From positions 2,176,001-2,240,000 of the forward strand of contig OY762654.1 of assembly GCA_963666205.1 (NCBI GenBank): 64,000 nucleotides of DNA, read 5' to 3'. Source of the DNA: Synergistales bacterium. Lineage in GTDB: Bacteria > Synergistota > Synergistia > Synergistales > JAFGMB01. Below the pieces are notes generated by a model. It was not told where the DNA came from. It saw nothing but the letters and a program-made list of their open reading frames with translations, and did no database searches. Below, in pieces: positions 1 to 64,000 of this stretch. Positions within the stretch are counted from its first letter, which is position 1, and each line of letters opens with the position of its first letter. A program made the position numbers and the translations under genes.

Positions 1-58
1 GGGATTGACCTGAATCCCCCGAAAAAGAGCTGTGTACGTGGTAATCAGCTTTGAACAT
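1..58 (-). CDS. PHP-domain protein (HisJ-like phosphatase family), 5' end only; runs off the window
   Basis: Minus-strand ATG at 58 after a GGAGG SD reads MFKADYHVHSSFSGDS, the DxHxHSxxSxD PHP motif. Confidence 0.75.
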   Translation of the reverse strand, partial: MFKADYHVHSSFSGDSGQS

Positions 59-362
59 GTTCGTCCTCCCTGGTGACAGACTGATTGTAACAGGAGTATT
101 TCCCAGGAATGTTACCAGAGGGTAATAAAAAAGTAAAAGATATGCATGTCCTGAAATGAAATAATTTGCCGACAGCGGAAATTGACCTTTTTACCGAATA
201 ACAATACCTGAAGAAGAGGAGTTCACGAAAAAGACTTTGCTTTCTATCATTACTGTAGCGGCAGTTCGATCAGTAATTCTGCCCATTATGGTGGATGAAG
301 CCCAGAGCTCTTGCAGGAATGGATATTAACCGGTTCCTCGATGCATGGGATCTGATCTGAAA

Positions 363-404
363 ACAAAGAGAGGCACCGCTGAGACCAGCGCTGCCTCTCT
401 TTGT
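363..404. terminator. Intrinsic terminator downstream of ridA
   Basis: Inverted repeat ACAAAGAGAGGCA...TGCCTCTCTTTGT. Confidence 0.7.
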
Positions 405-421
405 CAGTACATAAAGTATTG

Positions 422-802
422 TTAACCTTTGTAGGCGATTACTTCGACTTCAACAAGGGCTCCAAGGGGAAGGGCTGCAACCTGGACGAAGGATCTCGCG
501 GGGGGCTCGGAAGTGAAATAAGAGGCATAAACTTCGTTGACGGCCTTGAAATCATTCATGTCTGTCGCAAAAACCGTTGCCTTGATGACGTTGGTCATAT
601 CAAGCCCCTGGGAGGCAAGGACTGCCTTTACATTTTTCAGTACCTGCTCTGCCTGGGCTGCAGCATCTTCTCCAACAAGTTTACCCACTGCCGGGTCAAT
701 GGCCACCTGTCCGGAACAGAAGAGGAAATCTCCTGCCTCAATGGCCTGGCTGTAAGGTCCTACTGCTGCAGGTGCCTTGTCCGTGGCTATAACTTTTTTC
801 AT
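422..802 (-). CDS. ridA: RidA/YjgF family enamine/imine deaminase
   Basis: APAAVGPYSQA, SGQV, PARSFVQVAALP motifs; 126 aa; GGAGG SD. Confidence 0.92.
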   Translation of the reverse strand: MKKVIATDKAPAAVGPYSQAIEAGDFLFCSGQVAIDPAVGKLVGEDAAAQAEQVLKNVKAVLASQGLDMTNVIKATVFATDMNDFKAVNEVYASYFTSEPPARSFVQVAALPLGALVEVEVIAYKG

Positions 803-872
803 AAATATCCCTCCATTTACATATTAGGTTTGTTTATATTACTGGATGATCCTCATATCTGCAAAGCAGAAC

Positions 873-1754
873 TCAGAAAAGTTGACCCTGAGCTGTGAAT
901 ACGACCTTTCCTCCAACGTTGACCTCCACTTCTTTACCGGTGTCCATGGCTGTAAGAAGGAGCAGGGATGGACGGTTTACCTGGTAACCCTGTTCGACGC
1001 GGATATTCTCGATCCGGGAACTGCCAAGAACCCGGTGTTTTGCAAGATACCCGGCAAGACATCCGTTTCCACTTCCCGTAGCGGGATCCTCTTCAATTCC
1101 GTAACATGGAACAAGCACCCGGTCATGGATCTGGTTCTCAGGATAAAGGGTCTCTCTGCTGAATACCAGTATAAGAGCCTTGCCTGTTCTTTCTATGAAT
1201 GGATCATAAAGATCCTTGTTTATACGCACTTTGCGAACATCTTCAAGACTTTTCAGGGGAAATATAACTGTGGGCAAACCTGTGGAAACCCACTGGACGG
1301 GGAATGCAGGATCTATCTCGGATGCTTTCATCCCGATAATGGGTGCCACTTTTTCAGCACTAAAGACTTCGCCGAATTCGGGCGCAACCTGTTTCATCCA
1401 GTATACGTCATCTTTAACCGTAACGGGAATTGCTCCTACTTTGAGATTCAGGATTATCCGGTCAGGGTTTCCTGGTGCAATTTCTTTACGTATAAGAGCA
1501 GCGGTCCCCAGAGTAGGATGCCCTGCAAATGGAACCTCTCCCCCGGGGGTGAAGATGCGGACGTCATATCCTTCATTTTCGGGAGTGTCCGAGAGAATGA
1601 AAGTGGTTTCCGAATAATTCATTTCTCTTGCGATGTCGAGCATTTCCTCAGAAGATAAATCCCGGGCATGTCTTATTATTCCCAGCTGATTACCTGCATA
1701 TTTCTTTTCGGCGAATACGTCTGCGATGTAAAAGGGATGATCTTTCATATCCAT
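873..1754 (-). CDS. PhzF family isomerase/epimerase
   Basis: DVF..GNQL, SETTF, RIFTP..EVPFAGHPTLG, EDPATGS motifs. Confidence 0.92.
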   Translation of the reverse strand: MDMKDHPFYIADVFAEKKYAGNQLGIIRHARDLSSEEMLDIAREMNYSETTFILSDTPENEGYDVRIFTPGGEVPFAGHPTLGTAALIRKEIAPGNPDRIILNLKVGAIPVTVKDDVYWMKQVAPEFGEVFSAEKVAPIIGMKASEIDPAFPVQWVSTGLPTVIFPLKSLEDVRKVRINKDLYDPFIERTGKALILVFSRETLYPENQIHDRVLVPCYGIEEDPATGSGNGCLAGYLAKHRVLGSSRIENIRVEQGYQVNRPSLLLLTAMDTGKEVEVNVGGKVVFTAQGQLF

Positions 1755-1769
1755 TCCTCCTTTATTTTC

Positions 1770-1846
1770 AACTGTTACAGTTGACAGGATAATATATAAA
1801 CCCGAAAATAACAGATACAGTTTTTGTAAAACTAACCATTACAGAT
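1770..1846. promoter_or_regulatory. Putative operator of the adjacent MocR-family regulator
   Basis: Palindrome AACTGT-T-ACAGTT (1770-1782) plus repeats AACAGATACAGTT (1810-1822) and TTACAGAT (1839-1846) between divergent genes. Confidence 0.6.
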
Positions 1847-1855
1847 TATGGAGAG

Positions 1856-3286
1856 TTGAAAGATATGGAAACTTCAGGTTATCTTTACCTGGAACTTGCA
1901 CAGAGGATAGAGCAGGGTATAACAAGCGGAGATTTTCAGGCTGGAGAAAAACTGCCATCATTAAGGAAGCTCCATCAGCGGACGGGTAGAAGTCTGACAA
2001 CTGTTTACCAGGCTTACATGGAGCTCGAAAGAAGGGGGCTGGTCACGTCTCATCCGCGATCAGGTTTTATTGTGAATCCTGATACTACATTATTCAATCT
2101 CCCCGAAGCAAGAGTTAAGGAAACCTATCCGGCTCTGGTTTCACAAACCACCCTTCTTTCAAGTATAGTGAGCAGCCTTTCCGATCCGGCTATTCTTCCC
2201 CTGGGATGCGCCTATACCTCAATGGATATGATGCCCCAGAAGCATCTTGCCAGGATATTAAGAAAGGTATTGAGCCGTGATCCTGGAGGTCTTGTAAGTT
2301 ATGAAAACACAATGGGTAACACAGAATTAAGAAAACATCTTGCCCTGTGGCTCTCAGAAAGGGTAGGAAGGATTTCTTCCGAGGATATACTCATTACCAG
2401 TGGAGGTACCGAAGCCATTTCCATATGCTTAAGGGCTATCGCAGAAAAGGGAGATACTATTTTAATCGAATCTCCGGCCTATCCGGGAGTTCTTCAAATA
2501 ATGGAGGATATGGGACTGTTCGCGTTGGAAATTCCTACGGATCCCGTTTATGGGATAGATCTGTCTATGGTAAAAAAGATCGTTAAAAAAGAAAGGATCA
2601 AAGGATGCTTTCTTACTCCTACCGTTCATAATCCCATGGGATTTGTCATGCCAGAGAGAAACATGGAAGAACTTGTCTCTTTATTTTCATCCATAGATAT
2701 ACCTGTAATTGAGGACGATACCTATGGTGAACTGACCTTTGGCGGTAAAAGGCCCGGTACATTGAAATACTGTGATAAAAAGGGTCTTGTCATCTATATT
2801 TCTTCTTTTTCCAAGATCGTGGGGGGCGGGTTACGAACCGGATATGTAGTTCCTGGAAGGTATATGGAACAGGTAAAAAAGATCAAGCTCGGTTCATCTC
2901 TTACATCCACGACGATAACCCAGAAAATTCTTGCCGAGTTTATCATGCAGGGCGGACTGGACAGGCATCTTTGTAAATTGACCAATTTCTGCCGCCGGAA
3001 TCTAGATCTTTCCATGAAAGCTGTAAGGAGATATTTCCCTGAAGAAGTCAGGGTATCTTCTCCAGCGGGAGGGTTTCTGCTCTGGCTGGAAATGCCGGGT
3101 CATGTCGATTCAATGGATGTCTTTCAAGCAGCCTGGAAGGAGGGAATATCCATATTTCCAGGAAGGGCTTTTTCTGTAACAGGACTTTATGATAACTGTT
3201 TCCGTCTGAACTGTGGGAACAGTTGGAATGAAAGGATCGAAGAAGGGTTTATGATCCTGGGGGAAATAGTCAGGAGGTCTTGTTAG
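1856..3286 (+). CDS. MocR/GabR family regulator (GntR wHTH + PLP aminotransferase domain)
   Basis: N-terminal KLPSLR..TVYQAY HTH; EDDTYGEL and SSFSK PLP motifs; 476 aa. Confidence 0.92.
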   Translation: MKDMETSGYLYLELAQRIEQGITSGDFQAGEKLPSLRKLHQRTGRSLTTVYQAYMELERRGLVTSHPRSGFIVNPDTTLFNLPEARVKETYPALVSQTTLLSSIVSSLSDPAILPLGCAYTSMDMMPQKHLARILRKVLSRDPGGLVSYENTMGNTELRKHLALWLSERVGRISSEDILITSGGTEAISICLRAIAEKGDTILIESPAYPGVLQIMEDMGLFALEIPTDPVYGIDLSMVKKIVKKERIKGCFLTPTVHNPMGFVMPERNMEELVSLFSSIDIPVIEDDTYGELTFGGKRPGTLKYCDKKGLVIYISSFSKIVGGGLRTGYVVPGRYMEQVKKIKLGSSLTSTTITQKILAEFIMQGGLDRHLCKLTNFCRRNLDLSMKAVRRYFPEEVRVSSPAGGFLLWLEMPGHVDSMDVFQAAWKEGISIFPGRAFSVTGLYDNCFRLNCGNSWNERIEEGFMILGEIVRRSC

Positions 3287-3289
3287 ATC

Positions 3290-3329
3290 AGCTGATAGAA
3301 GGGAGGATATATCCTCCCTTCTATCAGCT
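3290..3329. terminator. Perfect 40-bp palindrome, probably a bidirectional terminator
   Basis: AGCTGATAGAAGGGAGGATA|TATCCTCCCTTCTATCAGCT between convergent genes. Confidence 0.75.
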
Positions 3330-3330
3330 T

Positions 3331-4179
3331 TTATACTGCGAACATATTTTTTTCTTTCAGCCAGTTGAGAACTGTTTCTGCAAGTTCTATCCTTTTGCTA
3401 TGAAAGGAATGGCATCCATTCAGAATGGCATCTGCCGCTGTTGTTACATTGGCTTCTCTCAATGCTTTCATAAAAGGATAATGGTGTATTTCCGGATGTG
3501 ATATGTCGTCTCTGGCACCAGCTATTACCAGTAGATCCTTATCCTTGAAACCTGAAGCATGATTGGAAAAATCCCATTCTTCAGAGTTCCTGTCTATCTC
3601 TTCCAGAAGAGTTTCATGATCCGTTCCCTTGAGGGGCTGGCTGCAGTCGACGAACATTTCATGGGTAAGCTCGGCATATTCTTTGCTCATCCGGCGATTC
3701 CTGGCGACAGCTCCAAGGTTATAAGGAGCGATGGCGACAATTCGGTTAATTTCTGAAAGCCGGTAACCGTTCATTAGGGCAGAAAATCCTCCCACACTAT
3801 GTCCCATAAGAATGAACCTGGATGGGTCTACACAGTATTTCTCTATATTTGCTGGTTCCAGAAGATGTTTAATCACAGTCCTGGTATCATCAAGGACGTT
3901 CTGAAAAGAATAATCGCCCTCACTGCCCCAGGATCCCCGGTAATGAAATACCATTACGTTGAAACCGGCACGTCGGAATATCTGGGCCAGGTCAAAGTTG
4001 CGTTCGTTTCCGGGGAAGCCATGGAGAAGTAAAATTGTAGGATGTGGGCCTTTTCCCTGCGGGGTGTACATTATGCTGAAAAGCCTGGACCCTTCGCTTG
4101 GGATAGCCAGCTCCAGACAGCCTGCCGGATGTTCCAGATCGAGAAATTCCGGATCCTTTGAAATACATGTGAATGACAT
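3331..4179 (-). CDS. Alpha/beta fold hydrolase
   Basis: LHGFPG, YRGSWGS, GHSVGG nucleophile elbow, C-terminal HSF. Confidence 0.88.
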   Translation of the reverse strand: MSFTCISKDPEFLDLEHPAGCLELAIPSEGSRLFSIMYTPQGKGPHPTILLLHGFPGNERNFDLAQIFRRAGFNVMVFHYRGSWGSEGDYSFQNVLDDTRTVIKHLLEPANIEKYCVDPSRFILMGHSVGGFSALMNGYRLSEINRIVAIAPYNLGAVARNRRMSKEYAELTHEMFVDCSQPLKGTDHETLLEEIDRNSEEWDFSNHASGFKDKDLLVIAGARDDISHPEIHHYPFMKALREANVTTAADAILNGCHSFHSKRIELAETVLNWLKEKNMFAV

Positions 4180-4460
4180 CTTATCCCTCCTATTATTAAT
4201 ATTCAGGCATCTATGGATATATTAAGAACCTTATATCTGTCAGGTGTTCTATCTTCCAAAGTCATAAAAGGACCATCAGGAGATCGCTCGTCGAAAGAGA
4301 TGTTAAATTAAAGTTCGCTACGAATTTCCCTTAATTCTTGATATAAAAACCAGGAGGAATTATACGCCTCCATTAATCATTTAGTCCATTTGATTAATAT
4401 GAAACACATTGTCTTGATGACCGGAAAGCAATTCCATAAGAAAGAAAATCCCGGCGTATT

Positions 4461-5120
4461 CTATTTTTCGTTCATTATGAGAATATGTTTTTTCAGACAG
4501 TCCCTGCTTTTTTCAAGGTTCCCTTCCTCAAGGGCATCGATGAGTTCATAGTGCATTTTTGCGGATCTTTCCATGTTGTTTTCAAGGACAAGATCCTGGA
4601 ACATGGCCAGTCTGAGTTGGTAGAAAATATTCTTGAGCATGGTCAGGAACCATTTCTTGCCCGATCTCTCCCAGAGAAAGGAATGAAACCTTATATCCCT
4701 TTCATTGAATTCCGTAAGTTTTTCCTGGAGGTTTTTTGACGAAGTGGTCAACTCCACCATCTCGTCTATCATCTTTCTCAGCATCTCAAGATCCTGGACA
4801 GAAAGGCGTTTTTCCTCAATAAGTACCTGGTAAATATTCGTCTCAAGCAGGTAGCGTATTTCATATATCTCTACAAAGTCATTGTGGTCAAAATCGGAGA
4901 CGAAGGTTCCTTTACGGGGAACAGAATGGACAAGACCCTGTTTTTCCAGTTCCTTAAGTGCTTCCCGGAGTGTTGATCTGCTTATGTTCAGCTTTTCAGC
5001 CAGTTCGACTTCCCGAAGATGTTCACCTTTTTTGAAACTTTCTCCAAGGAGGATCTGTCTTCTTATAAAATCTGCTACCCGGTCACTCAGATTTTCATTC
5101 TTGAAAAAGTCCTTATCCAT
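4461..5120 (-). CDS. GntR (FadR/FCD) family transcriptional regulator
   Basis: LREVELAEKLNISRSTLREAL..PRKG HTH; FCD-type FH and H motifs. Confidence 0.9.
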   Translation of the reverse strand: MDKDFFKNENLSDRVADFIRRQILLGESFKKGEHLREVELAEKLNISRSTLREALKELEKQGLVHSVPRKGTFVSDFDHNDFVEIYEIRYLLETNIYQVLIEEKRLSVQDLEMLRKMIDEMVELTTSSKNLQEKLTEFNERDIRFHSFLWERSGKKWFLTMLKNIFYQLRLAMFQDLVLENNMERSAKMHYELIDALEEGNLEKSRDCLKKHILIMNEK

Positions 5121-5168
5121 AATGGAAATCTCCTTGTGTGATTTTCTTGAACAATATCAGCTATTTCA

Positions 5169-5205
5169 ACACTGAAGGGTTGAGAAATACCCAGCCCTTC
5201 AGTGT
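5169..5205 (-). terminator. Stem-loop after the dehydrogenase gene
   Basis: ACACTGAAGGG..CCCTTCAGTGT inverted repeat. Confidence 0.6.
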
Positions 5206-5223
5206 AAACAGTTTCAGGGTCTA

Positions 5224-6465
5224 TCAGCTCCAGCCCCGTATTTCCATGGCTTCAACGATCTTTTCAAGGGCGTTGACCCAGACAGCTGTTCTCATGGAGA
5301 TGCTCTTTTCGTCCATAACGGTCTTTGCTTCTCCATAGGCGGTCATCATCCGCTTATCAAGGCGCCTGTGGACCTCTTCCTCATCCCAGTAATCTCCGCT
5401 AAGGCCCTGCATACGCTCGAAGTCGCATACTATACAACCTCCTGCATTTGCCAGAACGTCAGGTATAACAGCTATTCCCTTCTCTTCCAGAATGTTGTCA
5501 GCTTCCGGTGTGGTCGGAGCGTTCGCTGCCTCTACAAGCAGTCTTGTCCTGATCCGTGGGGCGTTTTCCGCTGTGATAACATCCTGTACAGCGGCAGGTA
5601 TAAGGATGTCGCATTCCTTTTCCAGGAGTATGGCCGTATCCATAGGCTTTGCGCCCTTGAAATCTTTTATGGTACCTGTTTTATCTACGTGATCCATAAG
5701 CTGATCTATATTGATCCCCTGATCATTAAAAACAGCTCCATTGATATCTGATACTGCAGTTATTCTGAACCCCCGGTCATACAGGGTTTTTGCCGTAATG
5801 GATCCAACCTGTCCGAATCCCTGGATCACGACTCTGCTTTTCTCCGGTTCCATACCCAGTTCCCTGGATGCTTCAATTGTGCACATTGCCACTCCCCAGC
5901 CGGTTGCTTCAAAGCCTCCTCTGGATCCTCCAATACCCAGTATGGCAGGTTTGTCATTGATAGCAGCTGGGCAGTGCATTCCGGTGATCTGTTCATATTC
6001 ATCCAGCATCCATGCCATTGCCTGTTTTCCCGTTCCAATATCAGCTCCGGGAACGTCCACCCATGCTCCTCTGGGTTTCAGTTTCCGGATGAATCCTCTT
6101 ATGAGCCTTTCATATTCTCCTTCGCTCATTTTCGAGGGATCGGCCTTTATGCCTCCCTTACCTCCTCCTGCAGGAATATTTCCTACACCATGTTTGATAC
6201 TCATGAAGAGGGAAAGGGCCTTGATCTCCTCTGTTGTCAGATCGGGTTTGACCCGGGTTCCGTCCTTCGTGGGTCCTGTTGCATCCTGGTGATTTGACCT
6301 GTAGGCTATGAAGATCTTCCTGCTCCCGTCGTCCATGCGGACGGGGATAGTAAATTCAGTGAATCTCATGGGAGTGCTGAGCCTTTCAAGAAGGTCTTCC
6401 TTCATTCCCATTACCTCTGCTGCTTTCCTCAGGTTATATTTCGCTTCTTCCCAGACGTTATTCAT
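5224..6465 (-). CDS. Glu/Leu/Phe/Val dehydrogenase family protein with a divergent substrate pocket
   Basis: GGGKGG, QGFGQVG, EAANAP, PDVLANAGG motifs; 413 aa. Confidence 0.9.
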   Translation of the reverse strand: MNNVWEEAKYNLRKAAEVMGMKEDLLERLSTPMRFTEFTIPVRMDDGSRKIFIAYRSNHQDATGPTKDGTRVKPDLTTEEIKALSLFMSIKHGVGNIPAGGGKGGIKADPSKMSEGEYERLIRGFIRKLKPRGAWVDVPGADIGTGKQAMAWMLDEYEQITGMHCPAAINDKPAILGIGGSRGGFEATGWGVAMCTIEASRELGMEPEKSRVVIQGFGQVGSITAKTLYDRGFRITAVSDINGAVFNDQGINIDQLMDHVDKTGTIKDFKGAKPMDTAILLEKECDILIPAAVQDVITAENAPRIRTRLLVEAANAPTTPEADNILEEKGIAVIPDVLANAGGCIVCDFERMQGLSGDYWDEEEVHRRLDKRMMTAYGEAKTVMDEKSISMRTAVWVNALEKIVEAMEIRGWS

Positions 6466-6480
6466 GGAATCAGTTCTCCT

Positions 6481-7437
6481 TTAGTCCACAACAGGTAGGC
6501 TAAGGTCTTTCGGGCCTATCTCCGACATCTTGAGTTCCGGAGCTCTTCTTTCCATGATCTCCTGAAGGATGGATGCGATCTTTACCTTCTGACGGATGAA
6601 TTCGTCATGCCAGCTCTCGGTTACCCAGGGCTTGTAAATATCGGCTTCGGAGGTACCAGGCTCGATCTTGAAGTACACAGGTGCTGCCACCCTCACGATC
6701 TCCGGTACGTCGTAGGCACGGAATATGCCTCCGAAGGAATCGACAATGATCATATATACATCCAGGGGAATGTCGACAGTGCTTCGGATGCTTGAAAGGA
6801 TGGGTAGACTAACATCGGAGAGGGGATTCATTGAGTTCGCTCCAAGTTCCTCAAGAAGCCGGGCTCCCGCAGGACTGCACTGTCCTCCGAAGACAGACCA
6901 CTTGAACACGGTCTCGGGGGGAATGAATCCTTCTTCTCTCATCCTGTTCACTACACGGAGGGCTCCTTCATCATAGACAAGGAATCCCCTGATACCAGCC
7001 TCGAGATTGCGCATCATATCTTCGATCCAGTAGGCCATGTTATCAGATCCCCTGTGTCGTGGTCCCTGTACAATACCTTCGGGGTAACCCGATTCCTTGG
7101 AACCCACGTCCCAGGCCTTACGGTGGCCTATGGTCATGATGATCTCGATCTGTTCATCATGGGCAAGTTTCGCCATATCCTTCAGTTCCTGGAAATCGCA
7201 ATAGGTGGAACCTCCAACTGTGCAGATGGCTCTATGGACCTTGAGACTCCTTTTCTTTGCCTCATCCACCATGGCGACCATGGTGCTGTATCTTTCTACT
7301 CCTGCGATCTCTATCCTGTAATGACAGCCGTCAGGAAAAGATTTCCTCGAATCGGGCAATGACCAGCCGTCCCTGCCGGGTATCCCCATCGTTTCCATGA
7401 ATTTACCTATCTCTTTAAAATGTTTTGCCTTGAACAT
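6481..7437 (-). CDS. Uncharacterised protein (resembles proteins loosely annotated as U32-like peptidases)
   Basis: Long ORF in an operon, strong GAGGAGG SD before ATG 7437; FPDGCHYRIEI N-terminus; function unclear. Confidence 0.6.
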   Translation of the reverse strand: MFKAKHFKEIGKFMETMGIPGRDGWSLPDSRKSFPDGCHYRIEIAGVERYSTMVAMVDEAKKRSLKVHRAICTVGGSTYCDFQELKDMAKLAHDEQIEIIMTIGHRKAWDVGSKESGYPEGIVQGPRHRGSDNMAYWIEDMMRNLEAGIRGFLVYDEGALRVVNRMREEGFIPPETVFKWSVFGGQCSPAGARLLEELGANSMNPLSDVSLPILSSIRSTVDIPLDVYMIIVDSFGGIFRAYDVPEIVRVAAPVYFKIEPGTSEADIYKPWVTESWHDEFIRQKVKIASILQEIMERRAPELKMSEIGPKDLSLPVVD

Positions 7438-7489
7438 GTACTGTTCCTCCTCTGTAAAATGTTTTCCTTTTCTGCTGTGTCTTCGCACC

Positions 7490-8662
7490 CTAAAAGTCTC
7501 GTAGATAAGAAAGAGCGGTAGCTATGTGGAACTCGACTCCCAGTGGGAGGGAATCCTCATCGATATTGAATTTCGGATGATGGTGGGAATAGGTAGTTCC
7601 CTTCCTGGCATTTCCGGTTCCCAGGAAATAAAAAGCACTCTTTACCTTCCTTGCAAATTCAGCAAAGTCTTCCCCGACCATCATCCTCATGTTTGTACAG
7701 ATCTTTTCCGGTCCAAGGATCCTCAGAGCTTCATCCATGACAAGATCAGTCATTTCCGGATCATTGGAAAGGAGCCTGTTGCCGATGACTATTTTCAGTT
7801 CATATTCTGTTCCAGTCATATGGCATACATGGGATATGATCTCTTCGAACCGCTTTTCCACCATATCTCCACGATCGTGAAGGAATCTTATCGATCCCTG
7901 GAGCTCTACCTGTTCCGGAACAATTATGGGTGATGTTCCACCATGAATATTGCAGAACATTATCACCGTTGGTTCTTCCAGACAGTTCATTTCTCTGGTC
8001 TGAAGGTGCTGTACGTTCTCTATGATCTTCGAAGCGGCAATTATCGGATCCACTGCATTGTGGGGCATGCCTGCATGGCCGCCCTTTCCCTTTATGGTCA
8101 GGTAAAAATAATGGCTGGCTGCCATCAGAGGACCTGCATTTATTCCTATGGATCCGGTGGGCAGGGGAGACCATAAGTGGAGCCCCATGGCTGCATCAAC
8201 TTCAGGATCCAGCATCGCTCCATCAAGGATCATTTTTTCGGCACCGGCATCCTCTTCATTCGGCTGGAAGGCAAACTTGATATTCCCCTTTATCTCATCC
8301 TTATGTTCACTGAGTATTTTTGCCGCCATCAACAGCATTGCCATATGTCCGTCATGTCCGCAGGCGTGCATGACCCCATCATTTTCCGATGAAAAGGGAA
8401 GACCCGTATTTTCGGTGACGGGAAGAGCATCCATGTCGGAACGAAGAAGAAGGGTCCTTCCACCAGTTTTACCCCTCAGGAGCCCAGTTACACCCGTACC
8501 GGCAAAACCGGTCTTAACCTCCAGCCCTATCTCCTGAAGAAATCTGGAGATCCGTTCCGAGGTCCTGAATTCTCTGAAGCCAAGTTCCGGATGTGAATGG
8601 AAATCCCTCCTGAGCTCAACCAGTTCATGGATGTTACTCTGAATTTCCTCTTTGATATTCAT
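7490..8662 (-). CDS. M20D family amidohydrolase
   Basis: RRDFHSHPELGFRE, RSDMDALP, MHACGHDGH, FQPNEE, GGHA, EDFA, HHPKF. Confidence 0.93.
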   Translation of the reverse strand: MNIKEEIQSNIHELVELRRDFHSHPELGFREFRTSERISRFLQEIGLEVKTGFAGTGVTGLLRGKTGGRTLLLRSDMDALPVTENTGLPFSSENDGVMHACGHDGHMAMLLMAAKILSEHKDEIKGNIKFAFQPNEEDAGAEKMILDGAMLDPEVDAAMGLHLWSPLPTGSIGINAGPLMAASHYFYLTIKGKGGHAGMPHNAVDPIIAASKIIENVQHLQTREMNCLEEPTVIMFCNIHGGTSPIIVPEQVELQGSIRFLHDRGDMVEKRFEEIISHVCHMTGTEYELKIVIGNRLLSNDPEMTDLVMDEALRILGPEKICTNMRMMVGEDFAEFARKVKSAFYFLGTGNARKGTTYSHHHPKFNIDEDSLPLGVEFHIATALSYLRDF

Positions 8663-8702
8663 GTATTCCCCCCCTTGAGAGCCGTATAGAATTATGCTTT
8701 AA

Positions 8703-8725
8703 TGTCTAATGTCGACAATCAGACA
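8703..8725. promoter_or_regulatory. Putative GntR/FCD operator upstream of the amidohydrolase operon
   Basis: TGTCT-AA-TGTCGACA-ATC-AGACA nested palindrome about 40 bp upstream of the 8662 start. Confidence 0.55.
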
Positions 8726-8935
8726 ATACTATAATATTTTCCAGAATTTTAATCAAGTGAGGATGTTTGATTTATTCATGGAGATATTCTGAAAAGAATG
8801 GAGGTACGTAACTTTTGCGATTATGAAGCAGAAAAAAGGGGATGGATCTTTTCCATCCCCGGCGGGGAACAAAGGGGTCTTACACCTGGAATTTCAGTAA
8901 GAAAGAATGCTGTTCAGGGGTGAAAGATGATCCTT

Positions 8936-9730
8936 TCAGTTTTTACGGTTTCCGAGAAAATGTTCTATAAGCTTTCCGGCGATACTTCGGGTTGTGGGGA
9001 TTTCCGGAAATTCTTCCGGTGAAAACCACCCGGCATCCTCTATTTCTTTTTCGTCGATCCGGATCTCTCCGCTTTTCCATTTCGCAGTAAAGGCCAGCAT
9101 AAGAGAGTGAGGGAAAGGCCAGGGTTGACTGCCAAAATATTGAATGTCATCAACTTCGATAGATACTTCCTCCCGGATCTCACGTTTTACTGTATCTTCA
9201 AGGCTTTCCCCTGGCTCAACAAATCCGGCCAGGACACTGTAACGGTCTTTTGGAAACCTGGGGCTTCTGCCAAGGAGGAGTCTGCCCTCCTTTTCAACAG
9301 CGACGATAACTGCCGGCGATATGGTGGGATATTCTACATGACCGCAAACAGGACATATTCTGGATCTTTCAACCTCGGAATCTTTCATTGGTGATCCGCA
9401 TCTTCCGCAGAAAAGGTTTTTTCGAGTCCAGTCCATTAAATGATATGCCTTGCCCGATGAAGCAAAGTTTTCTTCGCCAAGAACCTCAAGGACCTTTCTT
9501 CGGGGTGCGAACTTCATTCCTCCGGGAGGTTCTGTTTCTGCTGTAACTTCAGCCCACTTGATAACCTCTCCTTCCGGATATGCTGTTTCTCTATACCTTA
9601 TGGGTTCGAGGCCAAGTATTTTCGGATTTTCCTCTTCGGGAAGATGGATCTGATCATCATCGTAGATCAGGATGTCATCTTCCCTGAATATATGCCAGAT
9701 CCGGGATGTGTTCCGGGTTTTCATTTCCAT
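8936..9730 (-). CDS. nudC: NAD(+)/NADH pyrophosphatase
   Basis: CGRCG/CPVCG zinc ribbon, Nudix box GFVEPGESLEDTVKREIREE, SQPWPFPHS signature. Confidence 0.93.
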   Translation of the reverse strand: MEMKTRNTSRIWHIFREDDILIYDDDQIHLPEEENPKILGLEPIRYRETAYPEGEVIKWAEVTAETEPPGGMKFAPRRKVLEVLGEENFASSGKAYHLMDWTRKNLFCGRCGSPMKDSEVERSRICPVCGHVEYPTISPAVIVAVEKEGRLLLGRSPRFPKDRYSVLAGFVEPGESLEDTVKREIREEVSIEVDDIQYFGSQPWPFPHSLMLAFTAKWKSGEIRIDEKEIEDAGWFSPEEFPEIPTTRSIAGKLIEHFLGNRKN

Positions 9731-9806
9731 GGGATAGCCCTTCTTTCAGTGTCATTTTCACTAACGCATTTTAGATTTTCTTTTGCGCTTTGCCCTGTTC
9801 TTCAAA

Positions 9807-11249
9807 TCAGTTCTGCAATTTGCTCATACCTTCCCGGGCCAAGGACATCAGATTCATGTAAGGGTCCATAATGTCGTTATGATAGGGCGAATGGACGAAG
9901 TAATGGCCAAAAAGGTCATTAACAGTTTCTTTCCTGGATATAATGTCTATAAACCTTTCAACCAGAAAAAGGGGAGACTCGTGATCCAGTACTACCTGGA
10001 ACCCGATTATCTGCCCTGGTCTGAGAGAATCCGAAACCCCGGTTGCAATTACTATCTTCCAGGTTCCATGGTGTCCTTCCGGCATGGCTTCTTCCCTGGT
10101 CCTGTAGGGTATTGTGATACCCATAGTTTCTATTCCAGCTCTCCGGGCAATTTCCTCAGACCATCCAACTCCTCCGAGATGAAGATCAAACACTGCTGTA
10201 AGCCCCCACACAGTGGCAGGAGGGAGTGTCGCCGACATGCCGGCTATATTCATGACTGCGACCATGGCCTGTCTCATGGCAAGGGTCCCTATCAGTGGGA
10301 GAACAGGAAACCCGGTTGCTCCATCCAGGATTTGGACCGCATCTCCTACGGCGTAAATATCAGGGTGGGATGTTCTCATTGTTTCATCAACAATGATACC
10401 TTTTTCTGTTCCAAGGCCCGATTTTTCTGCTATGGATATATTGGGTTTAACTCCTGTCGCGAAGATTATGCCGTCAGCATGGATCTTTTCTCCGTTATTC
10501 AGGTAAATCCCTTCTCTGAACACTTTCCTGACCTGAGTATCAGTAATCACTTTAATGTTCCTTGATTCTAGTCTTTCCAGCACAGTAGCTGTCATTTCGT
10601 TATCCAGGAAGGGTACTGCATGAGGAAGGGCCTCTATAAGGATAACCTCAAGACCTCTATCATAAAGGGCTTCGGCCACTTCAAGGCCTATGGCTCCTGT
10701 ACCTACTACTATTGCTTTTCTGTTATCTGAAGCGAATATGTCAAGGGAAAAAGAGTCTTCTGCTCCCCGCATGATATATACATTTTCAGCAAGAGATGAG
10801 CGAGGGATGATATCTTTACCCACCATTACCCATGTAAGGCTTTTATCCAGAGGAGCTTCTTTTCTTGTAACTCCATTGACTGGAGGGATCCAGCTCATTG
10901 CTCCGGTGGCCAGAATGGCCTTCTCAAATGTTATTTCCACATCTTCGGAAGATTGACGAATGGTTGCTGTCTTCTTCTCTGGGTCCAGGCCGATAACAAT
11001 TCCCCGAACTACATCTTTTAAGGTATCGGCCGGAAGCCTTTCAGGATCCTGCAGGTTCACCATCTCAGCCTCAGGGCCTGCAGGAACAAGTCTGCGCCCG
11101 ACACTGTAGGGTAGGCTGCATATTACTGTGGGGTCTTCGTTAATTACCAATGTGATATCGTCTATACCCATTTTTCTGGCCATCATGTATGAAACCCTAC
11201 CGCCAGGACCTCCTCCAATGATAAGAAGAGCGCAGCTGCTATGGACCAT
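9807..11249 (-). CDS. FAD-dependent pyridine nucleotide-disulfide oxidoreductase (NADH oxidase / CoA-disulfide reductase-like)
   Basis: IIGGGPGG, single-Cys ICSLPY, ATGA, VGTGAIGLE, TSHPDIYAVGD. Confidence 0.85.
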   Translation of the reverse strand: MVHSSCALLIIGGGPGGRVSYMMARKMGIDDITLVINEDPTVICSLPYSVGRRLVPAGPEAEMVNLQDPERLPADTLKDVVRGIVIGLDPEKKTATIRQSSEDVEITFEKAILATGAMSWIPPVNGVTRKEAPLDKSLTWVMVGKDIIPRSSLAENVYIMRGAEDSFSLDIFASDNRKAIVVGTGAIGLEVAEALYDRGLEVILIEALPHAVPFLDNEMTATVLERLESRNIKVITDTQVRKVFREGIYLNNGEKIHADGIIFATGVKPNISIAEKSGLGTEKGIIVDETMRTSHPDIYAVGDAVQILDGATGFPVLPLIGTLAMRQAMVAVMNIAGMSATLPPATVWGLTAVFDLHLGGVGWSEEIARRAGIETMGITIPYRTREEAMPEGHHGTWKIVIATGVSDSLRPGQIIGFQVVLDHESPLFLVERFIDIISRKETVNDLFGHYFVHSPYHNDIMDPYMNLMSLAREGMSKLQN

Positions 11250-11370
11250 CAATAAGATACCCCCTTGAATGAAAGATAAATGTCCATTAAGAATATTCCC
11301 TGTAAAGTATACATCATTGAAAATGTCGGGCGGAGCATGTCTTTCTTTACTATGGCCTTCTGTGTTATTG

Positions 11371-12321
11371 TCAGCACTCTGTTCCAGGATCTATCAGGTT
11401 AACCATTTCTCCCTCACCATCCAGATAGACCTTCAGATTATGCCTTATTATCTCCAGAGCCTTTTCCAGGTACCTTACAGATTCTCCACAGATATGAGGG
11501 GTAATGAAGACATTCTCCATTTCCCATAGCGGGCTATCTTGAGGAAGGGGTTCCGTGTAGAATACATCTGAAAAAAATGCCCGGAGTCTGCCAGTTTCAA
11601 GAGCTTCAACAAGATCTTCCTCATTGACTGTTTTTCCCCTTCCCATATTAATGAAACAGGATGTTTTCTTCATAAGATCAAAGTACCTGCGATCAACGAT
11701 CTTCTCTGTTTCCGGAGTGTGGGGTAGAAGATTTATCACATATTCACTCTGACGGAAAATCTCTTCCATCTCCAGAGAAGTATAGACCCTGTCCACATAT
11801 TGTATTTTCTCTGCTGTCTGTTTTGTTCCTATTACCTTCATGCCCATAAGGTTGGCCTTTTCAGCAATTTCCCTGCCAATTGCTCCAAGTCCGAGGATTC
11901 CCACAGTAGCACCTTCTATCTGGTCCTGTGCAGGAGAACGATCCCATTTCTTCTGCTGTCTGTTTCTTATTATTGCAGGGAAGTTTCTTGCCATCATTAT
12001 CATTGCCGCAATCGCATATTCAGCCATATGTACCCGATGAATTCCCTTTCCGCTTGTAAGTATGATTCCCATATCCTTCATCTTTTTTAGGGGAAGGTCG
12101 TCAATTCCGGCTCTTATGGACTGAACCCATTTTAGTAGAGGTGCCATGTCGATCATTTTTTCTGTAAGTTTTATGGTAATGAAAATTTCCGCATCCTTTA
12201 TTTTTTCCTCTATATTCTCCAGATCATTGCAAAACTCAAAATGTATGTCAGGAAACTCCTCGACAAGAGGCATGGCATCACTTTCAGGGTAATAGGCGGT
12301 ATAAAATAAAACTTTTCTCAA
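11371..12321 (-). CDS. D-2-hydroxyacid dehydrogenase family protein
   Basis: GILGLGAIG, LPHTPET, INMGRG, DVFYTEPLP, ITPHICG; TTG start at 12321 after AAGGAG. Confidence 0.92.
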   Translation of the reverse strand: MRKVLFYTAYYPESDAMPLVEEFPDIHFEFCNDLENIEEKIKDAEIFITIKLTEKMIDMAPLLKWVQSIRAGIDDLPLKKMKDMGIILTSGKGIHRVHMAEYAIAAMIMMARNFPAIIRNRQQKKWDRSPAQDQIEGATVGILGLGAIGREIAEKANLMGMKVIGTKQTAEKIQYVDRVYTSLEMEEIFRQSEYVINLLPHTPETEKIVDRRYFDLMKKTSCFINMGRGKTVNEEDLVEALETGRLRAFFSDVFYTEPLPQDSPLWEMENVFITPHICGESVRYLEKALEIIRHNLKVYLDGEGEMVNLIDPGTEC

Positions 12322-12451
12322 ATTGCTCACTCCTTCATTGTGATATTTTGTAAGTTGGTTCTTAATACATACTAAGGGTATAATTAATAATATCATTATC
12401 AGCTTCAAGGCGAAACGTATAATTATGGATTTGGAGAAAGGGGATAACTGA

Positions 12452-12784
12452 ATGAGTGGACATAAAATAAAAGTTTATATGGAGAAGGCGAGATCGGCTT
12501 CCTGCTGAGCTTCCATGCCCTATAGTAAAGAGGATAGAAGTACCTCTCCTGTTGAAGCGAACCGTGTGTTCGCCGCCGATCTGATGGGTAAGATAAGGGA
12601 AAAATACGGGGATCGAATGAGGATAGACATATATGATCCCCGATGTCCTTTATGGATATTTGACCTGATAAGGTTCAATGTAAGGGCCACTCAAGTTGTC
12701 TGGGTGATGGATGGGAAGCTTCTGGCCAGGGGAATACCTTACTGGGAAGAACTGGACAGCAGGATAGAAGAATTTATGCAATAG
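12452..12784 (+). CDS. Putative novel selenoprotein, 110 aa, thioredoxin-like fold, Cys-Sec (CU) motif; TGA 12506-12508 read as Sec
   Basis: TATAAT at 12418-12423 and SD GGAGAAAGGGG precede ATG 12452; MSGHKIKVYMEKARSASC-TGA-ASMPYSK continues in frame into ORF 12515..12784, whose own ATG lacks an SD. Confidence 0.75.
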
Positions 12785-13001
12785 AACATAAGGTATAAAG
12801 ACGTTTCAAGCTTTTTGTCTGCTGTCCATACTGTATATGGTAGGAAGGCTGATCACCTGAGATATGCCAATAGTGCAAAAATATAAGAATTTTATTGTAA
12901 AGGTTGAAATTTTACAAATAAGTAGTACTATGTGATACCTCGGTTTGTATAAGCCGATTATTGTATATTGTATATTAAGTTTGCAAGGAGATGGCTCCAC
13001 C

Positions 13002-14273
13002 ATGAATAGTTCACAATGGATAGGGCTCCTGATATTTCTGGGAACATATATTCTGATAGTAAGTGAGAGGGTTCACAGACTTAAAGCAGCTCTTCTCGGA
13101 ATATCTGCAGTACTTCTGATCCAGCTTGTTGAACAGACAGATGCCTTCTCTTACATTGACTTCAATACCATCGGATTACTCATAGGCATGATGATCCTGG
13201 TCGGGATCATCCGGAAAACGGGAATGATACAGTACATAGCAATAAAGGCAGTAAAGGTGAGTGCGGGTAATCCCTGGCTGCTTATGATTATGCTGTCAGG
13301 ACTTACTGCAATTATTTCTGCCCTGATCGATAATGTAACAACAGTTCTTCTTATAGGCCCCATAGCTCTTGCAGTTGCTGAAGTTCTGAAAGTGGATCCC
13401 GTGCCATTTATCTTTGCCGAGATATTCTCTTCCAACATTGGGGGGACTGCGACTCTCATCGGAGATCCGCCGAATCTTCTCATAGGCTCTGCCGCCGGCC
13501 TTTCCTTCAATGACTTTGTGCTTAACCTTGGACCTGCTGTCCTTTTATCCCTTGCAGTAATGTACGGAATCCTCTATTTCTGGTATGGCAAAGAACTTCG
13601 TCCTTCTGAACTCACGATCCACATTGCAGAAAATTTCAAGGAGCCCAAGGGACCGGAAGATATAGGACTGATTAAAAGGGTTTTACTTGTAATGCTGCTT
13701 GTCCTTACAGGTTTTATTTTCCATGGAAGACTTGGTATCGAAGCTGCTACCATTGCCCTTGCCGGAGCGACTCTGGGATTGCTGGTATGCCCTGTTGATG
13801 TAGAGGAAATTTTAAAGGATGTGGACTGGGTGACAATTCTGTTCTTTTCATCCCTCTTTATGCTTGTAGGGACCATAGAGCATCTTGGCCTTATCAGACT
13901 CCTGGCTGATCTTATGGTTACTGTAGTGGGCAGCCATTTTAAGGTTCTGTCCATTCTCCTGATATGGGGTTCCGGTATCATCTCTGCAATAGTGGATAAT
14001 GTTCCTTATACAGCTGCGATGATACCCCTCGTAAGGGATATAACTTCTCTGTCTGGTGTCCAGTCAGATTTTCTCTGGTGGTCCCTGGCCCTGGGTGCCT
14101 GTCTCGGAGGAAACGGGACACTTGTTGGTGCTTCGGCAAATCTGGTGATGGCAGGCATAGCAGAAAAGGACGGGATAAAAATCGATTTCAGGGCTTTTCT
14201 TGGCAGGGGCTCTGTAATGCTCTTCTTAACCCTTCTGGTTTCAACTCTTTACGTCTTTTTCCGTTACCTCTGA
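13002..14273 (+). CDS. ArsB/NhaD (ion transporter superfamily) membrane transporter
   Basis: ISALIDNVTT, SNIGGTATLIGDPPN, SAIVDNVP, LGGNGTLVGASAN; many hydrophobic helices. Confidence 0.9.
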   Translation: MNSSQWIGLLIFLGTYILIVSERVHRLKAALLGISAVLLIQLVEQTDAFSYIDFNTIGLLIGMMILVGIIRKTGMIQYIAIKAVKVSAGNPWLLMIMLSGLTAIISALIDNVTTVLLIGPIALAVAEVLKVDPVPFIFAEIFSSNIGGTATLIGDPPNLLIGSAAGLSFNDFVLNLGPAVLLSLAVMYGILYFWYGKELRPSELTIHIAENFKEPKGPEDIGLIKRVLLVMLLVLTGFIFHGRLGIEAATIALAGATLGLLVCPVDVEEILKDVDWVTILFFSSLFMLVGTIEHLGLIRLLADLMVTVVGSHFKVLSILLIWGSGIISAIVDNVPYTAAMIPLVRDITSLSGVQSDFLWWSLALGACLGGNGTLVGASANLVMAGIAEKDGIKIDFRAFLGRGSVMLFLTLLVSTLYVFFRYL

Positions 14274-14422
14274 TCCCACCCTTTAGCAATACTGAAAACT
14301 TACTCTCTTTCTTGCCTGGATCGCTGATCATTTTTGGGAAAGGGACATACTGATTCTTTTCGAAAAAACGATAGTGATGTACAATTCTAGTGGGTTAAAG
14401 TATTTTGAAAGGAGGAATGTTG

Positions 14423-15085
14423 ATGAGTCTGCAGGATAAACTTGATGTGATAGCGGCAGAATCAAAAAAGAGGTTTCCAGAGGATGCTCTGATGATCCTC
14501 GGTGAATTTAGAAAAGAGCTTGGTAATAGTGGGCTTAAGGAGAAAATTCCTGGAGAAAACAGCCTTCTTCCCCCCTTTGAGCTGGAAGATGAAGAGGGCA
14601 GATCCGTTTCCTCTGAAGACTTTCTTGCCAAGGGTCCCATGGTTCTGACATTTTACAGGGGGAGATGGTGACCCTACTGCCGTCTGCAGTTGCAGGCTTA
14701 TGAAGAGGTATATCTATCCATAAAGGAACTTGGTGCAAATCTGGTAGCAGTATCTCCAATGCTTTCGGCTTTTATCAGTGAATTCAGGGAGGAACTCGGT
14801 ATTACATTTCCCATACTATGTGACAGATCGAACAGGTATGCCTCCAGGCTGGACCTGACCTATATAATTTCCAATAATGTCCGGGAGGTTTATAAACAAT
14901 CAGGTATAGACCTTCCATTCTATAATGGTAATGAAAGCTGGGATCTACCAGTTACTGCGACTTTTATCGTTGATATTGAGGGTATTATCAGGTTTGCATG
15001 GAAGGAAACGGATCATACAAAAAGGCCGGAACCTGAATATCTTGTCGACTTTCTCAAGCAAATGAAAACCAGCGGGTTCTTTTAA
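14423..15085 (+). CDS. Peroxiredoxin-like AhpC/TSA (redoxin) selenoprotein, UxxC motif; TGA 14669-14671 read as Sec
   Basis: ORFs 14405..14671 and 14690..15085 share a frame and join as FYRGRW-U-PYCRLQL, matching the family motif FYRGxWCPYC. Confidence 0.88.
14682..14697 (+). promoter_or_regulatory. Candidate bacterial SECIS hairpin
   Basis: GTCTGC-AGTT-GCAGGC stem-loop; the loop starts 16 nt after the UGA and has G at its second position. Confidence 0.55.
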
Positions 15086-15164
15086 GGCCAGGTCCAGTCG
15101 CAGAAACCCTGATGATATAAACCCTACTGATCAAATATAATGTTGAGTGCGATCAAGCGTTAAA

Positions 15165-15464
15165 TTAGCTGTAAGTTCCGCATTCGGACAGGGTCTCTAT
15201 CTTCCGGTTACGGAAAAAGAGGAATATGTCAATGGATATCATCAGGATGTTTACGAGATATAATGCAGTAAGATAGCTGAAGCCAGGATAATCCAGGATA
15301 ACATGGGTTATCCCTGCAGAATATCCTGTGAGAACTATTAACAGGAAAAGGAGACTTTTCCCTTTTGTGCTTTGAGATACATATGATTTATAGACCGATA
15401 CCGGCCAGGCCAGGCCGAAGCATGCTATCATAACAGCTTCAAGTATTTGCCCCATATTGAACAC
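15165..15464 (-). CDS. Small PQ-loop/SemiSWEET-like membrane protein
   Basis: Three hydrophobic helices; CFGLAWP..KS..S.STKGKSLLFL. Confidence 0.7.
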   Translation of the reverse strand: MFNMGQILEAVMIACFGLAWPVSVYKSYVSQSTKGKSLLFLLIVLTGYSAGITHVILDYPGFSYLTALYLVNILMISIDIFLFFRNRKIETLSECGTYS

Positions 15465-15768
15465 CTTCCTGCATTGAAAAGATCACCCTGTTTTGATGTA
15501 ATCCTCGTTTTTATGGCGGTATTATACGCTTTTTTCAATAAAAACAGAATGTTATTTTTATGATAATAAAAATGCCTAAAATATAAATAAATTTGTAAAG
15601 AATAATATATTTTATAGTAAGTAATCCTGAATTAATGGTTTAAATCCTTGTTTAAAGATGTATTTTTATTCCCTTGACTTTAATGATATAATAAAATGTC
15701 TGTTTAATAATCTGAATAAAAGCCGTAAAATAAGTGAAGAAGATCGCTTCCTGGGGGGAAGTGGTTAT

Positions 15769-17097
15769 ATGCTGTTGTTCAGAAAAAATGAAATCAATAC
15801 GGGTAAACTGGCAGGGGTACTTTTAGTAGTGGTTTTGGGTATTCCAGTCGTTTCATGGCAGAACTTCCTTTTAGCACATGTACTGGCAGAGGGATGGTCT
15901 ATAATAATTGCCATCCTGATATATGTTCTTTCCACACAAACCTATCGTTTCTCCCGAAGAGATTATCTGCTGTTCATAGGGAAAGCTTTTCTTGCAGTTG
16001 CGATAATTGATTTTTTCCACACCCTTGCCTATAAGGGGATGGGTGTTCTTCCTGACCTTGGTACCGACCCGCCCACTCAACTGTGGGTAGCAGCCCGCTA
16101 TGTTCAGGCTATTTCCTTTCTGCTTGCACCCTTTGTTGCAAAACTTAAACTGTCCTCCAGTTTGTTACTTTACATTTATCTTACTATCACCGGCGCTATC
16201 CTTTTATCTGTTTTTGGTCTGGATATTTTCCCTACCTGCTTTGTCGAGGGAGAGGGGTTAACCCCGTTCAAGATAATCAGTGAGTATGTTATATGTCTGA
16301 TCCTGCTTATGGCAATTATCTACCTGTTTATTCATAAAGATGCTGTGAGCGACCTTATGAGAAAGATCCTTATCCTTTCTATGTCTCTCACCATATTTTC
16401 GGAATTTCTTTTTACGCTTTACTATGATGTTTATGGGGTAACGAACATGGCTGGGCATGTCCTGAAAGTTGCAGCCTTTTACCTCATATATGAAGGGGTT
16501 GTTGCAAGGGGGCTTAACAAACCTTACGAAGAAATATTTCAGGAGCTGAAAAAATCTTCCATACTTGATAACCTGACAGGTCTATACAATAGAACCGGAT
16601 ATATGGAATTATCCCGCAAACTCTGGGAATATGCATCCAGGGACGGTGGATCTTTAAGCCTCATGATGATAGACCTGGATAATTTCAAGCAGGTTAATGA
16701 CAGTATGGGACATAGAGAAGGGGATAGGGTCCTCAGAAAAGCAGGTGAAATAATTGCCCGCAATACAAGGGCCACTGATATTGTTTCAAGAATAGGAGGG
16801 GATGAATTTCTGGTTGTAGCCAAGGGAGCCCCTTCCAATCTCAGACTTGTTCAGGGAAGGATACAGGCTGATTTTTCCCATTATATTGAAGTGGAGGAAC
16901 TTCCATCCTTCATAGGTATAAGTTTCGGTATAAGCACGCTGAAGCCTTCGGGAGGTTTTATCAGGGATATCGAAGTCCTCTTCCACGATGCGGACCAGGC
17001 CATGTACCTCAACAAGATCCTCAAGAGAAGCAGGCCCTTTGCTTCTATTACGGAGAGAGAGCAGGATATAAGCAGGTTCAGCGAAGAGGAGGAATGA
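15769..17097 (+). CDS. Diguanylate cyclase with N-terminal MASE3 membrane domain
   Basis: HTLAYKGMG / TQLWVAARY MASE3-like segments; DNLTGLYNR, DLDNFK, RxxD I-site (RATD) and intact GGDEF. Confidence 0.9.
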   Translation: MLLFRKNEINTGKLAGVLLVVVLGIPVVSWQNFLLAHVLAEGWSIIIAILIYVLSTQTYRFSRRDYLLFIGKAFLAVAIIDFFHTLAYKGMGVLPDLGTDPPTQLWVAARYVQAISFLLAPFVAKLKLSSSLLLYIYLTITGAILLSVFGLDIFPTCFVEGEGLTPFKIISEYVICLILLMAIIYLFIHKDAVSDLMRKILILSMSLTIFSEFLFTLYYDVYGVTNMAGHVLKVAAFYLIYEGVVARGLNKPYEEIFQELKKSSILDNLTGLYNRTGYMELSRKLWEYASRDGGSLSLMMIDLDNFKQVNDSMGHREGDRVLRKAGEIIARNTRATDIVSRIGGDEFLVVAKGAPSNLRLVQGRIQADFSHYIEVEELPSFIGISFGISTLKPSGGFIRDIEVLFHDADQAMYLNKILKRSRPFASITEREQDISRFSEEEE

Positions 17098-17120
17098 TCA
17101 TGGTATCATTCCTCCTCTTC
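17083..17120. terminator. Bidirectional terminator overlapping the DGC stop codon
   Basis: GAAGAGGAGGAATGAT..ATCATTCCTCCTCTTC between convergent genes. Confidence 0.7.
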
Positions 17121-17124
17121 CTTT

Positions 17125-18078
17125 CTATTTGTATAGGTCAGTACTCAGGTATTTCAGACCCGAATCACATGCCATGAAGACTACGGTTTTCCCTTTTTCC
17201 GGACCTTTCAGCAGATTCTTAGCGGCGGCAAGGTGGGCTCCACTGGAAAACCCTCCGAAAATGCCTTCAATTCGGGCCAGGTCCCTGGCACCTTCGATCG
17301 CCTCTTCGTCCGAGACCTGAAGAAATCCATCTATCAGGTCCTGTTTCAGGAGGGGCAGATCTCTGGAATATCCGCATCCCTGGATCCGGTGTTTTCCCGT
17401 TCCTGGTAAGCCTGCAAGCCAGGCGGCACTGGCGGGTTCCACCAGGTAGCACCTGACAAGGGGTTTATGCCTTTTCAGGGCAGTGGAGATACCGGTAAAA
17501 GATCCTCCCGAGCCAGCTATATCAAGGTAGACATCTACCAGCCCTTCGGTATCTTTCCATATCTCTTCTCCAGCTAATTCTTCTCCGTGTGCATTTCCCT
17601 GCATTCTGAACTGATCAGCCCTGAATGCCTTTCTGTCCCTGACTATTTTCTGCGCAGCCTTTTCGACAAGTTCCAGGTCTTTGCCCGATACCTGTCCCGG
17701 CACCGATTCGGGATCCTGATCGACCAGGACGACTTCAGCGCCAAGAGCCTGCATCATTCTGGCCCTTTCCATGGAATTGCCCTTTGACATAACTGCCACG
17801 AAATTGTAACCCCTGATACTGCAGGCCAGAGAAAGGCCTGTTCCGGTATTTCCACTGGTCAGTTCTACTACAGTGTCACCCCTTTGAATAAGTCCTGCTT
17901 CTTCAGCTTCGAGAATCATATGCAGCCCAACCCTGTCCTTTTTGCTGAAGCCGGGGTTAAAGTATTCAAGTTTTGCAAGTATTCTTCCGTTGAGTCCGTA
18001 ATGCTCCACAAGTCTTGAACAATCCACTATGGGTGTGTTGCCTATTGTTTCGAGAACGCTGCTGGATATATTGTTCAT
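17125..18078 (-). CDS. Cysteine synthase family PLP enzyme
   Basis: IGNTP, LEYFNPGFSKKDR, TSGNTG, GSGGSFTG, DSGLKYLS. Confidence 0.88.
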   Translation of the reverse strand: MNNISSSVLETIGNTPIVDCSRLVEHYGLNGRILAKLEYFNPGFSKKDRVGLHMILEAEEAGLIQRGDTVVELTSGNTGTGLSLACSIRGYNFVAVMSKGNSMERARMMQALGAEVVLVDQDPESVPGQVSGKDLELVEKAAQKIVRDRKAFRADQFRMQGNAHGEELAGEEIWKDTEGLVDVYLDIAGSGGSFTGISTALKRHKPLVRCYLVEPASAAWLAGLPGTGKHRIQGCGYSRDLPLLKQDLIDGFLQVSDEEAIEGARDLARIEGIFGGFSSGAHLAAAKNLLKGPEKGKTVVFMACDSGLKYLSTDLYK

Positions 18079-18099
18079 GGCATTTCTCAGCGGGGAGAG

Positions 18100-18672
18100 C
18101 TATTCTCCCAGTCCCAGTTCTTTTTCCACCGGTTTCATGGCTTCGATGGTGCCGCCGATGAGATCTTCAACGGTTACCCCAAGCATTTCGGCTCCCTTTA
18201 TTATTATCTCCCTGTCAACACCTGCTGCGAATCGTTTATCCTTCCATTTCTTCTTCACCGATTTTACCTGCAGATCCTGGAGGGATTTTCCTGGCCGTAC
18301 TAGTGCAGTTGTGATAATAAGACCAGTAAGCTCATCGATGGCGAAAAGAGTTTTTTCCATTTCGGTAAGGGGTTCAATATCTGAACATATGCTCCAGCCA
18401 TGAGCCTGGACAGCTCTGATGATCTCATCAGAATATCCTGCATCTTTAAGCCATTGGGGGGCCAGACTGCAGTGTTTTTCCGGTGTTTCCTGAGTTTCCT
18501 CCCAATCGATGTCATGAAGGAGACCCACCAGTCCCCATAGTTCAGGATCTTCCCCCTTCTTTTCTCCGAAATAGCGCATTGTTGCTTCCACGGCAAAGGC
18601 GTGTTGAATATGGCTTTCTTCCCTGTTATGTTCTTTCACAAGTGCCAGTGCCTTTTCTCTTGCTTCGGACAT
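18100..18672 (-). CDS. HDIG-type HD-domain hydrolase
   Basis: H..AVEA, GLLHDIDWE, HG, DELTGL motifs; GGAGG SD before ATG 18672. Confidence 0.88.
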   Translation of the reverse strand: MSEAREKALALVKEHNREESHIQHAFAVEATMRYFGEKKGEDPELWGLVGLLHDIDWEETQETPEKHCSLAPQWLKDAGYSDEIIRAVQAHGWSICSDIEPLTEMEKTLFAIDELTGLIITTALVRPGKSLQDLQVKSVKKKWKDKRFAAGVDREIIIKGAEMLGVTVEDLIGGTIEAMKPVEKELGLGE

Positions 18673-18781
18673 GTGATCTACCTCCCTGTAAATTCTGATA
18701 TTCCAATTATTGACCTGAATAGAAGAAATGGTACAATATAACGTACTAAAGGTCAATATAAAGGACAATTGGAGAGAGCCT

Positions 18782-19339
18782 ATGAAATCAGTAACTTCTA
18801 TCATAAGCCAGAATCTGAAAAAAATAAGAAAGGAAAGAGAGATTTCCCTTCAACAGCTTTCGGAGTTGTCCGGAGTAAGCAAAAGTATGCTGGGAGAAAT
18901 TGATAGAGGGATGGCCAATCCCACCATAACGGTTATGTGGAAGATCGCCCGGGGACTTCAGATCCCTTTTACTGCCCTTCTCCATGAAGATAAAGAACCT
19001 GTTGAAGTTGTTTTGCGAAGGAATATGGAAGGAATAGTTAAGGGTGAAGGGTACGATGTTTATTCCTTATTCAGTTTTGAAGAGGACAGGAAATTCGAGA
19101 TATTCATGGAAGAGATCGGCCCTGGTTCCAGTTATGAAACCCAGGGCCATAATCCAGGGGTGGAAGAATACATAATGTTGGGGAGTGGAAAGCTGGAGAT
19201 ATTATTCCAGAATTCCTCTTATCTGCTGGAAGAAGGAGAAAGCATGCGTTTTAAGTCGGATCAGCCCCATGGTTATAAAAATCCGGGAAATGATCCTGCC
19301 AGGGTCTTTTTCATTCTTTTTTATTCCGGAAAACAGTGA
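18782..19339 (+). CDS. XRE-cupin transcriptional regulator (PuuR/SutR-like)
   Basis: SGVSKSML.EIDRG.ANPT HTH; C-terminal cupin H..GVEE and PHGYKN. Confidence 0.9.
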   Translation: MKSVTSIISQNLKKIRKEREISLQQLSELSGVSKSMLGEIDRGMANPTITVMWKIARGLQIPFTALLHEDKEPVEVVLRRNMEGIVKGEGYDVYSLFSFEEDRKFEIFMEEIGPGSSYETQGHNPGVEEYIMLGSGKLEILFQNSSYLLEEGESMRFKSDQPHGYKNPGNDPARVFFILFYSGKQ

Positions 19340-19386
19340 TAATCTCTGCATGCTGATTTAAAAGATCTTTAAAATCCGGTAATTTT

Positions 19387-19423
19387 GAAGGCAGGAATCC
19401 CAGGACAGGATTTTCCTGCCTTC
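19387..19423 (+). terminator. Stem-loop after the XRE regulator
   Basis: GAAGGCAGGAA..TTCCTGCCTTC. Confidence 0.6.
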
Positions 19424-19746
19424 AGTTGTAATTGATAATATCCTGATTCAGGTATAAAAGATCTTTTATCAGATCTATCCTGTTTCCAGGCAGTCAGGAA
19501 TTATTCATATCACCGTAGAAACTTTTTTAATTAAGATACCCTTCACTCTGCTCCTGTTTGATAAATTGTTATCATAATTGACCCTGGATGAAATATCTTT
19601 TATAATTTTCAGTAATTTTGAACATGTTTTTCTTAATATAAAGCACTGAAGAGAGAAGATTAGGCAGGAGGTGACGGTTTTCAGATCGGTCAGGTAATGC
19701 AGGCGGTTTTTATTGTTTTTAATAATCTTTAACAGGAGGTTAAAAA

Positions 19747-21138
19747 ATGTCTTCATTGAGAAAGTCCAAGGTTCCCCACACTTATGTTCTTCTGTTTTCA
19801 CTCATTATCCTTGCAGTAATTGGCAGCTATGTCCTTCCCGCAGGTCAGTTTGACCGTGTTCAGGATGAAAAAACTCACAAGACTATAGTTGTACCCGGAA
19901 GTTTTAAACAAGTAGAGCAGACACCTGTATCTTTCTTCGATACCTTTATTGCCATTCAGAAGGGTATGATAGATGCCGGTTCTGTTGTATTCTTTGTTTT
20001 CCTTGTCTATGCCTCTTTCTTTGTTGTTATGCAGACTCATGCCCTGCATGCCTTCATAGGGTGGCTGTTACGGGTCATGGAAGGCAAGGAGATACTCATA
20101 ATACCAGTTTTCATGTATCTCTTTGCCCTCGGCGGTTCCATTTTCGGTATGTTCGAGGAGACCTTCGGGTTCATTCCTCTCTTTGTCGGTCTTGCAATTG
20201 CAATGGGTTATGATGCCATTGTCGGCATGAGCATGGTATCCTTGGGAGTAGCCATGGGTTTTGCCGCAGCATTCATGAATCCATTCACAGTCGGTCTTGC
20301 CCAGAAGTTCGCCGAACTTCCCCTTTTCTCTGCCATGGGATTCCGTATGGTAAGCTGGTTCGTTCTCGTTACCATGTCAGTTCTCTGGACCATGCGCTAT
20401 GCTAAGAAGATAAAAGCCGATCCTACAAAGAGTATTATGTACGGTGTGGATATGGGAAGCCTTGCCCTTGACCATGACGAACTTCTTGAATCCAAGTTCA
20501 CAGGCAGGGATAAGCTGGTTCTGACCTATGTCGTCGCGATTATAGGACTCCTTGTCTGGGGTGTCATAAAGAAAGGATGGTACTTCAACGAGATCGCCGG
20601 ACTGTTCCTCATCATGGGTATATTTGCCGGTTTCATCTCCGGTATGAAACCCAGCCAGCTGGCCAGCTGTTATGTGGAAGGACTCAAGGATATTACCTTC
20701 GGAGCCCTTGTCATAGGCCTCTCGAGAGGTATCCTTATTGTCATGCGTGAAGGTAACATCATCGATACAGTTATCTACGGTCTCGCTCAGCCCCTTTCCC
20801 TTTTCCCCAAGTGGGTTGCTGCTGAAGGGATGCTTTTCATCCAGACCCTTATCAACTTCTTTATTCCTTCCGGTTCTGGCCAGGCTGCGACGACCATGCC
20901 CATCATGGCGCCCCTTTCAGATCTGCTGGGGATCACCCGCCAGACGGCAGTGCTTGCCTACCAGTATGGAGACGGTTTCTCCAACATACTCTGGCCAACT
21001 ACTCTTCTTCCTGTCATCTGCGGTATAGCTAGAGTACCCATTGAAAAGTGGTGGAAGTACTTTGTTCCCTTCTTCCTCCTTCTGCTCCCTGTTCAGATGA
21101 TATTCATGGCTGTCGCGGTTGCCATTAACCTTCAGTAA
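19747..21138 (+). CDS. YfcC/ArcD-like (DcuC-related) transporter
   Basis: KVPHTY, MNPFTVGLAQ, IPSGSGQA, AYQYGDGFSN. Confidence 0.9.
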   Translation: MSSLRKSKVPHTYVLLFSLIILAVIGSYVLPAGQFDRVQDEKTHKTIVVPGSFKQVEQTPVSFFDTFIAIQKGMIDAGSVVFFVFLVYASFFVVMQTHALHAFIGWLLRVMEGKEILIIPVFMYLFALGGSIFGMFEETFGFIPLFVGLAIAMGYDAIVGMSMVSLGVAMGFAAAFMNPFTVGLAQKFAELPLFSAMGFRMVSWFVLVTMSVLWTMRYAKKIKADPTKSIMYGVDMGSLALDHDELLESKFTGRDKLVLTYVVAIIGLLVWGVIKKGWYFNEIAGLFLIMGIFAGFISGMKPSQLASCYVEGLKDITFGALVIGLSRGILIVMREGNIIDTVIYGLAQPLSLFPKWVAAEGMLFIQTLINFFIPSGSGQAATTMPIMAPLSDLLGITRQTAVLAYQYGDGFSNILWPTTLLPVICGIARVPIEKWWKYFVPFFLLLLPVQMIFMAVAVAINLQ

Positions 21139-21181
21139 TTGACAGAAATTCCTTGTAGAAGTTTCTGTTCGGAGTGATAAT

Positions 21182-21217
21182 TCATGGATGGCAGGGTATT
21201 AACCCTGCCATCCATGA
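21182..21217 (+). terminator. Intra-operon stem-loop
   Basis: TCATGGATGGCAGGG..CCCTGCCATCCATGA followed by T-rich sequence. Confidence 0.6.
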
Positions 21218-21246
21218 TGTTTTAACTTTTAAGGAGGTTAAAGAGT

Positions 21247-22590
21247 ATGGCAGATTACGATCTTCTCATCGTTGATTCAGTGGTTATAGATCCTTCAGAA
21301 AACCAGGAAAAAAAGGTCAATATTGCCATCAGGGATGGTCTTATTGCCTGGATGGGAGAGGAGACACCCCATGCGGAAAGAGTTCTGGATGGGGAAGGCT
21401 GTATGGTTTGTCCGGGTTTTATCGATACCCATATGCATGATGAGGAAATAGATGATCCGGATACGACACAGATGGCTCTCCTCAGCCAGGGCGTAACCAC
21501 CTGTATCGCCGGAAACTGCGGTTCAGGACCTTTACAGGAGCGGATAAGACCTTCAAGATCCAATCCCTGGCTGAACATCGGGTTCATGACTGGGCATACT
21601 GCATTGAGGGGCGAAGTGGGTATTACTGACAAGGATCGATACAGGCCTGCCACTGAAGATGAAACCCTGAAGATGGAAGATCTTCTTTTCAGGGAACTGG
21701 AAAAGGGATCCTTCGGTCTCTCCCTTGGACTGGAATATAATCCTGAAACAAGTTGGGAAGAGATCATCGCATTGAGCGAAGTTATCCCGCGATTTGAAAA
21801 AAGATGGATATCTTCACATATCAGACACGATGGTCCCCGTTGTCTTGAAGCAGTGGAAGAAATGGTAACCCTTGCTGCCTCAGTAAGAGCCAGAGTCCAG
21901 TTATCCCATCTTGGCAGTATGACATCCTTCGGTTTTGCCGCTGATGCTCTGAAGCTCCTTCACAAGGGAAAGGAAAAGGGGCTTGATCTCACCTGGGACA
22001 GCTATCCATACGCCGCGTTCTGTACTCATCTGGGTTCCGCGGTATTTGATCCGGGTTTTGAAGAAAGGTTCAATAAACCTATAAGTGCCCTCGAAGTCGG
22101 CAGCGGCCCCCACGCAGGGAAAAGACTTGATCGCGTCCTTTTTGAAGAACTTCGAAGAGAGTCCCCCCGGACCCTTATAATCGCCCATGTAATGAATGAG
22201 GATGAAATGAAACTGATATTGAAGGATCCTTGTTGTGCCATAGCTTCAGATGCGGTTCTTTTTGAGGGACGGGGACATCCCCGGGTAGCCGGAGCATTCC
22301 CCAGGGGGATAAACTGGCTCAGGGAAGAAGGACTATCCTGGGCCGGAGCAATAAGTCATGCTACTTCTGTACCAGCGGACATGGCGTGGCTTGATGCAGG
22401 ACGCATTACGGAAGGTTCTCCTGCTGATCTGGTAATCTTTGAACCTGAAAACTTCAGAGATAAGGCCACATTTGAGGAACCCCTTCTTCCACCGGAAGGT
22501 ATCAGATATGTGATAGTGAATGGTAATGTCGCAGTCGATGAGGGATTTCTGAACGCCAGCCCATGCGGGAGATTCCTTACAAGGGATTGA
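21247..22590 (+). CDS. N-acyl-D-amino-acid deacylase-like amidohydrolase
   Basis: PGFIDTHMH, QGVTT..GNCG, SLGLEY, HPR..GAFPR, ADLVIF. Confidence 0.85.
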   Translation: MADYDLLIVDSVVIDPSENQEKKVNIAIRDGLIAWMGEETPHAERVLDGEGCMVCPGFIDTHMHDEEIDDPDTTQMALLSQGVTTCIAGNCGSGPLQERIRPSRSNPWLNIGFMTGHTALRGEVGITDKDRYRPATEDETLKMEDLLFRELEKGSFGLSLGLEYNPETSWEEIIALSEVIPRFEKRWISSHIRHDGPRCLEAVEEMVTLAASVRARVQLSHLGSMTSFGFAADALKLLHKGKEKGLDLTWDSYPYAAFCTHLGSAVFDPGFEERFNKPISALEVGSGPHAGKRLDRVLFEELRRESPRTLIIAHVMNEDEMKLILKDPCCAIASDAVLFEGRGHPRVAGAFPRGINWLREEGLSWAGAISHATSVPADMAWLDAGRITEGSPADLVIFEPENFRDKATFEEPLLPPEGIRYVIVNGNVAVDEGFLNASPCGRFLTRD

Positions 22591-22638
22591 GCTTTTCGCA
22601 TACCCTGTTATTCAGCCTTGAGCGAATGGAGGATACTG

Positions 22639-23814
22639 ATGAAAAATTACGAAGATCTGATAAAAAAAACAGATGAGGCTATAGATAAGTTTAAAAACCG
22701 GGCGGCGGAGCTTAATGATTTTATGGCAGCCAATCCTGAGCTTGGCGATGGAGAATTTAAAGCAAGCAGAAAAATGGCGGATATTCTTACTGATCTTGGC
22801 TTCGAGGTGGAATATCCCTTTCTTGGGATCCCGACATCATTCCGGGGGGTCAAGGGTAATGGTAATGGGCCTGTAGTTGCCCTGATGGTGGAGTATGATG
22901 CCCTTCCCGATATCGGCCATGCCTGCGGTCATTGTCTGCATGGAAGCATGTCCATCCTTGCCGCAGCAGGTCTGGCAGAGGTTATGAAAGATATTGAAGG
23001 AACTCTTATGGTAATCGGAACACCTGCCGAGGAAACCAATGGAGCAAAGGTTCCCATGGCCGAGCAGGGAGTATTTGACGGAGTCGATCTGGCTCTTATG
23101 ATACATTGCAACGATGATAAAAGTTTTGTGAGGTATAGATCTCTTGCCATGGATGCCATCCAGTTCGAGTTTACAGGAAAACCGGCACATGCTGCAGGTG
23201 CTCCCTGGGATGGTATTAATGCCCTTAATGGCGTTCAGCTTCTTTTCCATGGAATAGACATGCTCAGACAGCATATCAGGCCTGAGGCCAGGATGCACGG
23301 CATTGTCAGCCAGGGCGGACTTGCTCCCAACATAGTGCCTGAAAAGGCTGTAGCCAGCTTCTATTTCAGGGCTCCCAGGCGTAAATATCTCAATGAAATA
23401 CTTGAAAAGGCATATAACTGTGCACGAGGAGCTGCCCTTGCTACCGGTACCGAAGTGAAGTGGAATAAGTTTGAGGTAAGTTTTGACAACATGGTTCCTA
23501 ATGATGCGGCTGAGTCCATGATGGAAGATGTTTACCGTGAACTGGGTATCCCTATCGGTGAATCTCCCGGGTGTATGGGTTCATCAGATGTGGGAAATGT
23601 CAGTCAGAGATGTCCCGCTATTCAGCCCATGCTTTCCATAACTGATCATCCGGTCGCAGCTCATACTCATGAATTTGCCAGTGCAGTCTCTACTCCACGG
23701 GCTTATGATGCTCTTGAAAAGGGGGCCCGGGCGCTGGCCCGAGCTTCGGTTAAAACATTTATCGATAATGACCTGAGGAATAGAATGCAGAAGGCCTTTA
23801 AGGAAAATATCTAG
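22639..23814 (+). CDS. M20 amidohydrolase (ACY1L2/AbgB-like), paralog 1
   Basis: EYDALP..GHACGH, GTPAEE, AHAAGAPW.GINAL, GSSDVGNVS. Confidence 0.92.
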   Translation: MKNYEDLIKKTDEAIDKFKNRAAELNDFMAANPELGDGEFKASRKMADILTDLGFEVEYPFLGIPTSFRGVKGNGNGPVVALMVEYDALPDIGHACGHCLHGSMSILAAAGLAEVMKDIEGTLMVIGTPAEETNGAKVPMAEQGVFDGVDLALMIHCNDDKSFVRYRSLAMDAIQFEFTGKPAHAAGAPWDGINALNGVQLLFHGIDMLRQHIRPEARMHGIVSQGGLAPNIVPEKAVASFYFRAPRRKYLNEILEKAYNCARGAALATGTEVKWNKFEVSFDNMVPNDAAESMMEDVYRELGIPIGESPGCMGSSDVGNVSQRCPAIQPMLSITDHPVAAHTHEFASAVSTPRAYDALEKGARALARASVKTFIDNDLRNRMQKAFKENI

Positions 23815-23868
23815 TAGAGAGTTTTTCTGTAGAACCTAAATTTATGTTTTGCACAGGGAGAAATATAC

Positions 23869-25050
23869 ATGGATAAATTTGAAATTTTCAAGGAAAAAGT
23901 ACTGGAAGGGATAGCAGCAGATACATCCAGGGCAATTGAACTGAGTGATATCATGGCGGATAACCCTGAGCTGGCCTATGAAGAGTATGAATCAAGCCGA
24001 AGGATGGTCGAAATTCTCAGGGATAAAGGATTCGATGTGGAATATCCTTTTATGGGTATGGCCACAGCTTTCCGCGGGGTCATGGGTACAGGGAAAGGTC
24101 CGCTGGTAGCCCTGCTGGTTGAATATGATGCCCTTCCCGGTCTGGGCCACGCATGTGGTCACAATCTTCATGGGAACATGTCGATCCTTGCCGCTGCAGG
24201 ACTCTCAGAAGTAATGAAAGAAATAGAAGGTACCTTATGGGTGATAGGTACTCCGGGGGAAGAGGCGAGCGGCGCAAAGACCTTAATGGCTGATGCCGGT
24301 CTTTTCGACGGTGTTGACCTTGCCCTGATGATCCACTGCGGGAGCGATAAAAGCTATGCCGATTACCGCTGTCTGGCTATGGATGGGTATGACTTTACCT
24401 TTACAGGAAGGACTGCCCATGCTGCCGCGGCTCCCTGGGAAGGTCTTAATGCCCTTAACGCGGTACAGTTCTTCGAGCACTCCATAGATATGCTGAGACA
24501 GCATGTACGTCCGGAAAGCCGCATCCACGGTATAGTAAGGGAAGGTGGGAAAGCCCCCAATATCGTTCCGGAGAAGGCAGTTACGCGGTTTGAATTTCGC
24601 CATACCCAGAGGCAGTATCTTAATGAAATAATGGAAAAGGTCTTTGACTGTGCGAGAGGAGCTGCTCTTGCTACGGGTACAGAAGTATCCTGGGAAAAGT
24701 TCGAGTCCAGCTTTGATGATCTTATGCCCAACAGACCTGCAGAGATCCTTGTAGAGGAAGTATTCGGGACCCTTGGGATTCCTGTCAGCCCCTCACCCGG
24801 TCCCGGCGGTTCCACGGATGTGGGTAACGTAAGCCACAGGTGTCCGGCCATTCAGCCTGTCCTTGCCATTTCCGACCGGGAAATACCCCTTCACACCAGA
24901 GAATTGGAACAGGCTACCCGCATGGAAATGGGACACCAGGCTCTGGTGAAGGGAGCGGAGGTTCTTGCCTTGTCTTCCTTGAGAACTTTCCTGGATAAAG
25001 AGCTGAGGAGTAGAATGGCTGAAGAATTTAAAAGGATACAAAAAGATTAA
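23869..25050 (+). CDS. M20 amidohydrolase (ACY1L2/AbgB-like), paralog 2
   Basis: Same motif set as the upstream gene: EYDALPGLGHACGH, GTPGEE, GSTDVGNVS. Confidence 0.92.
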   Translation: MDKFEIFKEKVLEGIAADTSRAIELSDIMADNPELAYEEYESSRRMVEILRDKGFDVEYPFMGMATAFRGVMGTGKGPLVALLVEYDALPGLGHACGHNLHGNMSILAAAGLSEVMKEIEGTLWVIGTPGEEASGAKTLMADAGLFDGVDLALMIHCGSDKSYADYRCLAMDGYDFTFTGRTAHAAAAPWEGLNALNAVQFFEHSIDMLRQHVRPESRIHGIVREGGKAPNIVPEKAVTRFEFRHTQRQYLNEIMEKVFDCARGAALATGTEVSWEKFESSFDDLMPNRPAEILVEEVFGTLGIPVSPSPGPGGSTDVGNVSHRCPAIQPVLAISDREIPLHTRELEQATRMEMGHQALVKGAEVLALSSLRTFLDKELRSRMAEEFKRIQKD

Positions 25051-25059
25051 AAACTTTAA

Positions 25060-25101
25060 TATTAGAGGAGAGGCCGGGTGTCACCCTGACCTCTCCTCTA
25101 A
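25060..25101. terminator. Bidirectional terminator
   Basis: ATTAGAGGAGAGG..CCTCTCCTCTAAT between convergent genes. Confidence 0.7.
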
Positions 25102-25106
25102 TAGTT

Positions 25107-26438
25107 TTAAGATACCCGCTGTTTTTCTTGATTTTTATCAAAATAAATATTTCTGCAGCCTGTCTCGGGCAGGAGCATGGTGCATATTAAACCGATAAGG
25201 GAGCCTGCAAAACAAAGCATGAAAGCCCTCTGATATTGAAGAATACCTGGCAGTCTGTCCGACATATCGATAACGATACCCATAAAAGTCGTTACCATTG
25301 CTGTCCCAAGAAATCCTCCGGTATTAAGAACGGAAATAGCTATGCCGGTGAACCTCGGGGAATTAGTTTCTTTGACGATGGCCCAGGAGAGGACAAAGCC
25401 TGCAGAACTGAACCCGATCATAAAAAATAATGGCTTAAGAAGGGGAACGGGTGGTTTTCCTCCATTCAGAAATACTAGTAATCCCCATAGAAGTGTTACA
25501 ATGGCTGTCATTCCTACAAGGGGTAATTTCCTTTTTTCAAGCCTGTCCGAGAACCAGCCATTGAAAATACTTCCAGCCATTGCGCCATAAATAGAGAAGG
25601 AAATGAATCCGGAAGCTGTTCCTTTATCAAAATCGTATACTGTCTGAAGGAAAGACACTCCCCATGCACCTGCAAAGGCCAGATATGCTCCCGAAACAAG
25701 GCCGAAGAATATAAAGGCAGGCCAGATCTGCCATTTTTTCATTACTTCCTTAAGGGCAAGAGGCAGGTTCACCTTATCGTTTTGAGGAGTTTTGGCTTTT
25801 TCATGCAGAATCTGTGCTTCATTGATCGCGGGGAAACCCATATCCTGCGGTCGGTTCCTTATCAGCAGATAACAGGCTATTGCCAGGATAAGAGAAAATA
25901 TTCCAATGCCGGCAAAGGTCATACGCCATGTGAACATGGTCACCATAATTGCCAGGGGAGCCTGTGCAAGTACCCCGCCCATGTTGCCCAGAAAGGCCGT
26001 CATACCTGACATGGTGGCGAATTCTCTTTCACGAAACCACTGTGACTGTATTTTGAGGATCGAGACAAAAACAGTAGAAACACCTATTCCCACCAGGAAT
26101 CTCCCCAGAAAAATGACAAAAGCTGTCGGTGCCAGTCCGAAAATAATGGATCCTATTCCTGCTGTAAAAATGCCGGCAGAAACGGTTTTTCTTGCTCCAA
26201 GGGAGTCTGCCATAATACCCACTGGTATCTGCATGATCATATAGGCGTAAAAGTATGTGGAGGCAAGGGCTCCGAAGGAAGATGCACTAAGGTCAAAAGC
26301 CCTCACCAGATCTTCTCTTACCACCCCGGCTGCGAGACGATGGAAGAAGACCACCATGAAGGCCAAAACCATTATTCCCCAGACTATCCATCTATATGAA
26401 AGGGCTTTTCTTTCCATGTTTTTCTTATCATGCATCAT
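25107..26438 (-). CDS. MFS transporter, paralog 1
   Basis: About 12 TM helices; QIPVGIMADSLGARK motif A; SD before ATG 26438. Confidence 0.92.
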   Translation of the reverse strand: MMHDKKNMERKALSYRWIVWGIMVLAFMVVFFHRLAAGVVREDLVRAFDLSASSFGALASTYFYAYMIMQIPVGIMADSLGARKTVSAGIFTAGIGSIIFGLAPTAFVIFLGRFLVGIGVSTVFVSILKIQSQWFREREFATMSGMTAFLGNMGGVLAQAPLAIMVTMFTWRMTFAGIGIFSLILAIACYLLIRNRPQDMGFPAINEAQILHEKAKTPQNDKVNLPLALKEVMKKWQIWPAFIFFGLVSGAYLAFAGAWGVSFLQTVYDFDKGTASGFISFSIYGAMAGSIFNGWFSDRLEKRKLPLVGMTAIVTLLWGLLVFLNGGKPPVPLLKPLFFMIGFSSAGFVLSWAIVKETNSPRFTGIAISVLNTGGFLGTAMVTTFMGIVIDMSDRLPGILQYQRAFMLCFAGSLIGLICTMLLPETGCRNIYFDKNQEKQRVS

Positions 26439-26589
26439 TTTATTTTCCTCCAGGGAAGTTCTAGACAACGAATAGATATTATCGCAAGAGATCGATATAT
26501 CGACAAATTTTTCTTTTATAAGAAGCCGTGCAAAATATTCTGCCCCGTTTTAATCTTGCAGGCTGGCTAAGAATGTTTTCTGTTCTTTT

Positions 26590-27912
26590 TCATGGTATTT
26601 GTTTTTTCTTATGGAAATACATGTTCCTGCAATTTGTTTCCGGGAGAAAGAGGGTGCAGATCAAGCCAGCAAAGACGCTTGCGAAACAAAGCATAAAAGC
26701 CCGCTGATACTGAACAATCCCTGGCTCCAAGGCAGAAATATCAATTATGATACCCATGAATGTAGTGACAAGGGCTGTCCCGAGAAAACATCCGGTATTA
26801 ACAACAGAAATTGCGATCCCTGTAAATTTGGGGGAATTGGTTTCTTTTACTATTGCCAAAGCCAGGATAAATCCTGTAGAACAGAAACCGATGAGAAAGA
26901 ATAAGGGCTTGAGCAGGGGAACGGGCGGTTTCCCTCCATTGATAAATACCAGCAATCCCCAGAGAAGAGTTGATATAGCTGTCATTCCAACGAGTGGTAA
27001 TTTCCTTGTTCCCAGTCTGTCCGAGAACCAGCCGCTGAAAAAACTCCCAGCCATTGTTCCGTAGATAATGAAGGAAACATAAGCTGAAGCTGAACCCTGG
27101 TTAAAACCGTATACGGCCCTCAGGAATGATACTCCCCATGCTCCTGCAAAGGCCTGGTAGGTCCCAGCGACAAGCCCAAAAAATAAAAAGGCAGGCCAGA
27201 TCTGCCATTCTTTCATTACTTCCCTGAGAGCAAGGCCCAGGTTGAGTCTTTCACCAGGTGGAATCCTGATCCTTTCCCTGAGGATCTCTGCTTCGTTTAT
27301 GGCTGGTAGACCCATGTCCTGTGGCCGGTTGCGTATCAGGAAGTAGCAGGCACATGCCAGAATAAGGGAAAATATTCCAATACCAGCAAAGGTCATTCTC
27401 CATGTGAAAAGGGCCACCATAAAAGCAAGAGGATTCTGTGCAAGCACCCCACCAAGGTTACCCATAAGGGCTGTCATACCCGACATGGTAGCGAATTCCC
27501 TCTCACGAAACCACTGTGACTGGATCTTGAGGATGGAGATAAAAACGGTAGAAACACCTATTCCCACAAGAAATCTTCCCAGGAAAATTACGGAGGTTGT
27601 GGGGGCAAGCCCGAATAACACTGATCCCATCCCCGCCAGAAACATGCCGACCGTAACAGTTTTTCTGGCCCCGAGGGAGTCTGCCATAAGGCCAACCGGG
27701 ATCTGCATTACCATATAGGCGTAAAAATACATGGATGCCAGAGTCCCGAATGCGGAAGCGCTTAATCCGAAAGTCTGAACAATGTCTTCTCTTACAACTC
27801 CTGCAGCGAGCCTGTGGAAGAACACTATCATGAATGCCGCTATCATTATTCCCCACACTATCCATCTATATGAAAGGGCTTTTTTTTCCAGGTCTTTCTG
27901 AGCTTTCATCAC
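26590..27912 (-). CDS. MFS transporter, paralog 2
   Basis: Long identical peptide blocks shared with paralog 1; start GTG 27912 or ATG 27909. Confidence 0.92.
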   Translation of the reverse strand: MMKAQKDLEKKALSYRWIVWGIMIAAFMIVFFHRLAAGVVREDIVQTFGLSASAFGTLASMYFYAYMVMQIPVGLMADSLGARKTVTVGMFLAGMGSVLFGLAPTTSVIFLGRFLVGIGVSTVFISILKIQSQWFREREFATMSGMTALMGNLGGVLAQNPLAFMVALFTWRMTFAGIGIFSLILACACYFLIRNRPQDMGLPAINEAEILRERIRIPPGERLNLGLALREVMKEWQIWPAFLFFGLVAGTYQAFAGAWGVSFLRAVYGFNQGSASAYVSFIIYGTMAGSFFSGWFSDRLGTRKLPLVGMTAISTLLWGLLVFINGGKPPVPLLKPLFFLIGFCSTGFILALAIVKETNSPKFTGIAISVVNTGCFLGTALVTTFMGIIIDISALEPGIVQYQRAFMLCFASVFAGLICTLFLPETNCRNMYFHKKKQIP

Positions 27913-27967
27913 TTTATATTCCTCCCGGCACCCTTTCGACAATAAATTGATATTGAATGACAAAATA

Positions 27968-27997
27968 TTGACACAGGCAGTAAAATTCTGCTATAAA
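27968..27997 (+). promoter_or_regulatory. Sigma70-type promoter for the regulator-ior operon
   Basis: TTGACA-N18-TATAAA with TGn extended -10. Confidence 0.6.
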
Positions 27998-28057
27998 TAT
28001 AGCGCAAAAAGTTGATATGTCAACAATATTTTGTTGTATGTAAGGGGAGTAGGCTCA

Positions 28058-28747
28058 ATGGGACCACATCCGATACTTAAAGCTTTAAAGCCTGTTATAA
28101 AGGGACTTGCCCTTGCCCTGGGCACGGATTACGAGATAGTGCTCCACGATATCAACGATCCTGAAAATTCCATTATCGCCATTGAGAATTCACAGGTCAC
28201 CGGCAGGAAAATAGGAGATCCATTGACGGATTATGCCATGTACCTTCTGAAAAACAGCGACCAGAAGAAAGAGGATTACGTAGCCAATTTCCTTACCAGG
28301 ACAAGTAATGGCAAAAGGATCCGTTCCTCGACCCTATATCTCAGAGATGAGAAGGGAAAGCTAATAGGATACCTGTGTATCAATTATGACATGTCAAGGG
28401 CAGAAATAATAAAGAACATGGTTGATCAGCTGGTTTCTGTAACCGGGGGGGGCAGTACAGCCGAAATACCCAGAGAAGAGGAGATGCCCGCAACACTGGA
28501 GGGGCTCATGGAAAGAAATCTCAAACTTATCAGAAAGCTTGTAGGTAAACCCCTTCATATGTCGAATAAACAGGAAAAACTTCAGGCTATCAAGGTTCTC
28601 GACGATGAAGGATTCTTTCTTCTCAAGGGTGCAGTAGAGGCCCTTGCCGAAGAAACGGGCAATACGAAGTACACCATTTATTCATATCTTCGTGAAGTAA
28701 GGGGAGAAAGATCAGGTCCCTCTTCTGATTTCAAAGTAACTCAATAA
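28058..28747 (+). CDS. YheO-like PAS + HTH regulator (DauR family)
   Basis: EIVLHD..ENSIIAIEN..VTGRKIGDP, RSST, LCINYD, G.FLLKGAV..Y.YL. Confidence 0.9.
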   Translation: MGPHPILKALKPVIKGLALALGTDYEIVLHDINDPENSIIAIENSQVTGRKIGDPLTDYAMYLLKNSDQKKEDYVANFLTRTSNGKRIRSSTLYLRDEKGKLIGYLCINYDMSRAEIIKNMVDQLVSVTGGGSTAEIPREEEMPATLEGLMERNLKLIRKLVGKPLHMSNKQEKLQAIKVLDDEGFFLLKGAVEALAEETGNTKYTIYSYLREVRGERSGPSSDFKVTQ

Positions 28748-28766
28748 AGGACAGGAGGAATCCAGA

Positions 28767-30641
28767 TTGAGTAAGAAAGCTATTTTAATGGGCAATGAAG
28801 CAATTGCCAGGGGTGTTGTAGAGGCCGGATGTGAAGTGGCAAGCGCATACCCGGGTACCCCCTCTTCAGAAATACTTCCAGCTATTGCAAAATATTCTGA
28901 TGAACTGGAAACGAATACACAGGTGGAATGGGGTGCCAATGAGAAAGTGGCCTACGAGACCGCCCTGGGAGCTACCTTTGCGGGAAAAAGGTCCTGTGCT
29001 GTAATGAAACAGGTAGGGCTGGACGTTGCAGCTGATCCGTTTATGACCTCAGCGAACTTTGAACTGAATGGCGGATTTATCGTGATTGTATCCGATGATC
29101 CCGGTTGTCACGCTTCCCAGACCGACCAGGACTGTCGTTATTTTGCCATGTATGCCAGGATACCCTGTTTTGATCCCAGCGATGCAAGAGAGGCCAGGGA
29201 AATGGTTTTCGATGCATTTGAAGTATCTGAGAAATACAAAGTGGTTACCATGCTCAGGCCAACCACGAGGGTGGATCACTGCAGGCAGGATGTGGAACTC
29301 GGAGAAGTGCGGAAACTTCATAACCCTGCGCACTTTGAGAGGAAACCCTACGCCGGGATGATCCATTTCCCTGCGAGGCTTGACCGGGAATCCATCCCCA
29401 TGAGGAATAAACGTTACTCCAGGATCCAGGAGGATTTTGAAACAGCCTTCCCGAAATATAACTATGAAATACCGGCAAAGGGTAAGGCTTCTCTCGGTGT
29501 TATTGCGGGAGGAATCTGTTTCTCCACGGTAATGGATAGTCTGAAGAGCCTTGACAGAGAAGATGTTTCTGTCCTTAAAATAGGGACTCCCGTACCATTG
29601 CCGCTGAAAATGGTTGAGGATTTCATTGCACGACATGATAAAGTTATCGTTTTTGAGGAGACCTATCCTGTAATAGAAATGCAGATATCTGACAGGAACA
29701 GCATTATGGGACGATGGAATGGTCATGTGCCTATGGACAGGGAATTGACCATAGATGTGATAAGAACCTATCTTCTGAAGGCTTTGGGAGAAGAGACAGC
29801 ATCTTCAGATTCAATTGAAAAACTTCAACAGGCCCAGAAAGAACTCGGACTTTTTGTCCGGCCTCCACGTCTGTGTCCCGGATGCGGTCACAGACCCAGT
29901 TATTCTTCGATCAGAAAAGCTTATCCGAACGCTATCGTCTGTAGTGACATCGGATGCTACAGTCTCTCCAAGCAGCAGAATGCCATTGACACCATAATAA
30001 GCATGGGAGCGTCAATAACAGTGGCCTCAGGTATGTACCTGGCCCACAAGGCAGATGGGAAGGGTACTGACCGCCCCATCTTTGCTACACTTGGTGATTC
30101 AACGTTCTATCATAATGGTATGACCGGTCTTACCACCGCTGTATATAACAGGCATGCTTTTGTCCTGGGGATCATGGATAACAGTATTACTGCTATGACA
30201 GGAGGCCAGGATCATCCTGGCAGCGGAAGCAAGATGAGAAAAAATGAACAAGGTGTTATTGTTCCCCTTGAGGATGCAGTTAAAGGCTGTGGTGTGAAAT
30301 ATGTAAAAGTGGTTGAAGCCTATGAGCTGAAGAATAATGTACAGGTGGTCAAGGAAGCCTGGGAATATGCAAGATCCAATGAGGAACCTGCAGTCATAAT
30401 CTTCCGTCATCCCTGTCTGACCAAATTGAAAGTAAAACAGGAGCAGCATCCGGTGAAAGTGGATCAGGATAAGTGTGTTGGATGCCGCTACTGTATCGAT
30501 TTCTTCAACTGCCCCGGCCTTGCATTCGATGAGGAAAAGAAAAAGGCCTACATCGATGAGAGGTTCTGTATCAGTTGTGGCGTCTGTGTCGAGATCTGTC
30601 CTGTGGGAGCAATTGTACCTGTAAAGGAGGATGATGAATAA
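28767..30641 (+). CDS. iorA: Indolepyruvate:ferredoxin oxidoreductase alpha subunit
   Basis: MGNEAIARG, YPGTPSSEI, RPPRLCPGCGHR, GDSTFYH TPP motif, C-terminal ferredoxin Cys motifs. Confidence 0.92.
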   Translation: MSKKAILMGNEAIARGVVEAGCEVASAYPGTPSSEILPAIAKYSDELETNTQVEWGANEKVAYETALGATFAGKRSCAVMKQVGLDVAADPFMTSANFELNGGFIVIVSDDPGCHASQTDQDCRYFAMYARIPCFDPSDAREAREMVFDAFEVSEKYKVVTMLRPTTRVDHCRQDVELGEVRKLHNPAHFERKPYAGMIHFPARLDRESIPMRNKRYSRIQEDFETAFPKYNYEIPAKGKASLGVIAGGICFSTVMDSLKSLDREDVSVLKIGTPVPLPLKMVEDFIARHDKVIVFEETYPVIEMQISDRNSIMGRWNGHVPMDRELTIDVIRTYLLKALGEETASSDSIEKLQQAQKELGLFVRPPRLCPGCGHRPSYSSIRKAYPNAIVCSDIGCYSLSKQQNAIDTIISMGASITVASGMYLAHKADGKGTDRPIFATLGDSTFYHNGMTGLTTAVYNRHAFVLGIMDNSITAMTGGQDHPGSGSKMRKNEQGVIVPLEDAVKGCGVKYVKVVEAYELKNNVQVVKEAWEYARSNEEPAVIIFRHPCLTKLKVKQEQHPVKVDQDKCVGCRYCIDFFNCPGLAFDEEKKKAYIDERFCISCGVCVEICPVGAIVPVKEDDE

Positions 30642-31201
30642 TGCAGTTCATCATAGTTGGTATTGGTGGTCAGGGAATCCTTTTTACAAGCAAGGTTCTT
30701 GGTCATATTGCCCTTAAAAAAGGACAGAAGGTAGTGGGTAGTGAAGTTCATGGAATGTCACAGAGAGGCGGTTCAGTAATAAGCCATTACAAGATAGGAG
30801 AATATAGCGCTCCCCTTGTTCTTAAGGGACAGGCAGACATTCTTCTGGCTTTCGATCAGATGGAGGCATTAAGGAACTTTGATTTCCTCAGAGAAGGGGG
30901 TCAGGCAATTGTCAATATCCATGATGCCAGATCTTTTGAGAACGATAGTCTGAAAACCTATCTGAGCGAGAGGGAAATAATAATCCACAAGATCGAGGGA
31001 TATGAGATCCTTAAAGAACATATGAAGGGAAACTTCCTTTTCCTCAATGTTCTTATCCTTGGTGCCATGTGTGGAGCCGGGCTTGGAAATGTCACGATAG
31101 ATGAAGTTAAGGAGGCTATCGCAGAACTTGCTCCTGCCAGGTTCCTGGATGCCAACCTCAAGGTGCTCGAACTGGGATATGCAGCCCTGAAAACAAGCTA
31201 G
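30641..31201 (+). CDS. iorB: Indolepyruvate:ferredoxin oxidoreductase beta subunit
   Basis: GIGGQG, SEVHGMSQRGGSV; translationally coupled to iorA. Confidence 0.92.
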   Translation: MQFIIVGIGGQGILFTSKVLGHIALKKGQKVVGSEVHGMSQRGGSVISHYKIGEYSAPLVLKGQADILLAFDQMEALRNFDFLREGGQAIVNIHDARSFENDSLKTYLSEREIIIHKIEGYEILKEHMKGNFLFLNVLILGAMCGAGLGNVTIDEVKEAIAELAPARFLDANLKVLELGYAALKTS

Positions 31202-31300
31202 TTAACCGGATTTCTGAAGGGGGGGTATATCGCTCCCCCTTTTTGCTATACTCTGGATCCAGGATCGACTTTGTTAAAATACTGGAATGGAGGTCTGAAA

Positions 31301-32506
31301 ATGCAGGAACCCTGGAAAGATCTTTTAAGTACTGGAGCAAAGAACGTACAAACTTCACCCATCAGAGAAATGGTAAAGCTTATCAGGCAACCGGGGATGA
31401 TATCATTTGCCGGCGGAATGCCTGATCCTGCTATCTTTCCCATTGATGAATTTTATGAATGTGCCGGGATATTGAGGGAAAAGGGCACAGATGTCCTTCA
31501 GTATGGAGCAACTGACGGTTACGCCCCCCTCAAGGATTTTCTGGCTGAGTGGACCGGCCCCAGGATGGGAAGAAAGATCCTGACTGAGGAAATACTTATT
31601 ACTGCCGGTTCCATTCAGGTGGTTGATCTTCTTAATCTTGTAATGATAGACAGGGGAGACTACATAGTAATAGAAGAACCGACCTTTATGGGTACTACTG
31701 CCAATATGCATAATCATGGAGCTAAATTCCTCTCTATATCCTGTGATGAGAGTGGAATGGAAGTGGATAAACTTCCCGGAATTATAGACAAGGCCAGATC
31801 CGAAGGAAAAAGGATCAAGTATATATACACCATTCCAAACTTCCAGAATCCACTTGGTTGTACCATGACCCTCGAAAGAAGGAAAAAACTTGTTGAGGTA
31901 GCCCACAGATATGATCTCATGATCCTTGAAGATGACCCTTACGGCTATGTCCGTTTTGACGGTGAGCATGAGCCGACACTTTTCTCCCTCGATGACAGGG
32001 GTATAGTCCTTTATGCCGGTTCATTTTCCAAGATCCTTGCTCCTGGTACCAGGGTTGGCTGGTGCACGGGGCCGCAAGCCTTGATCAAACTGATGCAGAG
32101 CTTTAAACAGGGTGTTGATGTATCAACAAGCGTCGTAGCCCAGGCCCTTGTTTCAGAATACTGTCGAAAGGGATATCTGGATTCCTTCCTTCCCAGAATA
32201 ATAAGCCATTATAGGAGGAAGCGGGATCTCATGGAAGAAGGTTTCCGTAAATATCTTCCCCTGGAAAAAGTGAAGTATGTTACTCCCCAGGGAGGATTTT
32301 TCTACTGGCTTCAAACTCCTGATATTTCCACCAAGGCTCTTTTTGAAAGGGCCATAGACAAAAAAGTGGCCTTTGTTCCTGGTGATGCTTTTTATCCTGG
32401 AGGTGGTCCTGACAGCAATTTCAGGGTCTGCTATACCTTTGCTTCTGCTCATGATATGGAAGAGGGTATCAGAAGACTTGCCGAAGCCATGGCGGAGCTC
32501 CTCTGA
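31301..32506 (+). CDS. PLP-dependent class I/II aminotransferase (2-aminoadipate/aromatic type)
   Basis: ISFAGGMP, LQYG, PNFQNPLG, EDDPYG, GSFSKILAPG.R.GW. Confidence 0.92.
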   Translation: MQEPWKDLLSTGAKNVQTSPIREMVKLIRQPGMISFAGGMPDPAIFPIDEFYECAGILREKGTDVLQYGATDGYAPLKDFLAEWTGPRMGRKILTEEILITAGSIQVVDLLNLVMIDRGDYIVIEEPTFMGTTANMHNHGAKFLSISCDESGMEVDKLPGIIDKARSEGKRIKYIYTIPNFQNPLGCTMTLERRKKLVEVAHRYDLMILEDDPYGYVRFDGEHEPTLFSLDDRGIVLYAGSFSKILAPGTRVGWCTGPQALIKLMQSFKQGVDVSTSVVAQALVSEYCRKGYLDSFLPRIISHYRRKRDLMEEGFRKYLPLEKVKYVTPQGGFFYWLQTPDISTKALFERAIDKKVAFVPGDAFYPGGGPDSNFRVCYTFASAHDMEEGIRRLAEAMAELL

Positions 32507-32608
32507 TTCCTGATATGGGGATCTCATTTTCGACAGATCAGGGAGTTGTTATATACTGAAAAGGGAGTCTGTTGTTATACTTTCTTTTCTCCAGAGGAGG
32601 GTTATGTT

Positions 32609-33325
32609 TTGAAATATGAGATCGAAAAGGAAGTCTTTGCGCGTTACCCGGGGTATTGCAGGGCAGTACTTCTTTGCAGAGGTGTTGATAATACCGGTGA
32701 AGATGTAGCTCTTCTGGAACAGCTCAGGAACTGGGAAAATGATATAAGAAATAACCAGGGTATGGCCGAATACAAGGAAAATCCGAATATTGCTTCGTGG
32801 AGAGAAACATTCCGTTCCATGGGACTTAATCCCAATAAATATCCTCCCTCAATTGCCAATCTCATCAAGAGGACCTACGGGGGGAAGGATCTTCCTTTCA
32901 TCAATAAACTTGTGACCATTTTCAATATAATAAGCCTGAAGTACATCACCCCATGTGGAGGAGATGACCTCGATGTGGTTACAGGTTCAATAAGGCTCGG
33001 AATTGCTTCGGGTGAAGAGGAATATGTTCCTCTTGGACAGCCGGATAAAATAGAACATCCTTCTGAAGGGGAAGTCATATACTATGATACGGGAAATAAT
33101 GACGTATTCTGCAGGGGCTGGTGCTGGAAAAATGGTGACAGAAGCAAGATAGTGCCGGAAACAGTTAATGTGGCTATCAACATCGAAGGCATGCCTCCCG
33201 TTACTAAGACTGATCTAACGAATATTTCAAAAGAGCTGGCTCAAATGGTAGAGAGTCATTGCGGTGGTTCAACTCAGATCTTTCTGTTAACAGAGAATGA
33301 TCCTTCTTTTGAAATAGAACTTTAA
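32609..33325 (+). CDS. Standalone B3/4 (PheRS editing domain-like) protein
   Basis: WRETF...G.NP.KYPPS...L.KR, LPFINKLV..N..SL, P.GGDD, WCWK. Confidence 0.85.
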   Translation: MKYEIEKEVFARYPGYCRAVLLCRGVDNTGEDVALLEQLRNWENDIRNNQGMAEYKENPNIASWRETFRSMGLNPNKYPPSIANLIKRTYGGKDLPFINKLVTIFNIISLKYITPCGGDDLDVVTGSIRLGIASGEEEYVPLGQPDKIEHPSEGEVIYYDTGNNDVFCRGWCWKNGDRSKIVPETVNVAINIEGMPPVTKTDLTNISKELAQMVESHCGGSTQIFLLTENDPSFEIEL

Positions 33326-33342
33326 GAAATCCAGGAAGGGAT

Positions 33343-34254
33343 GTGGATAGGTTGTTTCGAAATTACCAGGAGATGATCGAAAAGGCAAGATCCCTTGGTC
33401 CGGTAAGCATGAGCGTTGCAGTTGCCCAGGACAGGGATGTGCTTGAGGCCGTAAAAATGGCTGAAGATGCAGGCATAGCAAGGGCCATTCTTGTGGGGAA
33501 CGAGGACGCCATTCGCTCCAGGGCAGATGAAGTTGGTCTTAGAAGGGATATGGAAATAATCCATGAAGGGGATGATTTCAAGGCCGCTCTCAAGGCTGTG
33601 GAACTTGTCTCTACAGGCAGAGCCGGGATCCTTATGAAGGGGCTTGTTAATACGAGTGTTTTCATGAAAGCAGTTCTGGATAAGGAAGTGGGATTGAGAA
33701 CGGGTAATCTTTTGAGTCATCTGGCTGTGTTTGAGATCCCCAATGCGAAAAAACTACTATTCCATACGGATGGGGGTATCAATGTAGCCCCTGATCTCGA
33801 ACAGAAAAAACAGATACTCATAAATGCTCTTTATGCTCTTAAGGAGATGGGGGTTATCAATCCAAAGGTGGCAGTGCTTACAGCAAACGAAAAGGTGAGT
33901 GAAAAAATGCCTGCTACTGTGGATGCTTCGAAACTGACAATGATGAATAATGACGGGCTTATCCCCGTATCCTGTGTTCTGGAAGGGCCCATAGCCCTTG
34001 ATGTTGCCACTGATCCCCATGCTGCTGAGCATAAGGGCATTGCCAGCAGGATCACCGGCGAAGTGGATCTTCTCCTTTTCCCGAATATTGAAGCGGGGAA
34101 CATTATGGGCAAGACCCTTATTCATTATGCCGGGGCCAAGATGGCGGGTATAGTTCTTGGAACTTCTCACCCTGTAGTCCTGGCTTCAAGGGCTGAAACA
34201 GCCGAGGGAAAACTCAATTCCATAGCTCTCGCGGCTCTTGCCGTTAAAAGGTAA
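33343..34254 (+). CDS. ptb: Phosphate butyryltransferase / phosphate acyltransferase
   Basis: LMKGLVNT, LLSH, TDGGIN..P, EGPIALD.A, PNIEAGN, SRA. Confidence 0.85.
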   Translation: MDRLFRNYQEMIEKARSLGPVSMSVAVAQDRDVLEAVKMAEDAGIARAILVGNEDAIRSRADEVGLRRDMEIIHEGDDFKAALKAVELVSTGRAGILMKGLVNTSVFMKAVLDKEVGLRTGNLLSHLAVFEIPNAKKLLFHTDGGINVAPDLEQKKQILINALYALKEMGVINPKVAVLTANEKVSEKMPATVDASKLTMMNNDGLIPVSCVLEGPIALDVATDPHAAEHKGIASRITGEVDLLLFPNIEAGNIMGKTLIHYAGAKMAGIVLGTSHPVVLASRAETAEGKLNSIALAALAVKR

Positions 34255-34264
34255 TTTTATTGAG

Positions 34265-34315
34265 TTTCAAACAGAAAGGGAGGGAAATATAATTTCCCTC
34301 CCTTTCTGTTTGAAA
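34265..34315. terminator. Long perfect inverted repeat (24-bp arms) after ptb
   Basis: TTTCAAACAGAAAGGGAGGGAAAT-ATA-ATTTCCCTCCCTTTCTGTTTGAAA. Confidence 0.75.
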
Positions 34316-34595
34316 TCCCGTTCTTTTCGTAAATCTACAGAATTTACGATCTATACGATCGACTATAAGACAGAATATGCGCTAAAGAAAAAATTGCAGG
34401 ACAAGCTCTCTCTGCCTGGAAATGGAGTTAACAGGATAGAACTCCAGGTACCCAACCTCCTCGAAAATTATCCGTTTATCGATGAACTGGATCACAGGGA
34501 CACTTTTTTGTAAATTCATGGTTCCAGTCACCGTATCAAGGACCGGTTACAATAATTTCCAGACTCGGAGGAGTTACTGAATTGAGGTGATCCAT

Positions 34596-35024
34596 ATGCT
34601 GGTTGAAAAAGCGAAGGATTATTATCTGAATCATGAACTTAACTGCGCAGAGAGTCTCCTGAATGCAGCTAATGATATCTATGACCTTGATATCGAAAAA
34701 AATGGTTTAAGGATAATGGCTGCCTTCGGGGGTGGAATGGGTATAGAGAGTGTCTGCGGGGCCATAACAGGAGCCCTGGCGGCACTCTCGGTTATGTTCT
34801 GTGAGAACAAGGCTCACGAAAGTCCAGAACTTAAAGAACTCTGCAGGGGCTACTTTGCTGAATTCGAGGAGAAATATCATAGTAATATCTGTTCGCAACT
34901 CAAGGAAAAGTACAGGACCGAAGATGAGAAATGTCTGAAAGTAATAGAGATAGCTGCAGAACTGCTTGAAAAAGTGGTAAAAGAAGAACAGATACGAGTA
35001 AGACAGCAGGAAAATGTGCTCTAA
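34596..35024 (+). CDS. C_GCAxxG_C_C family putative redox protein
   Basis: NCAES, FGGGMG..SVCGAITG, ICSQL, KC. Confidence 0.88.
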   Translation: MLVEKAKDYYLNHELNCAESLLNAANDIYDLDIEKNGLRIMAAFGGGMGIESVCGAITGALAALSVMFCENKAHESPELKELCRGYFAEFEEKYHSNICSQLKEKYRTEDEKCLKVIEIAAELLEKVVKEEQIRVRQQENVL

Positions 35025-35159
35025 AAGATAATCGGGGGACCTTTTCTTAAATGAACATCCCCCGATATACCAGTTTCTTTCAACCATGCAAGATGACATC
35101 AACCAATTGTCCATTCCGAGATCATTCACCTGGTAAAACAGCGAACCTGGTGAAGCCAT

Positions 35160-36485
35160 AAGAGTTTTCCCAACCCCTTCATAGTAAAAACCTGCATTGT
35201 AGATCCCAATGGGATGATACATGTTCCTGAAGTCAAAAAATTGTCTTCCTTTCATAATTTCCCCGAGTCATTGAAGGTCAATTCTCCTGAACTGATTTCA
35301 GTCTGTGAGTATTACCACTGCATCTGCTCCGGTACATGCATCATATTCGTCAGAAGAGTAGGACACGAAGGGATCATATTCTTTAAGGGCTTTTCTTGTT
35401 TCGGGAACCCCCTTCGGATCATAGGCTCTGATATTCGCGCCTGCGTTTACGAGGTTTGAGATTATAGCCAGAGAAGGGGATTCTCTAACATCAACGGTTT
35501 CTGCTTTGAAGCTGAGGCCAAGGATGGCAATGACCTCTCCATCAATGTATCCCTCAAAGGCTTCCGTTATTTTATAGACCATTCTGAGTTCTGGTTATCA
35601 TTTGCCAGTATTTCACTTTTGACGATAGAAACTTCCAGATCATTATCCCTTGCCATGCAGGTCAGAGTCCTGGTATCCCGGGTAAAGCTGCTTCCTCCAT
35701 ATCCCGGTCCCGGATGCAGAAATTCTGAACTTATCCATCCCCATTGTTTTTACCAGTTGATGGACGTCTGCGCCTACAGCTTCACAAAGGTTAGCCATTT
35801 AGTTAATGAAGGCAATTTTTGTTGCAAGGAAGGCGCTGTAGGCATATTTGATGAGTTAAGCTGTTTCTGGATTTGTTATTACAAAGGATATATCGTTCAG
35901 CTTGAGAGGGCTGTAGATACTTTTCATGATCTGTGAGGTTTCAAGATGATCGGAACCCATGACTATCCGGTCGGGATGGGTGAAGTCATAAAGCGCACTT
36001 CCTTGTCTGAGGAATTCCGGATTCGAGACCACATCAAATGTATGGATGAGCACTCTTTTGGATAATTTTTCTTCGATGATGCTGGCTATCTTACGGGATG
36101 TTCCGACAGGCACTGTTGAATTTTCAACGATTATCTTGTGATCTTCCATTATCCTTCCTATGGATGCTGCTACCTGCCAGACTGCTTACATGTCTGCTGA
36201 ACCGTCTGAAAGAGAGGGAGTTTCCTTGCACATGAAGATTACGTTGCTGTTTCTGATAACGGTATCTATTTTGCATGAAAAATCTATCCTTTCCAGGTTT
36301 CTGACCCGGTCAAAAACTACTTCCAATCCTGGTTCGTAAACAGGGATTTCACTCCTGTTGAGGGATTGGATCTTTTCATGGTCCATATCTGCGCAACTAA
36401 TATGAAAACCGAAATCTGCCAGGCAAATTGAGGTAACAAGGCGTGCATATCCTGTTCCGATAACACCTATCCTTAATTCCTGCAT
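35160..36485 (-). pseudogene. ugd: UDP-glucose/GDP-mannose 6-dehydrogenase pseudogene (3' boundary approximate)
   Basis: Collinear fragments IGTGY, STVPVGT, SNPEFLRQG, LIKYA, GPGYGGS, GLSFK..D.RESP, broken by stops at 36186, 35856, 35799 and 35298 plus frameshifts. Confidence 0.9.
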
Positions 36486-36770
36486 TTTTTCACCATAATA
36501 GAACCTCCGTTATTGAAAGGACTGTAGTTCTACATTCCAATGTCGATTACTAATTATAGAGAAGGAAAATGAAGGAGAGGTTACATAAAGGTAAAGGCTG
36601 GGAAACATCTTATTTATTTGGAGGCTGACTGAAAAAAGAGGGAGTGAAAGTCTTTGTTACAGAGCTGCAATGTATATTTCAAAGATATGTAACACAGGAT
36701 TGATAAACTTCATAAAGAAAGATCATCGAAAGGGTTGATATGCCCTATCAGAATTCAAGGAGTGAGTAAA

Positions 36771-38324
36771 ATGAGAATCATCAACAGATTCAGAAGAACC
36801 GGTTTTTCTCTAGTATTGGCAGTCTTCGTTGTTAGTCTTTTTATCTGCTTAGGAAACTCCTCTGTTTTTGCTGCAGAAAAAGCGAAATACGTTTTCATGA
36901 TGATAGGTGACGGTCTTGCTCTTACCCAGAGGAATGCCGCAGAGATTTACCTTGCTGCTTCCAAGGGCGAAAGCCCTAAACCAGGTATAGTTAAGCTTAA
37001 CATGAGCAAACTCCCTGTCCAGGGTATGTGTACAACCTACTCAGCTAATTCCATCATTACAGATTCTGCTGCTGCCGGAACTGCCCTTTCAACGGGACAC
37101 AAGACAAAATCTGGTGTCATAGCTATGGATCCCGGTGGTAACGAAAGATTTCCTATAATTACCGAAATGGCCAAGGCTGCAGGAATGAAGATCGGCATAA
37201 TCTCCACAGTGGATATAGATCATGCTACTCCTGCAAGCTACTACGCTCATCAGCCCACAAGGAATAATTACTACGAGATCTCCATGGAACTTGCCAGTAG
37301 TGGTTTTGATTACTTTGCTGGCGGAGATGTAAAAAAACCCACAGGAAACAAGAAAGACCAGCCCAGTTCCATCGAGGCTATTGAAAAGGCCGGCTACAAG
37401 AGGATTACAGACAGGGAGAGCTTCCTTGCCCTTAAGGCGGGTGAAGGTAAAGTCATGGCGGTTAATCCAGTTCTGGATGGTTCCAAAGCTATGCCCTACT
37501 ATATGGACCGTTCAGATAAGGAGATCACTATTGCTGAATTCACCAGGAAGGGTATAGAGCTTCTAGACAATCCCAAAGGCTTTTTCATGATGATAGAGGG
37601 TGGAAAGATTGACTGGGCTTGCCACGCCAATGATGCCGTTGCTTCCATAACCAATACAATAGCTTTTGATGAGGCGGTGGGAGTTGCCCTCGAATTTTAC
37701 AATAAAAATCCTGAAGAAACCCTCATCATAGTGACCGGTGATCACGAAACCGGCGGTATGACCATTGGTTTTGCGGGGACCCAGTATGATACCTTCTTTG
37801 ACAAGCTGAGCAACCAGAAGGTTTCCTACGAGGCTTTTGACAAGGTTATAGCCGATATGAGGAAGAATGCCAATGCTGAATTTGAAGATGTCCTTCCCCT
37901 CATAAATGAGTATTTCGGACTTAAAGTCTACACTGCAGAGAAGATAAGGGAGCTCAATGAGAAAGCCAAAACTGGAGATGCAGTGGCAAAGTCAGCTCTT
38001 GGAATGGCCCTCAAGGATTATGAAGTTGACCAGCTAAAGGCTTCTTTCTCTCAGAGCATGATCGGAAAGAAAGAAAGATCCAAGGACGATGAGACCTACC
38101 TTCTTTACGGCGGATATGAGCCTCTTTCCGTTAACATCACCCACATCCTCAACCAGAAAGCGGGTCTTGCATGGACCTCCTACTCTCACACAGGTGTTCC
38201 CGTGCCAGTTTCAGCGATCGGTGCCGGTGCAGAGATCTTCAATGGATATTATGATAACACGGATATTTTCTACAGGACTGTCCAGGTTATGGGAATCGGG
38301 GTCCGTAAGGTTGCCTCGAAATAA
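36771..38324 (+). CDS. phoA: Secreted alkaline phosphatase (PhoA family)
   Basis: Signal peptide; IGDG, TDSAAAGTAL, HATPA, EGGKIDWACH, TGDHETGG. Confidence 0.92.
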   Translation: MRIINRFRRTGFSLVLAVFVVSLFICLGNSSVFAAEKAKYVFMMIGDGLALTQRNAAEIYLAASKGESPKPGIVKLNMSKLPVQGMCTTYSANSIITDSAAAGTALSTGHKTKSGVIAMDPGGNERFPIITEMAKAAGMKIGIISTVDIDHATPASYYAHQPTRNNYYEISMELASSGFDYFAGGDVKKPTGNKKDQPSSIEAIEKAGYKRITDRESFLALKAGEGKVMAVNPVLDGSKAMPYYMDRSDKEITIAEFTRKGIELLDNPKGFFMMIEGGKIDWACHANDAVASITNTIAFDEAVGVALEFYNKNPEETLIIVTGDHETGGMTIGFAGTQYDTFFDKLSNQKVSYEAFDKVIADMRKNANAEFEDVLPLINEYFGLKVYTAEKIRELNEKAKTGDAVAKSALGMALKDYEVDQLKASFSQSMIGKKERSKDDETYLLYGGYEPLSVNITHILNQKAGLAWTSYSHTGVPVPVSAIGAGAEIFNGYYDNTDIFYRTVQVMGIGVRKVASK

Positions 38325-38369
38325 TAGAGTTTTTCAGATTTTGGACTACAATTTTTAATTTTATTTTTC

Positions 38370-38399
38370 CAAGGCAGGCGATATTCTTCGCCTGCCTTG
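38370..38399 (+). terminator. Stem-loop after phoA
   Basis: CAAGGCAGGCGA..TCGCCTGCCTTG. Confidence 0.6.
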
Positions 38400-38427
38400 C
38401 CTTTAGCAGAAAGCAGGTAAAATAATT

Positions 38428-39573
38428 ATGGCAAAAAAATTTATCAAGTGGTTTTTCTCAGGATCGAAAGGGAAGGATTATGTTTTTACAATTATCGTTA
38501 TGATTCTGACTGCTTCATTATTTCTTGTACCAACGGGTTTTGAAAACAGACTTCCCGATAATGCGGATCATGTTCTCGCAAAGATTCTTTCTGTTGATAA
38601 TTCTATGGTCCTTCAATTCGGTCTGATAAAGAGTGGTTCCCAGTTCCTGGAGATAAAGATATTGGAGGGGGATTTCAAGGGCAGGGTTGTGAACGGAGAT
38701 AATACCCTCCTGGGGAAAATGGAGCTTGATAAGATTTTTCAGCCAGGTGACAGAGCTCTGGTTGATCTAAGTCTCAATGGAGATAGAATAACCTATGTTC
38801 ATGCTGCTGACCATTACAGGTTGTCCACAGAGTTATTTCTTCTGACAGTCTTTGCCACCCTCCTTCTGATATTTGGTGGCTTTACTGGTCTGAAAGCCCT
38901 TCTCTCCTTTCTTTTTTCAGCATTGGCCATATGGAAATTGCTTATTCCTTCTTTTTTAAGAGGGTGTGATCCCATAGTGGTATCTCTCGGGATTGTAGGG
39001 TTGCTGACTGCTGTGATAATTTTCCTTGTGGCGGGTATGAACAGAAAGGGAATTGTAGCATTTCTTGGTGCTCTCATGGGGCTTGCCCTGACCTGTATGC
39101 TGGCTCTGTATTTCTCTGGTCCTTTCAGATTACATGGTGCAGTAAGGCCATTTTCCGAAACCCTTCTCTATTCCGGTTTTCCCCACCTGAACCTGACAAG
39201 GATCTTTCTGGCCGGAATATTTCTAGCATCATCAGGGGCTGTAATGGATCTGGCTATGGATATCGCATCTGCCCTTCATGAAGTGAAGGTACATAATCCA
39301 GGGATCGATAGAATGAAACTCCTGAAATCCGGTATGGTCGTTGGGAGAATGGTTATTGGCACTATGACTACTACTCTCCTTCTGGCGTATTCCGGGAGCT
39401 ATATCACGATGTTAATGGTCTTCATGGGTCAGGGGATCCCAATGGAAAATATACTTAATCTGAATTATGTAGCTGCAGAGATACTTCATACTATCGTAGG
39501 CAGTTTTGGTCTTGTTACAGTAGCTCCCTTTACGGCAGTTATAGGAGCTTTAATATATACGCATCTTCCATGA
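38428..39573 (+). CDS. YibE/F family membrane protein
   Basis: GAVMDLAMDIAS, G..VIGTMTTTLLLAYSG, E..HTIVGS.GL..PFTA. Confidence 0.85.
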   Translation: MAKKFIKWFFSGSKGKDYVFTIIVMILTASLFLVPTGFENRLPDNADHVLAKILSVDNSMVLQFGLIKSGSQFLEIKILEGDFKGRVVNGDNTLLGKMELDKIFQPGDRALVDLSLNGDRITYVHAADHYRLSTELFLLTVFATLLLIFGGFTGLKALLSFLFSALAIWKLLIPSFLRGCDPIVVSLGIVGLLTAVIIFLVAGMNRKGIVAFLGALMGLALTCMLALYFSGPFRLHGAVRPFSETLLYSGFPHLNLTRIFLAGIFLASSGAVMDLAMDIASALHEVKVHNPGIDRMKLLKSGMVVGRMVIGTMTTTLLLAYSGSYITMLMVFMGQGIPMENILNLNYVAAEILHTIVGSFGLVTVAPFTAVIGALIYTHLP

Positions 39574-39682
39574 AATAATGAGATCAGGAAATCTTTAATG
39601 ATCCACGGGTAGAATATGCAAAGGGTGGGAATCTTTTTCCCACCCTGGAATTCTAATATTTAAAATTTGAATTTACCGATGC

Positions 39683-39937
39683 TTATTCCTCTTCTTCTTC
39701 CTCCCATTCCATATCATCCATTTCTTCTTCGAGAGGGACCATTTTCAAGTCGAGTGCTATTGTATCGGTGTCGTCAAAAAACGTTTTTTCAAGTCTGACC
39801 TTCTCCTTTTCGGTTTGAAAGAACTCTGATATTGCATCCTGAAGCTCCAGGATCTGCTCCTGGGTGAGTGATTTTCGAAAAGCGGAGTCCCTTCCTTTTC
39901 CCTCATATTTGCCAGAATAAGATCTGGTTTTTCCCAT
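39683..39937 (-). CDS. Hypothetical small protein with acidic tail
   Basis: GGAGGGTGG SD, 84 aa, followed by a hairpin at about 39622-39646. Confidence 0.6.
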   Translation of the reverse strand: MGKTRSYSGKYEGKGRDSAFRKSLTQEQILELQDAISEFFQTEKEKVRLEKTFFDDTDTIALDLKMVPLEEEMDDMEWEEEEEE

Positions 39938-40195
39938 GTTAGAACCACCCTCCGAATCAAGAGTTTATTTTGCTTCGAATTATAGGAATTTGAGGGTAAA
40001 AAAACAAGTGGGCAAACATATTTTTGCCAATTTTCCAAAAAAGCTGTAATTCCAGTGACCATAGTGTTTTACAAGATCTTCAACTTTCAGAAAAGATAGT
40101 TCCTGAGAACCATAAAAGAGGTATTTCCAAAGAGGTGTTTTGGGACTATAATCCGTTAGTTTCTAAAATTTCATGCTCCAGGGCAAGGAGGACAA

Positions 40196-40735
40196 ATGGA
40201 AATGGACCCCTTGGGTCTTGCTTTGATTTTCGGTGCTCGAATTCTGGACGTCAGCTGCGGTACTTTCAGGATATTGCTGCTTGTGAGGGGGAAACGGGTT
40301 CAGGCTGCCTTTATGGGATTCTGTGAAGTAAGCATCTACATGCTCGTTCTGGGCTATATTCTTGGTGGAGGCGGTGCCCTTACCCTGCCTCAGCTTATGG
40401 CATACGCAGGCGGATATGCAGCAGGTAATTTTATTGGGGCTTTCCTTGAAGAAAAACTTCTGAATGCTTACGTGATGCTTGAGATAATTGCGGAGAGGAA
40501 CGGCAATACCCTGGATCTTGTCGAGATACTCAGACAGGAAGGATTTGGAGCAACGGTTATCAATGGCAAGGGCAAAAAGGGTATAAGAAATATCATTAAG
40601 GTAGTTTGCCGGAGAAGCGATATTTCGAGAGTCTCAAGGATAATCGGGGATGAGTCCTGTGTCTTCATGTCAGATGTCAAGGCATGCTGGGGAGGTCAGT
40701 TCCCCGTTAACAAGAGTATTACCATGAAAGTCTGA
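40196..40735 (+). CDS. DUF2179/UPF0316 membrane protein
   Basis: IFGARILDVSCGTFR, GFCEV, AYAGGYAAGNFIG, GFGAT. Confidence 0.85.
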   Translation: MEMDPLGLALIFGARILDVSCGTFRILLLVRGKRVQAAFMGFCEVSIYMLVLGYILGGGGALTLPQLMAYAGGYAAGNFIGAFLEEKLLNAYVMLEIIAERNGNTLDLVEILRQEGFGATVINGKGKKGIRNIIKVVCRRSDISRVSRIIGDESCVFMSDVKACWGGQFPVNKSITMKV

Positions 40736-40879
40736 TAAAACCTTTTCCTTCAGAGTCTGGTTAATTTCTCCATGGTTGTAAGTAAAATATAATTGTTCCT
40801 CTGGCACTATTTCAAGATATTATTTAAAAGGGCTTTCCAGATCAGGGAAAGCCCTTTTTTTACGGATAATTTATAAATT

Positions 40880-40908
40880 TTGCAATTCAGTTGCATAAAG
40901 AGTATTAT
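40880..40908 (+). promoter_or_regulatory. Promoter with overlapping putative Zur box
   Basis: TTGCAA-N17-TATTAT; palindrome TGCAA-TTCAG-TTGCA at 40881-40895. Confidence 0.65.
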
Positions 40909-40914
40909 CTGCCT

Positions 40915-41343
40915 ATGGAAATAAGCAGAGTAGTGGCTCTACTAAAGCAGCGAAATATCCATAAAACGGATCAAAGGATGGAAATACTTCGATGCGTAAA
41001 TGAAATGGATACCCCCTTCTCAGCCAGGATCCTTCATGAATACCTTTTGATACCTGAAATAAACAGAACTACCGTTTACCGAACCCTGGCCTGTTTTAAA
41101 GAAAAGGGGCTTGTGCAGATGGTATTTCATTCGGGAAGGACTGAATATTTCTTTTCTGCATGCAAAAAGAAATCTATTCATGGCCATTTCCAATGTGAAA
41201 TATGTGGAAAGTGGTTCTGCATGAAACCATTTTCCCCTGGAGATTTAAGTAGTATTCAGAAAATGGGTGAACCTGGATTTGAGATTCAGGGTATTGATCT
41301 GCTTTTTACAGGATTTTGTCCCGAATGTAAAAGGGAAATATAG
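40915..41343 (+). CDS. zur: Fur family regulator, probably Zur
   Basis: T.QR, TTVYRTL, HGHFQCEICG, G.CPEC; directly upstream of znuACB. Confidence 0.8.
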   Translation: MEISRVVALLKQRNIHKTDQRMEILRCVNEMDTPFSARILHEYLLIPEINRTTVYRTLACFKEKGLVQMVFHSGRTEYFFSACKKKSIHGHFQCEICGKWFCMKPFSPGDLSSIQKMGEPGFEIQGIDLLFTGFCPECKREI

Positions 41344-41364
41344 AAGGGAGCAGGGTTTTATTAA

Positions 41365-42267
41365 ATGAGAAAAATTACAGAAATGATGATTTTAATTTTG
41401 GTATTTTCCATTGTCATGTTTCCCAATCCTTTGTATGCATCCCGGAAACTCCCTGTTGTCGTTTCTATCTTACCTGAAAAATATCTTGTCGAGAGGGTCG
41501 GGGGAGATCTGGTGGATGTAGATGTTCTTATCCAGCCAGGTGGGGATCCTCATCTGTTTGAGCCAAAGCCAAGTCAGATGAAGGTTCTTGCAAGAGCAAA
41601 AATATTTTTTGCTATAGGTCTTCCCTTCGAAGGCTCACTGCTTCCCCGGCTGAAAACTCTGAATCCGGATCTGAATCTGGTTCATGTTGATGAAGGGATA
41701 TTCATATATCCCATGGAAACCCGTTCAGGGATCCATGGTCATGAAAGGTCGGAAAAAGAGACTAATGGTAGTCAACACCTTCCAGGAGATACCCATATAT
41801 GGAATTCTCCAGGGAATGTGAACAGGATAGTACGTAATGTTACCAGTGCTCTTGTCAGGCTTGATCCTTTAAATAGAGATACCTATCTGGACAACTGTTT
41901 TTCTTTCCTATTAGAAGTTGACGAAATTGATTGTTCTTTGAGGGAAATGCTTCTTGAAAAAAGAGGATCAAAATTTCTGGTATTTCACCCTGCCTGGGGA
42001 TATTTTGCCAGGGAATACGGATTGGTCCAGGTTCCGGTGGAGATCGAGGGAAAGGAAGCCAAACCGTCAGATATTCAGGCTCTGATCGAAGTTGCCAGGA
42101 AAGATAAAATTGAGGTAGTGCTGGTTTCTCCACAGTTTTCTGATAAAAGCGCACAGATTCTCGCGAGGGAGATCAATGGCAGAGTGGTAAAGATAGACCC
42201 TTTAGCCGAAAACTGGATAGAGAATATGAAAAAAGCAGGACAGATCATCAGAGAGGCGGCAAAATAG
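41365..42267 (+). CDS. znuA: Zinc ABC transporter substrate-binding protein
   Basis: DPHLFEPKP, DTHIW.SP, FHPAWGYFA; signal peptide. Confidence 0.88.
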   Translation: MRKITEMMILILVFSIVMFPNPLYASRKLPVVVSILPEKYLVERVGGDLVDVDVLIQPGGDPHLFEPKPSQMKVLARAKIFFAIGLPFEGSLLPRLKTLNPDLNLVHVDEGIFIYPMETRSGIHGHERSEKETNGSQHLPGDTHIWNSPGNVNRIVRNVTSALVRLDPLNRDTYLDNCFSFLLEVDEIDCSLREMLLEKRGSKFLVFHPAWGYFAREYGLVQVPVEIEGKEAKPSDIQALIEVARKDKIEVVLVSPQFSDKSAQILAREINGRVVKIDPLAENWIENMKKAGQIIREAAK

Positions 42268-42273
42268 AATAAA

Positions 42274-43050
42274 ATGAAGATGGATATAGTAATTGAGAAT
42301 GTAAGTTTCAGTTATGACAATAAAACTATTCTTGAAGATGTATCCCTTCATATCCCGCCAAAAGAATTTCTGGCAGTCATAGGTCCTAATGGTGGTGGTA
42401 AAACCACCCTGCTCAAACTGATCCTGGGTTTGCTGAAACCTGATAAAGGTGAAATATCAATACTGGGAAAGATTCCAGAGAAGGCTGTACACCGATTGGG
42501 CTATGTACCTCAAGACACCGGCAATCATGTTCAATTTCCCATCACCGTTATGGACACGGTACTGATGGGATGCCTGGGAGAAAAGTATTCTATTTCTCCC
42601 ACAAGGAAACATCGGTTACAGGCAATTAACTCTCTCGAAAAGGTAGGGATCCTTGACCTGAAGGACGAACTGACCGGGACCCTTTCCCAGGGACAGCGGC
42701 AAAGGGTTTTTATTGCCAGAGCACTGACCACTGATCCTGAGATACTACTTCTCGACGAACCCACATCAAGCGTTGACCTGGATACCCAGAAGGTTTTCTA
42801 TGATACCCTTCTGGAACTGAACAGCAGAATGACAATCGTTATCGTAAGCCATGATCTATTTGCTGTAACAAGCCATGCCACCGCGGTGGCATGTGTGAAC
42901 CGGAAGATATGTTATCACAGTGAGGGTGAGATCAAACCAGAGATGCTTGAGCTTGCCTACGGAACCTGTCCTGTAGAACTGATCGCTCACGGAATTCCGC
43001 ACAGGGTTCTTGGTGTTCATGGAGAAGGGGAAGGGCACTCCCATGAGTGA
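42274..43050 (+). CDS. znuC: Metal ABC transporter ATPase
   Basis: GPNGGGKTT, GYVPQ, LSQGQRQR, LLDEPT, SHD. Confidence 0.9.
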   Translation: MKMDIVIENVSFSYDNKTILEDVSLHIPPKEFLAVIGPNGGGKTTLLKLILGLLKPDKGEISILGKIPEKAVHRLGYVPQDTGNHVQFPITVMDTVLMGCLGEKYSISPTRKHRLQAINSLEKVGILDLKDELTGTLSQGQRQRVFIARALTTDPEILLLDEPTSSVDLDTQKVFYDTLLELNSRMTIVIVSHDLFAVTSHATAVACVNRKICYHSEGEIKPEMLELAYGTCPVELIAHGIPHRVLGVHGEGEGHSHE

Positions 43051-43852
43051 GATCCTTCAGTATGAATTCATGCGTAATGCTATTATGGCGGCGGTACTCT
43101 CCAGTCTTATCTGTGGGCTTATAGGTACTCTGATCGTTTTAAAAAGACTTGTTATCCTTGCTGGGGGAATTGCCCATGCTGCTTATGGCGGAGTTGGTCT
43201 TGCAGCCTTTATGGGAATTTCTCTGAGGGCAGGTGCCTTATTTTTTTCACTTTTCCTTTCTCTGATAATGGGCAGGATAATCCTCCAGAAGAAAGCCCGT
43301 GCGGATACCGCCATAGGGGTCATATGGGCGGTCGGAATGGCCATAGGAGTGATCTGTATAGATCTTACTCCAGGATATGGTGTAGATCTTATGAGTTATC
43401 TTTTCGGCAGTATTCTGTCCGTATCGAAAATCGACCTCTCCATGATGGGTACTATTGCAATACTTGGAATTCTGATGTGCTTCAGGTACTACAGGCTTAT
43501 TCTTGTATATATCTATGATGAGGATTTTGCCCGTACAAGGGGTATCAATGTAACACTGATCCATTATCTACTCGTCATTTTTATTTCTGTATCAGTAGTA
43601 CTTATCATAAGAGTGGTAGGCTTGATCCTTGTCATAGCCCTTCTGACCATTCCCCCCTCCATCGCAGAGGGTTACTCCAGATCATTGGCAGGGATGATCT
43701 GTTTATCTTCATTTCTCAGCCTTCTTTTTTCTCTTTGCGGCCTGTGGATTTCATACACCTATGACCTCACTTCGGGTGCTTCCATCATCATGGTGGCAGC
43801 AGCAGGATACCTCTTTTCAGAGATGTTTCACCTTTCATGTCAGCGAAGGTGA
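43043..43852 (+). CDS. znuB: Metal ABC transporter permease
   Basis: GIAHAAYGG, SYLFGSIL, VGLILVIALLTIP. Confidence 0.9.
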   Translation: MSEILQYEFMRNAIMAAVLSSLICGLIGTLIVLKRLVILAGGIAHAAYGGVGLAAFMGISLRAGALFFSLFLSLIMGRIILQKKARADTAIGVIWAVGMAIGVICIDLTPGYGVDLMSYLFGSILSVSKIDLSMMGTIAILGILMCFRYYRLILVYIYDEDFARTRGINVTLIHYLLVIFISVSVVLIIRVVGLILVIALLTIPPSIAEGYSRSLAGMICLSSFLSLLFSLCGLWISYTYDLTSGASIIMVAAAGYLFSEMFHLSCQRR

Positions 43853-43972
43853 AGAATTCTGAGAGAATTGTTATAATATTATCCAATAGACAATATTATC
43901 ACATTAATCTGTTCTCCCTTCATCAGGCCTAGCGCTATTTATCATGATATTGTTGTAATAAACAGGAGGTGA

Positions 43973-44452
43973 ATGATGAGAGACAGGTATTTATCTGAAC
44001 ACAGAAGAAAAGATGTTTATCCTGCCAGCCTGTGGGATTCAAATGTGGACAGGTTATTTCAGGAAATGTCCAGGATGTTCGATGAGTTTTTTGCCCCCAC
44101 TTCCTCCAAATGTATGACAAGAGTTCCGCGAATAGATTTTTATCGGAGAGAGGGGAATGTTATTGCAGAAATAGAGCTGCCTGGAATAGATCCTGAAAAT
44201 GTGGATGTAAAGATATACAGGGATAGGTTGGTTTTAAACGCAGTAAAAAACCAGGAAAGTGATTATGATGAAGATTTTTTCTTATGTTCAGAGAGGTATT
44301 TTGGAAATATCTCCAGAGTAGTACAGTTTCCTGTAGAGGTAGATCCTGATACTGCGAAGGCTTCCTACCGGAAGGGTGTTCTCAGGATAGAAGTTGAAGA
44401 GATGGAGCAGTCTGAACGAGGAAAAACTGTAGATATTGTATTTGAAGACTGA
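43973..44452 (+). CDS. Hsp20/alpha-crystallin small heat-shock protein
   Basis: PRID..ELPGID, ERYFG...R, ASYRKGVLRI. Confidence 0.9.
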   Translation: MMRDRYLSEHRRKDVYPASLWDSNVDRLFQEMSRMFDEFFAPTSSKCMTRVPRIDFYRREGNVIAEIELPGIDPENVDVKIYRDRLVLNAVKNQESDYDEDFFLCSERYFGNISRVVQFPVEVDPDTAKASYRKGVLRIEVEEMEQSERGKTVDIVFED

Positions 44453-44485
44453 CAGGGAGGCGGCCATAAGGCCCACCTCCCTGTT

Positions 44486-45280
44486 TTAATCTCTGCAATC
44501 TGAGTTCCTGTTTTGAAGAGCCCATATCCATTCGTCAAGAAAATCATTAAGTTCTCCTGGTGGAGATAACCATATCTGGGCTGCTGTTTCTCTGTATGTT
44601 CTATTTATAAGTACAGCCAACCCTCTTCCCCAAAGAGCTTTGAATGCCTCTTCATCGCTAAAATCATCTCCGAGATAGCAGGAAGGATGGTATGGGTGGA
44701 AATCAAGGATCCTTTTTACCAGTGAACCTTTGTCGAATCCCCTGGCGACAAGTTCAATCCCATCCTCAAATACGACGGATTTAAGGTTAAACCTTGTATC
44801 GAGTTCCTTCCATGCATCCTCAAGGTTTTGTCTCAGTTCTGCAATTTCCGATTCATCGAGATCTTTCCAGGAAACCTCCAGTGATGCGGATCTGACAGTT
44901 ATTCTGTCGGGAGTTGTGAAATTCTTTGCCTGTTGCATTGCCCTGTGGAGACCTTCAGCCTGATTAAAATCAACATCTGTGGTTTTTATGGTTCCATCTG
45001 TTGTCAACAATTCAACTCCAGAGGCCCCCCAAATTTCAAGAGGTGATCTTAATCCCATGAGATCCTTTGTTTTCAAGGCGGGCATAACGCTTATCACAAT
45101 GACTTCACAACCAAGGGATATCAGTTTGTCGAGCCTTTCGGCAGGAGTCAGCATGGCAAGGTTACGATTTTTATTTATGGCGTAGGGTGTAAGGGGCCCT
45201 TCATAGTTGAATATTAGAATACTTTTTCCGTTTTTGCGTATCTGATCGAAAAAGACACTTGTTATTTCTGGTCTTTCCAC
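44486..45280 (-). CDS. Trehalose-6-phosphate phosphatase-like HAD protein with degenerate motif I
   Basis: FNYEGPLTP in place of DYDGTL, DKG, YLGDDFSDEEAF, ETAA. Confidence 0.75.
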   Translation of the reverse strand: MERPEITSVFFDQIRKNGKSILIFNYEGPLTPYAINKNRNLAMLTPAERLDKLISLGCEVIVISVMPALKTKDLMGLRSPLEIWGASGVELLTTDGTIKTTDVDFNQAEGLHRAMQQAKNFTTPDRITVRSASLEVSWKDLDESEIAELRQNLEDAWKELDTRFNLKSVVFEDGIELVARGFDKGSLVKRILDFHPYHPSCYLGDDFSDEEAFKALWGRGLAVLINRTYRETAAQIWLSPPGELNDFLDEWIWALQNRNSDCRD

Positions 45281-45430
45281 AGATCAAACACCTCCTGCAG
45301 AGGGGATAGGCATTTTGTTTAAGAGGATTGTAGGGAAATATAGCGTAAGAAATATTTATCGATCGTCCAATATAAATTCTTAAATTCTGAATAATTACAA
45401 ACTCCACACCAAGGTTATTATAACTCTAAT

Positions 45431-45470
45431 AAAAGGAGAAAACCTACTTAATACGTGGTTTTCTCCTTTT
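45431..45470. terminator. Terminator after ogt
   Basis: AAAAGGAGAAAACC..GGTTTTCTCCTTTT. Confidence 0.7.
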
Positions 45471-45490
45471 CGATCTATATTATCTGTGTT

Positions 45491-45967
45491 TCAGATGTTT
45501 TTTTTCTCGTGATCAAGAAGCCATTTTTTTCTCCATAACCCGCCTCCATAGCCGGTAAGGCTTCCATCTTTTCCTATGATCCTGTGGCAGGGAATAATTA
45601 TTCCTATAGGGTTGCTATGGTTAGCACCTCCCACAGCTCTTACAGCCCTAGGGTTTCCCGTTGCTTCAGCGATATCTATGTAGGCTGCAGTCTCTCCATA
45701 GGGGATCAGTATCAATTGATCCCAAACGTTTTTCTGAAAAGGGGTTCCCAGTGGTTTCAGGGGCAGATTGAAACTTTTTCTCAGGCCGTTGAAATATTCG
45801 TCCAGCTGGCGGGCACAAAGAAGAATAACTTCAGAGGATGAATGCTTTGTATCTTTTTCTCTTTCTTCTTCAACAAAACTGACCCGGAAAATATGTGTAT
45901 CATCTCCTTTAATTTCGAGGTTTCCTATGGGTGATCTCAAGATCAGTGATGAAAGTTTCTTTTCCAT
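45491..45967 (-). CDS. ogt: Methylated-DNA--protein-cysteine methyltransferase
   Basis: GTPFQ..VW, IPYG, RAVGGA, IPCHRI, LTGYGGG. Confidence 0.93.
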   Translation of the reverse strand: MEKKLSSLILRSPIGNLEIKGDDTHIFRVSFVEEEREKDTKHSSSEVILLCARQLDEYFNGLRKSFNLPLKPLGTPFQKNVWDQLILIPYGETAAYIDIAEATGNPRAVRAVGGANHSNPIGIIIPCHRIIGKDGSLTGYGGGLWRKKWLLDHEKKNI

Positions 45968-46134
45968 CTGAAAACCCGCCCCCTTCTGGATTTTATATGT
46001 ATATATCATTTTATCAAATCTTGAAACACGTCTGGAGAATTTATCTCTGAAGGGTTATCTGATTTCAGAGTATTCATGGAAATGGATTACTGATACCATA
46101 TATTTAACATTCAGGAACAGTTGGGAGGAATCTT

Positions 46135-47304
46135 GTGAAAAATCCATCCATTTATATTGACAGTAACAAACTCCTTGACGATCTTCAGAAGCTGATAAGC
46201 ATTAATTCAGTTAATCCGGATCTTGATCAGGATGGCCCAGGGGAGCGGGAAATCGCCATTTTTATAAAAGATCTTCTTTCCAACACTGGTTTTGAGGTCA
46301 AGCTTCAGGATCTTGGCTGCAACAGAATAAACCTTACGGCTCTGTTAAAGGGAACCGGAGGCGGCCGGACCCTTATGTTGAACGGACATATGGATACAGT
46401 TGATACCAGGGGTATGACCATTGATCCTTTTGATCCTGTTTTTAGTGATGGAAAAGTTTATGGCAGAGGGAGTCTTGATATGAAAGCCGGAATAGCCGCC
46501 ATCCTTTCAGCCTCAGGGGCGGTAGTTAATTCAGGGATAAAACTCAAGGGAGATCTTCTGCTTACTTTTGTAGCGGATGAGGAATACAAGAGTATCGGTA
46601 CTGAAGCAGTGGCAGAAAACTGGCATGCTGATGGCGCTATTATATGTGAACCTACAGATATGAAGCTTGTACTGGCTCATAAGGGTTTCACCTGGGAAAG
46701 GATAGCTTTTCATGGGAAAGCAGCACATGGAAGCAGGCCCGATGAAGGTGTGGATGCCATAATGCATGCGGGTATATTTTTAGCGGCCCTGGATAATTTT
46801 CAAAGGGAGGTACTGAAAAAGAGAAAACATCCTCTTCTGGGTTCTCCTTCAGTACATGCATCCCTCATAGATGGCGGAATAGGCATAAGTACCTATCCTG
46901 ACAGTTGTATCATGGAGTTTGAAAGAAGAACTATTCCGGGCGAAACTCCGGAAACGGTAAGGGAAGAGATCGAATCTCTATTGTTGGAACTGGGAAGAAG
47001 ATACCCGGATTTCTTGGTTGATCATGAACAGTATTTTGTCAGAAATCCCCTGGAAATTGATAAAGGGGACAGGCTGGTAAAGTGCCTGGGAGGATCATGG
47101 AAAAACATCATGGGATTTCCCGTTGAGGTAGGAGGTTTCAGTGGATGGGCCGATTCTGCCATACTTAAAGACAAGGGAATACCCGCCGTCAACTTTGGCC
47201 CGGCAGGAAGGGGCCTTCATGCAGCAGAAGAGTACGTGGAATTCCAATCTGTCATTGATTGCACAAAGGTGCTTACTGATACTATAATTACTTTCTGTTC
47301 ATGA
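46135..47304 (+). CDS. ArgE/DapE family (M20A) deacylase
   Basis: LNGHMDTV, YGRGSLDMKAG, ADEE, CEPT, GKAAHGS, H..EE. Confidence 0.9.
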   Translation: MKNPSIYIDSNKLLDDLQKLISINSVNPDLDQDGPGEREIAIFIKDLLSNTGFEVKLQDLGCNRINLTALLKGTGGGRTLMLNGHMDTVDTRGMTIDPFDPVFSDGKVYGRGSLDMKAGIAAILSASGAVVNSGIKLKGDLLLTFVADEEYKSIGTEAVAENWHADGAIICEPTDMKLVLAHKGFTWERIAFHGKAAHGSRPDEGVDAIMHAGIFLAALDNFQREVLKKRKHPLLGSPSVHASLIDGGIGISTYPDSCIMEFERRTIPGETPETVREEIESLLLELGRRYPDFLVDHEQYFVRNPLEIDKGDRLVKCLGGSWKNIMGFPVEVGGFSGWADSAILKDKGIPAVNFGPAGRGLHAAEEYVEFQSVIDCTKVLTDTIITFCS

Positions 47305-47458
47305 AGTTTTTTAAAATACTATTTACCCGTTCTGGAGGTTCTGGCTATCTAGCCAGAATAAACTTCTCCAGGTCGAATCCCTGATAGAAGCAGTATCTTG
47401 TTCAGTTTTCCTGAGCCTCGAAAATCTGTTAAATATGAAGTACAGGAGGATTAAAATT

Positions 47459-48706
47459 ATGCTGAAGTTTACCCTTGATCAGGACCAGGAAATGGTTCAG
47501 ATCATCAACAATGAAGCAAAACGGCAGGAAGAATGTCTTGATCTTATTGCCTCGCAGAGCCTGGCTCCCGAGGCCATACTGGATGTGAGCGGCAGTATTC
47601 TTACAAACAGGACCATTGAGGGTTATCCTGGAAAGAGATATTACGCCGGAGGCAGGTATCTTGACGAGATGGAGCTTCTTGCCATAAACAGGGCTAAAGA
47701 GCTATTTGGCGCAGAACATGTCAATGTTCAGCCCCACTGCGGCACTAACACCAATATGGCTGTCTATCATGCTGTACTTCAACCCGGAGACAAGGTTCTT
47801 GCGATGAATCTCGCGGCCGGAGGACATCTATCCCATGGACATCCCCTTAATTCCGGAACCAGGATCTATGAATTTATTCATTACGGTGTGGATAAAGAAA
47901 CTTCTCTCATAGATTATGACGAACTGCGGAACCTTGCACTTGAGCATAAACCCAGGATCATAGTAGGCGGAACCAGCAGTTATCCCAGGGAGATAGACTG
48001 GAAAAGATTAAGAGAGATCGCAGATGAGGTTTCTGCTTATGTAGTGGCGGATGTGGCACATACAATCGGTTTCATAGCTGCCGGCATCCATGTCAATCCT
48101 GTACCATATGCAGAGTTCGTTAATTTTTCTCTCTATAAGACTCTTCCTGGACCAAGAGGGGGATGCATTCTCTGCCGGAAGGAATTTGCAGCAGATATTG
48201 ACCGTGCTGTATTTCCCGGATATCAGGGCTCGATGCTTACCCAGCTTATCGCTGCCAAGGCAGTCTGTTTCAAGATCGCCGCAACGGAAGAATTTCAAGA
48301 CATTGCCAGGCAGATAATTATAAACTCCCGAACCCTGGCAAGAGACCTGGAGGAAAAGGGAATGACCCTTGTTACTGGAGGAACTGATAGTCACATAATC
48401 CTTCTTGATGTTCGGGGGAAAGGCCTTACAGGTAAAATTGCAGAAAAAACTCTTGAAAAGATAGGCCTGACTGTCAACAGGAACGTTATACCCTTTGATC
48501 CGGAAAAACCATGGATCGCCAGCGGTGTGCGAATAGGGACTACAGTGGCGACAATGCGGGATATGAAAGAAACTGAGATGCATCAGCTCGCATCCTTTAT
48601 TGATAAGGCCCTTTCTGATCCGGAGAATGAAACGATGCTGTATGAACTCAAATCCCAGGTTAAGGATCTATGCTGCAGGTTCCCTCTTCTTCAGAGAACA
48701 GTTTAA
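47459..48706 (+). CDS. glyA: Serine hydroxymethyltransferase-like protein (divergent)
   Basis: EGYPGKRYY, GGHLSHG, KTLPGPRGG, GGTDSH, SGVRIGT; several canonical residues altered. Confidence 0.75.
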   Translation: MLKFTLDQDQEMVQIINNEAKRQEECLDLIASQSLAPEAILDVSGSILTNRTIEGYPGKRYYAGGRYLDEMELLAINRAKELFGAEHVNVQPHCGTNTNMAVYHAVLQPGDKVLAMNLAAGGHLSHGHPLNSGTRIYEFIHYGVDKETSLIDYDELRNLALEHKPRIIVGGTSSYPREIDWKRLREIADEVSAYVVADVAHTIGFIAAGIHVNPVPYAEFVNFSLYKTLPGPRGGCILCRKEFAADIDRAVFPGYQGSMLTQLIAAKAVCFKIAATEEFQDIARQIIINSRTLARDLEEKGMTLVTGGTDSHIILLDVRGKGLTGKIAEKTLEKIGLTVNRNVIPFDPEKPWIASGVRIGTTVATMRDMKETEMHQLASFIDKALSDPENETMLYELKSQVKDLCCRFPLLQRTV

Positions 48707-48891
48707 TTTTTAAATAAAGATAAATGTTTTCCCTTGTTATATTTCAGATCCCGGCTTTCCTGCCGGGATCTTTTCTTTTAAAGACGGAATATTGTCTGTG
48801 CTGCGACCTTTTTGCCCAATTCTGTGTAAATTGCCTTCCCTGGAGCAGTATAATAAAGTAGTATAGGTTTTATCAGGCAGATGGAGGTGGA

Positions 48892-49218
48892 GTGAAAATT
48901 ATGGAAAGCTACGAAAACTGCAAGATTATCACAAAGGCAAATATCTATTTCGATGGAAAAGTCCAGAGCCGGACCATTTACCTACCCGATGGAGAACGTA
49001 AGACCCTTGGAGTCATATTGCCGGGAGAATATGAGTTTGCCACAGGCGATAAGGAAATAATGGATATTGTTTCCGGACGAGCTCAGGTTCTCATGCCGGG
49101 CAAGGAAGAATGGGAAAGTTTCGAACCGGGGGTCAGTTTTTCAGTTCCTGCAAAATCAAATTTCAAGATCAGGTGCAGTGAAGTTACTGAGTATGTCTGT
49201 TCTTATCTTTCAGAATAA
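48892..49218 (+). CDS. ppnP: Pyrimidine/purine nucleoside phosphorylase (DUF1255)
   Basis: ANIYFDGKVQSR, TLGVILPGEYEF, E.M, Y.CSY. Confidence 0.88.
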   Translation: MKIMESYENCKIITKANIYFDGKVQSRTIYLPDGERKTLGVILPGEYEFATGDKEIMDIVSGRAQVLMPGKEEWESFEPGVSFSVPAKSNFKIRCSEVTEYVCSYLSE

Positions 49219-49233
49219 GAGGAGATGAACTTA

Positions 49234-49602
49234 ATGAAAAAGCAAATACGTACAGACAAGGCGCCCATGCCTATAGGTCCTTATTCCCAGGGACTTATTG
49301 TGGGCAACAGGATTTATGTAGCAGGACAGGGTCCTCTTGATGTGATATCAGGTAGGGTCCCGGAGGGAGTGTCATCCCAGACCAGGCAGGTTCTTAATAA
49401 TATCAGGACTATTCTGGAAGCAGGCGGATCCTCCATGGATGAAGTGGTAAAGACTACGGTCCATCTTGCGGATCTGAAGGATTTTGAAGCGTTTAATGAG
49501 GTATATCAAGAGTTCTTTACAGAGCCATATCCTGTTAGGACGACAGTAGGGAGTCAGTTATACGGCATCCTGGTGGAGATCGACGTTATCGCTGAAAAAT
49601 AA
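49234..49602 (+). CDS. RidA/YjgF family protein
   Basis: APMPIGPYSQG, AGQGP, PVRTTV, VEID. Confidence 0.9.
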   Translation: MKKQIRTDKAPMPIGPYSQGLIVGNRIYVAGQGPLDVISGRVPEGVSSQTRQVLNNIRTILEAGGSSMDEVVKTTVHLADLKDFEAFNEVYQEFFTEPYPVRTTVGSQLYGILVEIDVIAEK

Positions 49603-49788
49603 TGCTGTCTTTTCTCTTCTATATCTTCAAGGACCTTGGAATGTCTCGAGGTCCTTTTTTTGATTCTTTAAACTGCGAATCGGAATAGCAGTACATTCTT
49701 GAATTAAGGTTAATTCATCTAGAAATAATAAGGTTCCTGACTTTAGGAAGAAAGTTGATAAAAAAGAGATTCAAACTGGGAAGAAAAT

Positions 49789-49940
49789 GATAGAACTGAT
49801 GAGATAATGACAACTGTTCATAAAAGAGCCTGGAAGCTTCTTTGGAATATGGTACTCCCGGAAATTATGTTAATGGAGCAAATATTGCAGGTTCCCTGAT
49901 GTTTGCAAGGGGACCCAGGAATGACCAGGGAATCGTCTAG
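49789..49940 (+). pseudogene. gdhA: 3' remnant of an NADP-type glutamate dehydrogenase gene
   Basis: DEIMTTVHKRAW, a frameshift, then EASLEYGTPGNYVNGANIAGSLMF...DQGIV-TAG, matching the GdhA C-terminus (NYV.GANIAGF..VA.AM..QGIV). Confidence 0.75.
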
Positions 49941-50096
49941 TCCTCTGGACCTAATAGAGATAGTCCTATAGGCTCCCATAAAGGGGGAAACAGGACACAG
50001 GCTGAGTAAATTGAAAGTCACGGTTTATCCCTGATGGAGTATGTTAACTTGAATCTGTAGAGAAAACACTTGAGACTGCTCCAGGAGGGACATTAT

Positions 50097-50810
50097 ATGA
50101 AAAATATGGAGAGCCGCAAAGATACCCCCATTGATCCTGCTCTATTATCGGGTGGTTTTGCTTTTCTGGAAAAAGAGAAACCTGATCTCTGTTTTGATTT
50201 TATGGACAGTCTTCTTCGTCAGGGTAGAATGGAGATTGAAAGTTATGACCATGCCCTCCGGGTAGGTATGCTTGCCAGGATGTTGTCTGAAAGGCTTGGT
50301 CTTCCCGTGGAATATCAGGAACTCCTGGCGAATGCAGCACCTCTTCACGATATAGGGAAAATGTATATTCCAGAAGCCATCCTTTTCAAGCCTGGCAAAC
50401 TTAACCTGATGGAATGGGTTGTAATGACTAACCATACGACCCGGGGATGGGGTCTCTTGAAGGATAGTGAATCCAGGATACTTAAAATGGCTGCCAGAAT
50501 ATGCCTGTCTCACCATGAGAGGTGGGATGGGTACGGATATCCCAATGGGATATCCAGGGAAGATATCCCCCTTCCAGGACAGATCGTTGCAGTTGCCGAC
50601 AGTTTCGATTCAATAGTGTCCTGCCGTCCCTACAGGAAGGCTTTTGCCCTGGAAGAAGGCATTTCTGAAATCAAAGGCCTCAAGGGAACCCAGTTTGCCC
50701 CATTGGTGGTTCATGCTTTTTCCAGTCTAGAAACCGAGATAAAGGAATATTATTCCTCGGAAGAAACAATGTTTCATGATCTAGGGTTTCACGAGCATCT
50801 TGTAAGTTAA
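50097..50810 (+). CDS. HD-GYP c-di-GMP phosphodiesterase
   Basis: H..RV, LHDIGK, KPGKL, HHERWDGYGYP, AVADSFD, RPYR. Confidence 0.9.
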   Translation: MKNMESRKDTPIDPALLSGGFAFLEKEKPDLCFDFMDSLLRQGRMEIESYDHALRVGMLARMLSERLGLPVEYQELLANAAPLHDIGKMYIPEAILFKPGKLNLMEWVVMTNHTTRGWGLLKDSESRILKMAARICLSHHERWDGYGYPNGISREDIPLPGQIVAVADSFDSIVSCRPYRKAFALEEGISEIKGLKGTQFAPLVVHAFSSLETEIKEYYSSEETMFHDLGFHEHLVS

Positions 50811-50836
50811 GACAGACAATGATCCATGTATCCATA

Positions 50837-50873
50837 AAGAAGCCCCCTGGAAAACTGTCCAGGGGGCTTCTTT
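50837..50873 (+). terminator. Intrinsic terminator
   Basis: AAAGAAGCCCCCTGGA..TCCAGGGGGCTTCTTT. Confidence 0.75.
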
Positions 50874-50902
50874 ATGGATACATGGTGTGAAAATGACGGA
50901 AA

Positions 50903-50931
50903 TTGACAGTGAAACAGGAAAAAGATATTCT
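50903..50931 (+). promoter_or_regulatory. Sigma70-type promoter of the iclR-eda operon
   Basis: TTGACA-N17-TATTCT; implies the regulator starts at TTG 50977 rather than 50887. Confidence 0.6.
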
Positions 50932-50976
50932 AGAACCGTTCCGATAAGAGAAATACTATTCCGAGGAGTGGTTCAT

Positions 50977-51762
50977 TTGTCAGAAAGAAGGGGGATCAGG
51001 GTCCTAGAGAGGGCTTTTTCAGTCCTTAACTGTATTGCGACAGCGGATGTTTCCCTTGGCGTCACGGAGATATCGAAGTTAACTGGACTTTCCAAAACTA
51101 CTGTTTACAGAATTCTGTCAACAATGCTGGATTCCAATGTCCTGATAAGAAACCCTGCCGGTATATACCAGCTGGGTCCTTCCGTACTTTTCTGGGGTGA
51201 AGGGTACCGTCACAAGTCTAGTCTTATTGAAATCTCCCGTCCTTTTATGGATGAACTCTGTTCATGTTCTCAGGAAACAGTTCATCTCTTCTCTTACGAA
51301 AATGGAACAGGTTATTATATAGACAAGAGAGAGAGCCCTCAGCCTGTAGGAATGAAATCAAGGATCGGAGCCCGAATAGATCTTTACTGTACATCTGCAG
51401 GCAGAGCTATTCTTGCAGGCCTTCCAACGGGTGAACTGAACCAGTATCTCGCAGCTGTAGAAATGGAGAAGAAGACATCTTCAACTATTATCGACAGAGA
51501 AGAATTGATACATATTCTCGAAGGAGTGAGAGAACTGGGTTTTGCTGAAGAGAATCAGGAAAATGAAGAGGGAATAAGGTGTGTGGGTGCAGCTCTTTTA
51601 AATCATAACGGTTACCCGGTTGGTGCCATGAGCATATCGGCTCCAGCCTACAGGTTTTCCTCGGAGAAGAGGAATATCTTTGGTCCATATCTCAGGGATA
51701 AGGCAAGTGAGATATCTATTCAACTTGGATGGAAGAAGAATAATTTTCAGGAGGGGAAATAA
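50977..51762 (+). CDS. IclR family regulator (KdgR-like)
   Basis: LERA..VL, GLSKTTVYRIL, ETVHL, YCTSAGRA, E.EEGIRCVGA. Confidence 0.9.
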   Translation: MSERRGIRVLERAFSVLNCIATADVSLGVTEISKLTGLSKTTVYRILSTMLDSNVLIRNPAGIYQLGPSVLFWGEGYRHKSSLIEISRPFMDELCSCSQETVHLFSYENGTGYYIDKRESPQPVGMKSRIGARIDLYCTSAGRAILAGLPTGELNQYLAAVEMEKKTSSTIIDREELIHILEGVRELGFAEENQENEEGIRCVGAALLNHNGYPVGAMSISAPAYRFSSEKRNIFGPYLRDKASEISIQLGWKKNNFQEGK

Positions 51763-52421
51763 TGACATATATAAAGAAATTCGAAATTCTGGAGAAGATA
51801 CATGCCAGAGGAATAGTTGCCGTAATCAGGGCAAAGGATGCTGAAACCGGAAAGGGTATTGCAGATGCAGTTTTCGAAGGCGGGATTCCCGCTATAGAGA
51901 TGACCATGACCGTGCCCGGAGCCTTAAAGATCATAGAGAATATGGCTGAATACTACAAGGGAAAGGATATTATCCTGGGTGCAGGTACTGTTATGGATCC
52001 GGAAACTGCCAGAATGTGTATTCTGTCGGGAGCTGAATATATTATTTCTCCCTACCTCAACCCTGAAGTTATAACCATGTGCAACCGTTATTCAGTCCCA
52101 TGTATGCCCGGGATCGGTACAGTCACAGAGCTTGTTCATGCGATGGAGATGGGTGTAGATGTAGTAAAAGCCTTTCCGGGGAATGTTCTTGGCCCCGGAT
52201 TTATCAAGGCTGTTCACGGACCTGTGCCCCATGCGAATATTATGCCCACCGGGGGTGTGTCCCCATCCAATGTAGAAGAATGGCTGAAAGCCGGTGCTTT
52301 TGCACTTGGAATGGGTGGTGCGCTCACCAAACCGGATGGGAAAGAAGGGGATTATGAAGCTATAAGAAAAACATCAGAGCTTGTGGTCAGAAAAATTGCC
52401 GCCTTCAGAAGCAGTAATTGA
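51762..52421 (+). CDS. eda: KDPG/KHG aldolase
   Basis: VAVIR, IEMT, GAGTV, ISP, KAFPG, MPTGGV. Confidence 0.88.
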   Translation: MTYIKKFEILEKIHARGIVAVIRAKDAETGKGIADAVFEGGIPAIEMTMTVPGALKIIENMAEYYKGKDIILGAGTVMDPETARMCILSGAEYIISPYLNPEVITMCNRYSVPCMPGIGTVTELVHAMEMGVDVVKAFPGNVLGPGFIKAVHGPVPHANIMPTGGVSPSNVEEWLKAGAFALGMGGALTKPDGKEGDYEAIRKTSELVVRKIAAFRSSN

Positions 52422-52468
52422 TACAGAAATGGAATAGCGGTTTTTTTGTGAAGATGGGGGGTAGTCTA

Positions 52469-53551
52469 TTGCATAAAATAAAGAATCTGCACCTGTACAG
52501 GGCAGTATCACCTTTGAGTCGACCCATAGCAGATTCAACACATACGATATCTGAAATCGCTTTTTTTATTGTCGAGATCGAATTGAATTCCGGTGTGACC
52601 GGCCAGGGATATCTTCTTTCCTTTCACTATTCGCCTGAAGCTATTGAAGGTGCACTCAGGGATATAGTACCAATGGTCAAGGATGTCCCTGTATATGAAA
52701 CAGGAAAAATTGTAAGGAAAGTATCTGCTGAACATGAATACTTTGGACAGGAAGGGCTTCAGAAGTGGGCCCTTGCAGTTGTAAACGTGGCCATGTGGGA
52801 TTGCTGGGGCAAAACCCTGGGAATGCCCATATGGAAGATCCTTGGGACCTCTGTCGATAGAGTTGCGGTCTATGGGAGCGGAGGCTGGCTTTCCTATACC
52901 ATCGAAGAACTTGTAGATGAAGTTACAACTTATAAAAAACGGGGATTTCAATCCGTGAAGGTAAAAGTAGGTTCTACCAATATAGAAGAGGACCTGGAAA
53001 GACTGAGAAAGGTCAGGGAAGCAGTAGGGCCGGACCTCAGGATCATGATGGATGCAAACCAGGGTATGTCCCTTCAGGATGCTCTAATTCTGTCAAGGAA
53101 GGCTGAAGATATTGACATATTCTGGTTTGAGGAACCCATTGATCACAGAAACTATGAGGGTTATGCGGAGCTTCGGAGAAAGACTGGCATTTCTCTTGCC
53201 ATGGGTGAAAGGGAGTATGATACGGATCCCCTGAAGGCTCTCATACAAAGGCAGGCCATAGATCTCTGGCAGCCTGATCTTATCCGTATGGGTGGTGTGG
53301 AAAACTGGCTGCAGTCGGCGGCTCTGGCTGAAGCCTACCATATTCCGGTCCTTCCCCATTATTACAAGGACTATGATGTTCCCCTTCTCTGCACCATTTC
53401 CAATGCTTTTGGAGCAGAATCTTTTGATTGGATAGATGGAATAATTGACAATCCGATGAGGGTCGAAAATGGATATGCCTATCCCAGGGAGGCACCGGGA
53501 TGGGGATTCAGATTTCAGGAAAAATATCTGAAAGAGATTCGAATTAAGTAA
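52469..53551 (+). CDS. Mandelate racemase/muconate lactonizing (enolase superfamily) enzyme, probably an acid-sugar dehydratase
   Basis: KVK, MMDANQ, WFEEP, MGE, QPD..R.GG, PH. Confidence 0.88.
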   Translation: MHKIKNLHLYRAVSPLSRPIADSTHTISEIAFFIVEIELNSGVTGQGYLLSFHYSPEAIEGALRDIVPMVKDVPVYETGKIVRKVSAEHEYFGQEGLQKWALAVVNVAMWDCWGKTLGMPIWKILGTSVDRVAVYGSGGWLSYTIEELVDEVTTYKKRGFQSVKVKVGSTNIEEDLERLRKVREAVGPDLRIMMDANQGMSLQDALILSRKAEDIDIFWFEEPIDHRNYEGYAELRRKTGISLAMGEREYDTDPLKALIQRQAIDLWQPDLIRMGGVENWLQSAALAEAYHIPVLPHYYKDYDVPLLCTISNAFGAESFDWIDGIIDNPMRVENGYAYPREAPGWGFRFQEKYLKEIRIK

Positions 53552-53597
53552 ATGTTAAGCACTCTGGCACCAGTGTGTTTTAAGGAGGCTATGATCG

Positions 53598-55073
53598 ATG
53601 CAGACGATTCGCTCGGTAATTTTGGGAAATAGCGATAACGTTGCAGTTCTTATAGATGGGGGGGGAAAAGGTGACAGCCTGTACGTTAGAAAGGGTGATA
53701 TTGTCCTTACCGAGGATATCCCTGCCGGACATAAGGTAGCCTTGTCGGATCTGGACTTGGGATCTGAAGTCCGGAAATACGACCATGTGATAGGCCTTGC
53801 TACATGTTTTATTGCCAGGGGGAGCCGGGTCCATGTGCATAACGTGAAGACCCATCTTGAGCTGGGAACGGATTTTGTATTTGATCCCCGACCTGTGGAA
53901 ATAGAAATTGAAGAGAGCCCTGGTACATTCAAAGGTTTTTTGAGGCCAGACGGAAGAGTGGGTATCCGCAACGAACTCTGGGTAATACCTTCCGTAGGGT
54001 GTGTCAACACTATTGTAAAGGCCATGGCCTCCAGATACGAGGTGCCTGCATGGATAGACAGGCTTCAGGTCCTGGCTCACCCTTATGGATGTTCCCAGCT
54101 GGGAAGAGATCTGGAATTTACTGTTGATGCTCTGGCTGGCTTGGCGTATAACGGAAATGCTGCGGGGGTGCTCATAGTTGGATTGGGGTGTGAGAATCTG
54201 CAGCCCGAAATGATGAAAGAAAGACTGAATGACCATCCAAATATCCGTTTTCTGCAACTGCAGGATGTTGTAGATGAAGAAGCTGCCTTTTTCAGACTGC
54301 TTGACGAAATAGCTGAAAACTCTTCCAGGGAGAGGGTGGATTGTCAACTTTCCAGTCTCATAATTGGAGTCAAGTGCGGAGGAAGCGATGCCTACTCCAG
54401 CCTGACGGCCAATCCTCTTGTGGGGCATGTCGCAGACAGGGTGGTGTCCTGGGGAGGAACGGTCCTGGCCACAGAGATCCCGGAGATGTTCGGTGCAGAG
54501 GATATGCTCATATCCCGAATGAGTGATGGAAAAGTGTTCGATGATTTTGTGAAGATGATTAACTGGTTCAAGGAATATTTTCTTTCATATGGTCAGCCGA
54601 TCTATGAGAATCCGTCACCTGGGAATAAAGAAGGCGGCATCACTACACTGGAAGAAAAATCCATGGGTGCCGTTAAAAAAGCTGGAATCGGCCCTGTTAC
54701 AGACGTTCTGGATTATGGCAGGCCGTCCCGGAAAAAAGGGGTCAACATAGTGTTCTCGCCTGGAAATGATCTTGTTTCCACTACTGCCCTGGCTGCTTCA
54801 GGCGCTCATATCGTCCTTTTTACAACCGGAAGAGGGACCCCATTCGGGGGCGTTGTGCCCACAATAAAAATATCTACAAATTCCGAACTGGCCAGGAAAA
54901 AGGCTGGCTGGATAGACTTTAACGCAGGTACTATTCTTGATAACGGAGACTGGGATGACCATATCCTTTCCCTGTCGGAACTGCTAAAGGAAACAGCTTC
55001 GGGAAAACAGACATGCAACGAGAAAAATGATCTGTTCGAGATCGCAATTTTAAAGCATGGCGTTACCCTGTAG
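53598..55073 (+). CDS. uxaA: UxaA family (altronate/galactarate) dehydratase with SAF domain
   Basis: GHKVAL, HVHN, GIRN, H.YGCSQ, GLGCE, KCGGSD, NPSPGNKEGG. Confidence 0.88.
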   Translation: MQTIRSVILGNSDNVAVLIDGGGKGDSLYVRKGDIVLTEDIPAGHKVALSDLDLGSEVRKYDHVIGLATCFIARGSRVHVHNVKTHLELGTDFVFDPRPVEIEIEESPGTFKGFLRPDGRVGIRNELWVIPSVGCVNTIVKAMASRYEVPAWIDRLQVLAHPYGCSQLGRDLEFTVDALAGLAYNGNAAGVLIVGLGCENLQPEMMKERLNDHPNIRFLQLQDVVDEEAAFFRLLDEIAENSSRERVDCQLSSLIIGVKCGGSDAYSSLTANPLVGHVADRVVSWGGTVLATEIPEMFGAEDMLISRMSDGKVFDDFVKMINWFKEYFLSYGQPIYENPSPGNKEGGITTLEEKSMGAVKKAGIGPVTDVLDYGRPSRKKGVNIVFSPGNDLVSTTALAASGAHIVLFTTGRGTPFGGVVPTIKISTNSELARKKAGWIDFNAGTILDNGDWDDHILSLSELLKETASGKQTCNEKNDLFEIAILKHGVTL

Positions 55074-55108
55074 GAGCCCCCTTTTCATGGAGCCCCTTTC
55101 TGTAGTTT

Positions 55109-55810
55109 TTAGTTAATGAACATGCTGGCGCCGGGTCCCAGAGGAAGTCCGGCGAAGTACCAGATCGCAAGAAGGCCGGTCCATACGAACATGAAGAATA
55201 GGAAGATGGGTATTCCCTGGGATACGATGGTGCCAATTACCTCATCCTTTTCATACCTGGTAGCAAAGCCGAGGAGAATGGGGAAGTAGGGCATCATTGG
55301 AGTGATGCTTTTGGTGTAGGAGTCACCAATCCTGCAAATAAGTTGAGCCAGCTGAGGTGAGTAGTTAAGGTAATAGAGCATGGGGATTATAGCTGGCGCC
55401 ATAAAGGGCCACTTTGTTGATCCGCTGGTGACAAAAATGTTAATGAAGCTGGAAAGAAGAATAATAGCTACCAGAAGACCAAAGCCTGTAAGTACCATGT
55501 TCTGAAGCCAGGCAGCAAGTTTTACAGCCATCACGATGGCCATGTTGGATTTTTTAAAGGCAGCTATGAAGTTCGCTATGGGAAGGATGATGACGGTATA
55601 ACTTGCCATATGACCTACCCTTGAGGTCATTCCATCTATCATATCCTTTGCTTTCGTGATTGTGTTCCGACTTTCCGTCCATAAGTCAAACCGACAAGGA
55701 TTGAAGTAGAGCAGCATAAATGGAACCATTCCCCTTATAAAAGGGGAGGGAATAATGGTGTTCTTTACAGGGTCGCGAAGGGGACCGCCGGGAATGATTT
55801 TTTCTGTCAA
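55109..55810 (-). pseudogene. abgT: Truncated AbgT-family transporter (C-terminal half only)
   Basis: NIFVTSGSTKW, APAIIPML, RIGDS, PMMPYF, GLPLGPG; the N-terminal half is absent and there is no SD. Confidence 0.75.
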
Positions 55811-55831
55811 TAAAAATGAACTCTAAGATTC

Positions 55832-57106
55832 TTAATGGTTCGAAAGAACTTCCCTTATAACCTGGCTCAGGAGTTTTACTCCTTTTAAAAGAGCGGTCTC
55901 GTCAAAATCAAAATATTCATTATGATGACCAGCGGTAATATCAGCACCCAGCATTATGTATGTAGCCTTGCCTCCTTTCTCCTGGACCCGCTTCATCATC
56001 CAGGCAGCGTCATCGCTGCCTCCGAGTTCCGCATACTTTTCGACTTCATTGAAATCCTCCATACCGGAAGCTGTTTTCACTACAATGTCTACCAGTTCTT
56101 CATCACTTGTAGTTGTTATGGATTCACCTTGTTTGTATATTCTGGATCCGACTTCGTACATGGAAGCACTGGATTCCACGATGGTAGTTGCTCTTTTGAA
56201 CATATAGGTAGCAATAGTTTCAGTTTCTCCCCTTGTTTCAGCTTTAAGGAGGGCATTGGGAGGAATTACATTCCGACCTTCTCCAGCTTTGAGAATACCC
56301 ACATTGATCCTGGAAACTCCGTCCCGGTGAGGAGCTATGGCATGCATATTCAGTGCTGCATTTGCTGCAGCGAGAAGGGCGTTATGACCTTCATTCGGAG
56401 CTGCACCGGCATGGGCTGAACGGCCATAATATTCAACATCGAACTTGGTAGTGCAAAGAAAACCCGAGGAACCTCCCACAACCTTGCCAGTGGGAAATCC
56501 CATTCCGAGATGGATGGCCAGGAAGTAATCGGAATCATCAAGTATTCCCTTTTCAACAATGGTTTTTGCCCCGCGGACACCCTCTTCAGCAGGCTGGAAT
56601 ATCAGTTTTATGATACCTTTCAATGTGTCTTTCCTGTTAACGAGAATTTCAGCAAGGCCCAGTCCCATGGCTGTATGTCCATCATGGCCGCATGAATGCA
56701 TGGCCCCGGGATTAACGGATGAAAAGCCTTGTTTAAAGGGACGGTGCTTCTCATCATTTACCTCGTTTACTTCTACGGCGTCAATGTCAAATCTCAATGA
56801 AATTACAGGGCCTGGTTTTCCGGTGTCGAGAATTCCAAGAACTCCCGTAAAACCATTCATTCTTTCGATCCATTCCTTTACAGCTCCCTGTTTCAATGCC
56901 CGGTCGATCTGTCCGGCGATGGAGTTTTCATCCCGTCCCATAACAGAAGATTCCTCAATGATCTCTCTTCCCGTCATAATCACATAGCCCAGTTCCGAGA
57001 GCCTTTCTGCTATCAGTGAACTGGTTCTGAACTCGAACCAGCCAGGTTCGGCATGTTTATGAAGATCCCGTCTTAAAGCTGTCATCCAGTTCTGTAATTT
57101 TTCCAT
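55832..57106 (-). CDS. AbgA-like M20 amidohydrolase
   Basis: RRDLHKHAEPGWFEFRT, RFDIDA, MHSCGHDGH, QPAEEGVRGA, GHHN..FDFDE. Confidence 0.88.
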   Translation of the reverse strand: MEKLQNWMTALRRDLHKHAEPGWFEFRTSSLIAERLSELGYVIMTGREIIEESSVMGRDENSIAGQIDRALKQGAVKEWIERMNGFTGVLGILDTGKPGPVISLRFDIDAVEVNEVNDEKHRPFKQGFSSVNPGAMHSCGHDGHTAMGLGLAEILVNRKDTLKGIIKLIFQPAEEGVRGAKTIVEKGILDDSDYFLAIHLGMGFPTGKVVGGSSGFLCTTKFDVEYYGRSAHAGAAPNEGHNALLAAANAALNMHAIAPHRDGVSRINVGILKAGEGRNVIPPNALLKAETRGETETIATYMFKRATTIVESSASMYEVGSRIYKQGESITTTSDEELVDIVVKTASGMEDFNEVEKYAELGGSDDAAWMMKRVQEKGGKATYIMLGADITAGHHNEYFDFDETALLKGVKLLSQVIREVLSNH

Positions 57107-57108
57107 AT

Positions 57109-58314
57109 TTATTCTCCAACCTCCTCCAGAACATCGAGGGCTACCTGACAGAGATATTTCACTCCAAAGGGAAGAGCTTTGTCATCCGGGAGGAACCTGT
57201 TGTTATGAAGTTTCGGGAATTTTCCTGCGGGTTTATCCTGAGGTCTGCAGCCTACCCATACGAAGGCAGAAGGGACCTTTTCGCTGAAGAATGCGAAATC
57301 CTCTCCCCCTGGGTTGGGCATGTCGATTTCATATAACCCATTTTCCCCAACTATCTTTTTGATCGTATTTCGAGCTATGGCAGTAATTTTAGGATTATTC
57401 ATTACCGAGGGGTATCCCCAGCGGTAATTGACTTCACATGCACCCCCCATCGCTCTGACCGTGCCTTCAACTGTCTCTTCTATTCTCCGGGCAAGCAACT
57501 TTCTTGTTTCTGGAGCAAAAGTACGAACTGTACCATCCAGTTCAACCCGGTCTGCGACTATGTTATAGCGTGTTCCTCCTGTTATTTTACCGATGGTGAT
57601 CACCGCAGAATCCAGGGGACTTACATTTCTTGATATGAGGGTCTGTAGCGAAGATATAGTCTCTGCTGCTATTACTACAGCATCTATGCCGAATTCCGGA
57701 GTAGCTGCATGAGTGCTTTTCCCGGATATGGATATCTGTAGTCTGTCGGATGCAGCTGACATTACTCCTTCCCGGATACCCAGTTCACCTGTTTTAAGGG
57801 TTGGCCAGACATGGACACCAAGAATGGCAGAAACCCTTGGATTGTCAAGGACACCATCTCTTATCATCCCCGGTGCACCTCCTGTGGGACTGCTTTCCTC
57901 AGCTGGCTGAAAAATGAATTTTATGGATCCCTTTATCTGATCTTTCATTTCAGAAAGGATATGAGCTGCCCCTAGAAGCATGGCAGTGTGGGAGTCATGT
58001 CCACAGGCGTGCATCACACCCTCATTTTCAGAGGCAAAACTGCAACCAGTTTCCTCCTGAATCTGCAAAGCATCCATGTCTGCTCTCAATGCTATGACAG
58101 GACCAGGATTATTTCCATTGAGAACAGCTACGACTCCTGTTCCTCCAATACCTGTTTTGACTTCCAGGTCCATGGAATTGAGGATATCTTTCACTTTTGC
58201 GGATGTCCTGACCTCTTCATAACTCGGTTCCGGGTGGCGATGGAGATCTTTCCAGTATTCGAGGTATGTGTTCCGGTACTTCTGTTCAAGGGTTTTTATA
58301 AGATCTTGAAGCAC
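57109..58314 (-). CDS. M20D family amidohydrolase
   Basis: LHRHPE, RADMDAL, MHACGHD, FQPAEE, GEDFA. Confidence 0.92.
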   Translation of the reverse strand: MLQDLIKTLEQKYRNTYLEYWKDLHRHPEPSYEEVRTSAKVKDILNSMDLEVKTGIGGTGVVAVLNGNNPGPVIALRADMDALQIQEETGCSFASENEGVMHACGHDSHTAMLLGAAHILSEMKDQIKGSIKFIFQPAEESSPTGGAPGMIRDGVLDNPRVSAILGVHVWPTLKTGELGIREGVMSAASDRLQISISGKSTHAATPEFGIDAVVIAAETISSLQTLISRNVSPLDSAVITIGKITGGTRYNIVADRVELDGTVRTFAPETRKLLARRIEETVEGTVRAMGGACEVNYRWGYPSVMNNPKITAIARNTIKKIVGENGLYEIDMPNPGGEDFAFFSEKVPSAFVWVGCRPQDKPAGKFPKLHNNRFLPDDKALPFGVKYLCQVALDVLEEVGE

Positions 58315-58548
58315 GATGAAACCTCCTTAATAAATGCCTTCCTGAAAATAATTCAATTCAGATATTGTGATAGACACAACGTTATATTTATCAATTTTAA
58401 CGACTAGTATCTGAAAGACCAACTTTAGAGGCTGTTTAAGGAGAAATACAGAAGATGCTCCAATAGAGCATCTTTTCGGATATATATATAACTGATCTTT
58501 AATGGGATAACGGGCTAAAAAGTCAGGAGAAAATTCGTGGATAGAAGG

Positions 58549-59268
58549 TCATTTTTTGACCTTCTTGATGATCTTTTCCAATCCGTACATAAGGTGGGCT
58601 TTCATCATTTCTGCAGCTTCCCGGGGTTTATGTTTTTTGACCAGATCCACTATCTGGCGGTGTTCTACCATCATCTTATCCCAGTCCTCATCCTTCAGGT
58701 CCAGATATTCGTGTCTTTGGGCATCTATCTCGCTCCTTATGGAACGGAGAAGTCTCAATGCAAGTTTGTTGCCTCCTATCCTGGCTATTGTTTCATGAAA
58801 ATCGGAATGGAATTTGAGGTTTTCTTCAGTTTTGGGATGGATCTTCTCTTCACTATCGGTACTCAGGAGAAGTACTTCTTCCAGTTCCATTATGTCATTG
58901 GAGGTAGCTCGCTCGGCTGCCCAGTATACATTCTGGCTTTCCAGCATGATACGGATCTGCATCAGTTCTACCCATGAAGAGTCATCGGAAAGGTAGTTCA
59001 TGAGTTCAGTGTTAGTGATCTTTCTCAGAGCATCTTCGGAGATAAAGGTCCCCTGGCCTGGTCTGGAATCCACAATACCAAAAACAGCAAGAGATTTAGT
59101 CGCTTCTCTTATGCTGTTTCTTCCAACCTCGAACTGCTCGGCCAGTTCCATTTCACTCGGTATCTTTTCTCCAGGAGTCCATGTTCCGTCTTTTACTGCT
59201 TCAAGCATCTGTTTCAGAACTTCCTGGTAGAGGGTAGTTCTGCTTGCTGGTTTAATCATTGGAATCAC
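58549..59268 (-). CDS. FadR/GntR family regulator
   Basis: PGEKIPSE.ELAEQFEVGRNSIREA, GQGTF, FH..IA..GN, EH. Confidence 0.92.
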   Translation of the reverse strand: MIPMIKPASRTTLYQEVLKQMLEAVKDGTWTPGEKIPSEMELAEQFEVGRNSIREATKSLAVFGIVDSRPGQGTFISEDALRKITNTELMNYLSDDSSWVELMQIRIMLESQNVYWAAERATSNDIMELEEVLLLSTDSEEKIHPKTEENLKFHSDFHETIARIGGNKLALRLLRSIRSEIDAQRHEYLDLKDEDWDKMMVEHRQIVDLVKKHKPREAAEMMKAHLMYGLEKIIKKVKK

Positions 59269-59384
59269 CTTTTCTGACTTTTAACTAAGATAATATATAA
59301 AAAGATTAAAAAAAGAAAGCAAAAAATCTAACAGGTCCATATCTGTCGCCTCAAGAGAGTATACAGTATCCATTGTTTATTTTA

Positions 59385-59444
59385 TTGACACTCTCTTCTT
59401 ACTTGGATATTATAACAGATAATCCAAACATCCTACATTAGGAT
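59385..59444 (+). promoter_or_regulatory. TRAP operon promoter with putative FadR-family operator
   Basis: TTGACA-N17-TATTAT (59385-59413); palindrome ATCCTA-CAT-TAGGAT (59430-59444). Confidence 0.65.
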
Positions 59445-59578
59445 TATTTGAATACAGTATATTGTTACCTCAAGCACAAAGTCTATCCTCAGGGACTCGT
59501 TGATATTGAGAAGACCCTTTTCAGCTAACCAGATAGCGGAAGATTTAAAATCTATGTAATTTAAAGGAGGGAGTAGTT

Positions 59579-60124
59579 TTGCTGGGAGATAGCAATGGTT
59601 CAGGCTTACTGGACAAGGTCGAGACAATCCAGCATGTTCTTTTGTTTTTCCTGATGATGTTGGTTGCCATTCTTGTTTTTATCCAGGTTCTTCTGAGATA
59701 TGTTTTTAAAGCCCCTTTGATGGGGATAGAGGAGGTTCTTCTATTTCCTACAGTATGGCTTTATTTCATTGGAGGAATGAACGCTTCATGCGAGAGAAGC
59801 CAGATCGTCGCTCGTGTACTTGAGGTTTTCGTAAAAAAAGAAAAAACCATATTTTTTATCCGCACCATAGCATCTATTCTTGCTTTCGGGGTAGTCCTCT
59901 GGCTCACCTACTGGGGTTGGGATTTCTTCAAATATTCCATGAAAATGCAGAAAGAAAGCGCGACCCTTTACATCCCCCTCATTTATTCGGAGTCATGTGT
60001 TTTCATAGGTCTTGTGGTGATGTCCTTCTATACCTTCCTTGAGATCTTCCATAACCTGAGAATCTTCAAGTATGGCGGAGGTCATGAAGTGCTCGAAAAA
60101 GAACTGGAAGGAGGAGAGATCTAA
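59579..60124 (+). CDS. dctQ: TRAP transporter small permease
   Basis: QVLLRYVF, EE, four TM helices. Confidence 0.88.
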   Translation: MLGDSNGSGLLDKVETIQHVLLFFLMMLVAILVFIQVLLRYVFKAPLMGIEEVLLFPTVWLYFIGGMNASCERSQIVARVLEVFVKKEKTIFFIRTIASILAFGVVLWLTYWGWDFFKYSMKMQKESATLYIPLIYSESCVFIGLVVMSFYTFLEIFHNLRIFKYGGGHEVLEKELEGGEI

Positions 60125-60125
60125 A

Positions 60126-61430
60126 ATGATGGGTACAGTCGCACTTGCACTGCTTGTTCTTGTTGTCCTTCTGACCCTTGGTGTTCCCCTTCCTTTCTGT
60201 TTTGGAGGAGGCCTCATGTTCATGAGTATTGTCGGCGGGGCTACAATGAAGGGCATGATGCTCTGGGGCCTGGGTCAGATAACCAACCCGGTGCTGCTCT
60301 GCGTTCCTCTTTTTATCTTTGCCGGGACCCTTATGAGTGAGAGCGGTATAGCGAAATACCTTCTTGATTTTGTCAATGTTTTTGTGGGAAGTAAAAGAGG
60401 AGGCCTTGGTGTCGTTGCCTCCGTCAGTTGTGCCATAATAGGAGCCATTTCAGGAAGCGGTTTTACAGGGGTAGCAGCTACAGGACCGATCCTCATCCCC
60501 AGGATGGAACAGGAAGGTTACCCTCGTGGCTATGCAACGGCCCTTGTAACAAATTCCTCAATTCTTGGTCTTCTCATCCCTCCCAGTGTTGTCATGATAG
60601 TCTACGGCTGGGTTACTGAGACATCCATCCTTGCCTGTTTTCTTGCAACCGTGGGGCCAGGTATACTTGTGACTTTCCTCTTTGCTGTTATCAACCTTGT
60701 ATGGTCCAGGAAATTCGACCTGACCATAGAGCCAAAGCTGCCTATGAAGGAGAAACTGGTCCAGATAAGGACACGTACCTGGATGGCTCTTCCTGCCCTT
60801 ATGATGCCCTTCATTATCCTTGGCGGGATTTACGGCGGAATAATGACCCCTACTGAAGCTGCTGCAGTAGCTGTTATATACTCGATCCCTGTTGGATTCT
60901 TTGTATATAAGGGACTTAATGCCAGGAACTTTTTCAAGATCGCCTGGAGTTCTGCCACTTCTGTCGGAGCCATCATGGTGATGATCATTTTCTGCCTGAT
61001 GCTAAGTCAGACCTTTGTAATGATGAGGGCACCCCAGGCAATAGTACAGCTTCTCTTCGGAGTGACCCAGAACAAGATAATTCTTCTTGTACTCATAAAT
61101 CTTCTTCTTTTCTTTGTGGGTATGATCGTCAATGACATAACTGGAATTATCCTCGTAGCGCCTTTACTGCTGCCCCTGGTTCAGGCTATAGGAATAAGTC
61201 CCATACATTTTGCTGCGATCATGGGTGTAAACCTTGCCATGGGTGGTGTTACCCCGCCCTACGCGAGCATTCTGTATCTTGGAATGAGAATCGGGAACGT
61301 GGAATTCATGGATATTATAAAACCTGCCATGGTTCTCCTCCTGCTGGGCTATGTTCCGGTAGTCTTCCTGACATCTTTCTGGCCTGGACTCTCAATGTTC
61401 CTTCCAACTCTTCTCGGGTTTGTCCATTAG
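60126..61430 (+). CDS. dctM: TRAP transporter large permease
   Basis: VPLFIFAG, GAISGS, LIPPS, TPTEAAA, TPP. Confidence 0.92.
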   Translation: MMGTVALALLVLVVLLTLGVPLPFCFGGGLMFMSIVGGATMKGMMLWGLGQITNPVLLCVPLFIFAGTLMSESGIAKYLLDFVNVFVGSKRGGLGVVASVSCAIIGAISGSGFTGVAATGPILIPRMEQEGYPRGYATALVTNSSILGLLIPPSVVMIVYGWVTETSILACFLATVGPGILVTFLFAVINLVWSRKFDLTIEPKLPMKEKLVQIRTRTWMALPALMMPFIILGGIYGGIMTPTEAAAVAVIYSIPVGFFVYKGLNARNFFKIAWSSATSVGAIMVMIIFCLMLSQTFVMMRAPQAIVQLLFGVTQNKIILLVLINLLLFFVGMIVNDITGIILVAPLLLPLVQAIGISPIHFAAIMGVNLAMGGVTPPYASILYLGMRIGNVEFMDIIKPAMVLLLLGYVPVVFLTSFWPGLSMFLPTLLGFVH

Positions 61431-61590
61431 TTCCCGGATCAGAGGTAACTGAAATACCTGAAAGTAATGTGTAGCATCGGAGTTTCTGTTTTTAAGACAA
61501 TACCTTTTTGTTGAGAAAGGTTCATACAGTTCTTCTTTCAGGAGAACTATGAAAAAAAGATAGTACCAAATCAAAAGGAGGCGACAAGAA

Positions 61591-62598
61591 GTGAAAAAGT
61601 TTGTTCTGTTTCTGACCATCATTGCCCTGGTCTTCACCATGGCAGCCGCAGGCACCGCTGATGCAAAACCGAAGTATGTCTGGAAACTTTCCCATGTCCG
61701 TCCCCAGGGGACAACCATTGACAACGACCTTACCTGGTTCGCTGACAAGGTTATGAAAGATTCTGAAGGCAAGATCAAGATCGATATTTTCGCCGCCAGC
61801 CAGCTTGGAGACTATACAGTGGTCCATGAGAGGATCAGTGTGGGAGCAGTAGATATGGCCTGCCAGCCCCCAGGAGTTGCCGCTGACAAAAGGATCCAGA
61901 TCCTGAACCTCCCCTCACTTGTGACAAACTGGGAAGAGGCCAAGACTGTCTATGCCACAGGCAGCGTGCTTATGGATACAGCTGCTGAACTTTTCGCCAA
62001 ACAGGATATCAAGTATCTTGCTGCTTATCCCGTCTATTTCGGCGGTATAGCCCTCAAAGCAGATCCTGTTTCTCCTGGAGATCCCGATGTCAAGAAGGGC
62101 ATAAAAGTCCGTGTTCCTCCGATGAAGTCCTTCCAGCTTCTCGCGAATGCTCAAGGTTACCAGGCTACCCCCATACCCTTCTCAGAGGCCTTTACAGCCA
62201 TTCAGACTGGTATTGTCGACGGAGTCATAGGTTCCGGAGCAGAAGGTTATTATGCTAACTTCAGAGATGTCATCAAATATTACATTCCAGCCAATACCCA
62301 CTTTGAGCAGTGGTATCTTTACATGAACATGGAAACATTCAATAAACTCCCGGATGATCTCAAGAAGGTAGTTCTTGATGCTGCTGCTGAGTTTGAAGCC
62401 CGCAGAATGGTGCAGGCAGAAAAAGATCAGGCTGCAAATGAAAAACGCCTTGAGGATTACGGTGTGAAGGTTGTAACCCTCAGCAACGAAGAGCTTGCTG
62501 CCATAGGTAAAAAGGTCCGGGCAGAAGTATGGCCCGAAATGGAGAAGGATCTTGGTGAAGAATGGGCCAAATCCATTCTCGACAAAGTAGTTCAATAG
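61591..62598 (+). CDS. dctP: TRAP transporter substrate-binding protein
   Basis: Signal peptide; SQLG, KGIKVRV, PIPFSE..TAIQTGIVDG. Confidence 0.9.
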   Translation: MKKFVLFLTIIALVFTMAAAGTADAKPKYVWKLSHVRPQGTTIDNDLTWFADKVMKDSEGKIKIDIFAASQLGDYTVVHERISVGAVDMACQPPGVAADKRIQILNLPSLVTNWEEAKTVYATGSVLMDTAAELFAKQDIKYLAAYPVYFGGIALKADPVSPGDPDVKKGIKVRVPPMKSFQLLANAQGYQATPIPFSEAFTAIQTGIVDGVIGSGAEGYYANFRDVIKYYIPANTHFEQWYLYMNMETFNKLPDDLKKVVLDAAAEFEARRMVQAEKDQAANEKRLEDYGVKVVTLSNEELAAIGKKVRAEVWPEMEKDLGEEWAKSILDKVVQ

Positions 62599-62614
62599 AG
62601 TCCTGAAATCCGAG

Positions 62615-62643
62615 AAGGGGAGCAGCTCTGACTGCTCCCCTTC
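62615..62643 (+). terminator. Stem-loop after dctP
   Basis: GAAGGGGAGCAG..CTGCTCCCCTTC. Confidence 0.6.
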
Positions 62644-62793
62644 ATATATGGGATGTACTGATATTTCTCAAAAATTTTTTCTTCGAAACAAATGTAGGAT
62701 CTTCGGAAATTAGGATAAGAAAACTTTTATAATTCCAGTATTTTAATGAGAAGTACAAAATCGTGCCTTATTTATCGGAAGGAGGAAGTCAAA

Positions 62794-63879
62794 TTGAAAT
62801 TTGCAGTTCTCGGAAGTGGCAATGGAGCCAGAGCCTGGTGTGCCCAGATAGCTGCCAAGGGTCATCCGGTAACGATGTGGGAGCCCCTTGAAGCTACAGA
62901 GGATTACCTTAAACTCAGAGAAGAAAAGGAAATGTATCTGGAAGGTGATATTCAGGTAGGCGGCAAGCTTGCCGGAGTTACCATGGATATAGAAGAGGCT
63001 ATGAATGGAGCCGAGTTTATCCTGGTTATCGTTCCTTCCTTTGCCCACGAACCTATCTTTAAAAAAATGATCCCCCATCTCAAAGATGGACAGAATATAG
63101 TTGTAGTACCAGGAAACTTTGCCGGATTCCGTTTAAGGAAAATGATGAAAGAGGCAGGAGTAGTAAAGGATATAACCATATCTGAAACTGCTTCAATGCC
63201 CTATGCCTGCAGGATAGATACCTATAATACGGTGATGATCTTCAAGAGAAAATTTGAGATGAAGATGGGTACTTCACCCCAGTCTAAAAATGCAGAGATG
63301 TGCGAAATCCTCAATGATATTTTTGAGGGTTACGTCAAGTATCTTCCTGCTGAAAACCTTCTCGAAGTAGACCTTGATAATATCAACTATATTCTTCACC
63401 CATTCCCGGTTCTTTTCAACTACGGGGAGATAGAGAAGAACGGAAAGACATACATGCACTATATGGATGGTATAACTCCTGTTCTTTCTGAAAAGATGAT
63501 GAAGATGGACGAGGAGCGTATGGCCATAGGAGCAAAGTTGGGACTCAAACTGCAGGACTGCCTTTCCCAGCTCAAGATGTACTATGGTCAGAATGACACT
63601 GAAACCATATATGATTTTGTAAACAGCGATGATTCCCCCTATAAAGATCTTGTAGGGCAGAATATCAAGGGCCGTTACATTACGGAGGATGTTCCCGGTG
63701 TTGTTGTTCCTGCTCTTCAACTTGCAAATAAAGCCGGTATGGAAGCGCCAATATCCGAACTTGCTGTGAAAGTTGCTTCCTTCCTCCATGATACGGATTA
63801 TGCTGCCAAAGGAACAACTCTTGAAAGTCTTGATATAGCTGATCTCTCTATCGAAGAGATCGTCACTATGGTATCGTAG
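62794..63879 (+). CDS. NAD/NADP octopine/nopaline (opine) dehydrogenase family protein
   Basis: VLGSGNGA, VPSFAH, PGN, PYACR, N..LHP, RYITEDVP. Confidence 0.88.
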   Translation: MKFAVLGSGNGARAWCAQIAAKGHPVTMWEPLEATEDYLKLREEKEMYLEGDIQVGGKLAGVTMDIEEAMNGAEFILVIVPSFAHEPIFKKMIPHLKDGQNIVVVPGNFAGFRLRKMMKEAGVVKDITISETASMPYACRIDTYNTVMIFKRKFEMKMGTSPQSKNAEMCEILNDIFEGYVKYLPAENLLEVDLDNINYILHPFPVLFNYGEIEKNGKTYMHYMDGITPVLSEKMMKMDEERMAIGAKLGLKLQDCLSQLKMYYGQNDTETIYDFVNSDDSPYKDLVGQNIKGRYITEDVPGVVVPALQLANKAGMEAPISELAVKVASFLHDTDYAAKGTTLESLDIADLSIEEIVTMVS

Positions 63880-64000
63880 AGGTTATTATTTCTTCCAATA
63901 CAAATTTATTGATCTGAAAGAATGCCTCCGGGTACCTGGTAACATGGGTCCCAGGAGGCATTCGGATTAAGTGAACGTAAGTGAGGGATCAGGAAAATGG

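Follow-up and report, generated by a model that had tools for sequence, protein, structure and literature searches.

A gene at positions 12452 to 12784 of the window, the stretch of 64,000 nucleotides from a Synergistales bacterium analyzed here, very probably encodes a selenoprotein of a real and conserved family. Comparison of related sequences indicates that an in-frame TGA at codon 19 is decoded as selenocysteine (Sec). The 110-residue product is also likely, judging from a structure model and an alignment with distant relatives, to adopt a thioredoxin fold in which Sec occupies the redox position. We lean, by a modest degree, toward a fuller reading, in which the protein is a Sec-decoded, thioredoxin-fold selenenylsulfide oxidoreductase; for that reading we infer the redox role, the resolving Cys, and the substrate.

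The frame opens with ATG 12452, reads MSGHKIKVYMEKARSASC up to the TGA, and continues for 91 further codons, ending ...EEFMQ before the stop TAG at 12782–12784. Homologs of the family align across residues 1–110 of the read-through product. A table-11 list of open reading frames opens the frame at ATG 12515, not at 12452. ATG 12515 has no purine run ahead of it comparable to GGAGAAAGGGG, the Shine-Dalgarno-like run upstream of ATG 12452, and a start there would cost strand 1 of the predicted fold. A start farther upstream than 12452 is impossible, as a TGA lies in frame directly 5′ of that ATG. The original prediction had described the frame in these terms, from the ATG, the TGA, and the 91-codon continuation to the Shine-Dalgarno run and the poorly placed 12515 start, and each of these features can be read directly from the sequence. 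The TATAAT box that it placed at 12418–12423 is also present, as the second hexamer of the promoter-like site TTATCA-16-TATAAT. That site is a pattern match only; the consensus scan returned six promoter-like sites in 12250–13000, versus 2.2 ± 1.7 in shuffles. Coverage by a contig from a metatranscriptome library begins at 12409, which is a weak hint at best for the promoter-like site; contigs cannot prove transcription. The features are collected in Table 1.

Table 1. Features of the family gene and its surroundings, with positions in the window.
Feature	Position	Strand	Basis or remark
Flavoprotein, pyridine-nucleotide disulfide oxidoreductase	9807–11252	other strand	1.2 kb upstream
2-Hydroxyacid dehydrogenase, divergent	11371–12408		next to family gene
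Promoter-like site TTATCA-16-TATAAT, −10 box 12418–12423	12396–12423	+	consensus scan, 10/12 matches; pattern match only
Shine-Dalgarno-like purine run, 8 nt ahead of ATG 12452	12433–12443	+	sequence
CDS of predicted 110-residue selenoprotein	12452–12784	+	translation MSGHKIKVYMEKARSASCU...EEFMQ
Cys18 codon TGC, vicinal to Sec	12503–12505	+	translation; ortholog in same genus has Ser
TGA probably read as selenocysteine, residue 19	12506–12508	+	TGA/Cys at one alignment column
Putative SECIS-like stem-loop	12509–12558	+	MFE fold; outer GCUUC/GAAGC, middle AUAG/CUGU
Apical hairpin AGAGG-A-UA[GAAG]UA-CCUCU	12529–12547, loop 12537–12540	+	MFE fold; −5.3 kcal/mol alone
Cys65 codon, D-P-[RK]-C turn after strand 2, candidate resolving Cys	12644–12646	+	Cys in 47/67 Sec forms
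CitMHS/ArsB-like permease	12945–14273		CitMHS 2.2e-86, ArsB weaker 1.2e-11; 160 nt 3′ of family gene
Prx-like UxxC selenoprotein	14405–15085	+	AhpC/TSA-type frame, TGA 14669–14671

The case for Sec decoding is built mainly on homologs. The read-through protein was first compared, by a six-frame search, with 61 related genomes. This search gave 33 matches in 28 genomes, 19 of them with an internal TGA and 14 without, and in the translated matches the TGA stands opposite the Cys of the TGA-less copies. The search was then widened to 268 Synergistota genomes, where 122 matches were found and 114 copies were aligned to one profile. The eight matches left out of the alignment are seven partial ones and G228:C104; alignment A1 omits the partial copy L053 and also a paralog from G001 that contains a second TGA. 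At the site column, the 114 copies have TGA in 67, Cys in 45, Tyr in one, and Phe in one, although homolog rows are relatives of each other and such counts overstate independence. Every Sec-site TGA occupies this same column. The sole other internal TGA belongs to a sister-genome paralog and falls at an invariant Trp position. The original prediction had named TGA or Cys at this codon, with conservation on both sides, as support for Sec, and such conservation is what the 30-row alignment displays: E11 is invariant upstream of Sec, as are D62, P63, W84, P96, and W98 downstream. Homologs with another residue at the site, which it had regarded as contrary evidence, amount to the single Tyr and the single Phe. 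As to homologs that could begin at the 12515 Met, this residue (Met22) is matched in only 2 of 18 Sec forms and is confined to the window's genus, and five of the 18 have no Met within 19 codons 3′ of the TGA.

The codons ahead of the TGA behave as coding sequence. Over the 14 codons 5′ of it, differences at codon positions 1, 2, and 3 number 31, 16, and 95, respectively, in 14 homolog pairs that are not independent of one another; in one pair the eight differences found there are all synonymous. The ortholog in the same genus, with a protein identity of 86–87%, differs from the window gene by 23 synonymous and 16 nonsynonymous codons, for a pN/pS of ~0.18 over 110 codons. This substitution pattern points to in-frame translation, under coding-type selection, of the region 5′ of the TGA.

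The genome also encodes the decoding machinery. A tRNA-Sec gene scores 77.1 bits (cut-off 47); selA (564.7 bits) and selB (364 bits) are adjoining genes, both above their cut-offs; and selD (333.7 bits), likewise above its cut-off, itself contains one TGA. The full set of selA, selB, selC, and selD, on which the original prediction depended, is thus present. A second Sec gene, which it placed about 2 kb away, is found in the AhpC/TSA-type frame at 14405–15085, where the TGA at 14669–14671 gives U-P-Y-C.

The TGA is not an assembly error, another outcome that had been named as fatal to the prediction, as it recurs unchanged in contigs from two outside studies. The first contig, 3.8 kb long, comes from an activated-sludge metagenome and spans 12300–12900 with 4 differences in 601 nt and an intact TGA. 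The metatranscriptome-library contig spans 12409–12900 with 35 differences, none of them listed in 12409–12525, and again the TGA is intact.

For the RNA downstream of the UGA, the original prediction needs correction. It had proposed a weak SECIS-like hairpin with an inner stem CTAT / AGTAAAGAGG / ATAG and an outer stem GCTT/AAGT. The bases are present, but the inner stem has a folding energy of 0.0 kcal/mol and the two stems together +0.6 kcal/mol. When the 63 nt starting at the UGA are folded, the minimum free energy (MFE) structure has −10.7 kcal/mol and contains a different hairpin, one that lies where the family conserves a hairpin. In this hairpin, 28 nt separate the UGA from the loop, the 4-nt GAAG loop starts with G, and the stem has 7 bp with a bulge. 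The bSECIS constraints are a loop of 3–9 nt, a G in the first two loop positions, a spacing of 16–37 nt, and an MFE of −7.5 kcal/mol or lower (PMC13188914). The window gene passes them. Among Sec forms 49 of 67 pass, but so do 32 of 45 Cys forms and 354 of 670 shuffles. The constraints, in our own implementation, thus do not discriminate, and passing them is no evidence. Over +3 to +63, the window gene has a z of +0.58, with 70% of synonymous shuffles, weighted by codon usage, matching or exceeding its stability.

Across the family the picture can be drawn from larger numbers. Many Sec forms have a hairpin ~18–45 nt 3′ of the UGA, overlapping the codons of a conserved G-E-E-E-M-x-S-F-P. The peptide itself favors complementarity, and synonymous-codon shuffles were therefore used as the comparison. 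Over +12 to +57, the 67 Sec forms have a median z of −1.52, with 26 inside the best 5% of their own shuffles; for the 45 Cys forms, the median z is −0.23, with 5 inside the best 5%. Over +3 to +63, the medians are −1.29 in Sec forms versus −0.36 in Cys forms. These counts, which come from related sequences, support a selected RNA structure in the Sec forms of the family; for the same reason, the Mann-Whitney p-values of the comparison overstate independence. RNAalifold gave no consensus structure for 17 Sec forms, among which the hairpin register moves by one codon between subgroups. An Rfam scan of 12300–15200 returned no SECIS family for either Sec gene, the clearer Prx-type one included, and three chance-level matches only.

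A thioredoxin-like fold had been proposed from the pattern of strands and helixes, and modeling agrees. AlphaFold2, run with 30 sequences, gave a model with the order b-a-b-a-b-b-a, a pLDDT of 84.6, and a pTM of 0.76, for which the best Foldseek matches are thioredoxins (best E 4.6e-4, TM 0.56). Model confidence is lowest in the Sec loop, where residues 17–19 have pLDDT below 50. One MAFFT alignment, across this low-confidence loop, puts Sec in register with the leading Cys of HCxHC/CxxC in five distant relatives. Farther full-length relatives have HCxHC, another CxxC, or runs of Cys (GCC, CCC, CGCGC) after strand 1. Two distant CxxC relatives reach PF13192 (Thioredoxin_3) at 24.9–25.0 bits (cut-off 24.8), and others show similarity, below threshold, to thioredoxin-like families, namely MJ0307, MTH895/ArsE, HUIPC, and SaoT.

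The family itself lies outside the curated models. The window protein matched no Pfam family, and in Pfam and NCBIfam no model reached its cut-off for the window protein or for the 30 members, with 29 relatives also scanned. PF13192 is matched by one of the 30 members (E 0.004) and not by the window protein. The only NCBIfam line for the window protein is 'ArsD-related vicinal cysteine protein VcpD' (NF047871), collinear over residues 14–63, at 11.8 bits (cut-off 90) and E 0.16. Resemblances to ArsD and to YuzD/DUF1462 had been put forward in the original prediction, and both are best treated as leads only. Neither PF06953 (ArsD) nor PF07315 (DUF1462) was matched at E ≤ 1 by any of the 30 members, and the VcpD score falls far short of its cut-off. 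The 50 best structural matches of each search (Foldseek, VIA-align) do not include ArsD, though an ArsD match may lie farther down. An atlas query with a natural Cys-form homolog returned clusters without names, most frequent in Synergistota, at scores of 0.92 and 0.91, a Thioredoxin_3-carrying cluster (13% of members) at 0.83, and a DUF1462 (PF07315) cluster (24%) at 0.81, rank 29. A profile search of the PDB by sequence gave no thioredoxin or ArsD chain. Its best match, to RNA-free RNase P (HARP), has an E of 5.4e-5 and is local, over ~39 residues; kinship with HARP was rejected, the match being taken as compositional.

The residues around Sec display a regularity of another kind. A Cys is found at −1, the CU form of the window protein, in 35 of 67 Sec forms, at −2 in 14, at +2 in 7, and at +1 only in 4. 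Five Sec forms have no nearby Cys but have one in a D-P-[RK]-C (DPxC) turn, and two have neither, their Cys lying earlier in that turn, three residues before the DPxC position. Counted together, the Sec forms with a Cys at −2, −1, +1, +2, or DPxC number 65 of 67. The DPxC Cys occurs with Sec in 47 of 67 copies and with Cys in 2 of 45. Among the Cys forms, 22 of 45 lack any further Cys, whether within 4 residues or at DPxC; thus, a dithiol-type cycle is not general for the family. Some members read V-C-U-G-G at the site. The vicinal CU motif that headlined the original prediction is real in the window protein, as Cys18-Sec19, but it does not extend to the family, being found in about half of the Sec forms (35/67) and replaced by S-U in the same-genus ortholog. 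The vicinal pair is dispensable, then, even within the genus.

A mechanism can be proposed for the oxidoreductase. The region 12452–12784 would give a cytoplasmic thioredoxin-fold selenoprotein of 110 residues, the ribosome reading UGA 12506–12508 as Sec by means of SelA, SelB, SelC, and SelD and a stem-loop directly after the UGA. Sec19 would sit between strand 1 and helix 1, on a loop that is long and poorly ordered, at the position taken by the attacking Cys of CxxC in distant relatives. The chemistry would most likely be thiol/selenol-disulfide exchange, in which the selenolate attacks an oxidized substrate. The adduct may then be resolved by a nearby Cys, here Cys18 or Cys65, to form an intramolecular selenenylsulfide, which would in turn be reduced by some reductase.

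Genomic context names no function, and the family gene behaves as a stand-alone unit. The gene order around 12452–12784 is common only to the window genome and the same-genus genome, and it is only in this genus that the ArsB-like transporter adjoins the family gene. In other genomes the neighbors are unrelated and include glycogen synthesis genes, a CLC channel, histidine ammonia-lyase, PCMT, and others. A Pfam scan of 113 flanking ORFs from 30 loci found no conserved partner, and no ArsA or ars-operon family at E ≤ 1e-8; tblastn of seven window proteins against 30 loci of ≤16 kb likewise gave no conserved partner. The family is present in 98 of the 268 sampled Synergistota genomes and in 38 of 76 genera. 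In a collection of 185,579 species, 36 loci were confirmed, all labelled Synergistota, with search patterns that reach close relatives only; the nearest of the 36 is labelled Acetomicrobium hydrogeniformans.

Three other explanations need to be weighed against the redox enzyme. The first is that the TGA is a plain stop, with an 89-residue product from ATG 12515, a decaying gene, or a sequencing error behind the apparent read-through frame. Gene callers agree with this, and a word-indexed search with the read-through query found nine relatives in the databases, all nine without the N-terminal strand and the active-site residue, at 61–89 residues and ≤81% of the query. When 1.84 billion representative proteins were searched with a profile, no more than 62 clusters came up at E ≤ 0.001, many of which start at profile positions 24–29, just past the Sec codon. 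The lengths of these hits and the starting points of these clusters show that public gene calls truncate the Sec forms. The absence of excess stability in the window gene's own hairpin is also in keeping with a plain stop, and the second TGA at the invariant Trp of the sister-genome paralog indicates that some copies may be decaying. Against this stand the exact alignment of TGA in 67 copies with Cys in 45, the same-frame coding evolution 5′ of the TGA, the restriction of Met22 to one genus, the loss of strand 1 and of a Shine-Dalgarno run with the 12515 start, and the TGA in contigs of two other studies. With all of this, a plain stop is highly improbable. Nor is reading of the TGA as Trp indicated, since the genome otherwise uses TGA as a stop and has tRNA-Sec.

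The remaining two explanations accept the selenoprotein and assign it a different task. In one, it is an ArsD-like binder or chaperone of soft metals or metalloids, with Cys18, Sec19, and Cys65 ligating As(III), Sb(III), Hg(II), or similar, and handing them over to a transporter such as the permease encoded 160 nt downstream. The window protein does have these three candidate soft ligands, the DPxC Cys accompanies Sec in most Sec forms, and distant relatives have GCC, CCC, or CGCGC at the site. The one NCBIfam echo is VcpD, and the product of the next gene matches CitMHS (2.2e-86) and ArsB (1.2e-11). In addition, the available portion of the work of Haft and Gwadz takes CC and CU motifs as pointing to heavy-metal contact. 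But the triad is not conserved, given the S-U of the same-genus ortholog and the 20 of 67 Sec forms that have no DPxC Cys. Among 30 other loci (≤8 kb per side), a single one has a distant CitMHS, ~2.5 kb from its family genes; the VcpD match reaches 11.8 of the 90 bits that its cut-off demands, PF06953 is absent, and no ars-operon family was found among the 113 neighboring ORFs. We therefore regard metal binding as unlikely. The other explanation makes the protein the dedicated reductant of the Prx-like selenoprotein encoded 1.6 kb downstream (14405–15085), the two forming a peroxide-detoxifying pair. Both genes are on the + strand within 2.7 kb, with the transporter gene between them, and the disulfide oxidoreductase gene at 9807–11252 is 1.2 kb upstream on the other strand. 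In one other genome (L051), two copies of the family lie ~1 kb from an AhpC/TSA fragment. The arrangement, though, is shared only with the same-genus genome, and in 30 other loci, covered to ≤8 kb, neither the Prx-like protein nor the flavoprotein of the window has a relative. A dedicated pairing is thus very unlikely, and, restricted as it is to one genus, it would be at most a special case of the redox explanation.

The selenenylsulfide oxidoreductase accordingly remains our preferred reading. A bolder proposal, which we consider doubtful, is a Synergistota-specific Se-S 'swinging loop' in which Sec needs a thiol beside it and that thiol has been moved repeatedly, to −2, −1, +1, +2, or the remote D-P-R-C turn. 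In the window protein, Cys18, Sec19, and Cys65 would then make an Se/S/S three-ligand site, and the protein would be a metalloid chaperone or a carrier of reactive Se/S species, not a plain disulfide reductase. If this were true, it would be the first Sec-containing counterpart of an ArsD-type metalloid chaperone, or a reactive Se/S carrier.

As to novelty, the original prediction did not recognize the protein as one of a described selenoprotein family, and no curated model or catalogue entry that we compared fits it. A 2022 table of 87 prokaryotic selenoprotein families (PMC9312934) has no entry fitting a domain-less thioredoxin fold of ~110 residues with such a site. Nor does a 2026 table of 119 families (PMC13188914), which was compared by models, motif, and description, the model scan covering entries that have a Pfam, TIGR, or NF model. 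The CU-motif entries of that table, namely CopZ-like form 2, SaoL, HgcA, SaoC, MbdU, KCU-star, and SaoB (PMC13188914), have no model that matches. Brachyspira Sec.1 and Sec.2, as given in the available part of their report (PMC5330540), do not fit the window family. The accessible part of the deep-Sep report (PMC12013277) gives no new selenoprotein for two Synergistota genomes, which may or may not carry the family. Thus, the catalogues and model libraries examined do not appear to list what would be a new family within a well-known kind of selenoprotein; the statement concerns those sources and is not a claim that the family was never described.

The family matters for several reasons. Computation remains the main route by which bacterial selenoproteins are discovered, and every family that is missed leaves truncated genes in the databases. 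Synergistota is an anaerobic phylum termed selenoprotein-rich in reviews, and recognizing the family would improve its selenoproteome counts. Within this one family, the Sec forms nearly always have a nearby Cys, at varied positions, and about half of the Cys forms have none. This constitutes a natural series for two questions: why Sec is used over Cys, and how a resolving Cys can be placed.

Among known systems, the closest comparison is with the Thioredoxin_3 type, which includes PF13192, TIGR00411 (MJ0307), TIGR00412 (MTH895/ArsE), and, as far as the available part of their report extends, Brachyspira Sec.1 and Sec.2 (PMC5330540). Going by the same partial sources, both it and the window family have ~80–120 residues in a thioredoxin fold, with a redox residue after strand 1, Sec/Cys pairs, and genes truncated by public annotation. 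Both share a C-terminal half of the form DG-x-x-x-x-G-[IV]-P-x-x-E-L. They differ in that the window protein and 29 of 30 members have no PF13192 match, with NCBIfam scores far below cut-offs, and in that Sec is on a loop of ~20 residues rather than, in the portion of the literature available for the Thioredoxin_3 type, on an N-terminal extension. The second Cys of CxxC is missing from the window family, its place taken by a Cys at −2, −1, +1, or +2 or in the D-P-[RK]-C turn.

ArsD resembles the window protein in size, in its thioredoxin-type fold, and in having a vicinal chalcogen pair shortly after strand 1. In contrast to ArsD and VcpD, the window family has no PF06953 match in 30 members and no ars operon context, and its VcpD match is weak though collinear. 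In animal thioredoxin reductase, a C-terminal Gly-Cys-Sec-Gly redox center is carried on the flexible tail of a flavoenzyme, where the adjacent Cys and Sec can form a selenenylsulfide. There is no homology between the two; in the window family, Sec is on a loop of a small thioredoxin fold, and its adjacency to Cys is dispensable. Lastly, the SelW/Rdx-type and other CxxU/UxxC families (PMC13188914) differ from the window family, which has no PF10262 match and whose motif, in place of CxxU at the start of a helix, is a loop-borne CU, CxU, UC, or UxC.

A single contig from a metatranscriptome library differs from the window at 35 positions, all of them in 12526-12900. No difference falls in the first 117 nt that it covers (12409-12525), a segment that takes in the -10 box and the SD as well as codons 1-25, UGA included, and runs into the stem-loop. 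In this one contig, the difference-free segment is consistent with several constraints stacked on the same sequence.

Another family copy is present in the window's own genome; its site reads V-C-U-S-N, and downstream of it lies a gene for a PAS/HD-domain sensor of 929 residues. The sister genome's counterpart of this copy has a further in-frame TGA in the place of Trp84, a residue that is otherwise invariant. This copy may be decaying, the extra TGA may be a sequencing error, or TGG may have changed to TGA. Tandem pairs of family genes are found in three genomes, with site residues Cys and Tyr in one pair, Sec and Sec in another, and Cys and Phe in the third; the tandem copies with Tyr or Phe may have lost redox function. 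Two genomes that belong to the same genus have short matches, which could be what is left of the 5′ end of a family gene. The coordinates of these features are collected below.

Family copies, short matches and other genes
Feature	Location	Strand	Remarks
Second family copy, own genome	G000:C1:1785949-1786266 (locus L043:2989-3327)	+	54% identical; TGA at Sec column
Sister-genome copy of paralog	L044:2989-3327 (G001:C2:56602-56919)		Second in-frame TGA, at Trp84 position
Tandem pair	L051:3001-3330 and 3577-3906		
Tandem pair	L115 (G170:C23:6602-7292)		
Tandem pair	L161 (G229:C78:4455-5323)		
Short match	G036:C9:70520-70636		TGA; profile positions 1-40 only
Short match	G020:C13:48658-48777		TGA; profile positions 1-40 only
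Pyridine-nucleotide disulfide oxidoreductase with dimerisation domain	9807-11252	-	481 residues; two genes upstream
selD	G000:C1:2905894-2906826	-	One in-frame TGA
AhpC/TSA-type frame	14405-15085	+	In-frame TGA 14669-14671; motif U-P-Y-C (UxxC)

Since selD itself carries an in-frame TGA, the selenophosphate synthetase of the window's organism is predicted to be a selenoprotein as well. The oxidoreductase encoded upstream of the family gene is a candidate reductase for both nearby thiol/selenol proteins; the arrangement that includes its gene is common only to the window and the same-genus genome. The second Sec gene of the window, the AhpC/TSA-type frame, encodes a product with weak NCBIfam matches, among them ‘SelL-related redox protein’ (35.1 bits against a cut-off of 120), and it looks like the catalogued selenoprotein ‘Prx-like thiol:disulfide oxidoreductase’.
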